Shown: positions 1-64,000 of the stretch, one piece after another | Position numbering within the stretch: position 1 is the stretch's first letter | Layout of the letters: each line of letters opens with the position of its first letter | Assembly: GCA_964016885.1 (NCBI GenBank) | Contig: OZ024758.1 | Coordinates: 27,652,001-27,716,000 of the forward strand | DNA from: Eledone cirrhosa | Lineage: Eukaryota | Length of the DNA: 64,000 nt | Direction of reading: 5' to 3' | Made by a program: the position numbers and the translations under genes | Notes under the pieces: generated by a model | Told to the model about the DNA's origin: nothing | The model's input: the letters and a program-made list of their open reading frames with translations, nothing else | Databases searched by the model: none

Positions 1-358
1 ATGTAGCTACCACTGTCCCCGCCTCCAATGTTTTCTCTCCTAGGTATCCCACTCTCAACAGTTCCTCTTCCATCATACTCTCACTGCCTTCTCCCATTAC
101 AATCACCTCTACTCCTTTTTCCTCCAGACATAGAAGCCATAACAAAAATGTAATGTATAACCATGGAAAACAGACATACAATGATTATGATGTTGTAATG
201 ACTTTTAACAAATTTTTGATTCATTATGTAATTTTTTTTTTTAAATGAAGAGAAAATCTATACAAAAAAAAAGAAATGATTTTAATGTTATTAGAAATTT
301 AAATATTTTTTAATATTTAAATTTTTAAGAAAATAATTAAGAAAAAATATCTACTTAC

Positions 359-490
359 CTTCACATAACATATCTGGAACAGGGGGACAAATAAGTTGCT
401 TAAATGTCTCCTGGTCAAACCGACCAGATTTGGATTTTTCCTTGAGGTCCCAGTAACATTTTTCGAGTTCATTAATATCAGTCTCTTCCA
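359..490 (-). CDS. USP32: USP32 coding exon (equivalent to vertebrate exon 6), 132 bp
   Basis: Encodes (L)EETDINELEKCYWDLKEKSKSGRFDQETFKQLICPPVPDMLCE(G), matching recalled human LEESDIIDLEKRYWLLKAQSRTGRFDLETFGPLVSPPIRPSLSEG; AG acceptor at 491-492, GTAAGT donor below 359; phase 1/1. Confidence 0.93.
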
Positions 491-619
491 CTACAAAGTA
501 AAAATTACATAAATTAATTGAAACAGACGAGTTGAGAGAGAAACTGTGTATAAGAGGAATAAGCTGTAGTGTGCAGAAGACTATGTTGGTATGGCCATGT
601 GATGTGCAGGGACGATGAC

Positions 620-832
620 CGCTAGCCATATCTAGGTGATATAATAGCCAATGTCTAGGTGATATGATAGCCATATCTAGGTGATATAATAGCCAATGTC
701 TAGGTGATATAATAGCCAATGTCTAGGTGATATGATAGCCAATGTCTAGGTGATATGATAGCCATATCTAGGTGATATAATAGCCAATATTTAGGTGATA
801 TGATAGCCATATCTAGGTGATATGGTAGTCAT
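620..832. repeat. 22/23-bp minisatellite (tagccatatctaggtgatataa / tagccaatgtctaggtgatatga), ~9 units
   Basis: Directly visible tandem units. Confidence 0.9.
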
Positions 833-1029
833 ATGACAGCTAATAAACCAATTTTTAGTCTCTATTCCTGATTATGTTGATTGTGATAAGCCAAGTTAAC
901 AGTAAATAGTTATTTTGGCTCTTGAGATTGCCCTCGTTTAGATTACTACTGTTGTAGTAATCTACATTAATTCCCATAGAATTGCCCATTTTTGCATATC
1001 TCTTCTCTTCTCTTCCTCTTCGCCCACTT

Positions 1030-1380
1030 AATCCTGGAAAGGTTGTTGGGGCAGAGTATTCAGGTGCACCTTCCAGAGGGTCCTATCAGAAGCAACTGCC
1101 TCCAAATGATCCAGATGATCACCAAGTGTGACTAAGCTTATGGATGTTATCCAACCATCTTGCTCGTGGTCGGTCTCTGGGCCTTCTCTAAGTTGGCTTT
1201 GCTCAGGAAATCTGTCCAGTGATTCATTTTTTAGGCATTCTAACCATATGTCGTTAGTAACAGAGATGTGATCTCTCGAGGCAGTGAAGTAGTGGCTCTA
1301 CCTGGAGCAACTCCATGATCTCCAAGCTACGTAAACTATTAAGTAACATTACTCCAAAGACCCTTCAGAGGAACCCCATT
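1030..1380 (-). mobile_element. Degenerate RTE-type LINE 3' fragment
   Basis: Homologous to fragments at 31675-32170 and 42120-42420, which translate to RLRYYGHxxRM..GRRPKGRP..WL. Confidence 0.7.
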
Positions 1381-1424
1381 TTAAATCAATTTAAAAACTA
1401 CGTTAGTTATGTGATAAGGGTATA

Positions 1425-1880
1425 GGGTGGTGGAATGGCTGCTGTACCAGTAGAGCGTTGGACAACATGCTTTGTGGCATATAGTTACGTCCCTTTACAT
1501 TCTGAGTTCAAATCCTGTCTAGGTTACCTTTACCTTTCTTCCTTGTGAAGTCAATAAAATAAAGTACCAGTAATGCACTGGGGTTGATTTAATCAACTTT
1601 CCTCTTCCCTTCAAATTTCTGGCCTTGTGCCAAAAGTAGAAACAATTATTATAATCAGTAGCAGATTAGTTGAGTCATTAGAGCATCAGACAAAATACTT
1701 TGTGGCATTTGTTTCAAGCCCGTACGTTCTGAGTTCAAATCCTGCCATGGTCAAGTTTGTCTTTCATCCTTCTGGGGTCAATAAAATAAAATACCAGTAA
1801 AATACTGAAGTCAATACATTTGACTCTCCCCTCCACACAAATTGTTAGCTTTATGTATAAATTACAAATCCTTATTATAA
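1425..1880 (+). mobile_element. Two older copies of tRNA-derived SINE family A
   Basis: B-box-like gagttcaaatcc and central gtcaataaaataaagtaccagtaa motif shared with many copies. Confidence 0.75.
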
Positions 1881-2116
1881 TTAGTGCTTGGAGAGAAAGA
1901 GTGCAATGCAGGAGAAGAGGGCAAACACTTTGTAAATGCAAGCTCCAATTTTCTTAACCCTTCAGCATTTATACTGGCCATAACTGGCTGCTCATACTGA
2001 TGTTAAGGTATTGTTCTCAAAATAAATAATATCAAAATCTCATACATTCAATATTATATGAGATAATTATGTAAAATAAAGTGATTACCGTGAAAATACA
2101 ATAGTAAATATAGAGT

Positions 2117-2300
2117 AATAGTTTCTACTTTTGGCACAAGGCCAGCAATTACCCAGTACATTACTGGTACTTTATTTTATCGACCCCGTAAGAATGAAAG
2201 GCAAAGTTAACCTCGACGGGATTTGAACTCAGACCGTAAAGGGACGTAACTATGCTAGAAAGCATGGCATCCAACCCTCTACCGATACTGCAAATTCACC
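2117..2300 (-). mobile_element. SINE family A inserted in a TTAA-CCC MITE
   Basis: Reverse complement of the 5541-5925 units; MITE sequence resumes after it (aatgctaagtggttaa). Confidence 0.8.
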
Positions 2301-3609
2301 AGAATAATGTCAATGCTAAGTGGTTAAATTGCTCCAGAAAATATTCTCTCTAATAGACAGCTACAAAAGCAACCTAAAAAATCACGTAGCTGGTTAAACA
2401 TAATAATTATCTTTCTACCTCATATTTACAATTTTCTTTTTTTAAGTTAAATATCAAATTTTGTAGAGAAAATAAAATTAGTGCAATTACGAAATATAAT
2501 TGAGATATTCAAAGAAATATTTGTTTTGTTTTTTAAGGTTGTTGTTTAATCAAACATTTTGTATGTGACAAAGTTTAAGAAAAACAGAAGAAACAATAAA
2601 AATAAAATACATTTAAATCACATCTTTAAAAGGTGATTACTGGTTCATATGTGATAAAATAATAGAAGATAAAATAATCAGAAAATATGAAAATTTAAAA
2701 CAATAATTAACTTTCTGTTCAAACTAGCTGCTCATACTGACATTAAGATATTGTTCTCAAAATCTCATAGATTTGATATTATGTGAGATAATTATGTGAG
2801 GTAAAGCCTTTACCACAAAAATACAATAGTAAATACAGAGTATTGTAAATGTTAAAGGGTTAAACTAATATCTTATCCTCATTACTTAGGTCTAGACTAG
2901 GGAGATTGGTCAACTAGTTTCAGTGTGTATTACACCTTCAATTAATCTCTTTCCTAACTACAGAAAAAATACTAACTTATAAGTATTTATAGTACACAAA
3001 CTCAGACAGAATTCAGTTATTTTATTTAATTAGAATAACAGTGCAACCACTGGAAACCTAAATGAATGAATGAATGCCTTAATAGGAGCATTACACAGTG
3101 ATCAAATAATTAGAAATAGTTAGTAAGCACATGCTGCAAATTTAACTTAAATTTCCTATTAGTTCTTACTAAATTTAAAATCTTTGGAGTTAGCATTTAC
3201 ATTACTCTATATTTACTATTGTATTTTCACAGTAATCACTTTATTTCACATAATTATCTCATATAATATTGAATCTATGAGATTTTGATGATATTTATTT
3301 TGAGAACAATACCTTATGGCCAGTTTGAACAGAAAGAGGTGAGATAATTCTGGCTGGTTATTATTGCCAGTTTAAATGCTAAAGGGTTAAATATACTCAA
3401 ACAACCATATTTATCACTTTCACATCAAAATGTTTATAGAAAACTGCAAATATTTGACATAAACATGTCTTATGCTGCATTCTGTCAAATTCCAATGTCA
3501 TAACTTTCTTAGATCCACATTAACTATTTATTTAGTTTTCATTTTTCCCCTCAAGTTAATTATTATACGACATTGTGTTAAGGGTTTATTTTCATTTGAA
3601 AAACAGTTA

Positions 3610-3937
3610 CAGCGGAACCTCGGTTCATGAACACCTCTCATCACAAACAAATCAGTTTATGAACATAAAATGTCTCAGTTCACGAACGGTGTCTTGAGTA
3701 ACAAACACCCAAGCCAGCAACAACAGTTGGCAACAAGCTGGGAGTATCAGTGGGAAAATGTCACTTGATGTGTAGTTAGTTACTATGGTGATATCTGTCT
3801 TTCACACACAGTCTCTCTCCCTCACTATATTTCTCTCTCAACATTTCGTATGAGAAAAACAGTTTCAGTTTACGAACATTTCGGGTGATGAATAGTCTTT
3901 CAGAAACAAATTAAGTTTGTGAACTGAGGTTGTGCTG
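3610..3937. mobile_element. pogo/Tigger-like MITE
   Basis: Imperfect TIRs cagcggaacctcggttc / gaactgaggttgtgctg, flanked by TA on both sides. Confidence 0.75.
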
Positions 3938-4185
3938 TATTTGAAGTTAAACAGAATGTCTCATGAAACAAGAGTATCATAAGAAAAAGTTTGGCTTAGC
4001 TGGAAATCTAATATCAGAAGTAAGTAGTAGCTTCACTATTATTTTCAACATGGAAAGAAAAATGGCAGAAATATTAAGTGAGAAAAGAAATGAATGCCAG
4101 GTTCATCCTAAAAACTGACACAAATGGCATTCCTCCATTTCTGTTTTTGTATTATTAAAAGGAGAGAAACTTTTAATTTACTGTA

Positions 4186-4365
4186 ATATTGTTTCTACTT
4201 TTGGCACAAGGCCAGCAATTACCCCAGTGCATTACTGGTACTTTATTCTATCGACCCCGGAAGGATTAAAGGCAAAGTTAACCTCGGCGGGATTTGAACT
4301 CAGATCATACAGGGAGGTAACTCTATGCTTTAAAGCATGGCATCCGACCCTCTACCGATACTGCC
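4186..4365 (-). mobile_element. SINE family A
   Basis: Near-identical to other copies. Confidence 0.85.
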
Positions 4366-4792
4366 TAATATTGCCACAAGATTCTATCTTTTTCACTCTT
4401 GGTATCATCCTCAATCTTCTGGCTATCTGCCTCTTTTCCTGTCTATAGCAATATGGGGTCCTGACTCTTTTCCTATATATATATATATGTCTTTTAAGAC
4501 TATACAGAGCATTTGATGTTATTCCAAATTGAAGGATAAGTGTTTCAAACTTTATTTTATCATGAGTTAAAGGTCTATAGATTTTTCCCTGGATTTTACT
4601 AAATTCTGTGGATGAATTTATATCCTGATTCTCTTTTGAGATGAGTTTGAGTTATTTTTCCTAAATCTTTCGTTAACTACTTTTCCCATCTTGACGTTAT
4701 AGTCGCATATATGTTATAGAATGCCGTTAGCTTCTTGCTAAAACAATCTCTATACCTCTCATTTATATATATATATATATAAATATATATAT

Positions 4793-5318
4793 ATGTAGGG
4801 GCTCCCAAAGGAGCACTGAGTGCAATGTCAACTCTGGATGTCGGTGAGCATGTCTAGCCAACCTCAGTCTCCTCTGTGTCACTTTTGAGCTGACTTTTGG
4901 GATGCTCCCATACAGCTCTGAGTTTTTCATCCTCAGTGTATACTGATTAATGTTCAGAGCCATCCTCAGCATTCTCGTGTAGCACCCATCCACCATCTGA
5001 GTGAGTTTCTTGGTCAGTGTCCAAGTCTCAGACCCATACAGCAGCACAGACTCCACTACAGCAATGAAGAGGCGGATTTTCAGGTCTCTACGAAGGTCCG
5101 ACTTCCACACCGATCTCAAACTGTGGCAGCCCCTACATGTGGGAGCCCCTACATGGACACACTAGAAGAGGAAGACCAAGGTTAACATATGTTGATGCCC
5201 TAAGGACAGACACTGGTCTGTTGGAGATGCAGGATATGGCAGCGATAATGAGGGACAGAGACCGCTGGAGAGAACTCGTCCATGGATCTCGGGAATTTTA
5301 CCCGCCTTAGATAGATAG
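4793..5318. mobile_element. 5'-inverted RTE-type LINE 3' end inserted in (TA)n
   Basis: Minus part encodes ..SVLLYGSETW..RRLRLARH..LWEPLH; plus part from 5140 continues WEPLHGHTRRGRPRLTYVD..RDRWR..* and ends in a (taga)n tail. Confidence 0.85.
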
Positions 5319-5352
<34 letters not shown>

Positions 5353-5479
5353 GTTATATATATATATGTTATATATATATATGTATATAGTTATAATGGT
5401 TTGTACACTTTGATTTATTATTTCAATTAATTTGAATACACCGTTCCATCTGTAGTTTATGCATATTTCTCTCCTTACT

Positions 5480-5523
<44 letters not shown>

Positions 5524-5540
5524 CATATACACACTCATTT

Positions 5541-5925
5541 GCGGTGGATTGGCAGTATCGGTAGAGGGTCGGACACCATGCTTTGACGCATAGAGTTGCG
5601 GCCCTTGCCATTCTGAGTTCAAATCCCGCCGAGGTTAACTTTGCCTTTCATCCTTACGGGGTCGATAAAATAAAGTACCAGTAATGCACTGGGATAATTG
5701 CTGGCCTTGTGCCAAAGAGTAGAAACAATTATTATTATTATGGATTGGCAGTATCGGTAGAGGGTCGGACGCCATGCTTTGACGCATAGAGTTGCGGCCC
5801 TTGCCATTCTGAGTTCAAATCCCGCCGAGGTTAACTTTGCCTTTCATCCTTACGGGGTCGATAAAATAAAGTACCAGTAATGCACTGGGATAGTTGCTGG
5901 CCTTGTGCCAAAGAGTAGAAACAAT
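5541..5925 (+). mobile_element. Tandem pair of tRNA-derived SINE family A (~190 bp each)
   Basis: A-box-like tggcagtatcggt, B-box gagttcaaatcc, (att)n-type tail; two near-identical units. Confidence 0.9.
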
Positions 5926-5972
5926 CATCTATCATATAAGTGATTATCTATTGATAATAGTTTAATACTTAC

Positions 5973-6132
5973 AATGAGTAACTCCAGCCAAAGTTTGGTA
6001 AAATGTCGGTGTTTCCATCTCATTTGATAACGTCACACTAAGAGGTTCCAACAGCAGCCATTTGGTCAAAAGAGTGGCATCCGGGTGTGAACTCACCCAA
6101 GAACTAAATTGGTCATAAGTCACTTGGTCACA
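5973..6132 (-). CDS. USP32: USP32 coding exon (exon 5 equivalent), 160 bp
   Basis: Translates CDQVTYDQFSSWVSSHPDATLLTKWLLLEPLSVTLSNEMETPTFYQTLAGVTH; TPTFYQTLAGVTH is identical to recalled human USP32; tttatag acceptor, gtaagt donor; not in the ORF track. Confidence 0.95.
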
Positions 6133-6683
6133 CTATAAATATGGAAAAAAAAAATCACAAGCATGATTAGTCAATATCCTCTCACCATTTTAAAAGCCAT
6201 TTTCATAAAACATTTTCCCCCTTTCAGCCTCCAGGTCGTCACCCCAATACTAATCACAATTTCAGGCATATTTGCCTTGAAAGAACAGCCATGACTTAGA
6301 GTGGTGAGGACTCTTTAGCTTTGCAGGAAGCAAGACAGCGTTTCCAATGTTGGTGCCACAACAAACACACCGAACATATTCTGTAAAGTGGCTGGGGATC
6401 AAATGGAGACAATGTAGGAGAGAGAGAGGATTCTTTAATCTTGTCAAGGATATAAGAACCTCACCAGAAATATTGCTATGATAGTACATTCTGTAAAACT
6501 GTTGGTGTTAGGAAGGGCATCCAGCTGTAGAAACCATGCCAAAAATAGAATGCACAAGTAAGATATGGTTCTCCAACGCATCTAAAAGAGTAGTAACTCT
6601 GAATAAGAACTGACTTGAACCATAATGACTCATCAAACCCATGCCAGCACAGGAAGTGGACATAAAATAATAATAATTGTTTC

Positions 6684-6974
6684 TACTTTAGGCACAAGGC
6701 CAGCAATTACCCAGTGCATTACTGGTACTTTATTTTATCGACCCCGTAAGGATGAAAGGCAAAGTCAACCTCGGTGGGATTTGAACTCAGATCGTAAAAG
6801 GACGTAACTATGCTGGAAAGCATGGCGTCCGACCCTGCTTTCCAGCATAGTTACGTCCCCTAACGATCTGAGTTCAAATCCCGCCGAGGTTGACTTTGCC
6901 TTTCATCCTTACGGGGTCGATAAAATAAAGTACCAGTAATGCACTGGGTAATTGCTGGCCTTGTGCCTAAAGTA
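6684..6974. mobile_element. Head-to-head inverted pair of SINE family A
   Basis: ~140-bp arms around a 13-nt spacer at 6823-6835. Confidence 0.9.
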
Positions 6975-7017
6975 ATAATGAGGATTAAACTAAAATATTC
7001 TCGATTTTAATTTATTT

Positions 7018-7512
<495 letters not shown>

Positions 7513-7518
7513 TTTTTT

Positions 7519-7653
7519 ATTATATAATAAACAACACAATATAATTATTCCATCACCTAAGGTTTCAGGAAATAAGACTTTTCTAACAGCAACGTCTTAT
7601 TTCATGAAACCTTAGGTAATGCAATAATTATAGTATGTTGTTTATTATATAAT
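7519..7653. repeat. Imperfect fold-back (arms ~60 bp), probable Penelope pLTR remnant
   Basis: Inverted arms with 15-nt spacer adjacent to (TA)n; nearby ttgagcacttt motif shared with other such remnants. Confidence 0.6.
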
Positions 7654-7723
7654 TAAATAGCTCTGTACTATATATTGAGCACTTTTCTTTCCTTTACCTT
7701 TTCTATGGAAATACATAACACAT

Positions 7724-7754
<31 letters not shown>

Positions 7755-8140
7755 GTTTAACGTCCATCTTCCACGCTTGAATGGGTTTGGATGGGAGTTT
7801 TCCCACTTCAGGCAAGAGTGGTTGTCTTGCTTGCATAGGACTGTCTGGCGGGTTTTCTATGGCTGGATGCCCTTCCTAACACCAACCACGTTTACAGTGT
7901 GGGACTGGGAGGTTTTTACCGTGTTACCTACACGGCCACATTACAGCGTGGACTGTGTGTTTTCTTGTCGTGACACCTACACGACCTCGTTTGTTTCGGA
8001 CTGGATGTTGTGGTACCAACATAACTTTACATAAAACATATATATATATATATAATTGAGTCCCGGATTCAATTGGGGGCAACCATAGTAAGTAAAGTAC
8101 TCAATACATTAGTAGAGTGTATACAAGAAATTCAATATAC

Positions 8141-8245
8141 AAATGGCTTCTACAGGACTAGAACTGTTTCATTCAAAGGAAATCATCAGGAAAGCCCTGA
8201 TGATTTCCTTTGCATGAATCTGTTCTAGTCCTGTAGAAACTATTT
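8141..8245. repeat. Fold-back (50-bp arms, 5-nt spacer) containing a degenerate hammerhead core
   Basis: Both arms begin cctgatga; the minus arm reads ctgatga-tttcctttgaat-gaaa-cagttc. Confidence 0.65.
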
Positions 8246-8869
8246 CTATATTAAATTTGTTATATATATATATTTTATATATTGCAATATTGAAGTTATT
8301 CAATGAGACTGGTGCCTTTTTGGGGTCAAACAACATATCGATTATGTCACATGTATAGTTGACATTACACACCAAATCCCCAGCTGCTCTAAAATGTCAT
8401 CAAGGCTTAACCTTCTGGTATTCTTGTTAAAACAATATAGCATCATATGTGTAGGAAGGACTACTCTGGGACAAATGCACAAATATTTCTCCTGTTGAAT
8501 ACATCATGTTTCATCAGAAGAAAGACTGGTTTATCATTCTAATCAAAACTATTGCCAAATGGAAACACAGCAGGCCTGATATAGTTAATTAAGACAAAAC
8601 AACAAGAATTGTGTACTTTTACAGGGGCACATTTCATTCATAATTACTTAAAAAGCCATCATCCTAGTCTGGCATTTGAAGGAATTTAAAAAAAAATATC
8701 TAACCATATTAAGCTGGTGTTTAGTACATAGCTTACAGATATTTTTCCATAAAATTCTTTTTGATTTAAATAGGAATACTTTGACATCAGAGGAATAGTT
8801 TTGTCATCACAGAATTGGGGCAGTTTGGGTTAAGTTTTTATCAGTTGTAGTGATTTACTGGTCCTAATC

Positions 8870-9150
8870 TTATTTCTTCTTCTTGTCGTGTCCACAAGAG
8901 TGTCAGTTACAAAGCTTGGCTAGATGTGGTTCCAACACAGCTGAACACATTGCTGTCCTTTCTCATTAAACTCCACCAAGTCCAATTGGTGTGCCGGGGT
9001 GTTCCAGCATGGGGCATATCAGGAGGTGTCGTGTAGTCTGTGGCTCCATGCCGCAGTCACACACAACATTCCCATCCTTTAAATATCACCATTTTGCAAG
9101 AGTGATTTTTGCACGTCCAACACCAGATCTTAGTCTGTTGAGGCATTTCC
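8870..9150 (-). mobile_element. Non-LTR retrotransposon 3' fragment
   Basis: Minus translation resembles LNRLRSGVGR..C.CGM..QT..HL..C, typical of LINE C-termini. Confidence 0.55.
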
Positions 9151-9634
9151 ACACTGACACCCAAGAAATGACCCCCAAAATCAATATAGGTAGCCTTTAA
9201 CAAAACAAAGCATTGTAAGACATTTAGAGTGATGTTGCATTGTTCTGACATCTTGCCACCTCACAACATATTAAATTTATAATCATAAAAGTTAATACGT
9301 TTGTTAACTAGCTTGGTTTATAAATGGGGTTTGGATTTTTGCTCATTTCTCAGACATAAAATAGAGGAAGTTGGCTTACATTCCAGTATATACGATATGC
9401 AATGTAATCAACCACCAAAGAAATAACACCTTGCCCTGAACCGCACACACTTTAAAAAAAGACAAATACACAACGCACTATACATACATATAGGCATATA
9501 TATGTAGGACAGACACCTAAAAAGCAATAGAGGTTGAAATGTTGTGTCTATAACCATCAAAATTAGGACAATTGTAAGAATGTACCAACATATAATAAGC
9601 AATCAATTTTAACAATGTAACTGTTCTACATTAC

Positions 9635-9753
9635 CTCTTTAAAAAGTTCTGAAAGAGACTGAGAAACTTGCTGTTCAGTTTCTAAAATACGACGATCCAT
9701 TTCTTCTTTTTGTATATAACTGAAGGATTCATCAGCATACATCCCAAACAGCA
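9635..9753 (-). CDS. USP32: USP32 coding exon (exon 4 equivalent), 119 bp
   Basis: (L)LFGMYADESFSYIQKEEMDRRILETEQQVSQSLSELFKE, aligns with human YIFSLFSSESGNYVIREEMERML..; ttttag acceptor, gtaa donor; phases 1/0 fit neighbours. Confidence 0.92.
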
Positions 9754-9881
9754 CTAAAAACAAATAGAACAATGAAATAATCAGATAGAATGTAATACAG
9801 TTTATAGTGGTCAAGTTTTATATTGAATATTATACAAAAGTGTTTAAACTGTAGAAGCATGCATGGTCGTTTAACCCTTCA

Positions 9882-12120
9882 CTAGTTAAACCGGCCATAT
9901 CCGGCCAGAATTCTCTGACCTCTTTCTGTTCAAACCAATCATAACTGGCTGCTCATACGCCGCTGTGGCACCGGTCAGTAGAGACTTCAAAGGTTGTGGT
10001 GGTTCCTGTAGAGGAGGCAGTCTCACTTTGCCATCAGAGCAGCACATCCCTGAAGTTTCCCCAAGCCATTTTTTGGCCCGACAATATTGGCAAATGACAG
10101 ACATGGATCCAATCTGAACTTCTAGCATCAGTGCATAGTTTACTGTTGGGTCATAGTGGAAAGCCTTATGAGACCACTGAGTGCAACTGATCCTCTGTGT
10201 ACCTTGTTTAGCACTCCTGCGGAGTATGTTGGCGTTTAGCCTTTGTAATTGAATTTGCACAGTCTCTGATGCGCGAACGGAAGCTGTTGAAGCGGCATCC
10301 GTACGTTGACATCTGGAACGCTGCCCTTCATCCTCGGCAGCACGTGACGCAGCAGTTGAGGCGACATCTCTTCGTCGTCATCTGTAACGGTGTTCTTCAT
10401 CCTCACCGTCACGTGCCACAGTGGTGGAGGACACATTTTTGCTTCATCGTCGAGAATGTTGTTCATCAGTTTGCGCTGCATGTGCAACTGCAGTTACAAA
10501 TGCATTTCCGGAAAGGCGGATGCTCCTCTTTTTTTCTGTCTCGGTTGCCCGGGTAATTGCATTTCGAGTTGAATTTTGTGACAACCGAGTCAATTTTTTT
10601 ATGGACAACTCTGTAGCTCTTCTTCGTTTGGCAGCAGAAGCAGCTTTAGTTTGGCGACTAAGTCGTGGTCTTTTTTGGGTGGCATGACCGTTGATTCAAA
10701 GAATGTGTTTGGTAGCGAAAATTTTCAAATGAACTTTGAATTAGTTTCAAGTGAGTACTATGTTGTAGCAGGACCGAACACGTAAATATTTATACAGGTA
10801 ATGGGGCATGAAAGGGGGAGTAGCCAAAACTTTCAATTGAACGGTGAGTAAGTGGAAAGTGAGTACTAAGTAAGATCTATGAAGAATGCACGTCAAATAA
10901 TAGGTCAAACCTGTAAGCCAAGCCTGTCCGAATTATAGCACAAAAGAGCGTAAACAGGGCGTTATTTTGGAGCACACTGGAAAATAAATCATCGAAATCG
11001 GACGTTCGTGAAAAAAGTTTTCTCATTAATTTTTTGTCTCATATTGAGAAAAACAAAGAAAGAAAAATTACAAAAAGGACAACAATAAAATATAATGTCT
11101 TTGTTGAGATTCAAGTAAATGAACGCTTAAGCGTCGTTATTGTTATGTTTGTTGTTTTATAAATTCATCTGTTGCTTTTGAATATTTGTTATTTGATGTA
11201 AAATGTAACTTTGAGAGAGCAGTATGTATTTTAAAATTTTGATATTTGATGTATGACAAACGAAGAGGGGGAATGATCTATTATAGAGAGAGAAGATTTG
11301 TCGTTGTTCTAAACTGTAATGGAGACGGAGGCAGTAACCTTTTAAAGAGAGTTGCAGAGTAGATTGAGAGTAGTGAGAGGAATGAAGCGTGTAAGAGAGA
11401 GGGTTATCAAAGTTTGTGTCGGGTTCCTTCAGAGACAGAGGCAGTAACCTTTTAAAGAGAGTTGCAGAGGAGATTGAGGGTAGTGAGAGGAATGAAGCGT
11501 GTAAGAGAGAGATGGTTATCAAAGTTTGTGTCACGTTCCTTCAGAGACGGAGGCAGTAACCTTTTAAAGAGAGTTGCGGAGTAGATTGAGGGTAGTGAAA
11601 GGATTGAAGCGTGTAAGAGAGAGGGTTATCAAAGTTTGTGTCACGTTCCTTCAGAGACGGAGGCAGTAACCTTTTAAAGAGAGTTGCAGTGGAGATTGAG
11701 GGTAGTGAGAGGAATGAAGCGTGTAAGAGAGAGGGTTATCAAAGTTTGTGTCACGTTCCTTCAGAGACGGAGGCAGTAACCTTTTACAGAGAGTTGCAGT
11801 GGAGATTGAGGGTAGTGAGAGGAATGAAGCGTGTAAGAGAGAGGGTTATCAAAGTTTGTGTCACGTTCCTTCAGAGACGGAGGCAGTAACCTTTTAAAGA
11901 GAGTTGCGGAGGAGATTGAGGGTACTGAGAGGAATGAAGCGTGTAAGAGAGAGGGTTACAGCATGTATTTAGTTTTATTGATTTTTTTTCATAGAAGCAG
12001 GAAATGTTTGGCAAAAGTAATTACACGTTGACCTGCCCTGGTAAATTTGGAGCACATTGGAAAAAAAATCATCAAAATCGTACACACACACAGACATCTA
12101 CCGTTTTATAGAGATAGAGA
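9882..12120 (-). mobile_element. Non-autonomous Helitron retaining a frameshifted N-terminal Rep/Hel coding region
   Basis: 5' A|TCTCTATCTCTATAAAA at 12120; ORF start MPPKKRPR at 10685; KAFHYDP..IGSMSVICQYCRAKKWLGETSGMCCSDGKVRLPPL is the Helitron N-terminal Cys motif; CTAG|T at 9885-9881. Confidence 0.82.
11322..11958. repeat. 110-bp minisatellite (~5.8 copies) inside the Helitron
   Basis: ggcagtaacc recurs at 11330, 11440, 11552, 11662, 11772, 11882. Confidence 0.92.
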
Positions 12121-12326
12121 TATTACATCAAGATTGACTCTACGGAATGACTAGTTCTATCCAGTGGTGAACCAACAAACCTAAATAAATATATATATAT
12201 AGAGAGAGAGACAGGATAACAAGATATTGTTATAGGTAATGCAGTTAGAGGTTGTGAATACTACTTATCATGGATAGTTTTAGCGTTGTATGACAAGAGT
12301 CATACAACGTTATTCTCCATTTTTTC

Positions 12327-12360
<34 letters not shown>

Positions 12361-14717
12361 CATATATACATACTATATGTATATATATATTACATATATA
12401 CAGTGTACCTACACATAACATTATGGCTAATATAAGTATTGGACCTAAGTATTAAACCACAAAATCAAATGTGTCATTGCAAGTTTATATTGTTCTCCAA
12501 TCATTAAAGAAGTTTTGTCTTCTAATTATATTTGCTATACAGCACTCTTCTATAATAGAGGCTAAGAAATATTCAAGAGTCAATTTTTAAAAATCTGTTT
12601 TATTTGAAAATTGGTACAAGTTCAAATCTCATTGAAGTTGTTGTTTTGGGCTGTTTCAATTATGCTTCTGTTTATAACTGGTACATATTGTATCTATGCT
12701 TAATTATGTTGTGTGCGTGGGAGGGGGAGGGCATCATTTTGTAGAGAATAAGTATCAGTGTATTAAATTAAACCACAAAACAAAATATGCCAGTGCGTTC
12801 AGTATCATTTGTATGTAAAAAATGTAAGTTTTCTTGTTTTATATATTATATATATTTTTAGATACGCTATGAAATACACACACACAAACACACATTTATA
12901 CTGACAGAAAACCACCCATAGGGCAGTATTTCTGTTAGTATTCTAGAAATGTCTTTAAATTCTGACAATTCTATAAGAAATGCAGTAATTTTTAACCATC
13001 AAAGAAAATATCTGTATCAACTTTATCACGTCCACAGAAATTTTCCGGAGTTTCTTTATAACAATTTAGCTGAGCCTTCATTTAACTTCTGTGTCATCAT
13101 TAATATTAATTGTGCTAGTAATATGAAAGAAATACATAAAAATCAATAAAATGGAAATACATTAATAAAATAAAGCTGTGGATCAGAAATAATAATAACC
13201 ATAGCAATACTGATTAGTGTTGTTATTGCTACTGCTATTGTTTGTAACAGAAGTAGCTCAACAGTTTATAGAATGTATTCTGAATAATTAACTTTACACA
13301 GCCAGCAGTTGAAAATCAAAGCAAGTAAACTATAAACTTGTCTCATTTTTCCCTACCGCCACCATTTTGTTGTGTTTTGTCTGCTGAGGTTTGTTTGATA
13401 TCCTTTAAAACAAAATTGTTTTCAGAAAGAAATACAGCTTTTGTGTAATCAATAACTATTCATGACACAAATTGAATGAATCTATTATCATTCAATATAC
13501 AAAAAGTTTAAAAGATAAAAACAAACAAGACAACATAGAGTCAAGTTGGCAGCTTAATCTAAATAATTGATGCAACAAAATAACAGTAAATAAATTAGTT
13601 TTACTTAGTAGCTGAGAAGCTAAATTTATTTTCTAACAAAATGAAATAATTTCGTTAAGATTTTTTTTTTAAAGCAATAATATCTTCTTTTTGAGTCATC
13701 CCTCCATCGAAAGTGAAACATTCATTTTGCTTTTTCTAATGGCTAGAATATATGTGGCATACTCATAGCTTTCTCAGTTAACTGGAACAGTTGTGTCAAC
13801 CCATTGTCAAATTAACAATTGATCATCTGCAAAGCCACTGGTGTTCATGATGTTGAGGATATCTAATTAAACTGATGGTTGCCCCATGAATTACTGCTTA
13901 CTACGAGACAAGCAGGATTTTAATCAGAAAAAAAACCCAATAAAAATATATATATAATCAAAAATAAGATGCTGATAGATCAATCAATCAATCAATCAGT
14001 TATTTTATGATCCTCTATTATTGAAGTTTATATTATAAAGTAAAACTAGAACATAACTAGTACTGTTTTTATTTTTAACTACAAGTTTTCATTGAAAATA
14101 CATACTCTACTCAGATTTTTCATTGCCTCTACAAGAAAGATATGAAGCATGTAACATAGAGAATAATGATAATGATAATAAATATACAGAAAATTGTTCA
14201 ACAGATATTGAGAGATTTTTCATTGTTTAGTGAAGGTTGTAAGAAATTGGCAAACTTACATTCACCATTCCAAAATTTACACAATTTTTTCTTGTCATTT
14301 TGCTAATTTTAAGAAGAGCTCAATAAATAAACTTCCTTAAGTGAAAAATGCTATCAATAAATTACAATAGAGATACATTGATACATGAGTTTATTCACCC
14401 ATTCCCTGTCTACATAAAATGAATATTCAACAGGAAAAGTTTTGCTGAACAATAAATCTAAATTCTTGAAATGCAGTCATCCAGCCAATGACAGGAAAAA
14501 TTAATTTGAGGTGAAATTGAAAGAGTCATGGCTTAAAAATGGAAACTATTTATTTTGATAGAAATAAGAATGGTCTGTTTATCTCAAATATGTATATTTT
14601 GAATGGCTAACAAGGAAAAATATATAATCTTATAACCATAGGAAAAATATGTGAGCATTAATTCTTTTTTTGAACCACAGATAAGGATTGTACTTAAAAC
14701 CCTTTAGCATTTATATT

Positions 14718-15190
14718 ACACCTCTCCAAGACAATGTCACTGGACCGAGACCTTTGGCGGTACTCAGTAACAGAGAAGACCCGCCTTACCTAAATATATA
14801 GTAAAACCTACTCCAGCCAGTAGGCATCTCTAACAAAATACACCCCGTCCCACCACCCCCGCCCCCACCCCATCCACACCACCCCGTTCTATGTAAAGTT
14901 ATGTTGGTGCCGCGCCATCGAGGGCGAAACAAATGAGATCGTGTAGGTGTCACGACAAAAAACACACAGTCCACGCTGTAATGTGGCCGTGTAGGCAACA
15001 CGGTAAAAACCTCCCAGACCCACACTGTAAATGTGGTTGGTGTTAGGAAGGGCATCCAACTGTAGAAAACCTGCCAGACAGTCCTATGCGAGCAAGACAA
15101 TCACTCATGCCTCAAGTGGGACTACCCCCGTCCAAACCCATGCAAGCGTGGAACACGGACGTTAAACGTTGATGATGATGATGATGATGA
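14718..15190 (+). mobile_element. 5'-truncated copy of the LINE at 50198-51815 (3' end and UTR)
   Basis: Near-identical to 51349-51815, with (tga)n tail. Confidence 0.9.
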
Positions 15191-15279
15191 TTATTCTATA
15201 TTTACTATTGTATTTTCATAGTAAACACTTTACCTCACATAAGTATTTCACATAATATTGAATCTATGAGATTTTGATA

Positions 15280-15805
15280 TTGGCAGTATCGGTAGACGGT
15301 CGGACGCCATGCTTTGATGCATAGAGTTACGGCCCTTGCCATTCTGAGTTCAAATCCCGCCGAGGTTAACTTTGCCTTTCATCCTCACGGGGTCGATAAA
15401 ATAAAGTACCAGTAATGCACTGGGATAATTGCTGGCCTTGTGCCAAAAGTAGAAACAATTATTGGTAGAGAGTCGGACACGATGCTTGAAAGCATGGAGT
15501 TACGTCCCTTTATGATCTGAGTTCAAAACCTGCTGAGGTTAACTTTGCCTTTCCTCCTTACGGGGTCGATAAAATAAAGTACCAGTAATACACTGGGATA
15601 ATTGCTGGCCTTGTGCCAAAAGTAGAAACAAGTATCGGTAGAGAGTCGGACACCATGCTTGGAAGCATGGAGTTACGTCCCTTTACGATCTGAGTTTGAA
15701 TCCCACTGAGGTTAACTTTGCCTTTCATCCTTACGGGGTCGATAAAATAAAGTACCAGTAATGTCCTGGGTAATTGCTGGCCTTGTGCCAAAATTAGATA
15801 CAATT
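15280..15805 (+). mobile_element. Three tandem SINE family A copies nested in a TTAA-CCC MITE
   Basis: MITE sequence is interrupted at ~15280 and resumes at ~15805. Confidence 0.85.
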
Positions 15806-16431
15806 ATTTATTTTGAGAACAATACCTTAACATTGGTAAGAGCGACCATTAGTCTGATTATGGCTGGTTTGAACAGAAAGCGGTGAGAGAATTCTGGCTG
15901 GATTCAGCCGGTTTAAATGCTTGATGCATTGAGAGGTTGAAAGTTAAATGTTTACTTGAACAGTATGGTAGTCTATTGTAGGAATATTTTTTTCTGGAGC
16001 TTCTGACATTTCCAACAGAAAAGTATTCTCTACGAAGATGCAATGAAGTGTCTACACAACATTTCACTTCATAAACCATAAGATGATAGTCCAATAATTA
16101 AGCCATTTAGCCATTTCCATTGCACGACATGTACAAGATGTTTATTCTTATTTGAGTACTTCTTTAATAATCTTGTGAAATGTGATATGCATAAAATATT
16201 TCAGTAGTGGTTCCACAATGGCTGGACTACTGACTAAAGGTCAAATGGTCGAATTTTACTAACAATTATGATCCAAAACAAAGCAGTAAAATTATTTAAT
16301 GGAAGGAAGGCAATGTTCATGAATCACTTTCAGAGGTTTAGGGATGCTGCCCTTTCTCTTTACCCAAATGTTTGTAAAAGGTGTGGACACTGCTAAAGGC
16401 ACCCATGGACTGAGTGAATGTATTAGACTAG

Positions 16432-16603
16432 GTAAGACTTGGAGAGAAGTAGACTTGGGGAGAAGTGGGGCAAAGTAGACTTGGGGAGAAGTGGGGCAAA
16501 GTAGACTTGGGGAGAAGTGGGGCAAAGTGGACTTGGGGAGAAGTGGGGCAAGGTAGACTTGGGGAGAAGTGGGGCAAGGTAGACTTGGGTAGAAGTGGGG
16601 CAA
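16432..16603. repeat. 26-bp G-rich minisatellite gtagacttggggagaagtggggcaaa, ~6.5 copies
   Basis: Directly visible. Confidence 0.9.
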
Positions 16604-16876
16604 GCTGATCATAAGATATTGAACCTCACAAAGATGACAAATGAAAGACAAGTAGAGGGACACTATGTTATACAGGACACATCCAACCTATACAGATATG
16701 GAAACAGATGTGATGATGACTAATAATGATGACAATAATAATGATGACGATGATGATGATGACGACGATGATGACGACGATGTGAAAGTTGCAATCATCA
16801 CTTTTTTTATAATTTAATATTTATTAAATATACCAGTTACTAAAAGAGAAATCATTAAAATCCCCAATAATAATAT

Positions 16877-17670
16877 AGCCTCTAGGAAATAATTGTTTCT
16901 ACTTTTGGCACAAGGTCAGCAATTACCCAGTACATTACTGGTACTTTATTTTATCGACCCCGAAAGGATGAAAGGCAAAGTTAACCTAGGCAGGAGTTGA
17001 ACTCAGTCCGTAAAGGGACGTAAATCCATGCTGGAAAGCATGGAGTCCGACCCTCGACCGATACTGCCAATCCACTGCAGGCATAAAGAAGAGAAGAGAA
17101 CACACATGCCTTGTACACCTTTACCGTTGTCTTCTTGCATATGTCTCGCCGACCCCAGAGTCGCCTTTCTAGCTTTCCGAAAGCATCTCTTGCTTTCCTA
17201 ATCCTGAGTGGGATTTCCCTATCAAAGTTGCTGAATCGATTGACAGTGCTTCCCAGGTAGACAAACTGACCAACCACTCCAAGTCGTTTCCCATACACAC
17301 AGCCTCTAGGAAATAATTGTTTCTACTTTAGGCACAAGGTCAGCAATTACCCAGTACATTACTGGTACTTTATTTTATCGACCCCCGTAAGGATGAAAGG
17401 CAAGGCTGACCTCGACAGGATTTGAATCCAGAACCTAAAGGGCCATAACTCTATGCTGCAAAGCAAGGTGTCTGATGCACTAACAATAATTGTTTCTACT
17501 TTTGGCACAAGGCCAGCAATCACCCCAGTTATTTACTGGTACTTTATTTCATCGACCCTGTAAGGATGAAAGGCAAAGTTAACCTCGGTGGGATTTGAAC
17601 TCATATCATAAAGGGACGTAACTCTATGCTTCAAAGCATGGTGTCCGATCCTCTACCAATACTACCAATC
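16877..17670 (-). mobile_element. SINE-A / RTE fragment / two SINE-A cluster
   Basis: 17075-17300 is a close copy of LINE segment 19008-19230; flanked by SINE-A copies. Confidence 0.8.
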
Positions 17671-18227
17671 CACAGCCTCTATGCCAAATGCTTATTAATA
17701 CCTATTCAATACTGAATGCAATCTACTTTTATCTGACAATGTGTAATAAAGTTCAAGATGAATGATCTTATAACAAAAGTTAGATCTATGGCCTACTTTC
17801 AGTATTTCATTGTATTCAAATGTTTTCATTATGCCACTAACACATTCTAGAAAGGTATTAATATTGTATAGCCTATTATCCACTCCTTAATTAAACTGAC
17901 GACCCTCTTAACCAATAATATATTATATATATACATATATATAACTTTGATAGGTTTTGGCCAGTATTGGCCCAGGCCATGTCTAACTTAATAGCATCTA
18001 TATATACATATACAGTATCTATATATATATATATACATACATATACACATTTATATATATATGATGGCTGCCCCCTTGTTATCGAGTATGGCCATTGCAC
18101 GAGAAAAAAAAATATATATATATATATTAACAATAATAATAATAATAATAACAACAATAATAATAATAACGACAACAACAAAAATAATACTATACATAAA
18201 GATATCTATACACACACACGATAGCAA

Positions 18228-19852
18228 TTAACAGCGCTGTGATCGAATGTGGCTTTTTAACCCAGCCAATGATCTAAAATGTCTTGCACAGAGTCGGCAA
18301 CCAAAACATTCACTGGGAATAGTCGGCTGTGGTTGGAGTTCGTGTACTTTTGCATGTCGTTTGAGCCCTCCTGCTGATTTACATTCTCTACCACATGTTT
18401 GGCAAGCATGATGAGTAGCATCTCCAACAGCAGCCTGGTAGTCAACCACTGGTCTTACTTTATGACTGCGAAGATGACTTTCGAGTCCAGCTTTGCTTAG
18501 GCAGAGTCTCGCACAGACGCTGCATGTCAGCACCATAGGAGGACCCTCGCCGTCTGGAAGTGCAACAGCAATGCCCTTCCTCCCATCCAGCTTTACTTTC
18601 TCGTATGCGATTCGAGATGCCTCAAAGGCAACTTTTCCCTCAAGTACAGTCTTTCTCCATTTATTATGATCAGCAGCAATATTTTCCCATGTATCTGCAG
18701 AGATGTTAGCGTCTTTCAAGGAATCCTTATAGATCTTTTTTGGTTTGTGTGGTAGTCGTTTTCCTTTAACTAACTCTCCATAAAAGAGTTTGTTTTGGTA
18801 TTCTAGAATCCTTCATCCTGGCAAGGTGACCACTCCAACGGAGTCGTTGCTTAAGTACAAGAGCTTCTATACTGTCACAGATAGAGCTTTCCAAAATCTC
18901 GACATCACTGATGTAGTCCCTCCAGTGAACGCCATGGATCCGTCTGAGACACATCTGATGAAAACGCTCCAATTGCTTAAGGTGGTGTCGATATGTGACC
19001 CAAGTCTCGCAGGCATAAAGAAGAGAAGAGAGCACACATGCCTTGTATACCTTTACCTTTGTCTTCCTGCATATGTCTCGCCGACCCCAGAGTCGCCTTT
19101 CTAGCTTTCCGAAAGCATCACTTGCTTTCCTAATCCTAAGTGAAATTTCACTATCAAGGTTGCTGTATCGATTGACAGTACTTCCCAGGTAGACAAACTG
19201 ATCAACCACTCCAAGTCGTTTCCCATACACATAGATATTTGGTTCACTGTTTGCTTACCAGGGGCAGGTTGGTACATGACGACGGTTTTCTTGAGACTGA
19301 CAGTCAATCCTAGGGCAGTGCAAGCATCAGAAAATGCATTCAAAATGTGCTGCATATCACTGTGTGCGCTACAAGATCGCAATCGTCTGCATACAAGAGG
19401 TCTCTTATGGTTGATGTAAATACTTTTGTCTTCGCAGCAAAGCACTTGATGTTAAATGTGCTGCCTGAGGTTCGATATCGGATGTAAACACCATGCTCGC
19501 AATTCCTGAATGCAATACAGAAAACCATTGCAAAGTATATGGCAAACAGGGTCGGTGCTGGAATATCCCCGTTTCACTCCATTTTTTACTGAGATAGGCT
19601 CCAACATGTTACCTCCGACATTAACCCAAGCCTTCATGCCGTCATGGAAAGACCTAACTAAAGCAAGGAACTTATCAGGGCAACCAAGTTTCTGGAGAAC
19701 CTTCCATAATGCATTTCTGTTAACAGTATCGAAAGCTTTTGTTAGATCGTCAAAATCCTGATAGAGATCCAAGCCTTGTTCCATGCACTTCTCCTGGAGC
19801 TGTCTAGCTGAGAAGATCATATCAGTAGTGCCGCGTCCAGCACGAAAACCAG
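18228..19852 (-). mobile_element. 5'-truncated, frameshifted RTE-clade LINE with C-terminal C2H2 fingers
   Basis: [49 protein letters not shown] motifs across several frames; three CxxC..H fingers in 18228-18719. Confidence 0.92.
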
Positions 19853-20480
19853 TTACATATACACATATACATCTATATATATACATATATACATTTATAT
19901 ATATACAAATACATATACATATATACATATACACATTTATATATACAAATACATATACATATATAAATATACACATTTATATTTACAAATACATATATAT
20001 ATATATATACAAATATATATATATATATATATACAAATATATATATACATATATATACAAATATATATATACATATATACAAATATATATATACATATAT
20101 ACAAATATATATATATATACACATATACAAATATATATATACATATATACAAATATATATATACATATATACAAATATATATATACATATATACAAATAT
20201 ATATATACATATATACAAATATATATATACATATATACAAATATATATATACATATATACAAATATATATATACATATATACAAATATATATATACATAT
20301 ATACAAATATATATATACATATATACAAATATATATATATATACACACATATATATACACATACACACATATATACACACACATATACACACACACATAT
20401 ATATATATAAACACACACATATATATATATATAAACACACACATATATACACTATATATATATATATATATATAAATATA
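19853..20480. repeat. Compound AT/AC microsatellite with ~22-bp higher-order unit
   Basis: atatacaaatatatatatacat repeated. Confidence 0.9.
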
Positions 20481-20872
20481 TAATTTTAATCAAGAGAATA
20501 AATCAATATCGTAGTTAAATTAACTACTCCAGGAAAACCATACCATAATGCTACTTTTGTATTCAATAATTATTTTTCCAAGATACCACTGTAATGGAAA
20601 TTATCAGAATTTATCTGCAAATTTATAAAACCAATTTCTTTGATGTCAAATAATAAACAGTTATATTTATCAATCCAGTTAATTTCAAGCATCTGATTGC
20701 TAAGTTTCCTGTTAAGTAGGAAATTCACATGGCAAAGTTTGAGAATGAAAGATGCAAGGATATATAAGAGAATAGCATATTTAATGGACTATTAAGATGT
20801 TATGATCTAAAGAAACTAAAATGAAACACTATTAAGGTTCACTTCTTACTACAGTTAATCTTCGGCTTTAGC

Positions 20873-21570
20873 AGAGTAGGGTGGTGAATTGGTAGTGTAG
20901 GGTGGTGAATTGGCAGTGTAGGGTGGTGAATTGGCAGTGTAGGGTGGTGAATTGGTAGTGTAGGGTGGTGAATTGGCAGTGTAGGGTGGTGAATTGGCAG
21001 TGTAGGGTGGTGAATTGGCAGTGTAGGGTGGTGAATTGGCAGTGTAGGGTGGTGAATTGGTAGTGTAGGGTGGTGAATTGGCAGTGTAGGGTGGTGAATT
21101 GGCAGTGTAGGGGTGGTGAATTGGCAGTGTAGGATGGTGAATTCGTAGTGTAGGGTGGTGAATTGGCAGTGTAGGGTGGTGAATTGGCAGTGTAGGGTGG
21201 TGAATTGGTAGTGTAGGGTGGTGAATTGGCAGTGTAGGGTGGTGAATTGGCAGTGTAGGGTGGTGAATTGGCAGTGTAGGGTGGTGAATTGGCAGTGTAG
21301 GATGGTGAATTCGTAGTGTAGGGTGGTGAATTGGCAGTGTAGGGTGGTGAATTGGCAGTGTAGGGTGGTGAATTGGTAGTGTAGGGTGGTGAATTGGCAG
21401 TGTAGGGTGGTGAATTGGCAGTGTAGGGTGGTGAATTGGCAGTGTAGGGTGGTGAATTGGCAGTGTAGGGTGGTGAATTGGCAGAGTAGGGTGGTGAATT
21501 GGCAGTGTAGGGGTGGTGAATTGGTAGTGTAGGGTGGTGAATTGGTAGTGTAGGATGGTGAATTGGCAGG
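20873..21570. repeat. 21-bp minisatellite gtgtagggtggtgaattggca, ~33 copies
   Basis: Directly visible; the last unit runs into a SINE head. Confidence 0.95.
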
Positions 21571-21654
21571 ATCATTACAACGATGGATAGAATGCTTTGC
21601 AGTTTTCATTCTGACTCTCTGCAATCTGAGTTCAAATCTCTCTCTCTATATATA

Positions 21655-22074
21655 TCACCATCATCACCGTTTTACGTCCGTTCTTCCACACTAGCATGGG
21701 TTAGATGGGTTGTCCTGTTGTGGGCAGTTTTCAGTTCGCTGACCTTGTCTTGCTCATACGGGAACTGATTCTGGCTTCATTTCTACAGCTGGATGCCCTT
21801 CCTACCACCAACCTCATTTACAGTGAGTGCTGGGTGCTTTTTTTCCATGGCGCCTACACGACCCCTTTACAGTGAGGACTAGGTGCTTTTTTGCCGTGGC
21901 ACTTCCACATCCACTTTACAGTCCCTATCATCTCATTTCTACAGCTGAGTGAACTGGAGCAATGTGAAATAAAGTGTCTTGCTCAAGGAAACAACACATC
22001 ACCCGGTCCGAGAATTGAACTCACAACCTTTCGATTGCAAGGCCAATGCTCTGACCACTAAGCCATGTGCCTCC

Positions 22075-22075
<1 letters not shown>
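21655..22075 (-). mobile_element. SINE family B variant
   Basis: Same head and body as 7018-7350. Confidence 0.85.
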
Positions 22076-22105
<30 letters not shown>

Positions 22106-22127
22106 TACACACACACACACACACACG

Positions 22128-22645
22128 TTTCCCCCTGGTATTCGGGAGGTTATGTTCCTAGAGTACCCATGAAGAGTGAAAAACCACGAATATTGGATGT
22201 GGTCCATAAAAATGTCTATAAACGCCAAAACATAACGTAAAATATAGACCAGCGAATAAGGAATATTGTTAATAATTTAGCATTAAAAAGTGTGAAAAAA
22301 CATATTTGTTTCTACTTTAGGCACAAGGCCAGCAGTTATCCCAGTGCATTACTGGTACTATATTTTATCGACTCCGTAAGGATGAAAGGCAAAGTTAACC
22401 ACGGCGGAATTTGAACTCAGACCATAAAGGGCCGTAACTCTTTGCTGCAAAGTATGGTGTCCGACCCTCTACCGATACTGCCAATCCCCCGCCCTTCTGT
22501 GAAAAAACATATATTGCCACGAAAAAAGCCATAAAAACATCACGGAAGATATTTAAGATTTCGCAAATATGCAGTGGTTTCCATGAACATAGTTAGGTTC
22601 TAAGGAAAATTCCATGAATAACCAGGACCATGAATGCCGGGGGTA
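22128..22645. mobile_element. pogo-like MITE with nested SINE-A (22305-22495)
   Basis: TIR-like ccccctggtattcg / gaatgccggggg; the SINE is flanked by direct repeat tgtgaaaaaacatat. Confidence 0.65.
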
Positions 22646-23100
22646 GAACAATCATCATCATCATCATTTTACGTCCGCTTTTCCCTGCTTGCAAGGGTTG
22701 GACAGGTCCTATTCAGCACAGCATCTCCACTTGTCACGGTCCTTCGTCATCTCCTTGGTGAGTTTCAGCGATCTGAGGTCTGCTCTCAGCACCTCCGCCC
22801 ATGTTTTTCTTGGTCTACCTCTACTGCATCTTTCTTCTATGTATGTATATATATATATATATATGACACCAGGATCTTACGTGACCTGGCCACCGAAATG
22901 TACATAGTGTCTGCTGAAATAAATCTTTGAAGGAATCTCACCAGCCCGGACTCCTGCCATTTTATTCAATAATAATTAACTCCATCCTCGCACCACCAAC
23001 AAAGATGGATGAGTTGCATAATGCTGAATGCTTTTCCTAATATTATATCATGGTTGGCTATGTGGAATGACCACTAGACTTTATTTTATTTTTTTTTTTT

Positions 23101-23277
<177 letters not shown>

Positions 23278-23850
23278 GGAGGCACATGGCTTAGTGGTTA
23301 GAGCATTGGCCTTGCAATCGAAAGGTTGTGAGTTCAATTCTCAGACCGGGTGATGTGTTGTTTCCTTGAGCAAGACACTTTATTTCACATTGCTCCAGTT
23401 TACTCAGCTGTAGAAATGAGATGATAGGGACTAGGGTCCATATCATTCCACTGCAAAGTGGTTGTGCAGATGCCACAGCAAAAAAGCACCCAGCACTCAC
23501 TGTAAATGAGGTTGGTGTTAGGAAGGGCATCCACCTGTAGAAATCAAGCCAGAATCAGTTCCCATCCCACCCTTGCAAGCAGGGAAAAGCGGACGTAAAA
23601 TGAAATGATGATGATGATGAAATGATATATATGCCCCCTGTAAAGTGGACGTGTAGGTGCCACGGAAAAAAAACACCCAGCACTCACTGTAAATGAGGTT
23701 GGTGTTAGGAAGGGCATCCAGCTGTAGAAATCAAGCCAAAATCAGTTCCCATATGAGCAAGACAAGGTCAGCCGACCGGACACTGCCCACAACAGGACAA
23801 CCCATCTAACCCATGCTAGCGTGGAAGAATGGACATAAAACGGTGATGAT
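23278..23850 (+). mobile_element. SINE family B plus a second partial copy
   Basis: tRNA-like head follows (TA)n; (tga)n tails. Confidence 0.85.
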
Positions 23851-24256
23851 GATGATATATATACATACACACACATATATATGTGTGTATATATAAATAT
23901 ATATATATATACACATGTGTATATATATATGTATAGAAGAAATCAGTTATGTTCAAACTTAGAAAGGCATGGAGACCATCAGATTTAAATACCCAAGACA
24001 TGTCACATATAACGACAGTGCCCCTATTGCTCCATCAGAAGTTAGGGTCTGATTGATCACTTATACGGACTCTTAACTGGATCAGTAATAATTCAATAAT
24101 CTAAAATATTAACTCTTTGCCAAACCCTGAAGTTCAATCACCATTTTATTTTCATATATATACACACATACGTATATACATATATATTCACACAAACATA
24201 TATGTACACACATAAATATATATATGTGTATGTGTGTGTGTGTGTGTATGTATGTG

Positions 24257-24311
<55 letters not shown>

Positions 24312-25557
24312 ATACATACATATATGTACACACATAAATATATAATATATATATATTGTAAAGGAGCCAGCAAATGAACATATAGATTAAATTAGCCAAG
24401 AATATTAGCAGCCATTTTAAGAATGCTCAATATAGTAATATTCCAAAATGTCTAAATCATATGATTTGTGGGATAATGGCCAAAGGAAAATTCTTATTCC
24501 TTTTTTTTTTCTTTGTATTTACACAAGATATAATTTGAGGAAAGAGAGGAGAAAAAAACTTTACTCATAAAAAATATAGCCAATCTCCAACTAAGCTATT
24601 CCTTTACAATGGCTGGGTTTATCTTCAAAGCTAGCTGTTTTATCAATAATTCTTACTGTTGTGGAAATAGTTGTTTTGCCTTATGACTTTAGCTATCTTT
24701 CATAAAGAAAGAAATTCAATATCTTATCTATTGTTGCTAACTACAATAATTGTAAAATATTGTGGACAATAAATTTGTTTCATAGGAAAAGGCACACAGC
24801 TTCTGTCTACTGACTTTCAATTATGAGGCTTTGATGACCCCAAGACTATGGCAAAAAAGACACTTGCTGAAAATGCCACACAGTGGGGTCAAATCTGGGT
24901 CTAATTTGTTAGGTAGTTAATGTTAGCTTTACATGTATGAGGATAGGCTGATTATGAAGGAGTGATGCTAGAGCTGTGAAATCTTGCATGCATTAATTTC
25001 AACTCTTCTTCTTAATAACTGCATTGTTTATTTCCAGGGAGTATGTTGAAAAATAAACCTCATTAGGTCATTCCATGAGAGTATGTTGGTCAGCCTATGA
25101 ACATTTCAACCGACCCTCACACAATTGACCTATCATCCATATAAAAGCATGGAAAAAGAACATTTTAACATGATAAAATCTCCTACTGTCTAGAAATCTG
25201 TGATAGTAACTAAAAATGATATATCTAATGAGAGAATTATATATTAAAATCTTTCATTTAGATGAAAAGTTTTACAACATAATAACACTTTTCTTCATGA
25301 ACTTCCCAAATTTCCATTTTCCACATATTGTTTTCAAAGATCAAAAAGTGATATATATATATATTTTTATATAAAGTGATATATATATATATTTTTAAAA
25401 TTCAGGAAACACAATAAAATCATTTCACCCCAAGTTTGCAGCACTTGATGAAAAAAAGAAAACAGATTATAAAAGAAAAAATTAAATTTGGTTGAAAAAA
25501 ATCTTTTTTTTTTAAAGATTAAAATGAGAGAATGATTACATAGTCTTAGATTCGTTG

Positions 25558-25617
<60 letters not shown>

Positions 25618-26138
25618 GGCTTATACATATATATCAGTGTGTATGTATACATATATATATCCATATATAGTTTTAGATTCACTAATGAACATCTTAAATA
25701 GCTTTATCAATCAATAAGTATTTACTAGCTATGTAAGAAATCAATGACAAAGTGATTATTCTGACAAAATAAACTAAAGATTCAATTTCTCTCTAAAGAA
25801 TACGAAAAAAAAAAATTATTCACAAGTTCTTTTGTTGCATTAAATCATTTCTACACAACATATTCAGAAAATTTACAAAATTGCTATCTTAGATATCAAT
25901 GGAAATTTCATGGGTTAATGAACTTAAATATATGAGAAAGAAGAAAAAGAAATGAAACCAGAATTTTACAAATCTAAAATTTACAATCGAGGTTTCTGTC
26001 AGAACTAGACAAAACAACATTAAACTTCAATACTGTGCTCGTGTTTATTATGAAACTCAATAAACTAGGCAGATTACACTAGTCTTTAATACAGTTATAT
26101 TTTGTTTAATGATAACAATATACAGATATTAACTTATA

Positions 26139-26172
<34 letters not shown>

Positions 26173-26520
26173 GAGGCACATGGCTTAGTGGTTAGAGCAT
26201 TGGCCTTGCAATCGAAAGGATGTGAGTTCAATTCTCAGACCGGGTGATGTGTTGTTTCCTTGAGCAAGGCACTTTATTTCACATTACTCCGATTTACTCA
26301 GCTGTAGAAATGAGATGATAGGGACTGGGGTCCATATTATTCCACTGCAAAGTGGTCGTGCAGGTGCCACGGTAAAAAATCACCCAGCACTCACTGTAAA
26401 TGAGGTTGGTGTTAGGAAGGGCATCCAGCTGTAGAAATCATGCCAGAATCAGATCCCGTCCCACCCTTGCAAGCAGGGAAAAAGCAGACGTAAAAATGAA
26501 ATGAAAAATGAAATGAAATA
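26173..26520 (+). mobile_element. SINE family B
   Basis: Near-identical to other copies. Confidence 0.87.
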
Positions 26521-27004
26521 TATATATAAAACTAGAGTTTTGTCCCCCATATGAAGATTAAGCAGCCAAAACACGCCGACTGCTATCGTCTTCAGTTAGG
26601 GTCATAAAACTATCAAGTCTCTATCTCTCAATAGCTGTAAAAGACGCTGGACGGGTCTAATCTCAACATCAAATCTGTAGAATTTCAGTCGGTCACAGTT
26701 AGTGTGAGTGAGTACACAAACACTCACACACACCGACGCAAGGTCGAAAAAAAATATATATATATATATATGTTGAGGTTATATTTAATTTGTTGGGATT
26801 CAACGAGCTTAAAAATTTTTATAACTGATATAAAGCACTCAACAAGTTAGTGGAGTAAATACACTATCCAGAAAGCTCCAACCGTTCAGGTTGTCTTTTT
26901 TCCAGGTATGTCAATATTTATTTATATATCAAATCTGTATTTTATCTGATGAAAGTGCACTTATTAATATAGTGTGTGTGTGTATATAGATAGATAGATA
27001 GATA

Positions 27005-27315
27005 GAAGCACATGGCTTAGTGGTTAGAGCATTGGCCTTGCAATCGAAAGGTTGTGAGTTCAATTCTCAGACCGGGTGATGTGTTGTTTCCTTGAGCAAG
27101 AAACTTTATTTCACATTGTTCCAGTTTACTCAGCTGTAGAAATGAGATGATAGGGACTGGGGTCCCTATCATTCCACTGTAAAGTGGTCGTGGAGGTGCC
27201 ACAGCAAAAAAGCACGCAGTACTCACTGTAAATGAGATTGGTGTTAGGAAGGGCATCCAGCTGTAGAAATCAAGCCAGAATCAGTTCCCGTCCCACCCTT
27301 GCAAGCAGAGAAAAG
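27005..27315 (+). mobile_element. SINE family B
   Basis: Near-identical to other copies. Confidence 0.87.
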
Positions 27316-27819
27316 CATACATATCTTTACTTTCTTTATTCAATAGAAAATCTGAAATGTGACACCCCAGCGAACTAACCATATTCACTGAACCAGAACA
27401 ATTCTCCCATCCCTTTCTCTTGACCATTATCTTTCACTTATCAAAAAATTCTCTAAAAAGGCTACAGAATGGATTTCCAAATAAGGGCACAAAAATTTAA
27501 TGAAAACTTGTTCACGTCGCAGCCATAATTTCATTTATAACCAACCAAAAAAAAGCCTTCGTGAGCCTCCTTTTTTCAAGTAAAAAGAAATTCAAACACT
27601 CATATATGAAAAAACAACTGCGACAACCCCCCCCCCCCCCTCTTATTTGAAGAACTATTGTAACGCGAACTGACGCGAAATTTATTATAATTATTGACAA
27701 ACCAATCAAATTACTTCTCGAAAAACCTGGCATTTCGAGCCACTTTTTCCATATAAAACAAGTAACATTCAGAGACCAACCAGATGTGAGAAAAACCACA
27801 GACCCTCCATCTCAACTCA

Positions 27820-27857
27820 CCTTTTGAAAAGCAGAAGAACTGCGAAACCGGTAAAGG
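27820..27857 (+). ncRNA. Minimal type I hammerhead ribozyme, U3-A8 core variant
   Basis: cctt-TTGAAAA-gcag-aagaa-ctgc-GAAA-ccgg-TA-aagg: stems I and II pair perfectly, palindromic ACCGGT helix III, GUA site. Confidence 0.72.
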
Positions 27858-27922
27858 AACAAAATAAATATATTTTTTTTTTAAATAAGACTCCAGTTGC
27901 ATTTTTGATTTCATCTCTTTTT

Positions 27923-27965
<43 letters not shown>

Positions 27966-28011
27966 TACTTTAAAGTGTCATGCACAGTTTTGAGTTTTAT
28001 AGATTACTTAC

Positions 28012-28117
28012 ATTTTATTTTCTCTTCCCGCATACCCCGTGTTAGGATCACTAAACCACATAGCAAATCTTTAAAAGGAAGTCCCTTAGGAGTGCCACCA
28101 AATGCTCGATATATTAA
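28012..28117 (-). CDS. USP32: USP32 coding exon (exon 3 equivalent), 106 bp
   Basis: LIYRAFGGTPKGLPFKDLLCGLVILTRGMREEKIK, matching human VIYCSFGGTSKGLHFNNLIVGLVLLTRGKDEEKAK; tttcag acceptor, gtaagt donor; not in the ORF track. Confidence 0.95.
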
Positions 28118-28757
28118 CTGAAATTAAAAAGAAAATAAAACTAAAGTTTGAGAAAGTTATTTGGCTCTAAGGGAAATAAAAAGATACAAGATTATCTATT
28201 GATTTCACAGGAGATAAGTTTTCTTTTCTTACCTTTTGTTCAATAACATCTTACAGCGACACTTCTATACATTTTCTGGCAAATTTAAACACTTCATGCT
28301 TCTCGTGTTATTGCTTGCAAATTACAAGGTCAAACATTCCATTAGTCACAAAATCAATCTTCTTGATTCAAAGTTTCCTCACTGATCATATTGTATGTAT
28401 GGTCCGGTAACTCCTGATAGAGTCGTAGGGGGCGCTGTATTGACATACAGCGTTTCTTGGCCATTTTAAGCCTGGTGGAGCCCACCCCTCTCCAGGCCTG
28501 AGTATATCAGATTTCTTCCAGAGAAAGATAGAAACTGAGAGAGCGATATAGAGGAAGATTCGACCCCGGTACTTTTTTTTATTAAACTCGAAAGGATGAA
28601 AGGGAAAGCTGACCTCGGTAGAATTTGAACTCCGAGGGCAGAGAGCTGGAATGAATACCATAAAGCCTTCTATCCCACATTTAAACGACTCTGCCAATTG
28701 GCCACCAACTGACCATATTAGAGTCACATAAAACAGTAGCGTTCTTTGTATCCTTAA

Positions 28758-28965
28758 CCCTTTAGCATTTAAACCAGCCGTATCCAGACAGAATTCTCCT
28801 ACCTCTCTCTGTTTAAACCTGCCGTGACATGCCACTCATACTGACACTAAGGTATCGTTCTCAAATTAAATAATATCAAAATCTCATAGATGTGATATTA
28901 TGTGAGATAAAGCCTTTACCGTGATAATACAATAGTAAATATAGAGTAATGTAAATGCTAACGGG
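28758..28965 (+). mobile_element. piggyBac-like MITE (TTAA target, CCCTTTAGCATTTA TIR)
   Basis: TTAA on both sides, 14-bp TIR; many further copies in the window. Confidence 0.85.
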
Positions 28966-29069
28966 TTAATCCCAAACAGTGGAATAAGTCTTATACCATT
29001 AGGACAAAAACAAGTCTAAGGATTCAAGCAAAACCATTTCTTAGAGAAAGACGTGTCAACTGGTGTTAA

Positions 29070-29290
29070 CCCTTTAGCATTTACATTACTTTATATTTAC
29101 TATTGTATCTTTGTAGTAAAGGCTTTACCTCACATAATTATTTCACATAGTATCAAATCTATGAGATTTCGATATTATTTATTTTGAGAACAATAGCTTA
29201 ACATCAGTATGAGCGGCCAGTTATCGCCAGCTTGAACAGAAAGAAGTGAGAGAATTCTGGCCGGACATGGCCGGTTTAAATGCTAAAGGG
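29070..29290 (-). mobile_element. piggyBac-like MITE, inverted relative to 28758-28965
   Basis: Same TIRs and internal sequence. Confidence 0.85.
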
Positions 29291-29535
29291 TTCAAGAATA
29301 AATCACAGATATTTAGATATTAGGCAACTGAAGCTATCATGTTATGAAATAACATCATCATTGTGACATTTGCTTTTACCATACTGGCATGGATTGGGAG
29401 ACATTTTGAGGCAGGTCTTCAATGGATGCCCTTTCTGACATCAACCCATGCCCTATTTTTTTAAGTATGGTATATAGTGTAAACATTTGACAAACTACTA
29501 TGTTACAAGACAATGTCACAGCTTTTTTTTATTTC

Positions 29536-29591
<56 letters not shown>

Positions 29592-29594
29592 GAT

Positions 29595-30692
29595 TGCAGT
29601 GTCTTCACATACGATTGCCTTCTCTTATTGAGTCTTCGTTATCATCCCATTTGTGTCCATGACTTTGTAGATGACTTTGTAGGCCAGAACTTGTTCTACA
29701 CACTTTGTTGCATATCGCACACATTGTTTTGCAAGGTCTTTGTTCAGTGGTGTTGCAAATGGTTATCCTTTCGTATGACTTCAGGTGATTAACCTAACCA
29801 GCCTTTGAGAGGAGTACACGCTGACAGAACTTGCATGTCCAGCTACTGATGACTCCATCAAGACTGTAAGCACAGCCCTTCCAGAGCTGACGCTTCAGTT
29901 GTTTATGTTCTAGACGACATTCCTCAAAGGTTTTGCAACTGCCATTTATGCGTTTTCTCCACCCAGCCCTATTTAGAGCTATCTCCTCCCAGTTGTCTAT
30001 ATCAAATGCCAGATCTTTGAGGTTGTTCTTGATGCTGTCCCTGAACCTCATTTTCAGTTTGTGTTGAGGTCTTTTTCCAAGATGGAGTTCACCGTAAAAC
30101 AGTTGCTTCGGGATCCTGCTTTCTTTCATGCAGACGATATATCCTGTCTAACGCATTTGTGATGTTACTTGTGACTCAATACTTGGACATTCTGCTTTGA
30201 TAAGGACATGGATGTCAGGAGTTCTGTCTTGGCACTTCATGTTGAATATGTGCCCTAATCATTTCTGCTGAAAACGCTCAAGTAATTTGATGTGTTTTCA
30301 GAATAGCGTCGAGGTTTCAGCAGAATATAAAAGAGCAGACAGAACACATGATCTATACACACACACTTTGGTATTGTTGGGAATGTTGCGATTTGCCCAA
30401 ACTCTCTTTTCCAATTTTCCGAAGGCAACAGAGGCTTTCTGGATGTGCAGTTGTATTTCAGCATCCAAGGAGCCATCGTTTGAGAGTGTACTACCCAAGT
30501 AGACAAATTTAACTACTACTCCCAGCCTGGTTCCATCAACCATGATATTGGGTTCAGTATATGGTTCTCCAGGAGCAGGGGTAAACATTACTTTGGTCTT
30601 TTTAAGGCTGATTGTAAGCCCAAATGCTGTACACAAGGATGAGAAACAGTCCATAATGTGTTACATGTCAGCTTCTGTGTGTGCTAGGAAAT
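29595..30692 (-). mobile_element. Degenerate RTE-clade LINE 3' part with C2H2 fingers
   Basis: LTISLKKTKVM, FVYLGS, RIPKQLFYGEL, CKFCQRVLLSKAG and CAICNKVCRTSSGLQSHLQSH. Confidence 0.88.
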
Positions 30693-30959
30693 CACACACA
30701 CACACACACACACACACAAATACATATGTACAGAGAGATAGTGTGGGGGGAGATAATGAACTTCCTAGTAGTTTCCATCTACCAGGCATTACTTAGTCCA
30801 GATCTATATTAGAAGACACTTCCCCAGGGTGCCATATAGTGGGATTGTACCTGAAACCATATAGTTAGTTCCAAAGCAAACTTCTTAACCACACAGCCAA
30901 GCCTGCACTTATTCACAACCATATCTTGCTCACCTTAATATCTTCATTTATTAAAATCT

Positions 30960-31445
30960 AAACTATAATAAAGTAAGGAGTGCGGGACTGCATACGGTTT
31001 ATAATTTTTTATCCCATTAGTAAAATAAGTTGGATTACTTTGAATAAATAATGAATGAATATTACATAATTTATCTACTAAATTTCGTGGCTGTTCATTA
31101 AATCTATTTTATTATTTATTTAAAAATTCACTTCTTTAAAATGTTCAAATGTCAACACTTCCGGTTGGCCATCACTTAAATTAACATTCATATATTTCTG
31201 TCACTAATTTTCTCCTAATGCAGTTTATATATAATATCGTCTTATTTTAATGTATCATGGATTACGTTACTGATTACATAAGACAGTGTAACATAGACTT
31301 CGTTCAATTTCTGTGTATATTGTCAATTACGATATTATTTGATGTATCATATCTACATGTATATATACTTGCGTATAATATCAATATACACACTACACAT
31401 GCTAGCAGAAAACTTCCCAAAGGGTGGTCTTTCTGCTAGTAAATA
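30960..31445. repeat. Unclassified dispersed repeat, also at 41175-41775
   Basis: Colinear similarity, e.g. gattactttgaataaataatgaatgaat and cacactacacatgctagcagaaaac. Confidence 0.75.
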
Positions 31446-31674
31446 TAAAACATTTATTTTTGTACAAGCAAATACATTCTCAAGAAGACGAACATGTTTT
31501 TGGCTGCAGCATATCCCATAAACGTAAATTTATCTGATGAAATTGCACCCGAACCAGCAACAAATGCAACTACAGCACCTTGAATTGCATACGGGTCGCT
31601 ACTGAAATAATTATAATGAATAGACGCTTTATGTAAACACATCATCTTTTTTAATGTTCTTGTTCTTCTTTGTC

Positions 31675-32170
31675 CATTTATTCCTGAGAGGGTCGTGGGG
31701 GCAGAGTCCTCAAACACCCCTTCCAGTGGGCCCTGTCAGAAACAACCGTCTCCAATTGATCTGGCTGGATCTCCAAGCGTGACCAGCCAAGTTCATGGAT
31801 GTTATCCAACCCTCTTGCTTGAGGTCTACCCTTGGGTCTCCTACCTGTTGGTTTTGCTTGTAAAACCTGTCCAGCAATTCTTTCCTGAGACATTCTAACC
31901 CCATGTCCATAGTATCGGAGCTGTGATCTCTCAATTCGGAGAAGTAGCAGCTCTACCTGGAGTGACTCTCCTTTGATTCTTTCCTGAGACATTCTAACCA
32001 CATGTCCATAGTATCGGAGCTGTGATCTCTCAATTCGGAGAAGTAGCAGCTCTACCTAGTGTGAGTCTCTGATCTCTGAGTCATGCACTTTATCGAGTAA
32101 TGTTACTCCAAAGACCCTTTGGAAGAATCCTCTTTTGGCCGTTTGTATTCACAATTGTATTCTTTCGATC
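31675..32170 (-). mobile_element. RTE-type LINE 3' fragment with internal duplication
   Basis: RIERSQLRYYGH..GRRPKGRP; 31880-31960 repeated at 31977-32057. Confidence 0.8.
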
Positions 32171-32695
32171 ATTACCCATTACTTTCTTAATGTTATTTTT
32201 TTAAATATTAAATATAAATTTTTTTTAGGCAGAAAGCCAGATTTTAAGGGACAAATTATAGTAAAAACAGCAGTATTTTATAGGTGCCCATATTTGCATT
32301 TGTAAGGAATAAAACAATACATTTTCACATAAAACAATACATTTTCACTGGCATGCTGCACTGAAAGGCTGTTATTCAATAATTGTTATAACATTGTCCT
32401 GGAGTCAAGAGGTCAAAGATAAAGACACATTTCTTATGAATTTGTTAATGACATATCTTTAGGTATCAATATATTTTTTTATATGTAACTAATGTTTTGG
32501 GTTTTTTGTTTTTTTTTTTTACATTTTTTTATATACCAACACTGGACTGTGTTTTGTAATATCAGATAAGTCAACAAGATGAACATTAAGCAAAGAGTAA
32601 TACAACTAAATATAACTTTGATTATGGAAGCTAAACTGAAAAATAGTTAAATAAATAAATAAATATTGAATGAAACTATAAAATACAATTTTTAC

Positions 32696-32823
32696 CTGAG
32701 CGAATTTTGGTGGAACTCCTTCCCAGAGAACTTCTCTTATAAACAGACCTTCTGTCATTAATCCATTTAAATTTGATGTGCGTTTAAAAGCATTTTTTAA
32801 ACGCTTCATTTCAGATTCAGTCA
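32696..32823 (-). CDS. USP32: USP32 coding exon (exon 2 equivalent), 128 bp
   Basis: (x)TESEMKRLKNAFKRTSNLNGLMTEGLFIREVLWEGVPPKFAQ, matching human VTDVELKRLKDAFKRTCGLSYYMGQHCFIREVLGDGVPPKVAE; ttacag acceptor, gtaaa donor. Confidence 0.95.
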
Positions 32824-33030
32824 CTGTAAGAAAGGGGAAAAAAAAAATCTATATTACAGGAAACATTAACATATATAATTTTCATAGAAAACATCAGATT
32901 AGAAGACCAAAGCAAGCTATCATATTATACTACAAACTACTCATTCTCTATAAAAATACAAGTAGTGTGTATATAAAAACCATTAATCTGGATACCTAAA
33001 TATGGAATGTTATGGTTGTGATTTATATAT

Positions 33031-33355
33031 AACCCTTTAGCATTTACATTACTCTATATTTTTTGCTGTATTTTCATTACTCTGTATTTTTTGCTGTATT
33101 TTCATTACTCTGTATTTTTTGCTGTATTTTCATTACTCTGTATTTTTTGCTGTAATTTCATTACTCTGTATTTTTTGCTGTATTTTCATGATAAAGCCTT
33201 ATCTCACATAATTGTCTTACATAATATTGAATCTAGGAGATTTTATGATATTTATTTTGAGAACAATACCTTAACATCAGTATGAGTGGCCAGTTATGGC
33301 TGGTTTGAACAGAAAGAGGTGAGAGAATTCTGGCCAGATATGGCCGGTTTAAATT
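33031..33355 (-). mobile_element. piggyBac-like MITE with internal 28-bp tandem expansion (~5 units)
   Basis: aaccctttagcatttac start; ttttttgctgtattttcattactctgta repeats. Confidence 0.8.
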
Positions 33356-33621
33356 AATTTTAACAAGTATGATCATTCAATAATTCCTGACATGTTTCCA
33401 TAGACAAACAAGCCCTAAACTTCCATGTATCTATTACTCGAGGGACTATGATAAAAAGGGTTGAAAACAGAGTCTTCTTATACTATGTCCATTACTTCTA
33501 ATTTTGTCCCATGTTTTTATTACCCTTATCTATGGTCTGAAAACTTCTCATAACCTTTTCAATCACATTTAGATTTTTACTAGGCTAATAGATTACAAAA
33601 TATGAAACTATGCCAAAAATG

Positions 33622-33921
<300 letters not shown>

Positions 33922-34805
33922 TATTTGTTTCAATCCTTTAGTACACGGTGACAAAGAATTATAAAATACTTGTATTATTTTCTAAGTAATTATGAAGATT
34001 CAACTTTATGCCATCATCATTGTTTAAACGTCCACCTTCCACACTAGCATGGGTTAGACGGGTTGTCACATTTGAGGCAATTTGGGTCAAGTGACCATGT
34101 CTTGCCTCATACACAACCGTTTCTGGATAGATTTCTAGATCACAAAATATGAAACTATTTCAAAATTAATGTGTGTGTGTGTGTTTGTGATTGTGTGTGT
34201 ATATTTGTTTGCGTGTGTGAGTGTATACATCAATAAATCATTTGTTTCAATCCTTTAGTACATGGTGTCCAAAACTGAGGACATAAAACAATACAAGTAT
34301 TATATAATTCTTTAAGTAATTACAAAAATTCAACTTTATGTATTAATGTTAAACCAATGTTTCATATGTTACTTTTCAGAAATATAAAATCTATAGTTCC
34401 ATATTTTTACACAAATTCCATCTGCATTCATATCCACCAAAATCAGTATAAAATAGCTAGGTTTTACCAATAAAATGTCTTATTTCCTTTTGCTGTAATT
34501 AAAATATTTTACTGATAAAAACTGAGGATTCAGCCATATGACAGTTTAAGTCATAAAAATCATGTAAAGTTTTAATCTAAGACAATGTCAATCTTTGAAA
34601 TAAAAATTCATCTCTAAGTAATAACATTTCAGATCAGTCATTCAATGTGAATATCTGTGTAGCTTGGCAGAAAATGTCCAGATTTTTTTAATGTTCTTCA
34701 TAAAACATTAAAATTGTATTGGCTGATTATGGATAGTGATATGATTGCCTAAAAAAAAGATTAATGAGCTTTCTGTTATCTTGAAAAGGACACTTCTATC
34801 TAACT

Positions 34806-35130
34806 CAGTGGTTCCCAACATTTTGTGCACCATGCCCCACCTCAACATATCAAAAAATTGTTATGCCACACCCACCCCTTAATACAAAAACAGCAATGAT
34901 CAACTGCAAAGTGTAAAGAAACTGGTGTATAGGTGGTACCAGATGTACAATACCATATGTGGAGGAGGTGAGATAATAGTTTCTGACAGTAATGTGTACC
35001 AACGTTGCCTTGCTATAAAAGTAATAAGGTAAACTGGAAGTTTGTTCTCATTAACATCATTTTCAAATTGTCCCCTTAAATATTCAAATTGTTCCGCTGT
35101 GGGGTGTGGGCCCCATGTTGGGAATGACTG
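34806..35130. mobile_element. hAT/Charlie-like MITE
   Basis: TIRs cagtggttcccaac / gttgggaatgactg; 8-bp TSD atctaact / atctaaat. Confidence 0.78.
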
Positions 35131-35217
35131 ATCTAAATGTATGGGCTTGAGTGCATATTAATGTGTGCAGATAATTTTAAAAGGGTTTCTTTTCTGTATA
35201 GTAGTTCAAATGCTTCT

Positions 35218-35745
35218 GAGAGAGAGTGAGTGAGTGAGTGAGTGAGTGAGTGAGTGAGTGAGTGAGTGAGTGAGTGAGTGAGTGAGTGAGTGAGTGAGTG
35301 AGTGAGTGAGTGAGAGAGTGAGTGAGAGAGAGAGAGAGAGAGAGAGTGTGAGAGTGTGAGAGTGTGAGAGTGTGAGAGTGTGAGAGTGAGTGAGTGAGTG
35401 AGTGAGTGAGTGAGTGAGTGAGTGAGTGAGTGAGTGAGTGAGTGAGTGAGTGAGTGAGTGAGTGAGTGAGTGAGTGAGTGAGTGAGTGAGTGAGTGAGTG
35501 AGTGAGTGAGTGAGTGAGTGAGTGAGTGAGTGAGTGAGTGAGTGAGTGAGTGAGTGAGTGAGTGAGTGAGTGAGTGAGTGAGTGAGTGAGTGAGTGAGTG
35601 AGTGAGTGAGTGAGTGAGTGAGTGAGTGAGTGAGTGAGTGAGTGAGTGAGTGAGTGAGTGAGTGAGTGAGTGAGTGAGTGAGTGAGTGAGTGAGTGAGTG
35701 AGTGAGTGAGTGAGTGAGTGAGTGAGTGAGTGAGTGAGTGAGTGA

Positions 35746-35770
<25 letters not shown>
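35218..35770. repeat. (GAGT)n microsatellite
   Basis: Directly visible. Confidence 0.97.
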
Positions 35771-35778
<8 letters not shown>

Positions 35779-35799
35779 GTATATATATAGACACAGTGG

Positions 35800-36130
35800 A
35801 TGGAATAGGAAAGGGGGGGATGGGGTAATGTGTGTGGAGTGGGGTATACATTCGGTTAAGAGGTGCCTACTGACTGTAGGTTTGTATGCAATTGCAGTCG
35901 GGTCTTCTGTACAACTGCATGGTGCCAAAGATCTCGATCCAATGTCATTGTCTTAGAGAAGTGTAAGTGAGCAAGGTCAGTTTTTAACACCTCGTCCCAG
36001 GTTTTTCTTGATCTATCCACTGAATAGCTTCCATCAATTTTCATTGCCCTGCACTTTTTTATACAGCTGTCGTCTTTCATATGCATCACATGTCCATACC
36101 AACGCAATCTCCTCTCCAGAACACAACGTA
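35800..36130 (-). mobile_element. LINE 3' fragment related to 50198-51424
   Basis: RWYGHVMHMKDDSCIKKCRAMKIDG..RKTWDE..DRDLW. Confidence 0.85.
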
Positions 36131-36259
36131 TATACTTGTGTTAAAGCTGAATTTTTTTGACCATTTTTTAAGGTTAAATTTATAGGGTCAATTATTTCAT
36201 GGATATTACATTTGAGGGACTTGAAATTCATGCTAGAATTCAAAGTACTATCTCTAAAA

Positions 36260-36650
36260 TGTGTAAACCTTTACTGTGAAAATACAATAGGATATATAGA
36301 GTAATGTGTAAAACCTTTACTGTGAAAATACAATAGGATATATAGAGTAATGTGTAAAACCTTTACTGTGAAAATACAATAGGATATATAGAGTAATGTG
36401 TAAAACCTTTACTGTGAAAATACAATAGGATATATAGAGTAATGTGTAAAACCTTTACTGTGAAAATACAATAGGATATATAGAGTAATGTGTAAAACCT
36501 TTACTGTGAAAATACAATAGGATATATAGAGTAATGTGTAAAACCTTTACTGTGAAAATACAATAGGATATATAGAGTAATGTGTAAAACCTTTACTGTG
36601 AAAATACAATAGGATATATAGAGTAATGTGTAAAGCCTTTACCGTGAAAA
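36260..36650. repeat. 46-bp minisatellite derived from the MITE subterminus, ~8 copies
   Basis: aaaacctttactgtgaaaatacaataggatatatagagtaatgtgt. Confidence 0.92.
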
Positions 36651-37319
36651 TCTATATATATATATATATTCCTAGCGACACCTTGCCTAGACTTGTGCCT
36701 CGGAAAGGAAGCTTTCTAGGTGCAAATTCTATGGTCATTCGTGACCGAAGGGGGTCTTTATGCTCAAAGAAGAGAATTTTACAAGAATAAATTAATAATA
36801 TTCTTGTAGTGAAAGAGAATAGATAATTTTTTCATTCATACTTTATTTTACTAAATATGATTACTCAAACCTATACAAAGTTTTATTACAAATTAATATC
36901 TTTGTTCATGATGAGCTAAAAAACTTTATCATTATCTGCCTATCACTGAATCGCCCAAGAAACTTCCTGTGAGATGCAACTTTGTAAGAGGTCAGTTAAA
37001 TCTACTTAGGTGTGAGCTGTAACAACATACAAACACAACATATATTTTTTATCTTGCTGACATGAATTGAAGTAGGATATTTATTTAGTTTGAAATTATT
37101 TCTTTTCCAATTGGATAGGCTTCATAATGTCAACCAATGTTAAAGTACTTATTGTGTTGCAAATATCAATTGTTATTTTCCTAGTTACGTATTGGTTTCA
37201 TTTTGTAGTTACTATTACCTCTAAGAAGTTGAGGAGCTATTTGAGGAAAAGAAAAACGTAAACCAATGAAAAGTGCAGTAAATATAAAGACACTTCAACA
37301 AGAACCATAAACTGGGAAA

Positions 37320-38365
37320 TATAAACCGGTTGTATCCAGTCAGAATTATCTCACCTTTTTCTGTTCAAACTGGCTGTAACCAGCCCCTCATACTGATGTT
37401 ATGGTATTGTTCTCAAAATAAATAATATAAAAATCTCATAGATTCAATATTATGTGAGATAATTATGTGAGGTAAAGCCTTTACCGTGAAAATACAATAG
37501 TATATATAGAGTAATGTGTAAAACCTTTACTGTGAAAATACAATAGGATATATAGAGTAATGTATAAAACCTTTACCGTGAAAATACAATAGGATATATA
37601 GAGTAATGTGTAAAACCTTTACCGTGAAAATACAATAGGATATATAGAGTAATGTGTAAAACCTTTACCGTGAAAATACAATAGGATATATAGAGTAATG
37701 TGTAAAACCTTTACCGTGAAAATACAATAGGATATATAGAGTAATGTGTAAAACCTTTACTGTGAAAATACAATAGTATATATAGAGTAATGTGTAAAAC
37801 CTTTACTGTGAAAATACAATAGGATATATAGAGTAATGTGTAAAACCTTTACTGTGAAAATACAATAGGATATATAGAGTAATGTATAAAACCTTTACCG
37901 TGAAATTACAATAGGATATATAGAGTAATGTGTAAAACCTTTACTGTGAAAATACAATAGGATATATAGAGTAATGTGTAAAACCTTTACTGTGAAAATA
38001 CAATAGGATATATAGAGTAATGTATAAAACCTTTACCGTGAAAATACAATAGTATATATAGAGTAATGTGTAAAACCTTTACTGTGAAAATACAATAGGA
38101 TATATAGAGTAATGTGTAAAACCTTTACTGTGAAAATACAATAGGATATATAGAGTAATGTGTAAAACCTTTACCGTGAAAATACAATAGGATATATAGA
38201 GTAATGTGTAAAGCCTTTACCGTGAAATTACAATAGGATATATAGAGTAATGTGTAAAACCTTTACTGTGAAAATACAATAGGATATATAGAGTAATGTG
38301 TAAAGCCTTTACCATGAAAATACAATAGTATATATAGAGAGTAATGTAAATACTAAAGGGTTAAA
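37320..38365 (+). mobile_element. piggyBac-like MITE with ~19 tandem 46-bp internal units
   Basis: MITE body, then array 37472-38345, then aaagggttaa end. Confidence 0.88.
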
Positions 38366-39427
38366 ACAGATTCAGAACAGAACAAAACTGAAAATTTCAG
38401 AGTGTAACAGTACAGTTTATTATAGAGAAACAATGACAGATATTGACAATGCTAATGATAAGACACTATAGTTAAATGTTAGCCAGAAATAAATGCTACT
38501 GTGAAATATAACATAGCTAATATTAAAGTGTAGCATCAGAAGTAGTTGTCAAACCTTGTAAAAGGATATTTTCCATATGTACACTATCACTTCCAATGAC
38601 CAGACAGTAAGAGAAGAAAATAGGAAATTAAGTAATGAGATCTTAATCCTCATATTTCAGAATACAGAAACTTATGAGCAGATGCTGTTGAAAAGGTAAA
38701 GTAATGTAATAAATATTCAATAAATTAGAAAAAAAAACTGAAAAAGAATAAAGGATCTGTTGCTACATTGTATAATTATTTCAATTGTTACTTTTTGCAT
38801 GACTTCCTCTCTCAAATGTCTATCACAATCTGATGCAGTCGACAGTTTAGCTTTAGTTTTCACAAATGTTATTTCAGCCAATCGTAAACTAGCAATCTTT
38901 TGGGTTGTTTAAATAGAAAATTGCTGTCTGCTTATGATCTTTCTCTCTCTTAGTAGCCATTGGCAGCCATGGTATATTGTCCACTTTCTCTATCTTTCTC
39001 TATTTCAGCAAGTCTAACCTTGACAATTTCCACCAGTTTTAAAAACACATAAATTATCTATATTTTGTTCTCTTTATAGCTAACCATTGTCTATATGCAC
39101 ACATTTGATTCCACAACATAAATTATTCCATTGACATAAGAATTTTCTATACACATTATCCAATTGACTTTGTAAAACATGAAAATATGTACATTTACCA
39201 TAACACTTTTTCTACAACACAAATTATCTAATTGGCTTTAAGTATATTCTTTCCTTGCAAACCCGTTTGTGTAAAAACTGCATGATTGATTTTAGATATT
39301 AAATCTGTTATATTCTGAACTGAATTCTCTGCTATCTCCAATTTGTCTTCACAAATCACATGCTAAAATTATTCTAACAAAATCAGAATATATCTATTTC
39401 TTATTGGTATGCAGGAAATAATTGGAA

Positions 39428-39463
<36 letters not shown>

Positions 39464-39679
39464 AACGATCGACTTTTGTCAGATCGGACCGAGAAACAGT
39501 GTTTCCATTGGTCTTTCCAATTGCTAATACTATCTATCGGTCGCAACTCCAGGTAGAAGGAGCAACGTGAAATAAAGTGTCTTGCTCAAGGACATAACGC
39601 ATCGCCCGGTCCAGGAATCGAACTCACAACCTCACGATTGCGAATCCAGTTCTCTAACCACTCAGCCACACGCCTTTAC

Positions 39680-40819
<1,140 letters not shown>

Positions 40820-40950
40820 GTGAGGTTTTTTTTACAAAATGAAAAATAACCGAGGTGTCCTACACGAGTGAAAGTATAAAGAAAAAGAGATGCAATCGGA
40901 AATGCAACTGGAGTCTTATTTTTCTTTTAAATATATATATTTATTTGGTT

Positions 40951-40988
40951 CCTTTACCGGTTTCGCAGTTCTTCTGCTTTTCAAAAGG
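40951..40988 (-). ncRNA. Minimal hammerhead, U3-A8 variant (left arm of fold-back)
   Basis: Exact reverse complement of 27820-27857. Confidence 0.7.
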
Positions 40989-41029
40989 TGAGTTGAGATG
41001 GAGGGTCTGTGGTTTTTCTCCTCAACTCA

Positions 41030-41067
41030 CCTTTTGAAAAGCAGAAGAACTGCGAAACCGGTAAAGG
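41030..41067 (+). ncRNA. Minimal hammerhead, U3-A8 variant (right arm of fold-back)
   Basis: Identical to 27820-27857. Confidence 0.7.
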
Positions 41068-41132
41068 AACCAAATAAATATATATATATTTTTTTTTAAA
41101 TAAGACTCCAGTTGCATTTTAGATTTCATCTC

Positions 41133-41173
<41 letters not shown>

Positions 41174-42119
41174 TAACTATATTAAAGAAAAGAGTGCAGG
41201 ACTGCGTCCCGAATATAGATTTTTTTTATCCCGTTAGTAAAATAAGTTAGATTACTTTGAATAAATAATGAATGAATGTTACATAATTTATCTACTAAAT
41301 TTCGTAGTTGTTGATTAAACATAAATATTATTAAATATAATTGTTTCTACTTTAGGCACAAGGCCAGCAATTACCCAGTGCATTATTATTAAATATAATG
41401 ATTGCTTATTTTAAGATTCACTTCTTTTAAAATTTTCAAATGTCTACACTTCCGGTTAGCGTCTGTTATATTGTAACACTTATTACATTGCTTATGTAAA
41501 CATCCATGTATTTGCATCATTATATAAGGTTTCATTACATTTCACCATAATGCAGTTTATATATAATATCGTCTTTTTTTAAATGTATCGTGGATTACTT
41601 TACTGATTACAGAAGACAGTGTGACACAGTCTCTCTTCAACTTCTGTGCATATTGTCAATTACGATTTTATTTGACATATCATAACTACATGCATGTATA
41701 TTTGCATATAATATAAATATGCACACTACACATGCTAGCAGAAAACCACCCACAGGGTGGTTTTTCTGCTAGTATATATAGTATAATATAAGCCGATCCG
41801 AATATAAGCCACCACTAGCCCCATTTTATGTCCGAGAAATGAGCAAAAATCCAAACCCTATTTATAAACCAAGGCAGCTAACCAATACATTGTTCAGATG
41901 GCATATACAGGCCAACCCACCCACCACCACTTTACCATCAATGTTTTTGGTCACATATTCCTCAGCTTATATTCAAGTATACAATGTAATTCCTTTTTTG
42001 TTGTTAACTTATGAATGATTGTTAATTTCCTACATGTCCTTAAATAAAGTTATCATCTTAACTATTTTTATGCCAAACTGTTGGGAACCAGCATTACTAA
42101 GCTGCTGCTTCATCTTCGC

Positions 42120-42420
42120 TCAATTATTCCTGAGAGGGTCATGGAGGCAGAGTCCTCAATTATTCCTGAGAGGGTCGTGGAGGCAGAGTCCTCAAACACT
42201 CCCTCTAGCAGGTCCTCTCAGAAGCAACCGTCTCCAATTGTTCCGGTTGAATCCCCAAGCATAATTAGCCAAGCTAACGGATGTTATCGAACCATCTTGC
42301 TGGGGTTCTACCCCTGGGTCACCTACTGGGTGGTTTTGCTCATAAAATCTGTCCAGAGATTCTTTCCCAAGACATTCTAACCACATGCCCATAGTATCAG
42401 AGGCTGTGATCTCTCAATTC
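42120..42420 (-). mobile_element. RTE-type LINE 3' fragment
   Basis: Same family as 31675-32170. Confidence 0.75.
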
Positions 42421-44084
42421 TTTCTTCACTCACTTATTCCAAGGGGAGGTCCTCAGACATTTATCTAAAACCTTATGTAAGAATCTTTGTCAAGCTCTAT
42501 TCCATATACCAGATGAATAACAAGAAAGTTATTTGACTAAATTCCTCACATGTTCTTGATTATTTACAAAATTATTTGAAAAATCACAGGTAATATCTTT
42601 CTATAGAAATATGGTAATGAAAGAGTTAAAACATTGCATTCAGAACAAAATGCTGCTTATAAAATACTATTTGAACTTTAAAAGATACTCCTATAGAAGT
42701 CAGGTAAATTAAGCATAGGAAAAATAATATGACTTTAATACTATGAATTAAGATATATCGTTATGCTGTAGCTATTGATACTGTATTGATACAGATTTAA
42801 TATTGATCAGTCACCATGTAATCTATGAAACTATGGAAGCCAAAAAAAAAATCAATGCTATATTGATAAATGCAATAATTATTACATCTATTATATTCTA
42901 AGATTAGGAAGCTACAACACATTTCTAGGATATCATTATTATCATCATCATCATCATTATTTTATGTCCGCTTTTCCCTGCTTGCAAATTTATATATATT
43001 TATGGTTCCAAGCTAATGAGAATTAGATGAGATTTTTCCTGTACCCGTTCTTTTTTGATGTTAGTTAATTATTCTAGTAGTTTATTGGGCAACATTTAAT
43101 TTTGTTTCATCTTTTAATTAATCTTTTATTACCAGAAATCCACCCACCACCCCTTCATATCTAACTTCTCACCTTTTCTCACACAATTCATAACAATCAC
43201 AAAACTTTATTCAGTAATACTGTATGTATAGAGCCTAAACTCCTGATGGCAGGACCTCCAAAAGAAATGTTGCAAGGTGGTACAAGACCCCTTTGGGATC
43301 CGAAGCAAGTAAAGATTGTTCTCAAAATGAATGTTGCATGATTGCTGTGGGGGTCATCTTAGCTCTTGGGCCCCAGAACAAAGTACTGGCTAGACCCCCA
43401 TCCCATAGGACCTGGCTGATGGAGTCATAGGGGTGACATCATGACATATAGCATGCTTTGGGAATTTTAAACCTGGCATAATCCAGCCTTCTCCAGGTCT
43501 GAATATAGATGATTCCTTCCAAAGGAGAGAAAGGGGAAATAAGAAAGCGATATAGAGGTATAATCAACCTCCATACTGAACTAATAGCTCTTTTATCGAC
43601 CTTGAAAGGATGAATAGCAAAGTTGACCTTGGGAGGATTTGAACTCAGAGTGCAAAGTACATTCTAATTGGTGTTCTAATATGTCAGCCAATCAACACTT
43701 TACTCAGTAATACTACATGCATATATGCATACATACATGCCCTCGTGCACTTCAAGCAGCACATTGAGCCGGTGCTTATCCCGGTTTCATGGCGTGAAGC
43801 CACAGAGAGTACAAAACTCCCCCCTGGACAGGATGCCACTCCATCGCAGGGTTAAACCACCAGCTATTGCTGGTATTCCTTTTAAGCTGAATATACAGGA
43901 GCAACGTGAAATGAAGTGTTTTGCAACCCAGCCCTGGAATAGACCCCACAACATTAAGACCAACACCCTTACCACTAGGTTACGTACCTTCACCAGTAAT
44001 ACTATATTATCCCATTTTCAAACCTTCCATTTCATCTGCTAGAATTTTTTTCAACATGCATCAGCATGAAATAAAAGATAGAAT

Positions 44085-44385
44085 AGCTTGGTATAAGAGG
44101 GATAAGTGGTGGTGTGCTGGAGAGAAGGCTGAGTTGGTATGGACATGTGATGCACATGGAGGATGACTTCTGGGTGTAGAAGTGCCAGGAAGTCTAAGTG
44201 GAGGGAAGACGCAGTAGAGGAAGACCATGAAAAACATGGGCGGAGTTGGTGAGAACAGACCTCAGAGCGCAGAAACTCACCGGGGAGATGATGAAGGACC
44301 GTGACAAGTGGAGAGATGCTGTGCTGCAGAGGACTCGTCCAACCCTTGCAAGGAGGGAAAAGCAGACGTGAAAAGATGATGACGA
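44085..44385 (+). mobile_element. LINE 3' end (also reverse copy at 22650-22835)
   Basis: RRLSWYGHVMHM..GRRSRGRP*KTW..DRDKWR; tail cccttgcaag..gggaaaagcagacgt..(gat)n. Confidence 0.8.
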
Positions 44386-44391
44386 TATATA

Positions 44392-44471
<80 letters not shown>

Positions 44472-46161
44472 TCTTTATTAGCCACAGGGGCACAAAAGAA
44501 GGGGACAAATACAAAGGGGGAAGTTTACATACAATAAAAACGTGTAAAATATTATCACAAATGCAATTAAAAAGATTAGTCGATTTTCCCCAATAGGGGG
44601 AGACAGTTCATATGGGTAACACATACCCCCGAAAAAATGTGCAGCCCTCATCTCCAGGAGTACGAAGAGTTTGTACTCATTTCCTCCTCTCCTCCTTTTC
44701 CTCAACCTACAGGCTGATATAGAGAGAAGGCCCATTCACTCGGGCCATTCTCGCCACTTTCACCCACCTTTCATAAAACTTGCTGGGGTACAGCATTCAC
44801 GAAAGGTTGTAACTGTAGAAACAAAGCAAATTGCCCATTAAAAGGAAATTGCCTTATTAGTAACATAGTATATAAATGTAAAGTTAACACTAAGGACTCA
44901 ACTTATTCATATATAGGAGCTACTTCTAACCAATTTAAAGTAAGATTTAATACCCACAAACACAGTTTTAAAAACGCCGCATTAGCTAATACAACATCTT
45001 CAGCTGAAATAATTAATAATTATAGAAAGAGGAATGTAGATTATAACCTGACCTGGAGTGTGCTCAAAAGGGCCACCCCTTATCAAAATAATAGATATGA
45101 ATGTAGATTATGTTCCCAGGAACTTTTTGAAATAATGAAATCTAAGGATATCCTATTAAATAAACGACAGGAATTAATTATATGATGTAATCATAAACTG
45201 AGAAGAACTTTTAAATATTATAAACCTAATTAATATACACTTTAGAAATTATTATAATAACACTTTTTTTAAAATTAGTTAACCTATAATTAATATTCTA
45301 CTACTAATGAACTGCATAATTTTATTTCCCTTTTACAGCTATCTTTTCCTAAAATTTATACCAATAAGTATACATATAAACTATTTTAATTTCAGGTTAT
45401 GATTCTATGTTCCTTATAATCTATATAAATTTGTTATTTATCACTAATAAATTTACCCCCATAATTATTATTATTATCCCTTCGTTTTTAACAGCACTCT
45501 TCAATTACATCTAACTCTTATTTATCACATCTATATGAATTAATATAAATTTATCCCTATAAATATACCTATCAATTTAATTTATTTATTTTCTTTTTAT
45601 AGATGTAAATTCCCTATATTTTGAATAAGATTGATATTTTTCACTAACACATTTATCGTAAAATTTTATTCTCCTCAGATATTTACATTAGCATTATTCT
45701 TTTATAACATCAATTCTTCTTGTACCTTTTACCAACTTGACCTATTTTCATCCCTAAAATAATCTTTTCATTCATCATACTCTTTCCATTCAAAACTGAA
45801 ATCTGCCTTCCTCTACCCCTAAATTAAAATTCTATTACTACTATTCTACCATCTTGACCACTCACTAACTTTTCTATTGGTCAATTCAAAACCTGTTCCC
45901 AAACAGGCCTATTATATTAAATCTTTGTTGGTTTTTTTCAATAAACAAATATCATTATTTCTGAAGACAGCATATATATGTGTAGGTATGTATATTCCCT
46001 CTGATAGTTTGTAAAAATTTTACATAGATCTATATGATATACATACCAACACAAACATATATATCCTAGAAACGATCGTAAAATGATGAATTTTTTAATA
46101 TAAGGAACTGTTTCTTTGTTTTTATTCATTATTTTTATTAATTTATATATATATATATATA

Positions 46162-46214
<53 letters not shown>

Positions 46215-46290
46215 CGAAGGAAATGTGGTAAGGAACCAGGTGGACCATAACGCACCAAAGTACTCAATACTTGAGGTAGTAGAGTGGGTA

Positions 46291-46510
<220 letters not shown>

Positions 46511-47038
46511 TATATATAGACATATATATATAGACATATATATATATATAGACATATATATATATATATAGACATATATATAGACATATATATATAGACA
46601 TATATATAGACATATATATATATAGACATATATATATATAGACATATATATATATAGACATATATATATATAGACATATATAGACATATATATATAGATA
46701 TATATATAGACATATATATATAGACATATATATATAGACATATATATATAGACATATATATATAGACATATATATTTATAGACATATATATATATAGATA
46801 TATATATATATAGACATATATATATATAGACATATATAGACATATATATATATAGACATATATATATAGACATATATATATATAGACATATATTTTGAGT
46901 ATATGTTGGTTGTATACCAACACCTCAGTATGCAGGCTGGAGCACTCGACGAAGTGCGCAGGTTGGTTTGGTTACTCCGCAGTAGTGTAAAATAAAGTTA
47001 AATAAAAGACAAATGATTAAAATTTAGCTTCGTTTATT

Positions 47039-47093
47039 ACTGCTATATATATTTCAGTGACAGCCATCTTTGGCTGTGACCTCTTCAGGCAGT
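47039..47093 (-). ncRNA. Minimal type I hammerhead ribozyme
   Basis: actgc-CTGAAGA-ggtcacagcc-aaagat-ggctgtcact-GAAA-tatata-TA-gcagt, followed by AATAAA. Confidence 0.78.
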
Positions 47094-47214
47094 TTGAATT
47101 AGTATGGTATAGACAAGTACATATGTTGTTTAGGTGTATAATATTGTCAATACTCTGATATGCCCAGTTCCTTGTTGGGTTGTTATTTCACTGAGGATAC
47201 TTCTTGTTTTAATT

Positions 47215-47252
47215 GCCCTGATGAGTCCTTAATAGGACGAAACATTGTTGGC
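47215..47252 (+). ncRNA. Minimal type I hammerhead ribozyme
   Basis: gcc-CTGATGA-gtcct-taat-aggac-GAAA-cattg-TT-ggc, followed by AATAAA. Confidence 0.8.
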
Positions 47253-47342
47253 TAATAAAGACTTTTGATGTATTGAAGGCTTCTTTGTTTTACTTTCATA
47301 AATATATATATATATATATAGACATATATATATATATCTATA

Positions 47343-47380
<38 letters not shown>

Positions 47381-47398
47381 TATATATATATATATATA

Positions 47399-47434
<36 letters not shown>

Positions 47435-48042
47435 TATATATATATATATATAGACATATATATATATATCTATAGACATATATATATATATATATATCTA
47501 TAGACATATATATATATATATATATCTATAGACATATATATATATATATATATAGACATATATATATATATATATATATAGACATATATATATATATATA
47601 TAGACATATATATATATATATATATATAGACATATATATATATATATATATAGACATATATATATATATATATATAGACATATATATATATATATATAGA
47701 CATATATATATATATATATATAGACATATATATATATATAGACATATATATATATATATATATATAGACATATATATATATATATATAGACATATATATA
47801 TATATATATATAGACATATATATATATATATAGACATATATATATATATATATAGACATATATAGAGACATATATATATATATATATATAGACATATATA
47901 TATAGACATATATATAGACATATATATATATATATATATAGACATATATATATATATATATATATAGACATATATATATATATATATATAGACATATATA
48001 TATATATATATATATATAGACATATATATATATATATATATA

Positions 48043-48080
<38 letters not shown>

Positions 48081-48114
48081 TATATATATATAGACATATA
48101 TATATATATATATA

Positions 48115-48152
<38 letters not shown>

Positions 48153-48188
48153 TATATATATATAGACATATATATATATATATATATA

Positions 48189-48266
<78 letters not shown>

Positions 48267-48828
48267 TATATATAGACATATATATATAGACATATATATA
48301 TATATAGACATATATATATATATATAGACATATATATAGACATATATATATAGACATATATATAGACATATATATATATAGACATATATATATATAGACA
48401 TATATATATATAGACATATATATATATAGACATATATATATATAGACATATATATATATAGACATATATAGACATATATATATAGATATATATATATAGA
48501 CATATATATATAGACATATATATATAGACATATATATATAGACATATATATATAGACATATATATTTATAGACATATATATATATAGATATATATATATA
48601 TAGACATATATATATATAGACATATATAGACATATATATATATAGACATATATATATAGACATATATATATATAGACATATATTTTGAGTATATGTTGGT
48701 TGTATACCAACACCTCAGTATGCAGGCTGGAGCACTCGACGAAGTGCGCAGGTTGGTTTGGTTACTCCGCAGTAGTGTAAAATAAAGTTAAATAAAAGAC
48801 AAATGATTAAAATTTAGCTTCGTTTATT

Positions 48829-48883
48829 ACTGCTATATATATTTCAGTGACAGCCATCTTTGGCTGTGACCTCTTCAGGCAGT
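48829..48883 (-). ncRNA. Minimal hammerhead, second copy
   Basis: Identical to 47039-47093. Confidence 0.76.
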
Positions 48884-49004
48884 TTGAATTAGTATGGTAT
48901 AGACAAGTACATATGTTGTTTAGGTGTATAATATTGTCAATACTCTGATATGCCCAGTTCCTTGTTGGGTTGTTATTTCACTGAGGATACTTCTTGTTTT
49001 AATT

Positions 49005-49042
49005 GCCCTGATGAGTCCTTAATAGGACGAAACATTGTTGGC
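49005..49042 (+). ncRNA. Minimal hammerhead, second copy
   Basis: Identical to 47215-47252. Confidence 0.78.
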
Positions 49043-49134
49043 TAATAAAGACTTTTGATGTATTGAAGGCTTCTTTGTTTTACTTTCATAAATATATATA
49101 TATATATATATAGACATATATATATATATCTATA

Positions 49135-49210
<76 letters not shown>

Positions 49211-49575
49211 TATATATATATATATATAGACATATATATATATATCTATAGACATATATATATATATATATATCTATAGACATATATATATATATATATA
49301 TATAGACATATATATATATATATATAGACATATATATATATATATATATCTATAGACATATATATATATATATATATATAGACATATATATATATATATA
49401 TATATAGACATATATATATATATATATAGACATATATATATATATATATATAGACATATATATATATATATATATAGACATATATATATATATATATATA
49501 GACATATATATATATATATATATAGACATATATATATATATATATATAGACATATATATATATATATATATAGAC

Positions 49576-49606
<31 letters not shown>

Positions 49607-49756
49607 TATATATATATATATAGACATATATATATATATATATAGACATATATAGAGACATATATATATATATATATATAGACATATATATATAGACATA
49701 TATATAGACATATATATATATATATATATAGACATATATATATATATATATATATA

Positions 49757-49792
<36 letters not shown>

Positions 49793-49886
49793 TATATATA
49801 TATATATAGACATATATATATATATATATATATAGACATATATATATATATATATATATATAGACATATATATATATATATATATA

Positions 49887-49924
<38 letters not shown>

Positions 49925-50026
49925 TATATATATATAGACATATATATATATATATATATAGACATATATATATATATATATATATAGACATATATATATA
50001 TAGACATATATATATATATATATATA

Positions 50027-50064
<38 letters not shown>

Positions 50065-50088
50065 TATATATATATATATATATATATA

Positions 50089-50150
<62 letters not shown>

Positions 50151-50154
50151 TATA

Positions 50155-50188
<34 letters not shown>

Positions 50189-50197
50189 GACATATAT

Positions 50198-51815
50198 ATC
50201 GACTTGGAGAAAGCCTTCGACAGAGTCCCCCGCTCCATTATCTGGTGGGCTCTTAGAAAACTAGGCGTTGACGAATGGCTTGTGAGGGCTATACAAGCCA
50301 TGTATAAAGAAACAGTCAGCAAGGTTAGAATTAACAACGAATATAGTGAAGAGTTTAGCGTAAAAGTCGGCGTCCATCAGGGCTCTGTTCTCAGTCCACT
50401 ACTATTTATTATTGCCCTTCAGGCCATAACAGAGGAGTTCAAGACAGGCTGCCCATGGGAACTCCTATACGCAGACGACCTGACACTCATAGCGGAATCA
50501 ATGGCCGAGCTAGAGAAGAAATTCCAAACATGGAAGCACGGCCTAGAGTCAAAAGGACTTAAAATTAACCTGGCTAAGACCAAAGTACTAGTTTGTAGGA
50601 AAGAAAACAAGGCGGCGGTCCCTTCTGGGAAATGGTCGTGCTCGGTGTGTAGGAAAGGCGTAGGTAGAAACTCCATTTTATGTCCTAAATGCAAAGTATG
50701 GGTGCATAAAAGATGTAGTGGGATCACAGGTAGGCTAACTAAGAACATAGATTTTACATGTGGCCGGTGCTCTGGTGCAATAAGTAGCAGCAAGTGCCCA
50801 CAAACTACTAGCTCTTTCAATTGCGCAGAGGGTTCTATAGAAATAGTGGACAGCTTCCGTTACCTGGGCGATAAAATCAGCAGTGGGGGAGGGTGCTCTG
50901 AAAGTACTGTAGCTAGAGTCAGAACTGGTTGGAAAAAGTTCAGAGAGCTTATACCACTATTAGCTGCTAAAGGGTTCTCACTAAAAATGAAAGGCAGGTT
51001 GTACGATGCCTGCATACGAACAGCAATGCTGCATGGCAGTGAGACCTGGGCATTGTGTGCAGAGGATATACGCAGACTAGAGAGGAACGAAGCTTGCATG
51101 CTCCGCTGGATGTGTAACAGTAATATACGTGAACGGCAAAGCATAAACGAACTAAGGAATAAATTAGAGATAAGAGGGATCAGATGTTGTTTACTCGAGA
51201 GAAGGCTACGTTGGTATGGACACGTGATGCGCATGAAAGTCGATAGCTGTATAACAAAGTGCAGGGCAATAAAGATAGACGGTAGTCACGGAATAGGCAG
51301 ACCTAGAAAAACCTGGGACGAGCTGATAAACTCCGACATCACACACTTACACCTCTCCAAGACAATGTCACTGGACCGAGACCTTTGGCGGTACTCAGTA
51401 ACAGAGAAGACCCGCCTTACCTAAATATATAGTAAAACCTACTCCAGCCAGTAGGCATCTCTAACAAATACACCCCGTCCCACCACCCCCACCCGATCCA
51501 CACCACCCCGTTCTATGTAAAGTTATGTTGGTGCCGCGCCATCGAGGCCGAAACAAATGAGATCGTGTAGGTGTCACGACAAAAAAACACACAGTCCACG
51601 CTGTAATGTGGCCGTGTAGGCAACACGGTAAAAACCTCCCAGACCCACACTGTAAATGTGGTTGGTGTTAGGAAGGGCATCCAACTGTAGAAAACCTGCC
51701 AGACAGTCCTATGCGAGCAAGACAATCACTCTTGCCTCAAGTGGGACTACCCCCGTCCAAACCCATGCAAGCGTGGAACACGGACGTTAAACGCTGATGA
51801 TGATGATGATGATGA
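50198..51815 (+). mobile_element. 5'-truncated RTE-like LINE; open RT C-terminal ORF 50204-51424 with PHD-like insert
   Basis: [45 protein letters not shown] in one frame; 3' UTR ends in (tga)n; flanked by TA satellites. Confidence 0.93.
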
Positions 51816-51817
51816 TA

Positions 51818-51871
<54 letters not shown>

Positions 51872-51889
51872 TATATATATATATATATA

Positions 51890-51931
<42 letters not shown>

Positions 51932-52173
51932 TTTATATAGACATATATATATATATATATATATAGACATATATATATATATATATATATAGACATATAT
52001 ATATATATATATATATATAGACATATATATATATATATAGACATATATATATATATATATATATAGACATATATATATATATATATATATAGACATATAT
52101 ATATATATATAGACATATATATATATATATATATATAGACATATATATATATATATAGACATATATATATATA

Positions 52174-52209
<36 letters not shown>

Positions 52210-52317
52210 TATATATATATATATAGACATATATATATATATATATATATATAGACATATATATATATATATATAGACATATATATATATATATATAGAC
52301 ATATATATATATATATA

Positions 52318-52604
52318 TCATCATTTCATTTCATTTTACGTCCGCTTTTCCCTGCTTGCAAGGGTGGGACGGGAACTGATTCTGGCCTGATTTCTACAGC
52401 TGGATGCCCTTCCTAACACCAACCTCATTTACAGTGAGTGCTGGGTGCTTTTTTGCCGTGGCACCTCCACGACCACTTTGCAGTGGAATGATAGGGACCC
52501 CAGTCCCTATCATCTCATTTCTACAGCTGAGTAAACTGGAGCAATGTGAAATAAAGTGTCTTGCTCAAGGAAACAACACATCACCCGGTCTGAGAATTGA
52601 ACTC

Positions 52605-52605
<1 letters not shown>
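52318..52605 (-). mobile_element. SINE family B, 5'-truncated, in TA satellite
   Basis: Near-identical to other copies. Confidence 0.87.
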
Positions 52606-52635
<30 letters not shown>

Positions 52636-52651
52636 TATATATATATATATA

Positions 52652-52744
<93 letters not shown>

Positions 52745-52931
52745 GCGATGAATTAGTTTTGCGAGGTTTTTTATATGAAATCGTGTGTCGAAACAAATAT
52801 TGTTATACTTGGGGAGGGTCATATTGTTGTAATATTGCCAGAATTAATAACAGAACACACTCTGACATAACAATAACTCTGAGTATAGAAATAACAGCCA
52901 TAATAGTAATAACAATAATAATAGCAGGAGA

Positions 52932-55752
52932 GTGAGAAATAGTGATAATGGTAATAATACTAACGATAGACACAACCACAACAACCACAATAATAATAAT
53001 AATAATAGAAACATTAACTACAGACACAGCAGCAGCGACCACAGTAGTAATAACGGTAACAATACGAACAACAACAACAACAACCACAGTGGTAATAATG
53101 GAAATAATACATGTAGCAACATCAATGATAGACACAACAAAAACAAGAAACATAATAAAAGTAACAACCACAATGGTAGAAATAACAGTAACAACAACAA
53201 TAACGGTGAAGTAAACAACAATCACAGCAACAATACATCTAGCAATCATAACAATAATAATAATGCTAATGATAGGAACAACAACAACCACCATAATAAC
53301 AATAATAGCAACACACACAACTATGACGATAGATATAATGACAACCCCTTAGAGAAACTATTTTTCAACCCAGCTGACAAAACATATAAGATGGGTAATA
53401 TCTATCCTACGAGGTTACCCTTTAATAAAAGAGTTTGCATACCACAACAAATAGATGACGAGACAGAAGCACAGTTCACCATAGCTAGAAATAAGATTAG
53501 ACAAATAGTAGACCGGTATACTAAGAGACAGAGCAGACCAGAGGCCCAACAACTTGGGAGGAAACCTGTAGAAGGCTTGGTTAGGCTCAAGCAGCGCACA
53601 AGGGATGGTGAGGTAGTATGTCTACCCACGGATAAGTCGGGTAGGATGTCAATAGATAGCATGCCGAACTACATCAAGGCTATGCAACCCCACATCACCA
53701 ACACGAGCGAAATTGCACAGCAAACACATGATGGGAGAGAGAAAATCCTCAACGCTCACATTATGATGTGGACTGACATCCTAAAGCCAAGCAGATGCAC
53801 TGCCAACAACTTCCAGGCATCTAACAATGGCATACCACCCTTGTATGGGCTCCGCAAAGACCACAAGACAGTCGACGACCTGACAACAGGACCACCAACA
53901 AGACCCGTATGCGGAGCTAATATAGCTAGCAACTACAGGATCTCCTACTTCCTCTCAATGGTTATACGCCCCATAATCAAGATGTCCCCAGATGTATGTG
54001 ACAGTACAGAGGACCTCCTCAGCAGAATCAGAGAGTGCAACAAAAACAGGAACCTATCCAACTGCATAATAGGCAGCATGGATGTGGTATCACTGTACCC
54101 ATCCATTAACATTGATTTTGCTGTGAAAAGATGTGTGGAGATGATCATTGAGAGTGAGGTGGAGTTCTGCGACGTCGACGCAGACGAACTGGGCCTCCTA
54201 CTTAGACTTACCTACGACACTGACTACCTAGACAGCCATGACCTTAGACGTTTCTGCCCTAGTAGACCCATAAGAGGTAGACCCCCCCACCATAACCCCC
54301 ATGCCAAAAAAGACTCCCATGGGAAGGTGGATTGGGTGGACCAAAGCTATACAGACCCCCCAAAACAAAGATCAGGTAAGAAAGATGGTCGCACATGCAA
54401 TAGGGGCTAGTATCAAAACTACCCTAAAGGGCCACATATTCAAGTTCAACGAGAAGATCTACACCCAAAATGAGGGAGCAGCCATTGGCGTCAGCATAGC
54501 TGGTGATGTTGCCAACCTTTTTATGGTATGGTGGGAAAGGAGACTTAAAGATCTCCTTAATGAGAGCTCCATAGACCTCATCATGTACTCTCGTTACGTA
54601 GACGATATCAATATAGTTATAAGAACATCCCCACTAGAGAGCTCTAACAAGTTTGATTTAGAACGTAGCACAATGGAAAGCATCCAACAGATAGCTAATT
54701 CCATACACCAGAGTATAACTGTAACTATCGACTACCCTTCCAAACACCCTAACAATAGACTACCTGTATTAGACACGGAACTCTGGATTAACACTATAGA
54801 CAAGAGAGCCCAAATTCTTCACTCACACTATGCTAAACCCATGGCCTCCAAATACCTAATACTCAAAAACTCAGCAATGTCCAGTAGTGCTAAGTTTAAT
54901 ATTCTGATCGCAGATTTGGTACGAGTGATGAAGAATGTGTCCCGCATGTGCGACCCAACAGAAATGGAAAGACACATCCAACACTTCATCAACCGCATGC
55001 AGTTCTCTGGCTACAACCAAAGAGACAGAGTCAGAGTATACGAAGGAGCCATGGAGAAGTATAAGACCCTCATAGAACTGGACATGAAAGGAATTTGCCC
55101 ATTATACAGGAGCAAATCATGGAATAGATTAGATAGGGCTAGACATAAGATAGGGAAAGCCACCTCATGGTACGACAACCAGAGATACCAGAGAGTCATG
55201 TTTGTGGATGCTACCCCTGGAGGGAAATTAGCTAACCAGTGTAGAAAGGCCCTGAGAAAGACCCACTTAAAGATTAAGGTGGTAGAAAAGCCAGGAACCA
55301 CCATAAAATCCCTGATCAGCAAAACCTACCCTTTTAAGAAAACCCACTGTACTAATAGGAAATGTATCATATGTAAGGTGAACCCCCGGATAAACTGTAA
55401 AACTAGAAATGTAGTCTATAGCATAAGATGTACAGAGGGTACTTGCAGAAACATGACAACAACATACATAGGCGAAACAGCTCGTAGCATAGGTGAAAGG
55501 ATAGACCAATACTGGGGGGAACTAAAAGGACGAAAAAACGGGTCAGTACTATACGAACATGCCAGACAACAACATAACGGTAACATAGAGAACATAGAAA
55601 TTAAAATAATATCTAAACATAGAAATGACCCAGCAAATAGGCAAATCAGAGAGGCCAGTGAAATAGAACTTAGAAGGCCAAGGCTAAACAGAAAGAATGA
55701 ATGGAATAACAACAACACCCAAACAAACAACACTGACCTAAGAGAAGTATAA
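52932..55752 (+). pseudogene. PLE RT/GIY-YIG polyprotein split by a single extra C at 54282-54288
   Basis: PTDKSG, LYGLRKDHK, RPVC, SMDVVSLYPSI, QNEGAAIG, RYVDD, LPVLD, CxxxxCxxC linker, VVY..YIGETAR; deleting one C joins the two ORFs (RPPTITPMPKK). Confidence 0.9.
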
Positions 55753-56024
55753 ATAAGTAAATAAATAGATAAATAAATAAATACATACACAAGCACAATA
55801 ACAACAAACACAGATAAACACACACTAGTAAACATAGAACACATTAACCAATACACAGTCACCCAATCACGAACTCACATCAAACAAAACACTATACACA
55901 CACGCAAACGCATGCGCAAAGAAGACAAAATAAAATAAACAAACAAACAAATAAATAAATAAATATATAAACAGACTAAATAAAGATGGCGTAGAAATAC
56001 AATGCAACGGGAGGAATCTATAGC

Positions 56025-56066
56025 ACCACTGATGATGTTGCAGATGTGCAACGAAAGATTTATGAT
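56025..56066 (+). ncRNA. Minimal hammerhead in the PLE 3' pLTR
   Basis: acca-CTGATGA-t-gttgca-gatg-tgcaac-GAAA-gatt-TA-tgat; one mismatch in stem I. Confidence 0.68.
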
Positions 56067-57209
56067 AAACTATATATATGTGTTTGTGTCTATATTGTAT
56101 CTGTATTATTTTTGACCGTTGGTCAGTCAATGGCAACATTGAGGACCGAATAAATTTGATTACCGATATAAAAGACACAGAAGCGAAAAGCGAAAACCAA
56201 CCAAACAGTGAGTGTGTTCTGTTATTAATTCTGGCAATATTACACAAATATGACCCTCCCCAAGTATAACAATATATATATACATATATATATATATAGA
56301 CATATATATGTATATAGACATATATATATATATATAGACATATATATGTATATAGACATATATATATAGAGAGAGAGAGAGGTAGATAGATATATACATA
56401 CATACCACTGTAGTGTGACTAACTAAGTAGAATTGTCCACATCATCACTATGTTTACCATGTATGATATAATACAAAATGTGTATTAGGCAGAAATTTCA
56501 GTACATACACACAAAGTATATCCATATCAAAGCTATAAAAATATGGGTATTAACATTTTACACATGCATTCATGGTTATTTTTATATGCAAACAAAATCT
56601 GTCTATGCTATGAATGCTCAATGATTTGCATTTTTATTCAATTTTTGGGGGCATAATCATAGCCTGTACCTGCAGTATTAGAAATTAGGTTTACTCAAAT
56701 TAATGCAGGACATTATATGCAAAACAGATACTAATATGGAAAAATAATTTTTTTTTTAAAATGGGATAGCTTTTTTAAAACGTGTATATTTTCAACACAC
56801 ACCCACACACAAATAAAAGGCCAGCTGTATGATAATGTGCGAAGGCTGGGGGGGGGTAGTGAGCATGCTTCAATGGATGTGCAACATTAATTTGCATGAA
56901 TGACAAAGCATGGATGAACTGAGAGGAAAAATGAGTGTAAGACAAATTATCTATCTAGCTAACTGTTGATATATCTACCTACATAGCTATCTATCTATCT
57001 ATCTATCTTATGTCGATACATTAGACATTGTAGTACTAAATATTGCTATATCTGAAAATATGACAGGATAGTTATGTCTAGAATATCTTTAAGATCAATT
57101 GGATTGATTGGGGCTGGCCTGATGCTAAACAGCAGCAGCTATTGAACTTTGGCTATTCCAATGAAGCTTATTTCATTTATATTTATATAGATAGTGATCT
57201 TGCATCAAT

Positions 57210-57577
57210 AAGTGGTAGTGCTGGTGCCATGATAGAATACACCCAGTCCACTCTGAAAAGTGGTAGTGCTGGTGCCATGATAGAATATACCCAGTCCACT
57301 CTGAAAAGTGGTAGTGCTGGTGCCATGATAGAATACACCCAGACCACTCTGAAAAGTGGTAGTGCTGGTGCCATAATAGAATACACCCAGTCCACTCTGA
57401 AAAGTGGTAGTGCTGGTGCCATGATAGAATACACCCAGTCCACTCTGAAAAGTGGTAGTGCTGGTGCCATAATAGAATATACCCAGTCCACTCTGAAAAG
57501 TGGTAGTGCTGGTGCCATAATAGAATACACCCAGTCCACTCTGAAAAGTGGTAGTGCTGGTGCCATGATAGAATATA
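57210..57577. repeat. 48-bp minisatellite (~7.5 copies) amplified from a SINE body
   Basis: agtggtagtgctggtgccatgatagaatacacccagtccactctgaaa; runs into ttaggaagggcatccagcc and a (gat)n tail. Confidence 0.9.
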
Positions 57578-59019
57578 TAAATGCACCGAGTCCGTCCTGT
57601 TAGGAAGTTGTGCTGGTGCCATAATAAAAGACACCCAGTCCAGGCTGTTAGGAAGTAGTGGCATTAGGAAGGGCATCCAGCCATAGAAAATATGCCAGAG
57701 TGGAAGATGTAAGTGAGACATGGTCATGTGATCTGTCTAATCTCAGAACATGATAAACCATTTAGCCCATGCAAGCATAGAAAATATATGTAAAACGATG
57801 ATGATGATGGTAATGAAATAGATTTCAAACAAAGTGGATTAGAAAAAGATAAATTTTGCATGCCGATTCTTATTTTCAATAGCATATAATAGTCCACTTT
57901 TGAAATAAGCAGCATAATTTCTCTGTTCTATTCTTCCGACAGACAGACCTACTGATTAGACGAGTGGGAGATATTTTCTCACAACCAGTCATTTGATATT
58001 AACTGAATGAAATTTGAATGTAACAAGATATTTAGACAATGTTGCTAATCCTAGCATTTAGATAATTCTAAAAAGTAAATATTTCAAAGTTCTTATCTCA
58101 CAATGCATGAAGGAAATAGCAGTTAATTGCAAGCCATCAGCTCACAATGTAAGATATATATATGGTAATATTAAGCACCTAAAATTATGGCTTAACTGCA
58201 ATTTAATAATGGTTTCTAATATAGGCACAAGGCCAGCAATTTTGAGGGAAGGAAAAGTCGATTAAATCAGCCCCAGTGCATTACTGGTACTTTATTTTAT
58301 CAACCCTGTAAGGACAAAAGGCAAAGCTAGCCTCGACAGGATTTGAACTCAGACCATAAAGAGCCATAACTCTATGCTGCAAAGCGTGGTGCCCAATGCT
58401 CTACCGATTCTGCCAATCCACCAATTTAATGATGCCATCTCAAAAACATCATATAAAAATGAAATATTTCTAATATTGAGCTTTAATCTAAAACTCTTAT
58501 ATAAATTGAATCTACCCATTAACATCAATTTACACCTGTTTTCCATACAGGTATAGGTTGAAGAGGTTGTCAAAGTCTGAGATCAACAGGTTGGATAGCC
58601 TTGTCTCACTCATGTGTTACATATTCACTAAGTTTACCCATCCTGAACAAAAATAATTTCAAATAACTTTATTAATATACTGTTCTTTTCCTTAGAATTG
58701 GTATAAGGTTTTTTACTATCACAGTGCACACACACTGTGATGGTAAGAAACTTGTGTGAGTGTACTGTATACTGTTATTTTATGAAACATTGATAAATAT
58801 GAAATTTGAAAATATAGTCACCACAATACAAGTGACTATATAAATAATAGTTTCCTGTAAACTTGGTTAACCAAGCTACTTTCAGAGACTTACATCTACC
58901 CTTGCTTCATCACTTTAAGCAAGTTCCAAAGGATTTCCCTTTCTTGATTCACTTAGAAAGGCCTGTCCAACAAGGACTTAGAAATATTTTTACTCCATTT
59001 TCTTTTCACGGTTGATTAA

Positions 59020-59311
59020 CCCTTTAATGTTCAAACCGGCCAAAACCAGCCAGAATATTCTACCTTTTTCTGTTGAAACTGGCTGTAACTGGCCACTCAA
59101 ACTGACATTAAGGTATTGTTCTCAAAATAAATACTTTCAAAATCTCATAGATTCGATATTATGTGAGATAATTATGTGAGATAAAGCATTTACCATGAAA
59201 ATATAATAGTGTATATAGAGTAATGTGAATGTTATGTGAGATATTATGTGAAGTAAAGCCTTTACTGTGAAAATATAATAGTATATATAGAGTAATATGA
59301 ATGCTAAAGGG
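59020..59311 (+). mobile_element. piggyBac-like MITE with internal duplication
   Basis: TTAA-CCCTTT..AAAGGG-TTAA. Confidence 0.82.
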
Positions 59312-59944
59312 TTAACGGTGTATCTCATTCAGAATAAGGCAGTGAATTGGCAGAGTCATTAGAGCATCAGCTTAAAAATACCTCGGTATTTATTCTGACT
59401 CACTGCACTCTGAGTTCAAATCCCAGCATGGTCAACTTTGCCTTTTATCCTTTCTATGTTGATAAACAAAGAACCAGTCCAGTTCTGGGGTAGATTCATT
59501 CTCTCCTTATATGGAAAAAATTGGCTGTGTTCCAACTTAGAGAGGGATGGGCTATGCCAGGTTTAAAATGTCCATGACAAGCCATGTACCAAGACAGCAC
59601 CCCTACAACTCCATTAAGAGTTAAGTGCCTTTTACCTTCAGCATTTTTGTCATGTCACCAGAGCCCAAAATTTGATTACCCACATCCTTGAGGGACGAAT
59701 ACAAGGGAAAAGTGCCATGGGCCGGCAGAAAAGGTGATGGAGAGGAAGGAGTTTGGCGGAATGTACGGTAATGGAAATAGACAGGAAAAGATGGAGAGTG
59801 CTGGTCCGTATCTCCATGACGCCTGACCCTCGGATATGAGGATGGGTTAGGCCTTTTACCTTTACATCATTCAGAATATTTTACAACTCTCATCCTTTGT
59901 TAGATATATACCATCTGTGGTTCCACACCATCCAACTGAGGTAA

Positions 59945-60195
59945 GTAAATCCCAGAGAGCTCAATTTGCTGGCCACTGTCACCGTGCCAGCAATGAAATC
60001 ATATCCGCTCTCTTGCTCTGGAACCCTGACTCCAGCCTGACTAGGAGTAGGAAGCTGTCATTCCCTGACGTTATCTCTAGGGATACGGGAATCAGCAGAC
60101 AGGACCTGGGGGCAGCGATGGGGGACAGGGGATTCTGGGGCATGAGAGTGAGATCCATCATCTCGACAGTAGTCGACGAGTGATGATGATGATGA
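59945..60195 (+). mobile_element. LINE 3' fragment
   Basis: RAQFAGHC..LLLWNP..MGDRGFW, (tga)n tail. Confidence 0.7.
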
Positions 60196-60666
60196 AGTAA
60201 CTTAACTGATACCACTTCTCCAACTTGATCAATCAACTTGAGGTCAGTAATTTTCATCTTTAGCTTTATGGCCAGTAAACTGGCCATCTAACTTTCACTT
60301 AGTTTCAGTTTGTCACTCCTCTATACTCCCACTCTTGCCAAGCCTGTCACTTCAACTTTATCTATGACACATACATATAGTGATACTCTCTGTCAAGCTA
60401 CAACCCAAACTATTTAGTGGTTTACAGCAGAAGGAATCATAATACAGCTCAGCTATTTTCTACTTGATAGCTCTATCTTAACAAAACCTTGATAGCTCTA
60501 TCTTAACTTCTCACCAAACAAACACTCCCTGTTTACATATATTCAGCTGTCTCTTTCTTTGGTAAAGACAGACAACTTGACTTTCATATGCACTTGGGAG
60601 GTAGTTGAACTGCTGGCTAACTCATTTTCTGAATACAACTGTAGTATGCATTTCATTTTAATACTA

Positions 60667-61040
60667 GGATTGGCAGTATCAGTAGAGAGTCGGACACCAT
60701 GCTTTGAAGCATAGAGTTACGTCCCTTTACGATCTGAGTTCAAATCCCGCCGAGGTTAACTTTGCCTTTCATCCTTACGGGGTCGATAAAATAAAGTACC
60801 AGTAATGTACTGGGTAATTGCTGGCCTTGTGGCTAAAATAGAAACAATTATTGGTGGATTGACAGTATCAGTAGAGGGTCGGACGCCATGCTTTGATGCA
60901 AAGAGTTATGTCCCTTTACGATCTTAGTTCAAATCCCGCCAAGGTTAACTTTGCCTTTCATCCTTACGGGGTTGATAAAATAAAGTACCAGTAATGTACT
61001 GGGTAATTGCTGGCCTTGTGCTTAAAGTAGAAACAATTAT
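60667..61040 (+). mobile_element. Tandem pair of SINE family A
   Basis: Near-identical to 5541-5925. Confidence 0.88.
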
Positions 61041-61514
61041 TAAAATGTAGACTTTCAATGACTGGTTACAGGAAATAAAAATTTCAGCCGATATAAATAT
61101 TTACATAGAGTTTATGGTGTGATGTTATAATGATTTTAATGTGTCAATAAATATATATGTAACTAAAAAACATCTCCCTTTCTACCACCCTTCCGGAAGC
61201 AACCAAACCGCACACTATCTTTAACTGAAACCACCTCATTGAAGTAATGGACACATACCTTCCTTGCCTGCTAATACAACAAGCCATTAAATCCCCCTAT
61301 TGCACACCCTACTCAGAACAGAGAGGGTTCTTCAGATGGGACTATGACCAACAATCTTTCTAGTGATGGTGCCACGAAAATGCACCCGGTACACCCCGTG
61401 GGGGTGGTTAATGGCAGGAAGCTCCCCCACCCTGCTGTAGAAACCAGGCTAAAATGGTTGATAGGACTCTTCAGTTGTGTCAATGAGACAACAACATCTC
61501 TAGTGTTGCTGATG

Positions 61515-61985
61515 ATCATCATCATCATCACTGTTTTACGTCCGTTCTTCCACGCTAGCATGGGTTAGACGGGTTGTCCTGTTGTGGGCGGTGTCCGGTC
61601 GGCTGACCATGCCTTGCTCATACAGGAACTAATTTGACTTGATTTCTACAGCTGGATGCCCTTCCTAACACCAACCTCATTTACAGTGAGTGCTGGGTGC
61701 TTTTTTTTTTTCCATGTCACCTCCACGACCACTTTACAGTGCGGGCTGGGGGCTTTTTTTGCCGTGGCACCTCCACGACCACTTTACAGTGCGGGCTGGG
61801 GGCTTTTTTTTGCCGTGGCACCTCCACGACCACTTTACAGTGTGGGCTGGGTGCTTTTTTGCCGTGGCACCTCCATGACCACTTTACAGTGTTTACAGTG
61901 TGGGCTGGGGGCTTTTTTGCCGTGGCACCTCCATGACCACTTTACAGTGTGGGCTGGGTGCTTTTTTGCCGTGGCACCTCCACAA
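61515..61985 (-). mobile_element. SINE-B-related element with ~50-bp internal tandem expansion
   Basis: gccgtggcacctccacgaccactttacagtg..gggctggg repeated ~5-6 times. Confidence 0.8.
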
Positions 61986-64000
61986 TATACATGAGAAACA
62001 CTGTACACGCTGTAAAGTAGTTGGGGATAGGAAGTGTATCCAGCCATAGAAAGCTTGCCAAAAAAAAAGGTTGAGAGGACTCTCCAGTTAAGTCAAGGAA
62101 ATGACAACCTCCCTAGTGATGGTGACCTACAATGCTGTAAAGTAGTTGGTGTTGGGAGGGGCATCCAGCTGCGGAGGGCTTTCCAAGCAAAAGGTTGACC
62201 CTCCAGTTGTGCCAGAAGCATGACAACCTCCCTGGTGCTGGTGCCATGATAAAATACACTTGGTAGAATGCAGAACCACATGTAAGTGAGATGCAAACCA
62301 CCAGCCTGTCTGGGAAGTCACTGACCCCACATCAGTACAGACTTGGTCTGTGAAAACCTGTCTAACCCTTGCTAGCATGAAAAGTGGACATTAACCCTTT
62401 AGCATTTACATTACTCTATATTTACTATTATATTTACTATTATATTTCCATGGTAATGGTTTTATCTCACATAATTATCTCACATAATATTGAATATACA
62501 AGATTTTGATATTATTTATTTTGAGAACAATACCTTAACATCAGTATGAACAGCCGGTCATGGCCGGTTTGAACAGAAAGAGATTAGAGAATTCTGGTCT
62601 TGTCGGATACATCATCATGATGCGTATATTGCGTATATATCATCATGGTGATGATATATACTCAATATACATAGACACAATTGTTTCTACTTTTGGCACA
62701 AGGCCAGTAATTACCCCAGTACATAACTGGTACTTTATTTTATCGACCCCGTAAGGATGAAAGGCAAAGTTAACCTCGGCGGGATTTGAACTCAGAATGG
62801 CAAGGGCCGTAACTATGCGTCAAAGCATGGTGTCCGACGCCTCTACAAATACTGCCAATCCACCTACACATGTATACAATATACATACATGTATGTATAT
62901 TGTATACATTTTATGAAGCGTGACTTGTCACCAGGAAGGACAAGCCATGCCAGTATCTCCATACTCCCTCCCCCCCACACACACATTGTATACAGTAATG
63001 GCCATAATATTTCAGACACCTAAATGTTCATCCCAAAACTTTCAGTAGCTTCAAAACTAAGAAACGCTAAAAGCTCAAAATTGATACATATTAAATTATA
63101 TGTGTCCAAACCATTATGGCTGTTACTGTAGTTGCATAATGGCAGCAGATGTATTTATTGTACTTAAGTATAAAATTAAATATATCTTAAAATCAAATCT
63201 GTTGGTGAGAGTTTGTATCACTCATCATCATCGTTTAATGTCCATCTTCCACGTTAGCATGGGTAGGACGGGCTGTCCCTTTGTGAGGGATCAGGTCAGA
63301 GGAGCATGATTCACTCAAACAGAACTGATTTTAGTTCAGATGCACTTCCTAATGCCAACCACATTTACAGTGTGTGCCGAGTGCCTTTTTGCCGTGTCTC
63401 GTACACAACCTCTTTACAGTGTGAACTGGGTGCTTTTTGTCGTGACACCTACATGACCATTTTACAGTGTGGACTGGGGGCTTGCTTTTGTCATGACACC
63501 TACATGACCACTTTACAGAGTGGACTGGGTGCTCGCTTTTGTCATGACACCTACATGACCACTTTAGTGTAGGCTGGGCTCTTTTGTCATGACTCCATTC
63601 ATACATCACAACAATAGTTTTACCTTTTTAAAGGTAAATCCATCACCATCCTAGAATCGAGGCTGTGGAGAATGTTAGAGTTTATAAACAGAAAAAGGAA
63701 TTTATTCAAAAGTTAGTAGCAGTTCAAATCTCAAACTGAGGGGTTGTACTGGGTCTACTGGGCCGTTTCAATCATGTTTCCATTGAGTCAGACATAACTT
63801 CAGGAGCTGGATCACATCAGATTTTTGTTTAACCCTTTAGCATTTAAACTGGCCATATCCGGACAGAATTCTCTCACCTCTTTCTGTTCAAACCAGCCAA
63901 AACTGACCACTTATACTGACGTTAAAATAAACAACATCTAAATCTTGTAGATTCAAAATTATATGAGATAATTAAGTAAGATAAAGCCTTTACCAAAAAA

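Follow-up and report, generated by a model that had tools for sequence, protein, structure and literature searches.

Three identical copies of a 38-nt minimal type I hammerhead motif lie in a 64,000-nt stretch of the Eledone cirrhosa genome (GCA_964016885.1, contig OZ024758.1, positions 27,652,001 to 27,716,000 of the forward strand; hereafter the window). The motif belongs to the end repeats (pLTRs) of a young Penelope-like element (PLE) family of about 12,000 copies, in which the core carries U3-A8 in place of C3-G8. Its anatomy is that of a hammerhead, its core pair is fixed in the family, it stands in both end repeats of full-length elements and it covaries among relatives. With a probability of about 0.8, we read it as a hammerhead that likely cleaves itself slowly, at a predicted site after GUA, either as a pair of copies joined by the palindrome ACCGGU or with assistance from the element protein.

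Structure of the hammerhead motif

The copies are located at 27820-27857 (+), 40951-40988 (-) and 41030-41067 (+). The initial annotation had described three identical motifs there, and sequence comparison found all three 38-mers to be the same. In the first copy, read on the forward strand, the 5' strand of helix I (27820-27823) forms 4 bp with its 3' strand (27854-27857) and is followed by the core UUGAAAA (27824-27830; U3-U4-G5-A6-A7-A8-A9, with U3 at 27824 and A8 at 27829). Helix II (27831-27843) has 4 bp, is opened by G10.1-C11.1 and carries a 5-nt loop; the GAA (27844-27846) leads into the helix III palindrome ACCGGU (27847-27852), which makes 6 bp in a dimer only. The predicted cleavage triplet GUA occupies 27851-27853, with the cut predicted after A17 at 27853. 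The core, stems I and II, palindrome and GUA site that had been proposed are thus all present, with the caveat that helix I is only 4 bp long.

The motif matches the type I hammerhead layout N3-U4-G5-A6-N7-N8-A9 with a Watson-Crick 3-8 pair, G12-A13-A14, A15.1-U16.1 and H17; the canonical letters C3 and G8 are absent and the Watson-Crick 3-8 pair is kept. With a descriptor open to every Watson-Crick combination at 3-8, these three motifs and no others were found in the window; on randomized sequence it gave no match in 3,000 dinucleotide shuffles of the 3' region (1,180 nt) of the element and 2 matches in 40 shuffled windows. Rfam, whose model is weighted to the canonical core, listed no hammerhead at the three sites among the best 150 of 154 matches at E<=1; it did list canonical hammerheads at 47212 and 49002, below the gathering score. 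The three copies in the window represent a single motif shared by descent and not separate events, because the exact 38-mer occurs 6,009 times in the genome and its reversed control not once.

Parent element

A GIY-YIG frame was found upstream of several motif copies, and a sense motif was found upstream of the 5' coding region in 10 of 30 loci that contain this region. Eight of these ten loci were fetched as the full-length set. Six of the eight hold two same-strand motifs, 4,672-4,693 nt apart, flanking ORF1 and an ORF for reverse transcriptase (RT) and GIY-YIG endonuclease, so that the motif lies on the sense strand in both pLTRs; it is the only descriptor hit within the element. The ORFs are uninterrupted in four of the eight loci, with 409 codons in ORF1 and 771-775 codons in the RT-endonuclease frame. 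Pfam matched the latter with RVT_1 (4.9e-6, below cut-off) and GIY-YIG (3.7e-6). The RT followed by a C-terminal GIY-YIG in a single ORF, relatives with the same Pfam domains, 5' truncation, partial tandems and an inverted truncated copy identify an endonuclease-bearing (EN+) PLE, which confirms the earlier guess of a PLE parent. The two pLTRs of the full-length locus L189 are 98.8% identical over 1,198 nt, and the family is young, since its full-length copies are 98.5-99.8% identical to each other. A non-LTR retrozyme, which would consist of short tandem repeats that lack coding capacity and carry a single hammerhead per unit, is excluded as the parent because the family has coding full-length copies.

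The element protein contains DKG, a CX4CX2C linker before the endonuclease and a CxxC inside it, the linker and CxxC motifs standing at residues 645 and 689. This agrees with the linker (CX2-5CxxC before the endonuclease, CxxC within it) of Neptune, and by the definition given in PMC8557442 the element fits a Neptune-type PLE, an assignment made from these motifs.

ORF1 (409 codons) overlaps the RT-endonuclease frame in the -1 frame (L189:1731-5194, and likewise in L186-L193). At the junction stands the heptamer U UUU UUA followed by a weak hairpin, and all 24 of the distinct junction contexts contain this heptamer. We take it to be of a known slippery type; a programmed -1 frameshift is likely at this site. 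The legend of Fig. 1 in PMC8557442 refers to a frameshifted ORF1 in PLEs.

Genome-wide state of the core

A pattern search of the 3.0-Gb genome, with helices II and III held exact, returned 11,820 copies of the motif. U3-A8 is present in 11,672 of them, while 101 have another base at position 3 and 47 another base at position 8; all 23 copies with G8 have U3, which leaves no CUGANGA copy among the 11,820. The claim that the UUGAAAA variant is fixed in the element family holds on these counts. They also rule out a family consensus of CUGANGA: the window copies are not decayed canonical motifs, because U3-A8 is the family state. Among the copies outside the 6,009 exact ones, many carry a helix I variant, in which an altered 5' strand shortens the helix; it was seen in 9 of 30 copies sampled and makes up about half the depth in run X1. 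Contigs of four runs aligned to the 3' repeat showed known subfamily differences, with none listed inside 8350-8380.

The genome holds at least 12,375 U3-A8 hits and 9,712 C3-G8 hits, counted with similar though not identical patterns. A search restricted to C3-G8 would thus overlook the majority of these minimal hammerheads. These totals represent few events, because two large families make them up. A canonical-core outgroup within the genome was sought as well; the pattern gave no more hits than its control (142 against 153), which makes this count uninformative, and the family protein was present in none of 30 loci.

Folding and predicted cleavage

The monomer is predicted to be unstable (-0.4 kcal/mol), and a half-dimer through ACCGGU is predicted to be stable (-14.7 kcal/mol), as expected of a short palindromic helix III that requires a dimer. 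Read-through RNA of a full element would hold two same-strand motifs 4.7 kb apart, which would pair through the palindrome and slowly trim the element RNA, and the element's own protein may assist cleavage after GUA. Known PLE systems give this scheme a background. Minimal hammerheads of PLEs, as dimers, show weak cleavage (PMC4209133; reviewed in PMC6765202), and the hammerhead of a Poseidon PLE needs the assistance of its protein, loses activity with single changes at position 3 or 8 and is partly rescued by the double swap (PMC11167929).

The lowest-energy half-dimer brings in a complication, since A17 of the GUA triplet is also able to pair with U3 in the predicted fold (-15.4 against -14.7 kcal/mol). 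Such a U3-A17 pair would be the analogue of the inhibitory C3-G17 trap and counts against cleavage. The C3-G17 trap slows hammerheads 8- to 100-fold (PMC3884650). This brings up the strongest alternative, namely that the fold is kept with catalysis almost silent, U3-A17 closing the site, and that the motif serves as a binding or pairing signal for an element protein or RNA. The predicted pair speaks for it, as do A17 in all 30 sampled family copies and the weakness of helix I, which is absent from the predicted fold of the helix I subfamily L009. The Poseidon PLE dispenses with cleavage in vitro, where its reverse transcription is independent of it (PMC11167929), and functions other than cleavage are left possible in the 2014 paper (PMC4209133). 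RNA reads in the Poseidon study did not end at the cleavage position, which also counts against cleavage (PMC11167929). Three points make this alternative unlikely. A U-A pair is weaker than C-G. Distant relatives preserve both the catalytic letters of the core and the pairing of position 3 with 8, which argues for selection on the active fold. Traps with G17, for their part, slow cleavage and do not abolish it (PMC3884650).

G17 itself occurs in two related U3-A8 sister copies, L115 (-) near 1005 and L121 (-) near 1052, with helix I in register. On a speculative view, which has the odds against it, the 3-8 swap would re-key the rule for position 17: with U3, A17 would trap and G17 would be freed, the family would have a built-in brake (U3-A17 closed, U3-A8 open) released only by a dimer or by its own protein, and the G17 sister copies would be a natural NUH exception. 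Because it is young and homogeneous and has intact ORFs, the family is well suited to a test of whether the 3-8 swap alters the base permitted at position 17.

Covariation among relatives

The amplification of one source counts as one event, and selection on the fold was hence sought in relatives. Within the genome, the U3-A8 pattern with the family helix II excluded gave 703 hits against 19 in the control, a set made up of mutated family copies and sister families. From 50 fetched loci and four others, 32 distinct non-family motifs were obtained. In these, pairs 2, 3 and 4 of helix II persist in 30, 30 and 29 motifs and pairs 1 and 2 of helix I in 28 each, mostly by different base pairs, with helix I pairs 3-5 weaker (20, 25 and 19). 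All four bases are seen at position 7, helix III is palindromic in 21 of the 32, and A17 is not avoided, being present in 15. Three sister loci adjoin proteins about 50-57% identical to the family protein; in one of them (L194, 57%) the 3' region is unalignable and the motif stands 1,071 nt past the stop, compared with 1,045 in the family. By sequence, the sister families retain U3-A8 while their helices vary by paired swaps.

The external set consisted of 96 related loci from other organisms, searched with a scanner that excluded G17. A sense-strand motif was found in 33 of them, 30 distinct, with 23 C-G, 4 U-A, 1 A-U, 1 G-C and 1 U-G pairs at 3-8. A Watson-Crick pair is thus present in 29 of the 30, with all four combinations represented, and the lone U-G lies inside a coding region. 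Double swaps account for six of the seven motifs other than C-G and a single change for one, which matches the prediction of a required 3-8 pair. The A3-U8 and G3-C8 cores, each a single example, have well-formed helices and lie beside related RTs (L248:1969 and L256:117). When the closer loci were rechecked with a relaxed pattern, no convincing motif was seen in 14 of 16, the exceptions being L277 and L201.

A quick tree from stitched alignments, with no named reference elements, included 29 external loci, each with a single distinct sense motif after removal of L279 and duplicates, and three families of this genome, one of which (L196) was labelled from an adjoining inverted repeat. The families of this genome group together in a single clade (96), and the strongly supported branches force at least 4 switches of the 3-8 pair; clustering of the 3-8 label on this tree was not clearly better than in shuffles (26/200).

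The comparison bears on a second alternative, in which a canonical founder hammerhead took two chance-complementary hits and was then passively amplified as a dead relic. C3U and G8A are both transitions, the copy number reflects amplification of one source and not selection on each copy, and among 40 copies of the family, variability in the motif was not visibly lower than in the flanking sequence. This history is nevertheless very improbable, given sisters with different helices and proteins only 50-57% identical that keep U3-A8, the prevalence of double swaps among relatives, and mismatched cores that number only 139 (C3-A8) and 98 (U3-G8) genome-wide, mostly scattered apart from one small C3-A8 group that recurs. 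U3-A8 is real and fixed in the family, and it is very probably compensatory, as the initial annotation had proposed for C3U plus G8A.

Window copies as truncated fragments

All three window motifs lie in 5'-truncated pLTR fragments that hold no ORF. The first fragment (27340-27929, +) is an ORF-less 3' end of the PLE that ends in (TA)n and is 89% identical to L189 over 597 nt and 94% over 269 nt. The other two form a head-to-head insertion in (TA)n: an inverted fragment of 214 nt with a longer 3' end (40807-41020, -; 96% to L189) and a direct fragment of 124 nt (41021-41144, +). This pair is unable to form a dimer in cis, because its motifs are on opposite strands, and a transcript from either strand of 40807-41144 is predicted to fold into one long hairpin of 250 nt (-160 kcal/mol). 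Takeover of a window copy by the host, as a ribozyme or, if the inverted pair were transcribed, as a source of hairpin RNA, is hardly credible, as the window copies do not stand out from the other truncated members of this large and young family, and insertions commonly take the form of head-to-head inverted pairs in (TA)n (PMC8557442; PMC3846280), of which the family has many. The three truncated copies are probably inert by-products of insertion.

Relation to known systems

The novelty implied by the initial annotation does not stand, for the U3-A8 variant was published in 2011 and, for PLEs, in 2014. Perreault et al. (2011, PMC3088659) describe covariation of C3-G8 to U3-A8 in several natural examples, call it compensatory and cite Przybilski and Hammann (2007) for activity in vitro; Cervera and de la Pena (2014, PMC4209133) report U3-A8 in the Cercyon PLEs of Schistosoma mansoni, with about 1,300 hits that their first descriptor overlooked. 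The present family is a new example of this published variant and setting. Within limited coverage of the literature on either, no paper on this particular family was found, and no passage about U3-A8 was found in a 2026 preprint on retrozymes and PLEs; closer U3-A8 examples may be contained in Figs S2-S5 of PMC4209133 or S6 of PMC3088659.

The motifs of Cercyon share with ours U3-A8 for C3-G8, the pLTR location, a helix I of 4-5 bp and a palindromic helix III, and there too most copies are truncated, opposite-strand pairs lie near each other and a canonical descriptor misses them. They differ in that helix II here has 4 bp and lacks the additional base at 9/10.1, the helix III palindrome measures 6 nt, and the copies, in another host and family, are homogeneous, with 6,009 of them identical, and outnumber the Cercyon hits about ninefold (PMC4209133). 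The natural variants of Perreault et al. show the same 3-8 covariation; as presented in the available text they are not tied to retroelements, whereas here U3-A8 is the state of a whole element lineage (PMC3088659). With Neptune-type EN+ PLEs (Craig et al. 2021, PMC8557442) the element has in common the C-terminal GIY-YIG, DKG, the CX2-5CxxC linker, pLTRs, partial tandems, an inverted truncated copy, (TA)n targets and an optional frameshifted ORF1, a likeness at the level of motifs and layout, and Nematis has the linker too. The PAc hammerhead of the Anolis Poseidon element also lies in a pLTR and depends on 3-8 pairing; its core is canonical C3-G8, and its protein-assisted activity was assayed (PMC11167929).

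Other features of the window and genome

The window also contains an identical pair of canonical hammerheads at 47212-47256 and 49002-49046 (+) (Rfam Hammerhead_1, 29.1 bits), which are separated by 1,790 nt and belong to a duplicated unit surrounded by microsatellites. Elsewhere in the genome, a separate tandem family with a 466-469 bp repeat carries a canonical CUGAUGA hammerhead (L055-L074, e.g. G000:C1:5738327-5752334); it supplies most of the 100 matches listed among the 9,712 C3-G8 hits and resembles a non-LTR retrozyme. At 52866-55752 (+) the window contains another, different Penelope-like RT-endonuclease, whose reading is spread over two frames; at 44718-45185 (-) lies part of a GIY-YIG domain with a CxCX5C motif, which the definition of PMC8557442 would class as Hydra-like. 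Canonical-core hits with a short GC-rich helix II adjoin GIY-YIG frames of the CxCX5C type at L144-L146 and L154-L155. Four tRNA-like matches of 28-30 bits (Rfam) at window positions 7287-7344, 23287-23344, 26181-26238 and 27013-27070 are probably the heads of a tRNA-derived SINE.

Follow-up and report, generated by a model that had tools for sequence, protein, structure and literature searches.

Two hammerhead motifs of opposite polarity at one Eledone cirrhosa locus: a probable fusion of the 3' ends of two PLE families

The window analysed here, a stretch of 64,000 nt of Eledone cirrhosa DNA along which all positions are counted, contains a 409-nt unit (46894-47302) that carries one hammerhead motif on each strand and is almost certainly composed of the 3' ends of two different PLE families, A and B. 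We consider it probable that these two ends became joined 5'-to-5' via a deletion in a common (TA)n tract, and that the product was then duplicated together with its satellite. The initial annotation of this DNA had put forward an ambisense retrozyme-like mobile element as its main reading of the unit and, as a simpler one, two PLE 3' ends that were fused 5'-to-5' and then duplicated in place; the data favour the second of these.

Both hammerheads, both AATAAA signals and the repeat at +1790 that had first drawn attention to the locus are present, and the segment is laid out as follows:

46399-46893, unstranded: (TA)n / TATAGACA satellite to the left of copy 1, belonging to the duplicated segment
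46894-47197, minus strand: 3' end of PLE family A, 5'-truncated, matching intact-frame copies at their 3' ends with 98% identity
47039-47093, minus strand: hammerhead of family A, cut predicted between 47044 and 47043, AATAAA at 47038-47033
47197, unstranded: A/B junction, a single base common to both halves
47197-47301, plus strand: 3' end of PLE family B, 5'-truncated, 105 nt, tailless, with dispersed copies 99-100% identical
47215-47252, plus strand: hammerhead of family B, cut predicted between 47249 and 47250, AATAAA at 47254-47259
47303-48683, unstranded: 1,381 nt of intervening satellite, comprising the right tract of copy 1 and then the left tract of copy 2
48684-49092, unstranded: fused unit, copy 2, identical, with hammerheads at 48829-48883 (minus) and 49005-49042 (plus)
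49093-50199, unstranded: satellite right of copy 2, like the tract right of copy 1, differing in unit number and length

The second copy of the unit is 100% identical to the first, and exact identity between the two extends over 623 nt (46698-47320), satellite included. Within the unit, the A half of 304 nt is made up of a pseudo-LTR of 210 nt (46988-47197) and a tail of 94 nt (46894-46987), and it meets the B half with neither a TA spacer nor a fold-back remnant. The GC content of the unit is 36%. The earlier statement that it lacks a credible ORF is borne out, as no non-satellite frame overlapping the unit exceeds about 100 aa.

The minus-strand motif consists of a stem I of 5 bp, CUGAAGA, a stem II of 10 positions (one of them a C-C mismatch, with G-U as the closing pair), GAAA, a palindromic UAUAUA and UA, and the plus-strand motif of a stem I of 3 bp, CUGAUGA, a stem II of 5 bp, GAAA, CAUUG and UU. 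When a type I descriptor was run over the 64-kb window it returned four matches, which are exactly the two motifs in both copies; in 40 Markov-simulated windows it returned a mean of 0.1 matches (maximum 1), and among 5,000 simulated units none had a descriptor match on both strands. Rfam at its gathering score found no hammerhead. On RF00163 the plus motif reached 29.1 bits (E 8.8e-5), below the gathering score of 34, and the minus motif was absent among the 72 Rfam-model matches listed. The minus motif is carried by other family A copies too, and AATAAA lies 4-5 nt past each predicted cut in the same arrangement as in the parent elements. The hammerheads and their AATAAA signals are probably passengers of the two pseudo-LTRs.

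That two families are involved is indicated by the distribution of each half in the organism's own 3.0-Gb genome. A search with the whole unit gave 60 matches, none of which extends past unit position 306 outside the window, and a search with the right 105 nt gave a separate set of 42 matches; at 56 non-window loci from among the best matches to either half, the halves were joined in none (0/56). In exact-match searches, which for that reason may miss diverged copies, the hammerhead core of family A (a 17-mer, subfamilies included) occurs 8,796 times genome-wide and that of family B (a 31-mer) 2,295 times. By the same kind of search, a 22-mer over the junction has two matches in 3.0 Gb and the arrangement of an A-reverse core followed by a B-forward core within 40-300 nt has two matches genome-wide, all of them within this window. 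Whether the two halves always travel together had been proposed as a check on the unit, and the outcome is that they belong to separate families joined only in the window's two copies. Both families terminate in (TA)n. Contigs from four public runs, representing three organisms, have loose ends at 47197 and 47200 and continue into the parent sequences; among the contig pieces listed, which come from 4 of 22 runs, none bridges the junction, a result that carries no weight either way. The public runs listed included no RNA run with the sequence, which has no bearing on expression. The junction and the duplication are known from one assembly.

Longer copies connect the A and B ends to coding regions, and so allow the parent elements to be described. 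In six regions chosen for long frames, family B has an ORF of 915-916 aa in every case, with the order pseudo-LTR, tail, ORF, pseudo-LTR in five of the six; the B half of the unit is 90-96% identical to the pseudo-LTRs of these copies. Four regions chosen in the same manner for family A yielded five frames, three of them full (890-894 aa) and two 5'-truncated, and three of the four regions contain a sequence that matches the A end of the window at 98%. The A and B proteins are 38-39% identical across about 900 residues. The description of the two halves as unrelated thus holds at the DNA level, where they differ, and fails for the parent proteins, which are homologous.

Both parents have a single ORF in which an RT (YRDD) is followed by a C-terminal GIY-YIG domain (YIG), and in both the CxCX5C linker is present, CCHH is absent, and CxxC and CxH surround conserved E and N residues, with the one exception that B frame L188 has lost CxH through an altered C-terminus. 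RWK is found in two of the three full A frames and DKT in all three, while all six B frames have DKT together with RWR, a conservative variant. A hammerhead inside the pseudo-LTR, a tail and insertion into (TA)n are further features of both parents, which are about 4.2 kb (A) and about 5 kb (B) in length and are present in thousands of copies. The Hydra clade of C-terminal-endonuclease PLEs is described as having RWK, DKT, CxCX5C, GIY-YIG without CCHH, hammerheads and (TA)n targets (PMC8557442). Both parents share this motif set, the 3' hammerhead and the (TA)n targets, and we regard A and B as putative Hydra-clade PLEs, assigned by motifs; Pfam gave no RT match on the parent fragments and scored GIY-YIG below its cut-off (E 0.0015-0.0036, in two of five parent fragments). 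They differ from the clade in their length of about 4.2-5 kb, as against the generally <3 kb that is given as a tendency of Hydra-clade elements (PMC8557442), and in their thousands of copies, and the unit itself differs in holding truncated 3' ends only. A Neptune-like label for the parents was dropped on comparison with the published Hydra definition, and Naiad identity was ruled out by the C-terminal position of the endonuclease.

The satellite between the copies accounts for 77% of the 1,790-nt period. Comparison of the left tracts shows 12 consecutive units that match before the counts begin to differ, and the right tracts differ more. Because satellite has been copied on both sides, the duplicated object is a 1.8-kb segment ending in satellite and not the 409-nt unit, and duplication by unequal exchange fits this arrangement. 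It is possible, if somewhat doubtful, that copy 2 is instead an assembly artefact in which two alleles of a satellite-rich locus have been set in tandem, a question that is independent of the origin of the junction. The two copies show no substitutions in 409 nt, their exact identity lies inside low-complexity DNA, and apart from the unit number and length of the satellite they are the same, as alleles would be. A recent unequal crossover accompanied by slippage predicts the same pattern, however, and the right-hand tracts differ at many units.

Several other repeats lie in the window. A third hairpin element, also embedded in TA sequence, lies at 46214-46398; its arms measure about 50 bp and its single tail about 80 nt. 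It has matches in 48 of 172 loci with a turn-back place that is nearly always identical, and no hammerhead core was found in it. From about 50200 to 51424 on the plus strand, a 5'-truncated non-LTR retrotransposon begins at the satellite edge and encodes an RVT_1 domain (E 3e-22) with a PHD finger downstream of it (E 2e-6). A SINE-like repeat of 173-196 nt occurs in tandem at 5545-5925, 15287-15807, 17312-17661 and 60667-61041, and some B copies carry a piece of it in their 3' UTR.

An ambisense retrozyme-like element, whose tandem copies would release circular RNAs of either polarity and which would be spread by PLE machinery, is a highly improbable reading of the unit. The motifs are intact and stand twice in tandem on each strand, an arrangement in which dimeric cleavage is possible in principle (PMC4209133), and the predicted folding energy of a dimer is lower than that of two monomers for both A (-43.8 vs 2 x -16.7 kcal/mol) and B (-24.0 vs 2 x -10.6 kcal/mol). 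Like animal non-LTR retrozymes, as these have been characterized, the unit is low in GC, has no ORF, derives from PLE pseudo-LTR sequence and repeats its type I hammerheads in tandem (PMC7229834; bioRxiv 10.64898/2026.07.22.740005). Against this, PLE hammerheads are reported to cleave poorly in vitro (PMC4209133), the position of AATAAA just past each predicted cut is that of the parents, and the halves are plain truncated pseudo-LTRs. The period of 1,790 nt, most of it satellite, compares with published animal retrozyme units of about 170-400 nt with canonical motifs (PMC7229834), and lies outside a range of about 170-450 nt taken for a non-LTR retrozyme monomer. The unit further differs from such retrozymes in having motifs on both strands and in being known here from genomic DNA. 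A retrozyme is recognized by type I hammerheads in at least two tandem units and by a dispersed family of the unit; the former are found at +1790, in one assembly, and in place of the latter there is a junction at one locus, exact-match searches having revealed no second locus in 3.0 Gb. The halves are 3' ends from two different PLE families, joined at this locus only, which is the refuting condition set in the initial annotation, and a retrozyme-like mobile family is, as judged from the genome sequence, already refuted for this assembly. In two other loci, L098 (1921-2859) and L047 (159-1101), hammerheads of other families occur in tandem every 469 nt, and in size these tandems are a far better match to animal non-LTR retrozymes than the window unit is.

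Viroid-like circular RNAs carry ribozymes in both polarities, and the unit is like them in having one hammerhead motif per strand. It is unlike them in being a genomic DNA chimera of two retrotransposons, and in its predicted fold, which is 62% and 51% paired in scattered short hairpins with no rod. A compact, self-paired circular genome is not what the locus presents, as the period is mostly (TA)n, and nothing points to RNA-to-RNA replication of the unit. The locus appears to be ordinary retrotransposon debris, one of at least 14 apparently chance fusions of PLE ends, which has been locally doubled.

The back-to-back arrangement of hammerheads is itself commonplace in this genome. Within 40-300 nt of one another, A cores stand back to back with A cores at 1,362 loci and B cores with B cores at 88 loci. 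In the literature, PLE insertions are described as often consisting of an inverted, 5'-truncated copy with a tail at one end (PMC8557442), and dual minimal hammerheads on opposite strands, 100-700 bp apart, were reported in 2014 (PMC4209133). At over 1,400 loci for these two families alone, back-to-back hammerheads are routine, and in genomes of this sort the pattern therefore does not point to a viroid-like RNA. The window resembles these inverted pseudo-LTR insertions in having its hammerheads back to back, its 3' ends directed outward into microsatellite and one of its arms tailed, and it differs from them in that its arms come from two families.

Same-family hairpins nearly always have one tail. 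Among 41 same-family arm pairs, exactly one tail is present in 39 and none in one, the remaining pair being a false pairing of non-adjacent arms; in a positional sample consisting of the first 30 matches of each family, exactly one tail is present in all 22 same-family hairpins once the false pair is dropped. The sample also revealed a preferred place for truncation in family A, in that 15 of the 30 sampled copies (L083-L112) begin or make their hairpin turn no more than about 12 nt away from one ATATG site, which lies about 110 nt upstream of the hammerhead and may represent a transcription start or a microhomology with the TA target. The A breakpoint at the window junction lies 11-13 nt inside this common place. 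One inverted A/A insertion, L197 (G000:C28:119676000-119685500), is 7.7 kb long with a tail on one arm only, and has an intact frame of 893 aa on one arm and a frame of 772 aa on the other.

Cross-family joins of the kind seen in the window occur elsewhere with other partners. Other hammerhead families sharing a common motif are back to back with A at 20 loci and with B at 8. Of these 28 pairs, 12 have no TA spacer (longest TA run between cores <=6 nt), a proportion of direct joins that is enriched by the 300-nt gap limit, and in the remaining 16 the TA spacer measures 8-52 nt. Read by eye, breakpoints and partners differ among all 12 direct joins, including joins of the same two families that gapped alignment bridges in some cases. 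Together with the window and an additional spacer-free join, L137, from the positional sample, this gives a total of at least 14 direct cross-family joins, a floor because only partners with one motif were searched. Two families of like target pile up in shared TA tracts: among 55 hammerhead pairs there are 13 convergent and 7 tandem cross-family neighbours, with TA runs of at least 16 nt in all 20. Literature searches turned up no title concerned with PLE joins between families, a weak hint that none has been published, and the treatments of opposite-strand hammerhead pairs in PMC8557442 and PMC4209133 do not say, in the portions bearing on such pairs, whether cross-family cases are included.

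In the 14 direct joins, tails are present on both arms in 4, on one arm in 6 and on neither in 4, with scoring done partly by eye (L157 was corrected, and L137 was entered from the positional sample). The one-tail rule is thus kept in 6 of 14 cross-family joins compared with all 22 of the same-family hairpins (Fisher p = 1e-4, or p = 1.6e-4 when the window and four tail-only arms are left out), in a test that was post hoc and devised with the data already seen. Such a tail pattern is what might be expected of independent arms. Moreover, in 5 of the 12 direct joins (L146, L147, L148, L157 and L161, by eye) a stub of A's own inverted arm precedes the foreign sequence.

The formation of PLE inverted ends and tails is described as unresolved in published work (PMC8557442, PMC11167929). 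For the window, the likely order of events is that A was followed by B beside it, and then by a deletion that fused the two. In this model, A would land first, probably as the usual hairpin with a tailed arm and an inverted arm, and B would be primed next, in an adjacent TA tract. The 5' junction of B, or a later repair at the hairpin, would then remove the second A arm along with the TA spacer, after which unequal exchange in the satellite would copy 1.8 kb. The A-arm stubs are expected under this model, because the second element replaces the end of an existing hairpin, and they favour a sequential origin over a single event.

Some features of the locus do not sit easily with a deletion. The window junction has no stub or spacer and hence no record of a deleted arm, its one tailed and one tailless arm are like those of a normal single-event inverted insertion, and direct joins in 12 of 28 pairs are many for secondary deletion. 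Both window arms are young (98-100% identity to other copies) and could be simultaneous in age. These points, along with the clean junction with its one shared base, would suit a single integration event involving two RNAs, in which a (TA)n site is cut on both strands, the A and B cDNAs are joined and duplication comes after; purified PLE protein is reported to nick and extend both strands in vitro (PMC11167929). We consider such an event unlikely, however, as the retained A-hairpin stubs call for extra steps, the one-tail rule is not kept by cross-family joins, and there is 1 A-B event compared with about 690 expected under random arm pairing (by hand arithmetic), so that a one-event product would have to be a rare leak. 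Mixed tails fit two independently primed RNAs equally well and therefore do not separate the two models. An argument that took the one-tail layout of the window as proof of a single event was dropped, as other cross-family joins show all tail combinations.

Our preferred reading of the window thus remains the sequential one, with deletion in a shared (TA)n tract. It is similarly improbable that the joins between families that lack a spacer, of which this genome has at least 14, are as a group single events in which two PLE ribonucleoproteins prime one (TA)n break. If this were true, they would provide natural proof that the arms of a PLE inverted insertion can stem from separate RNA molecules, as well as a route to two-polarity hammerhead units in animal genomes. 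The cross-family joins of this genome, with a tail pattern unlike that of same-family hairpins, have a small mechanistic value, and A and B, as young, high-copy Hydra-type elements with intact frames, are suited to in vitro work. In genomes of this kind, two hammerheads that face opposite ways within a few hundred bases are what PLE insertion routinely produces.
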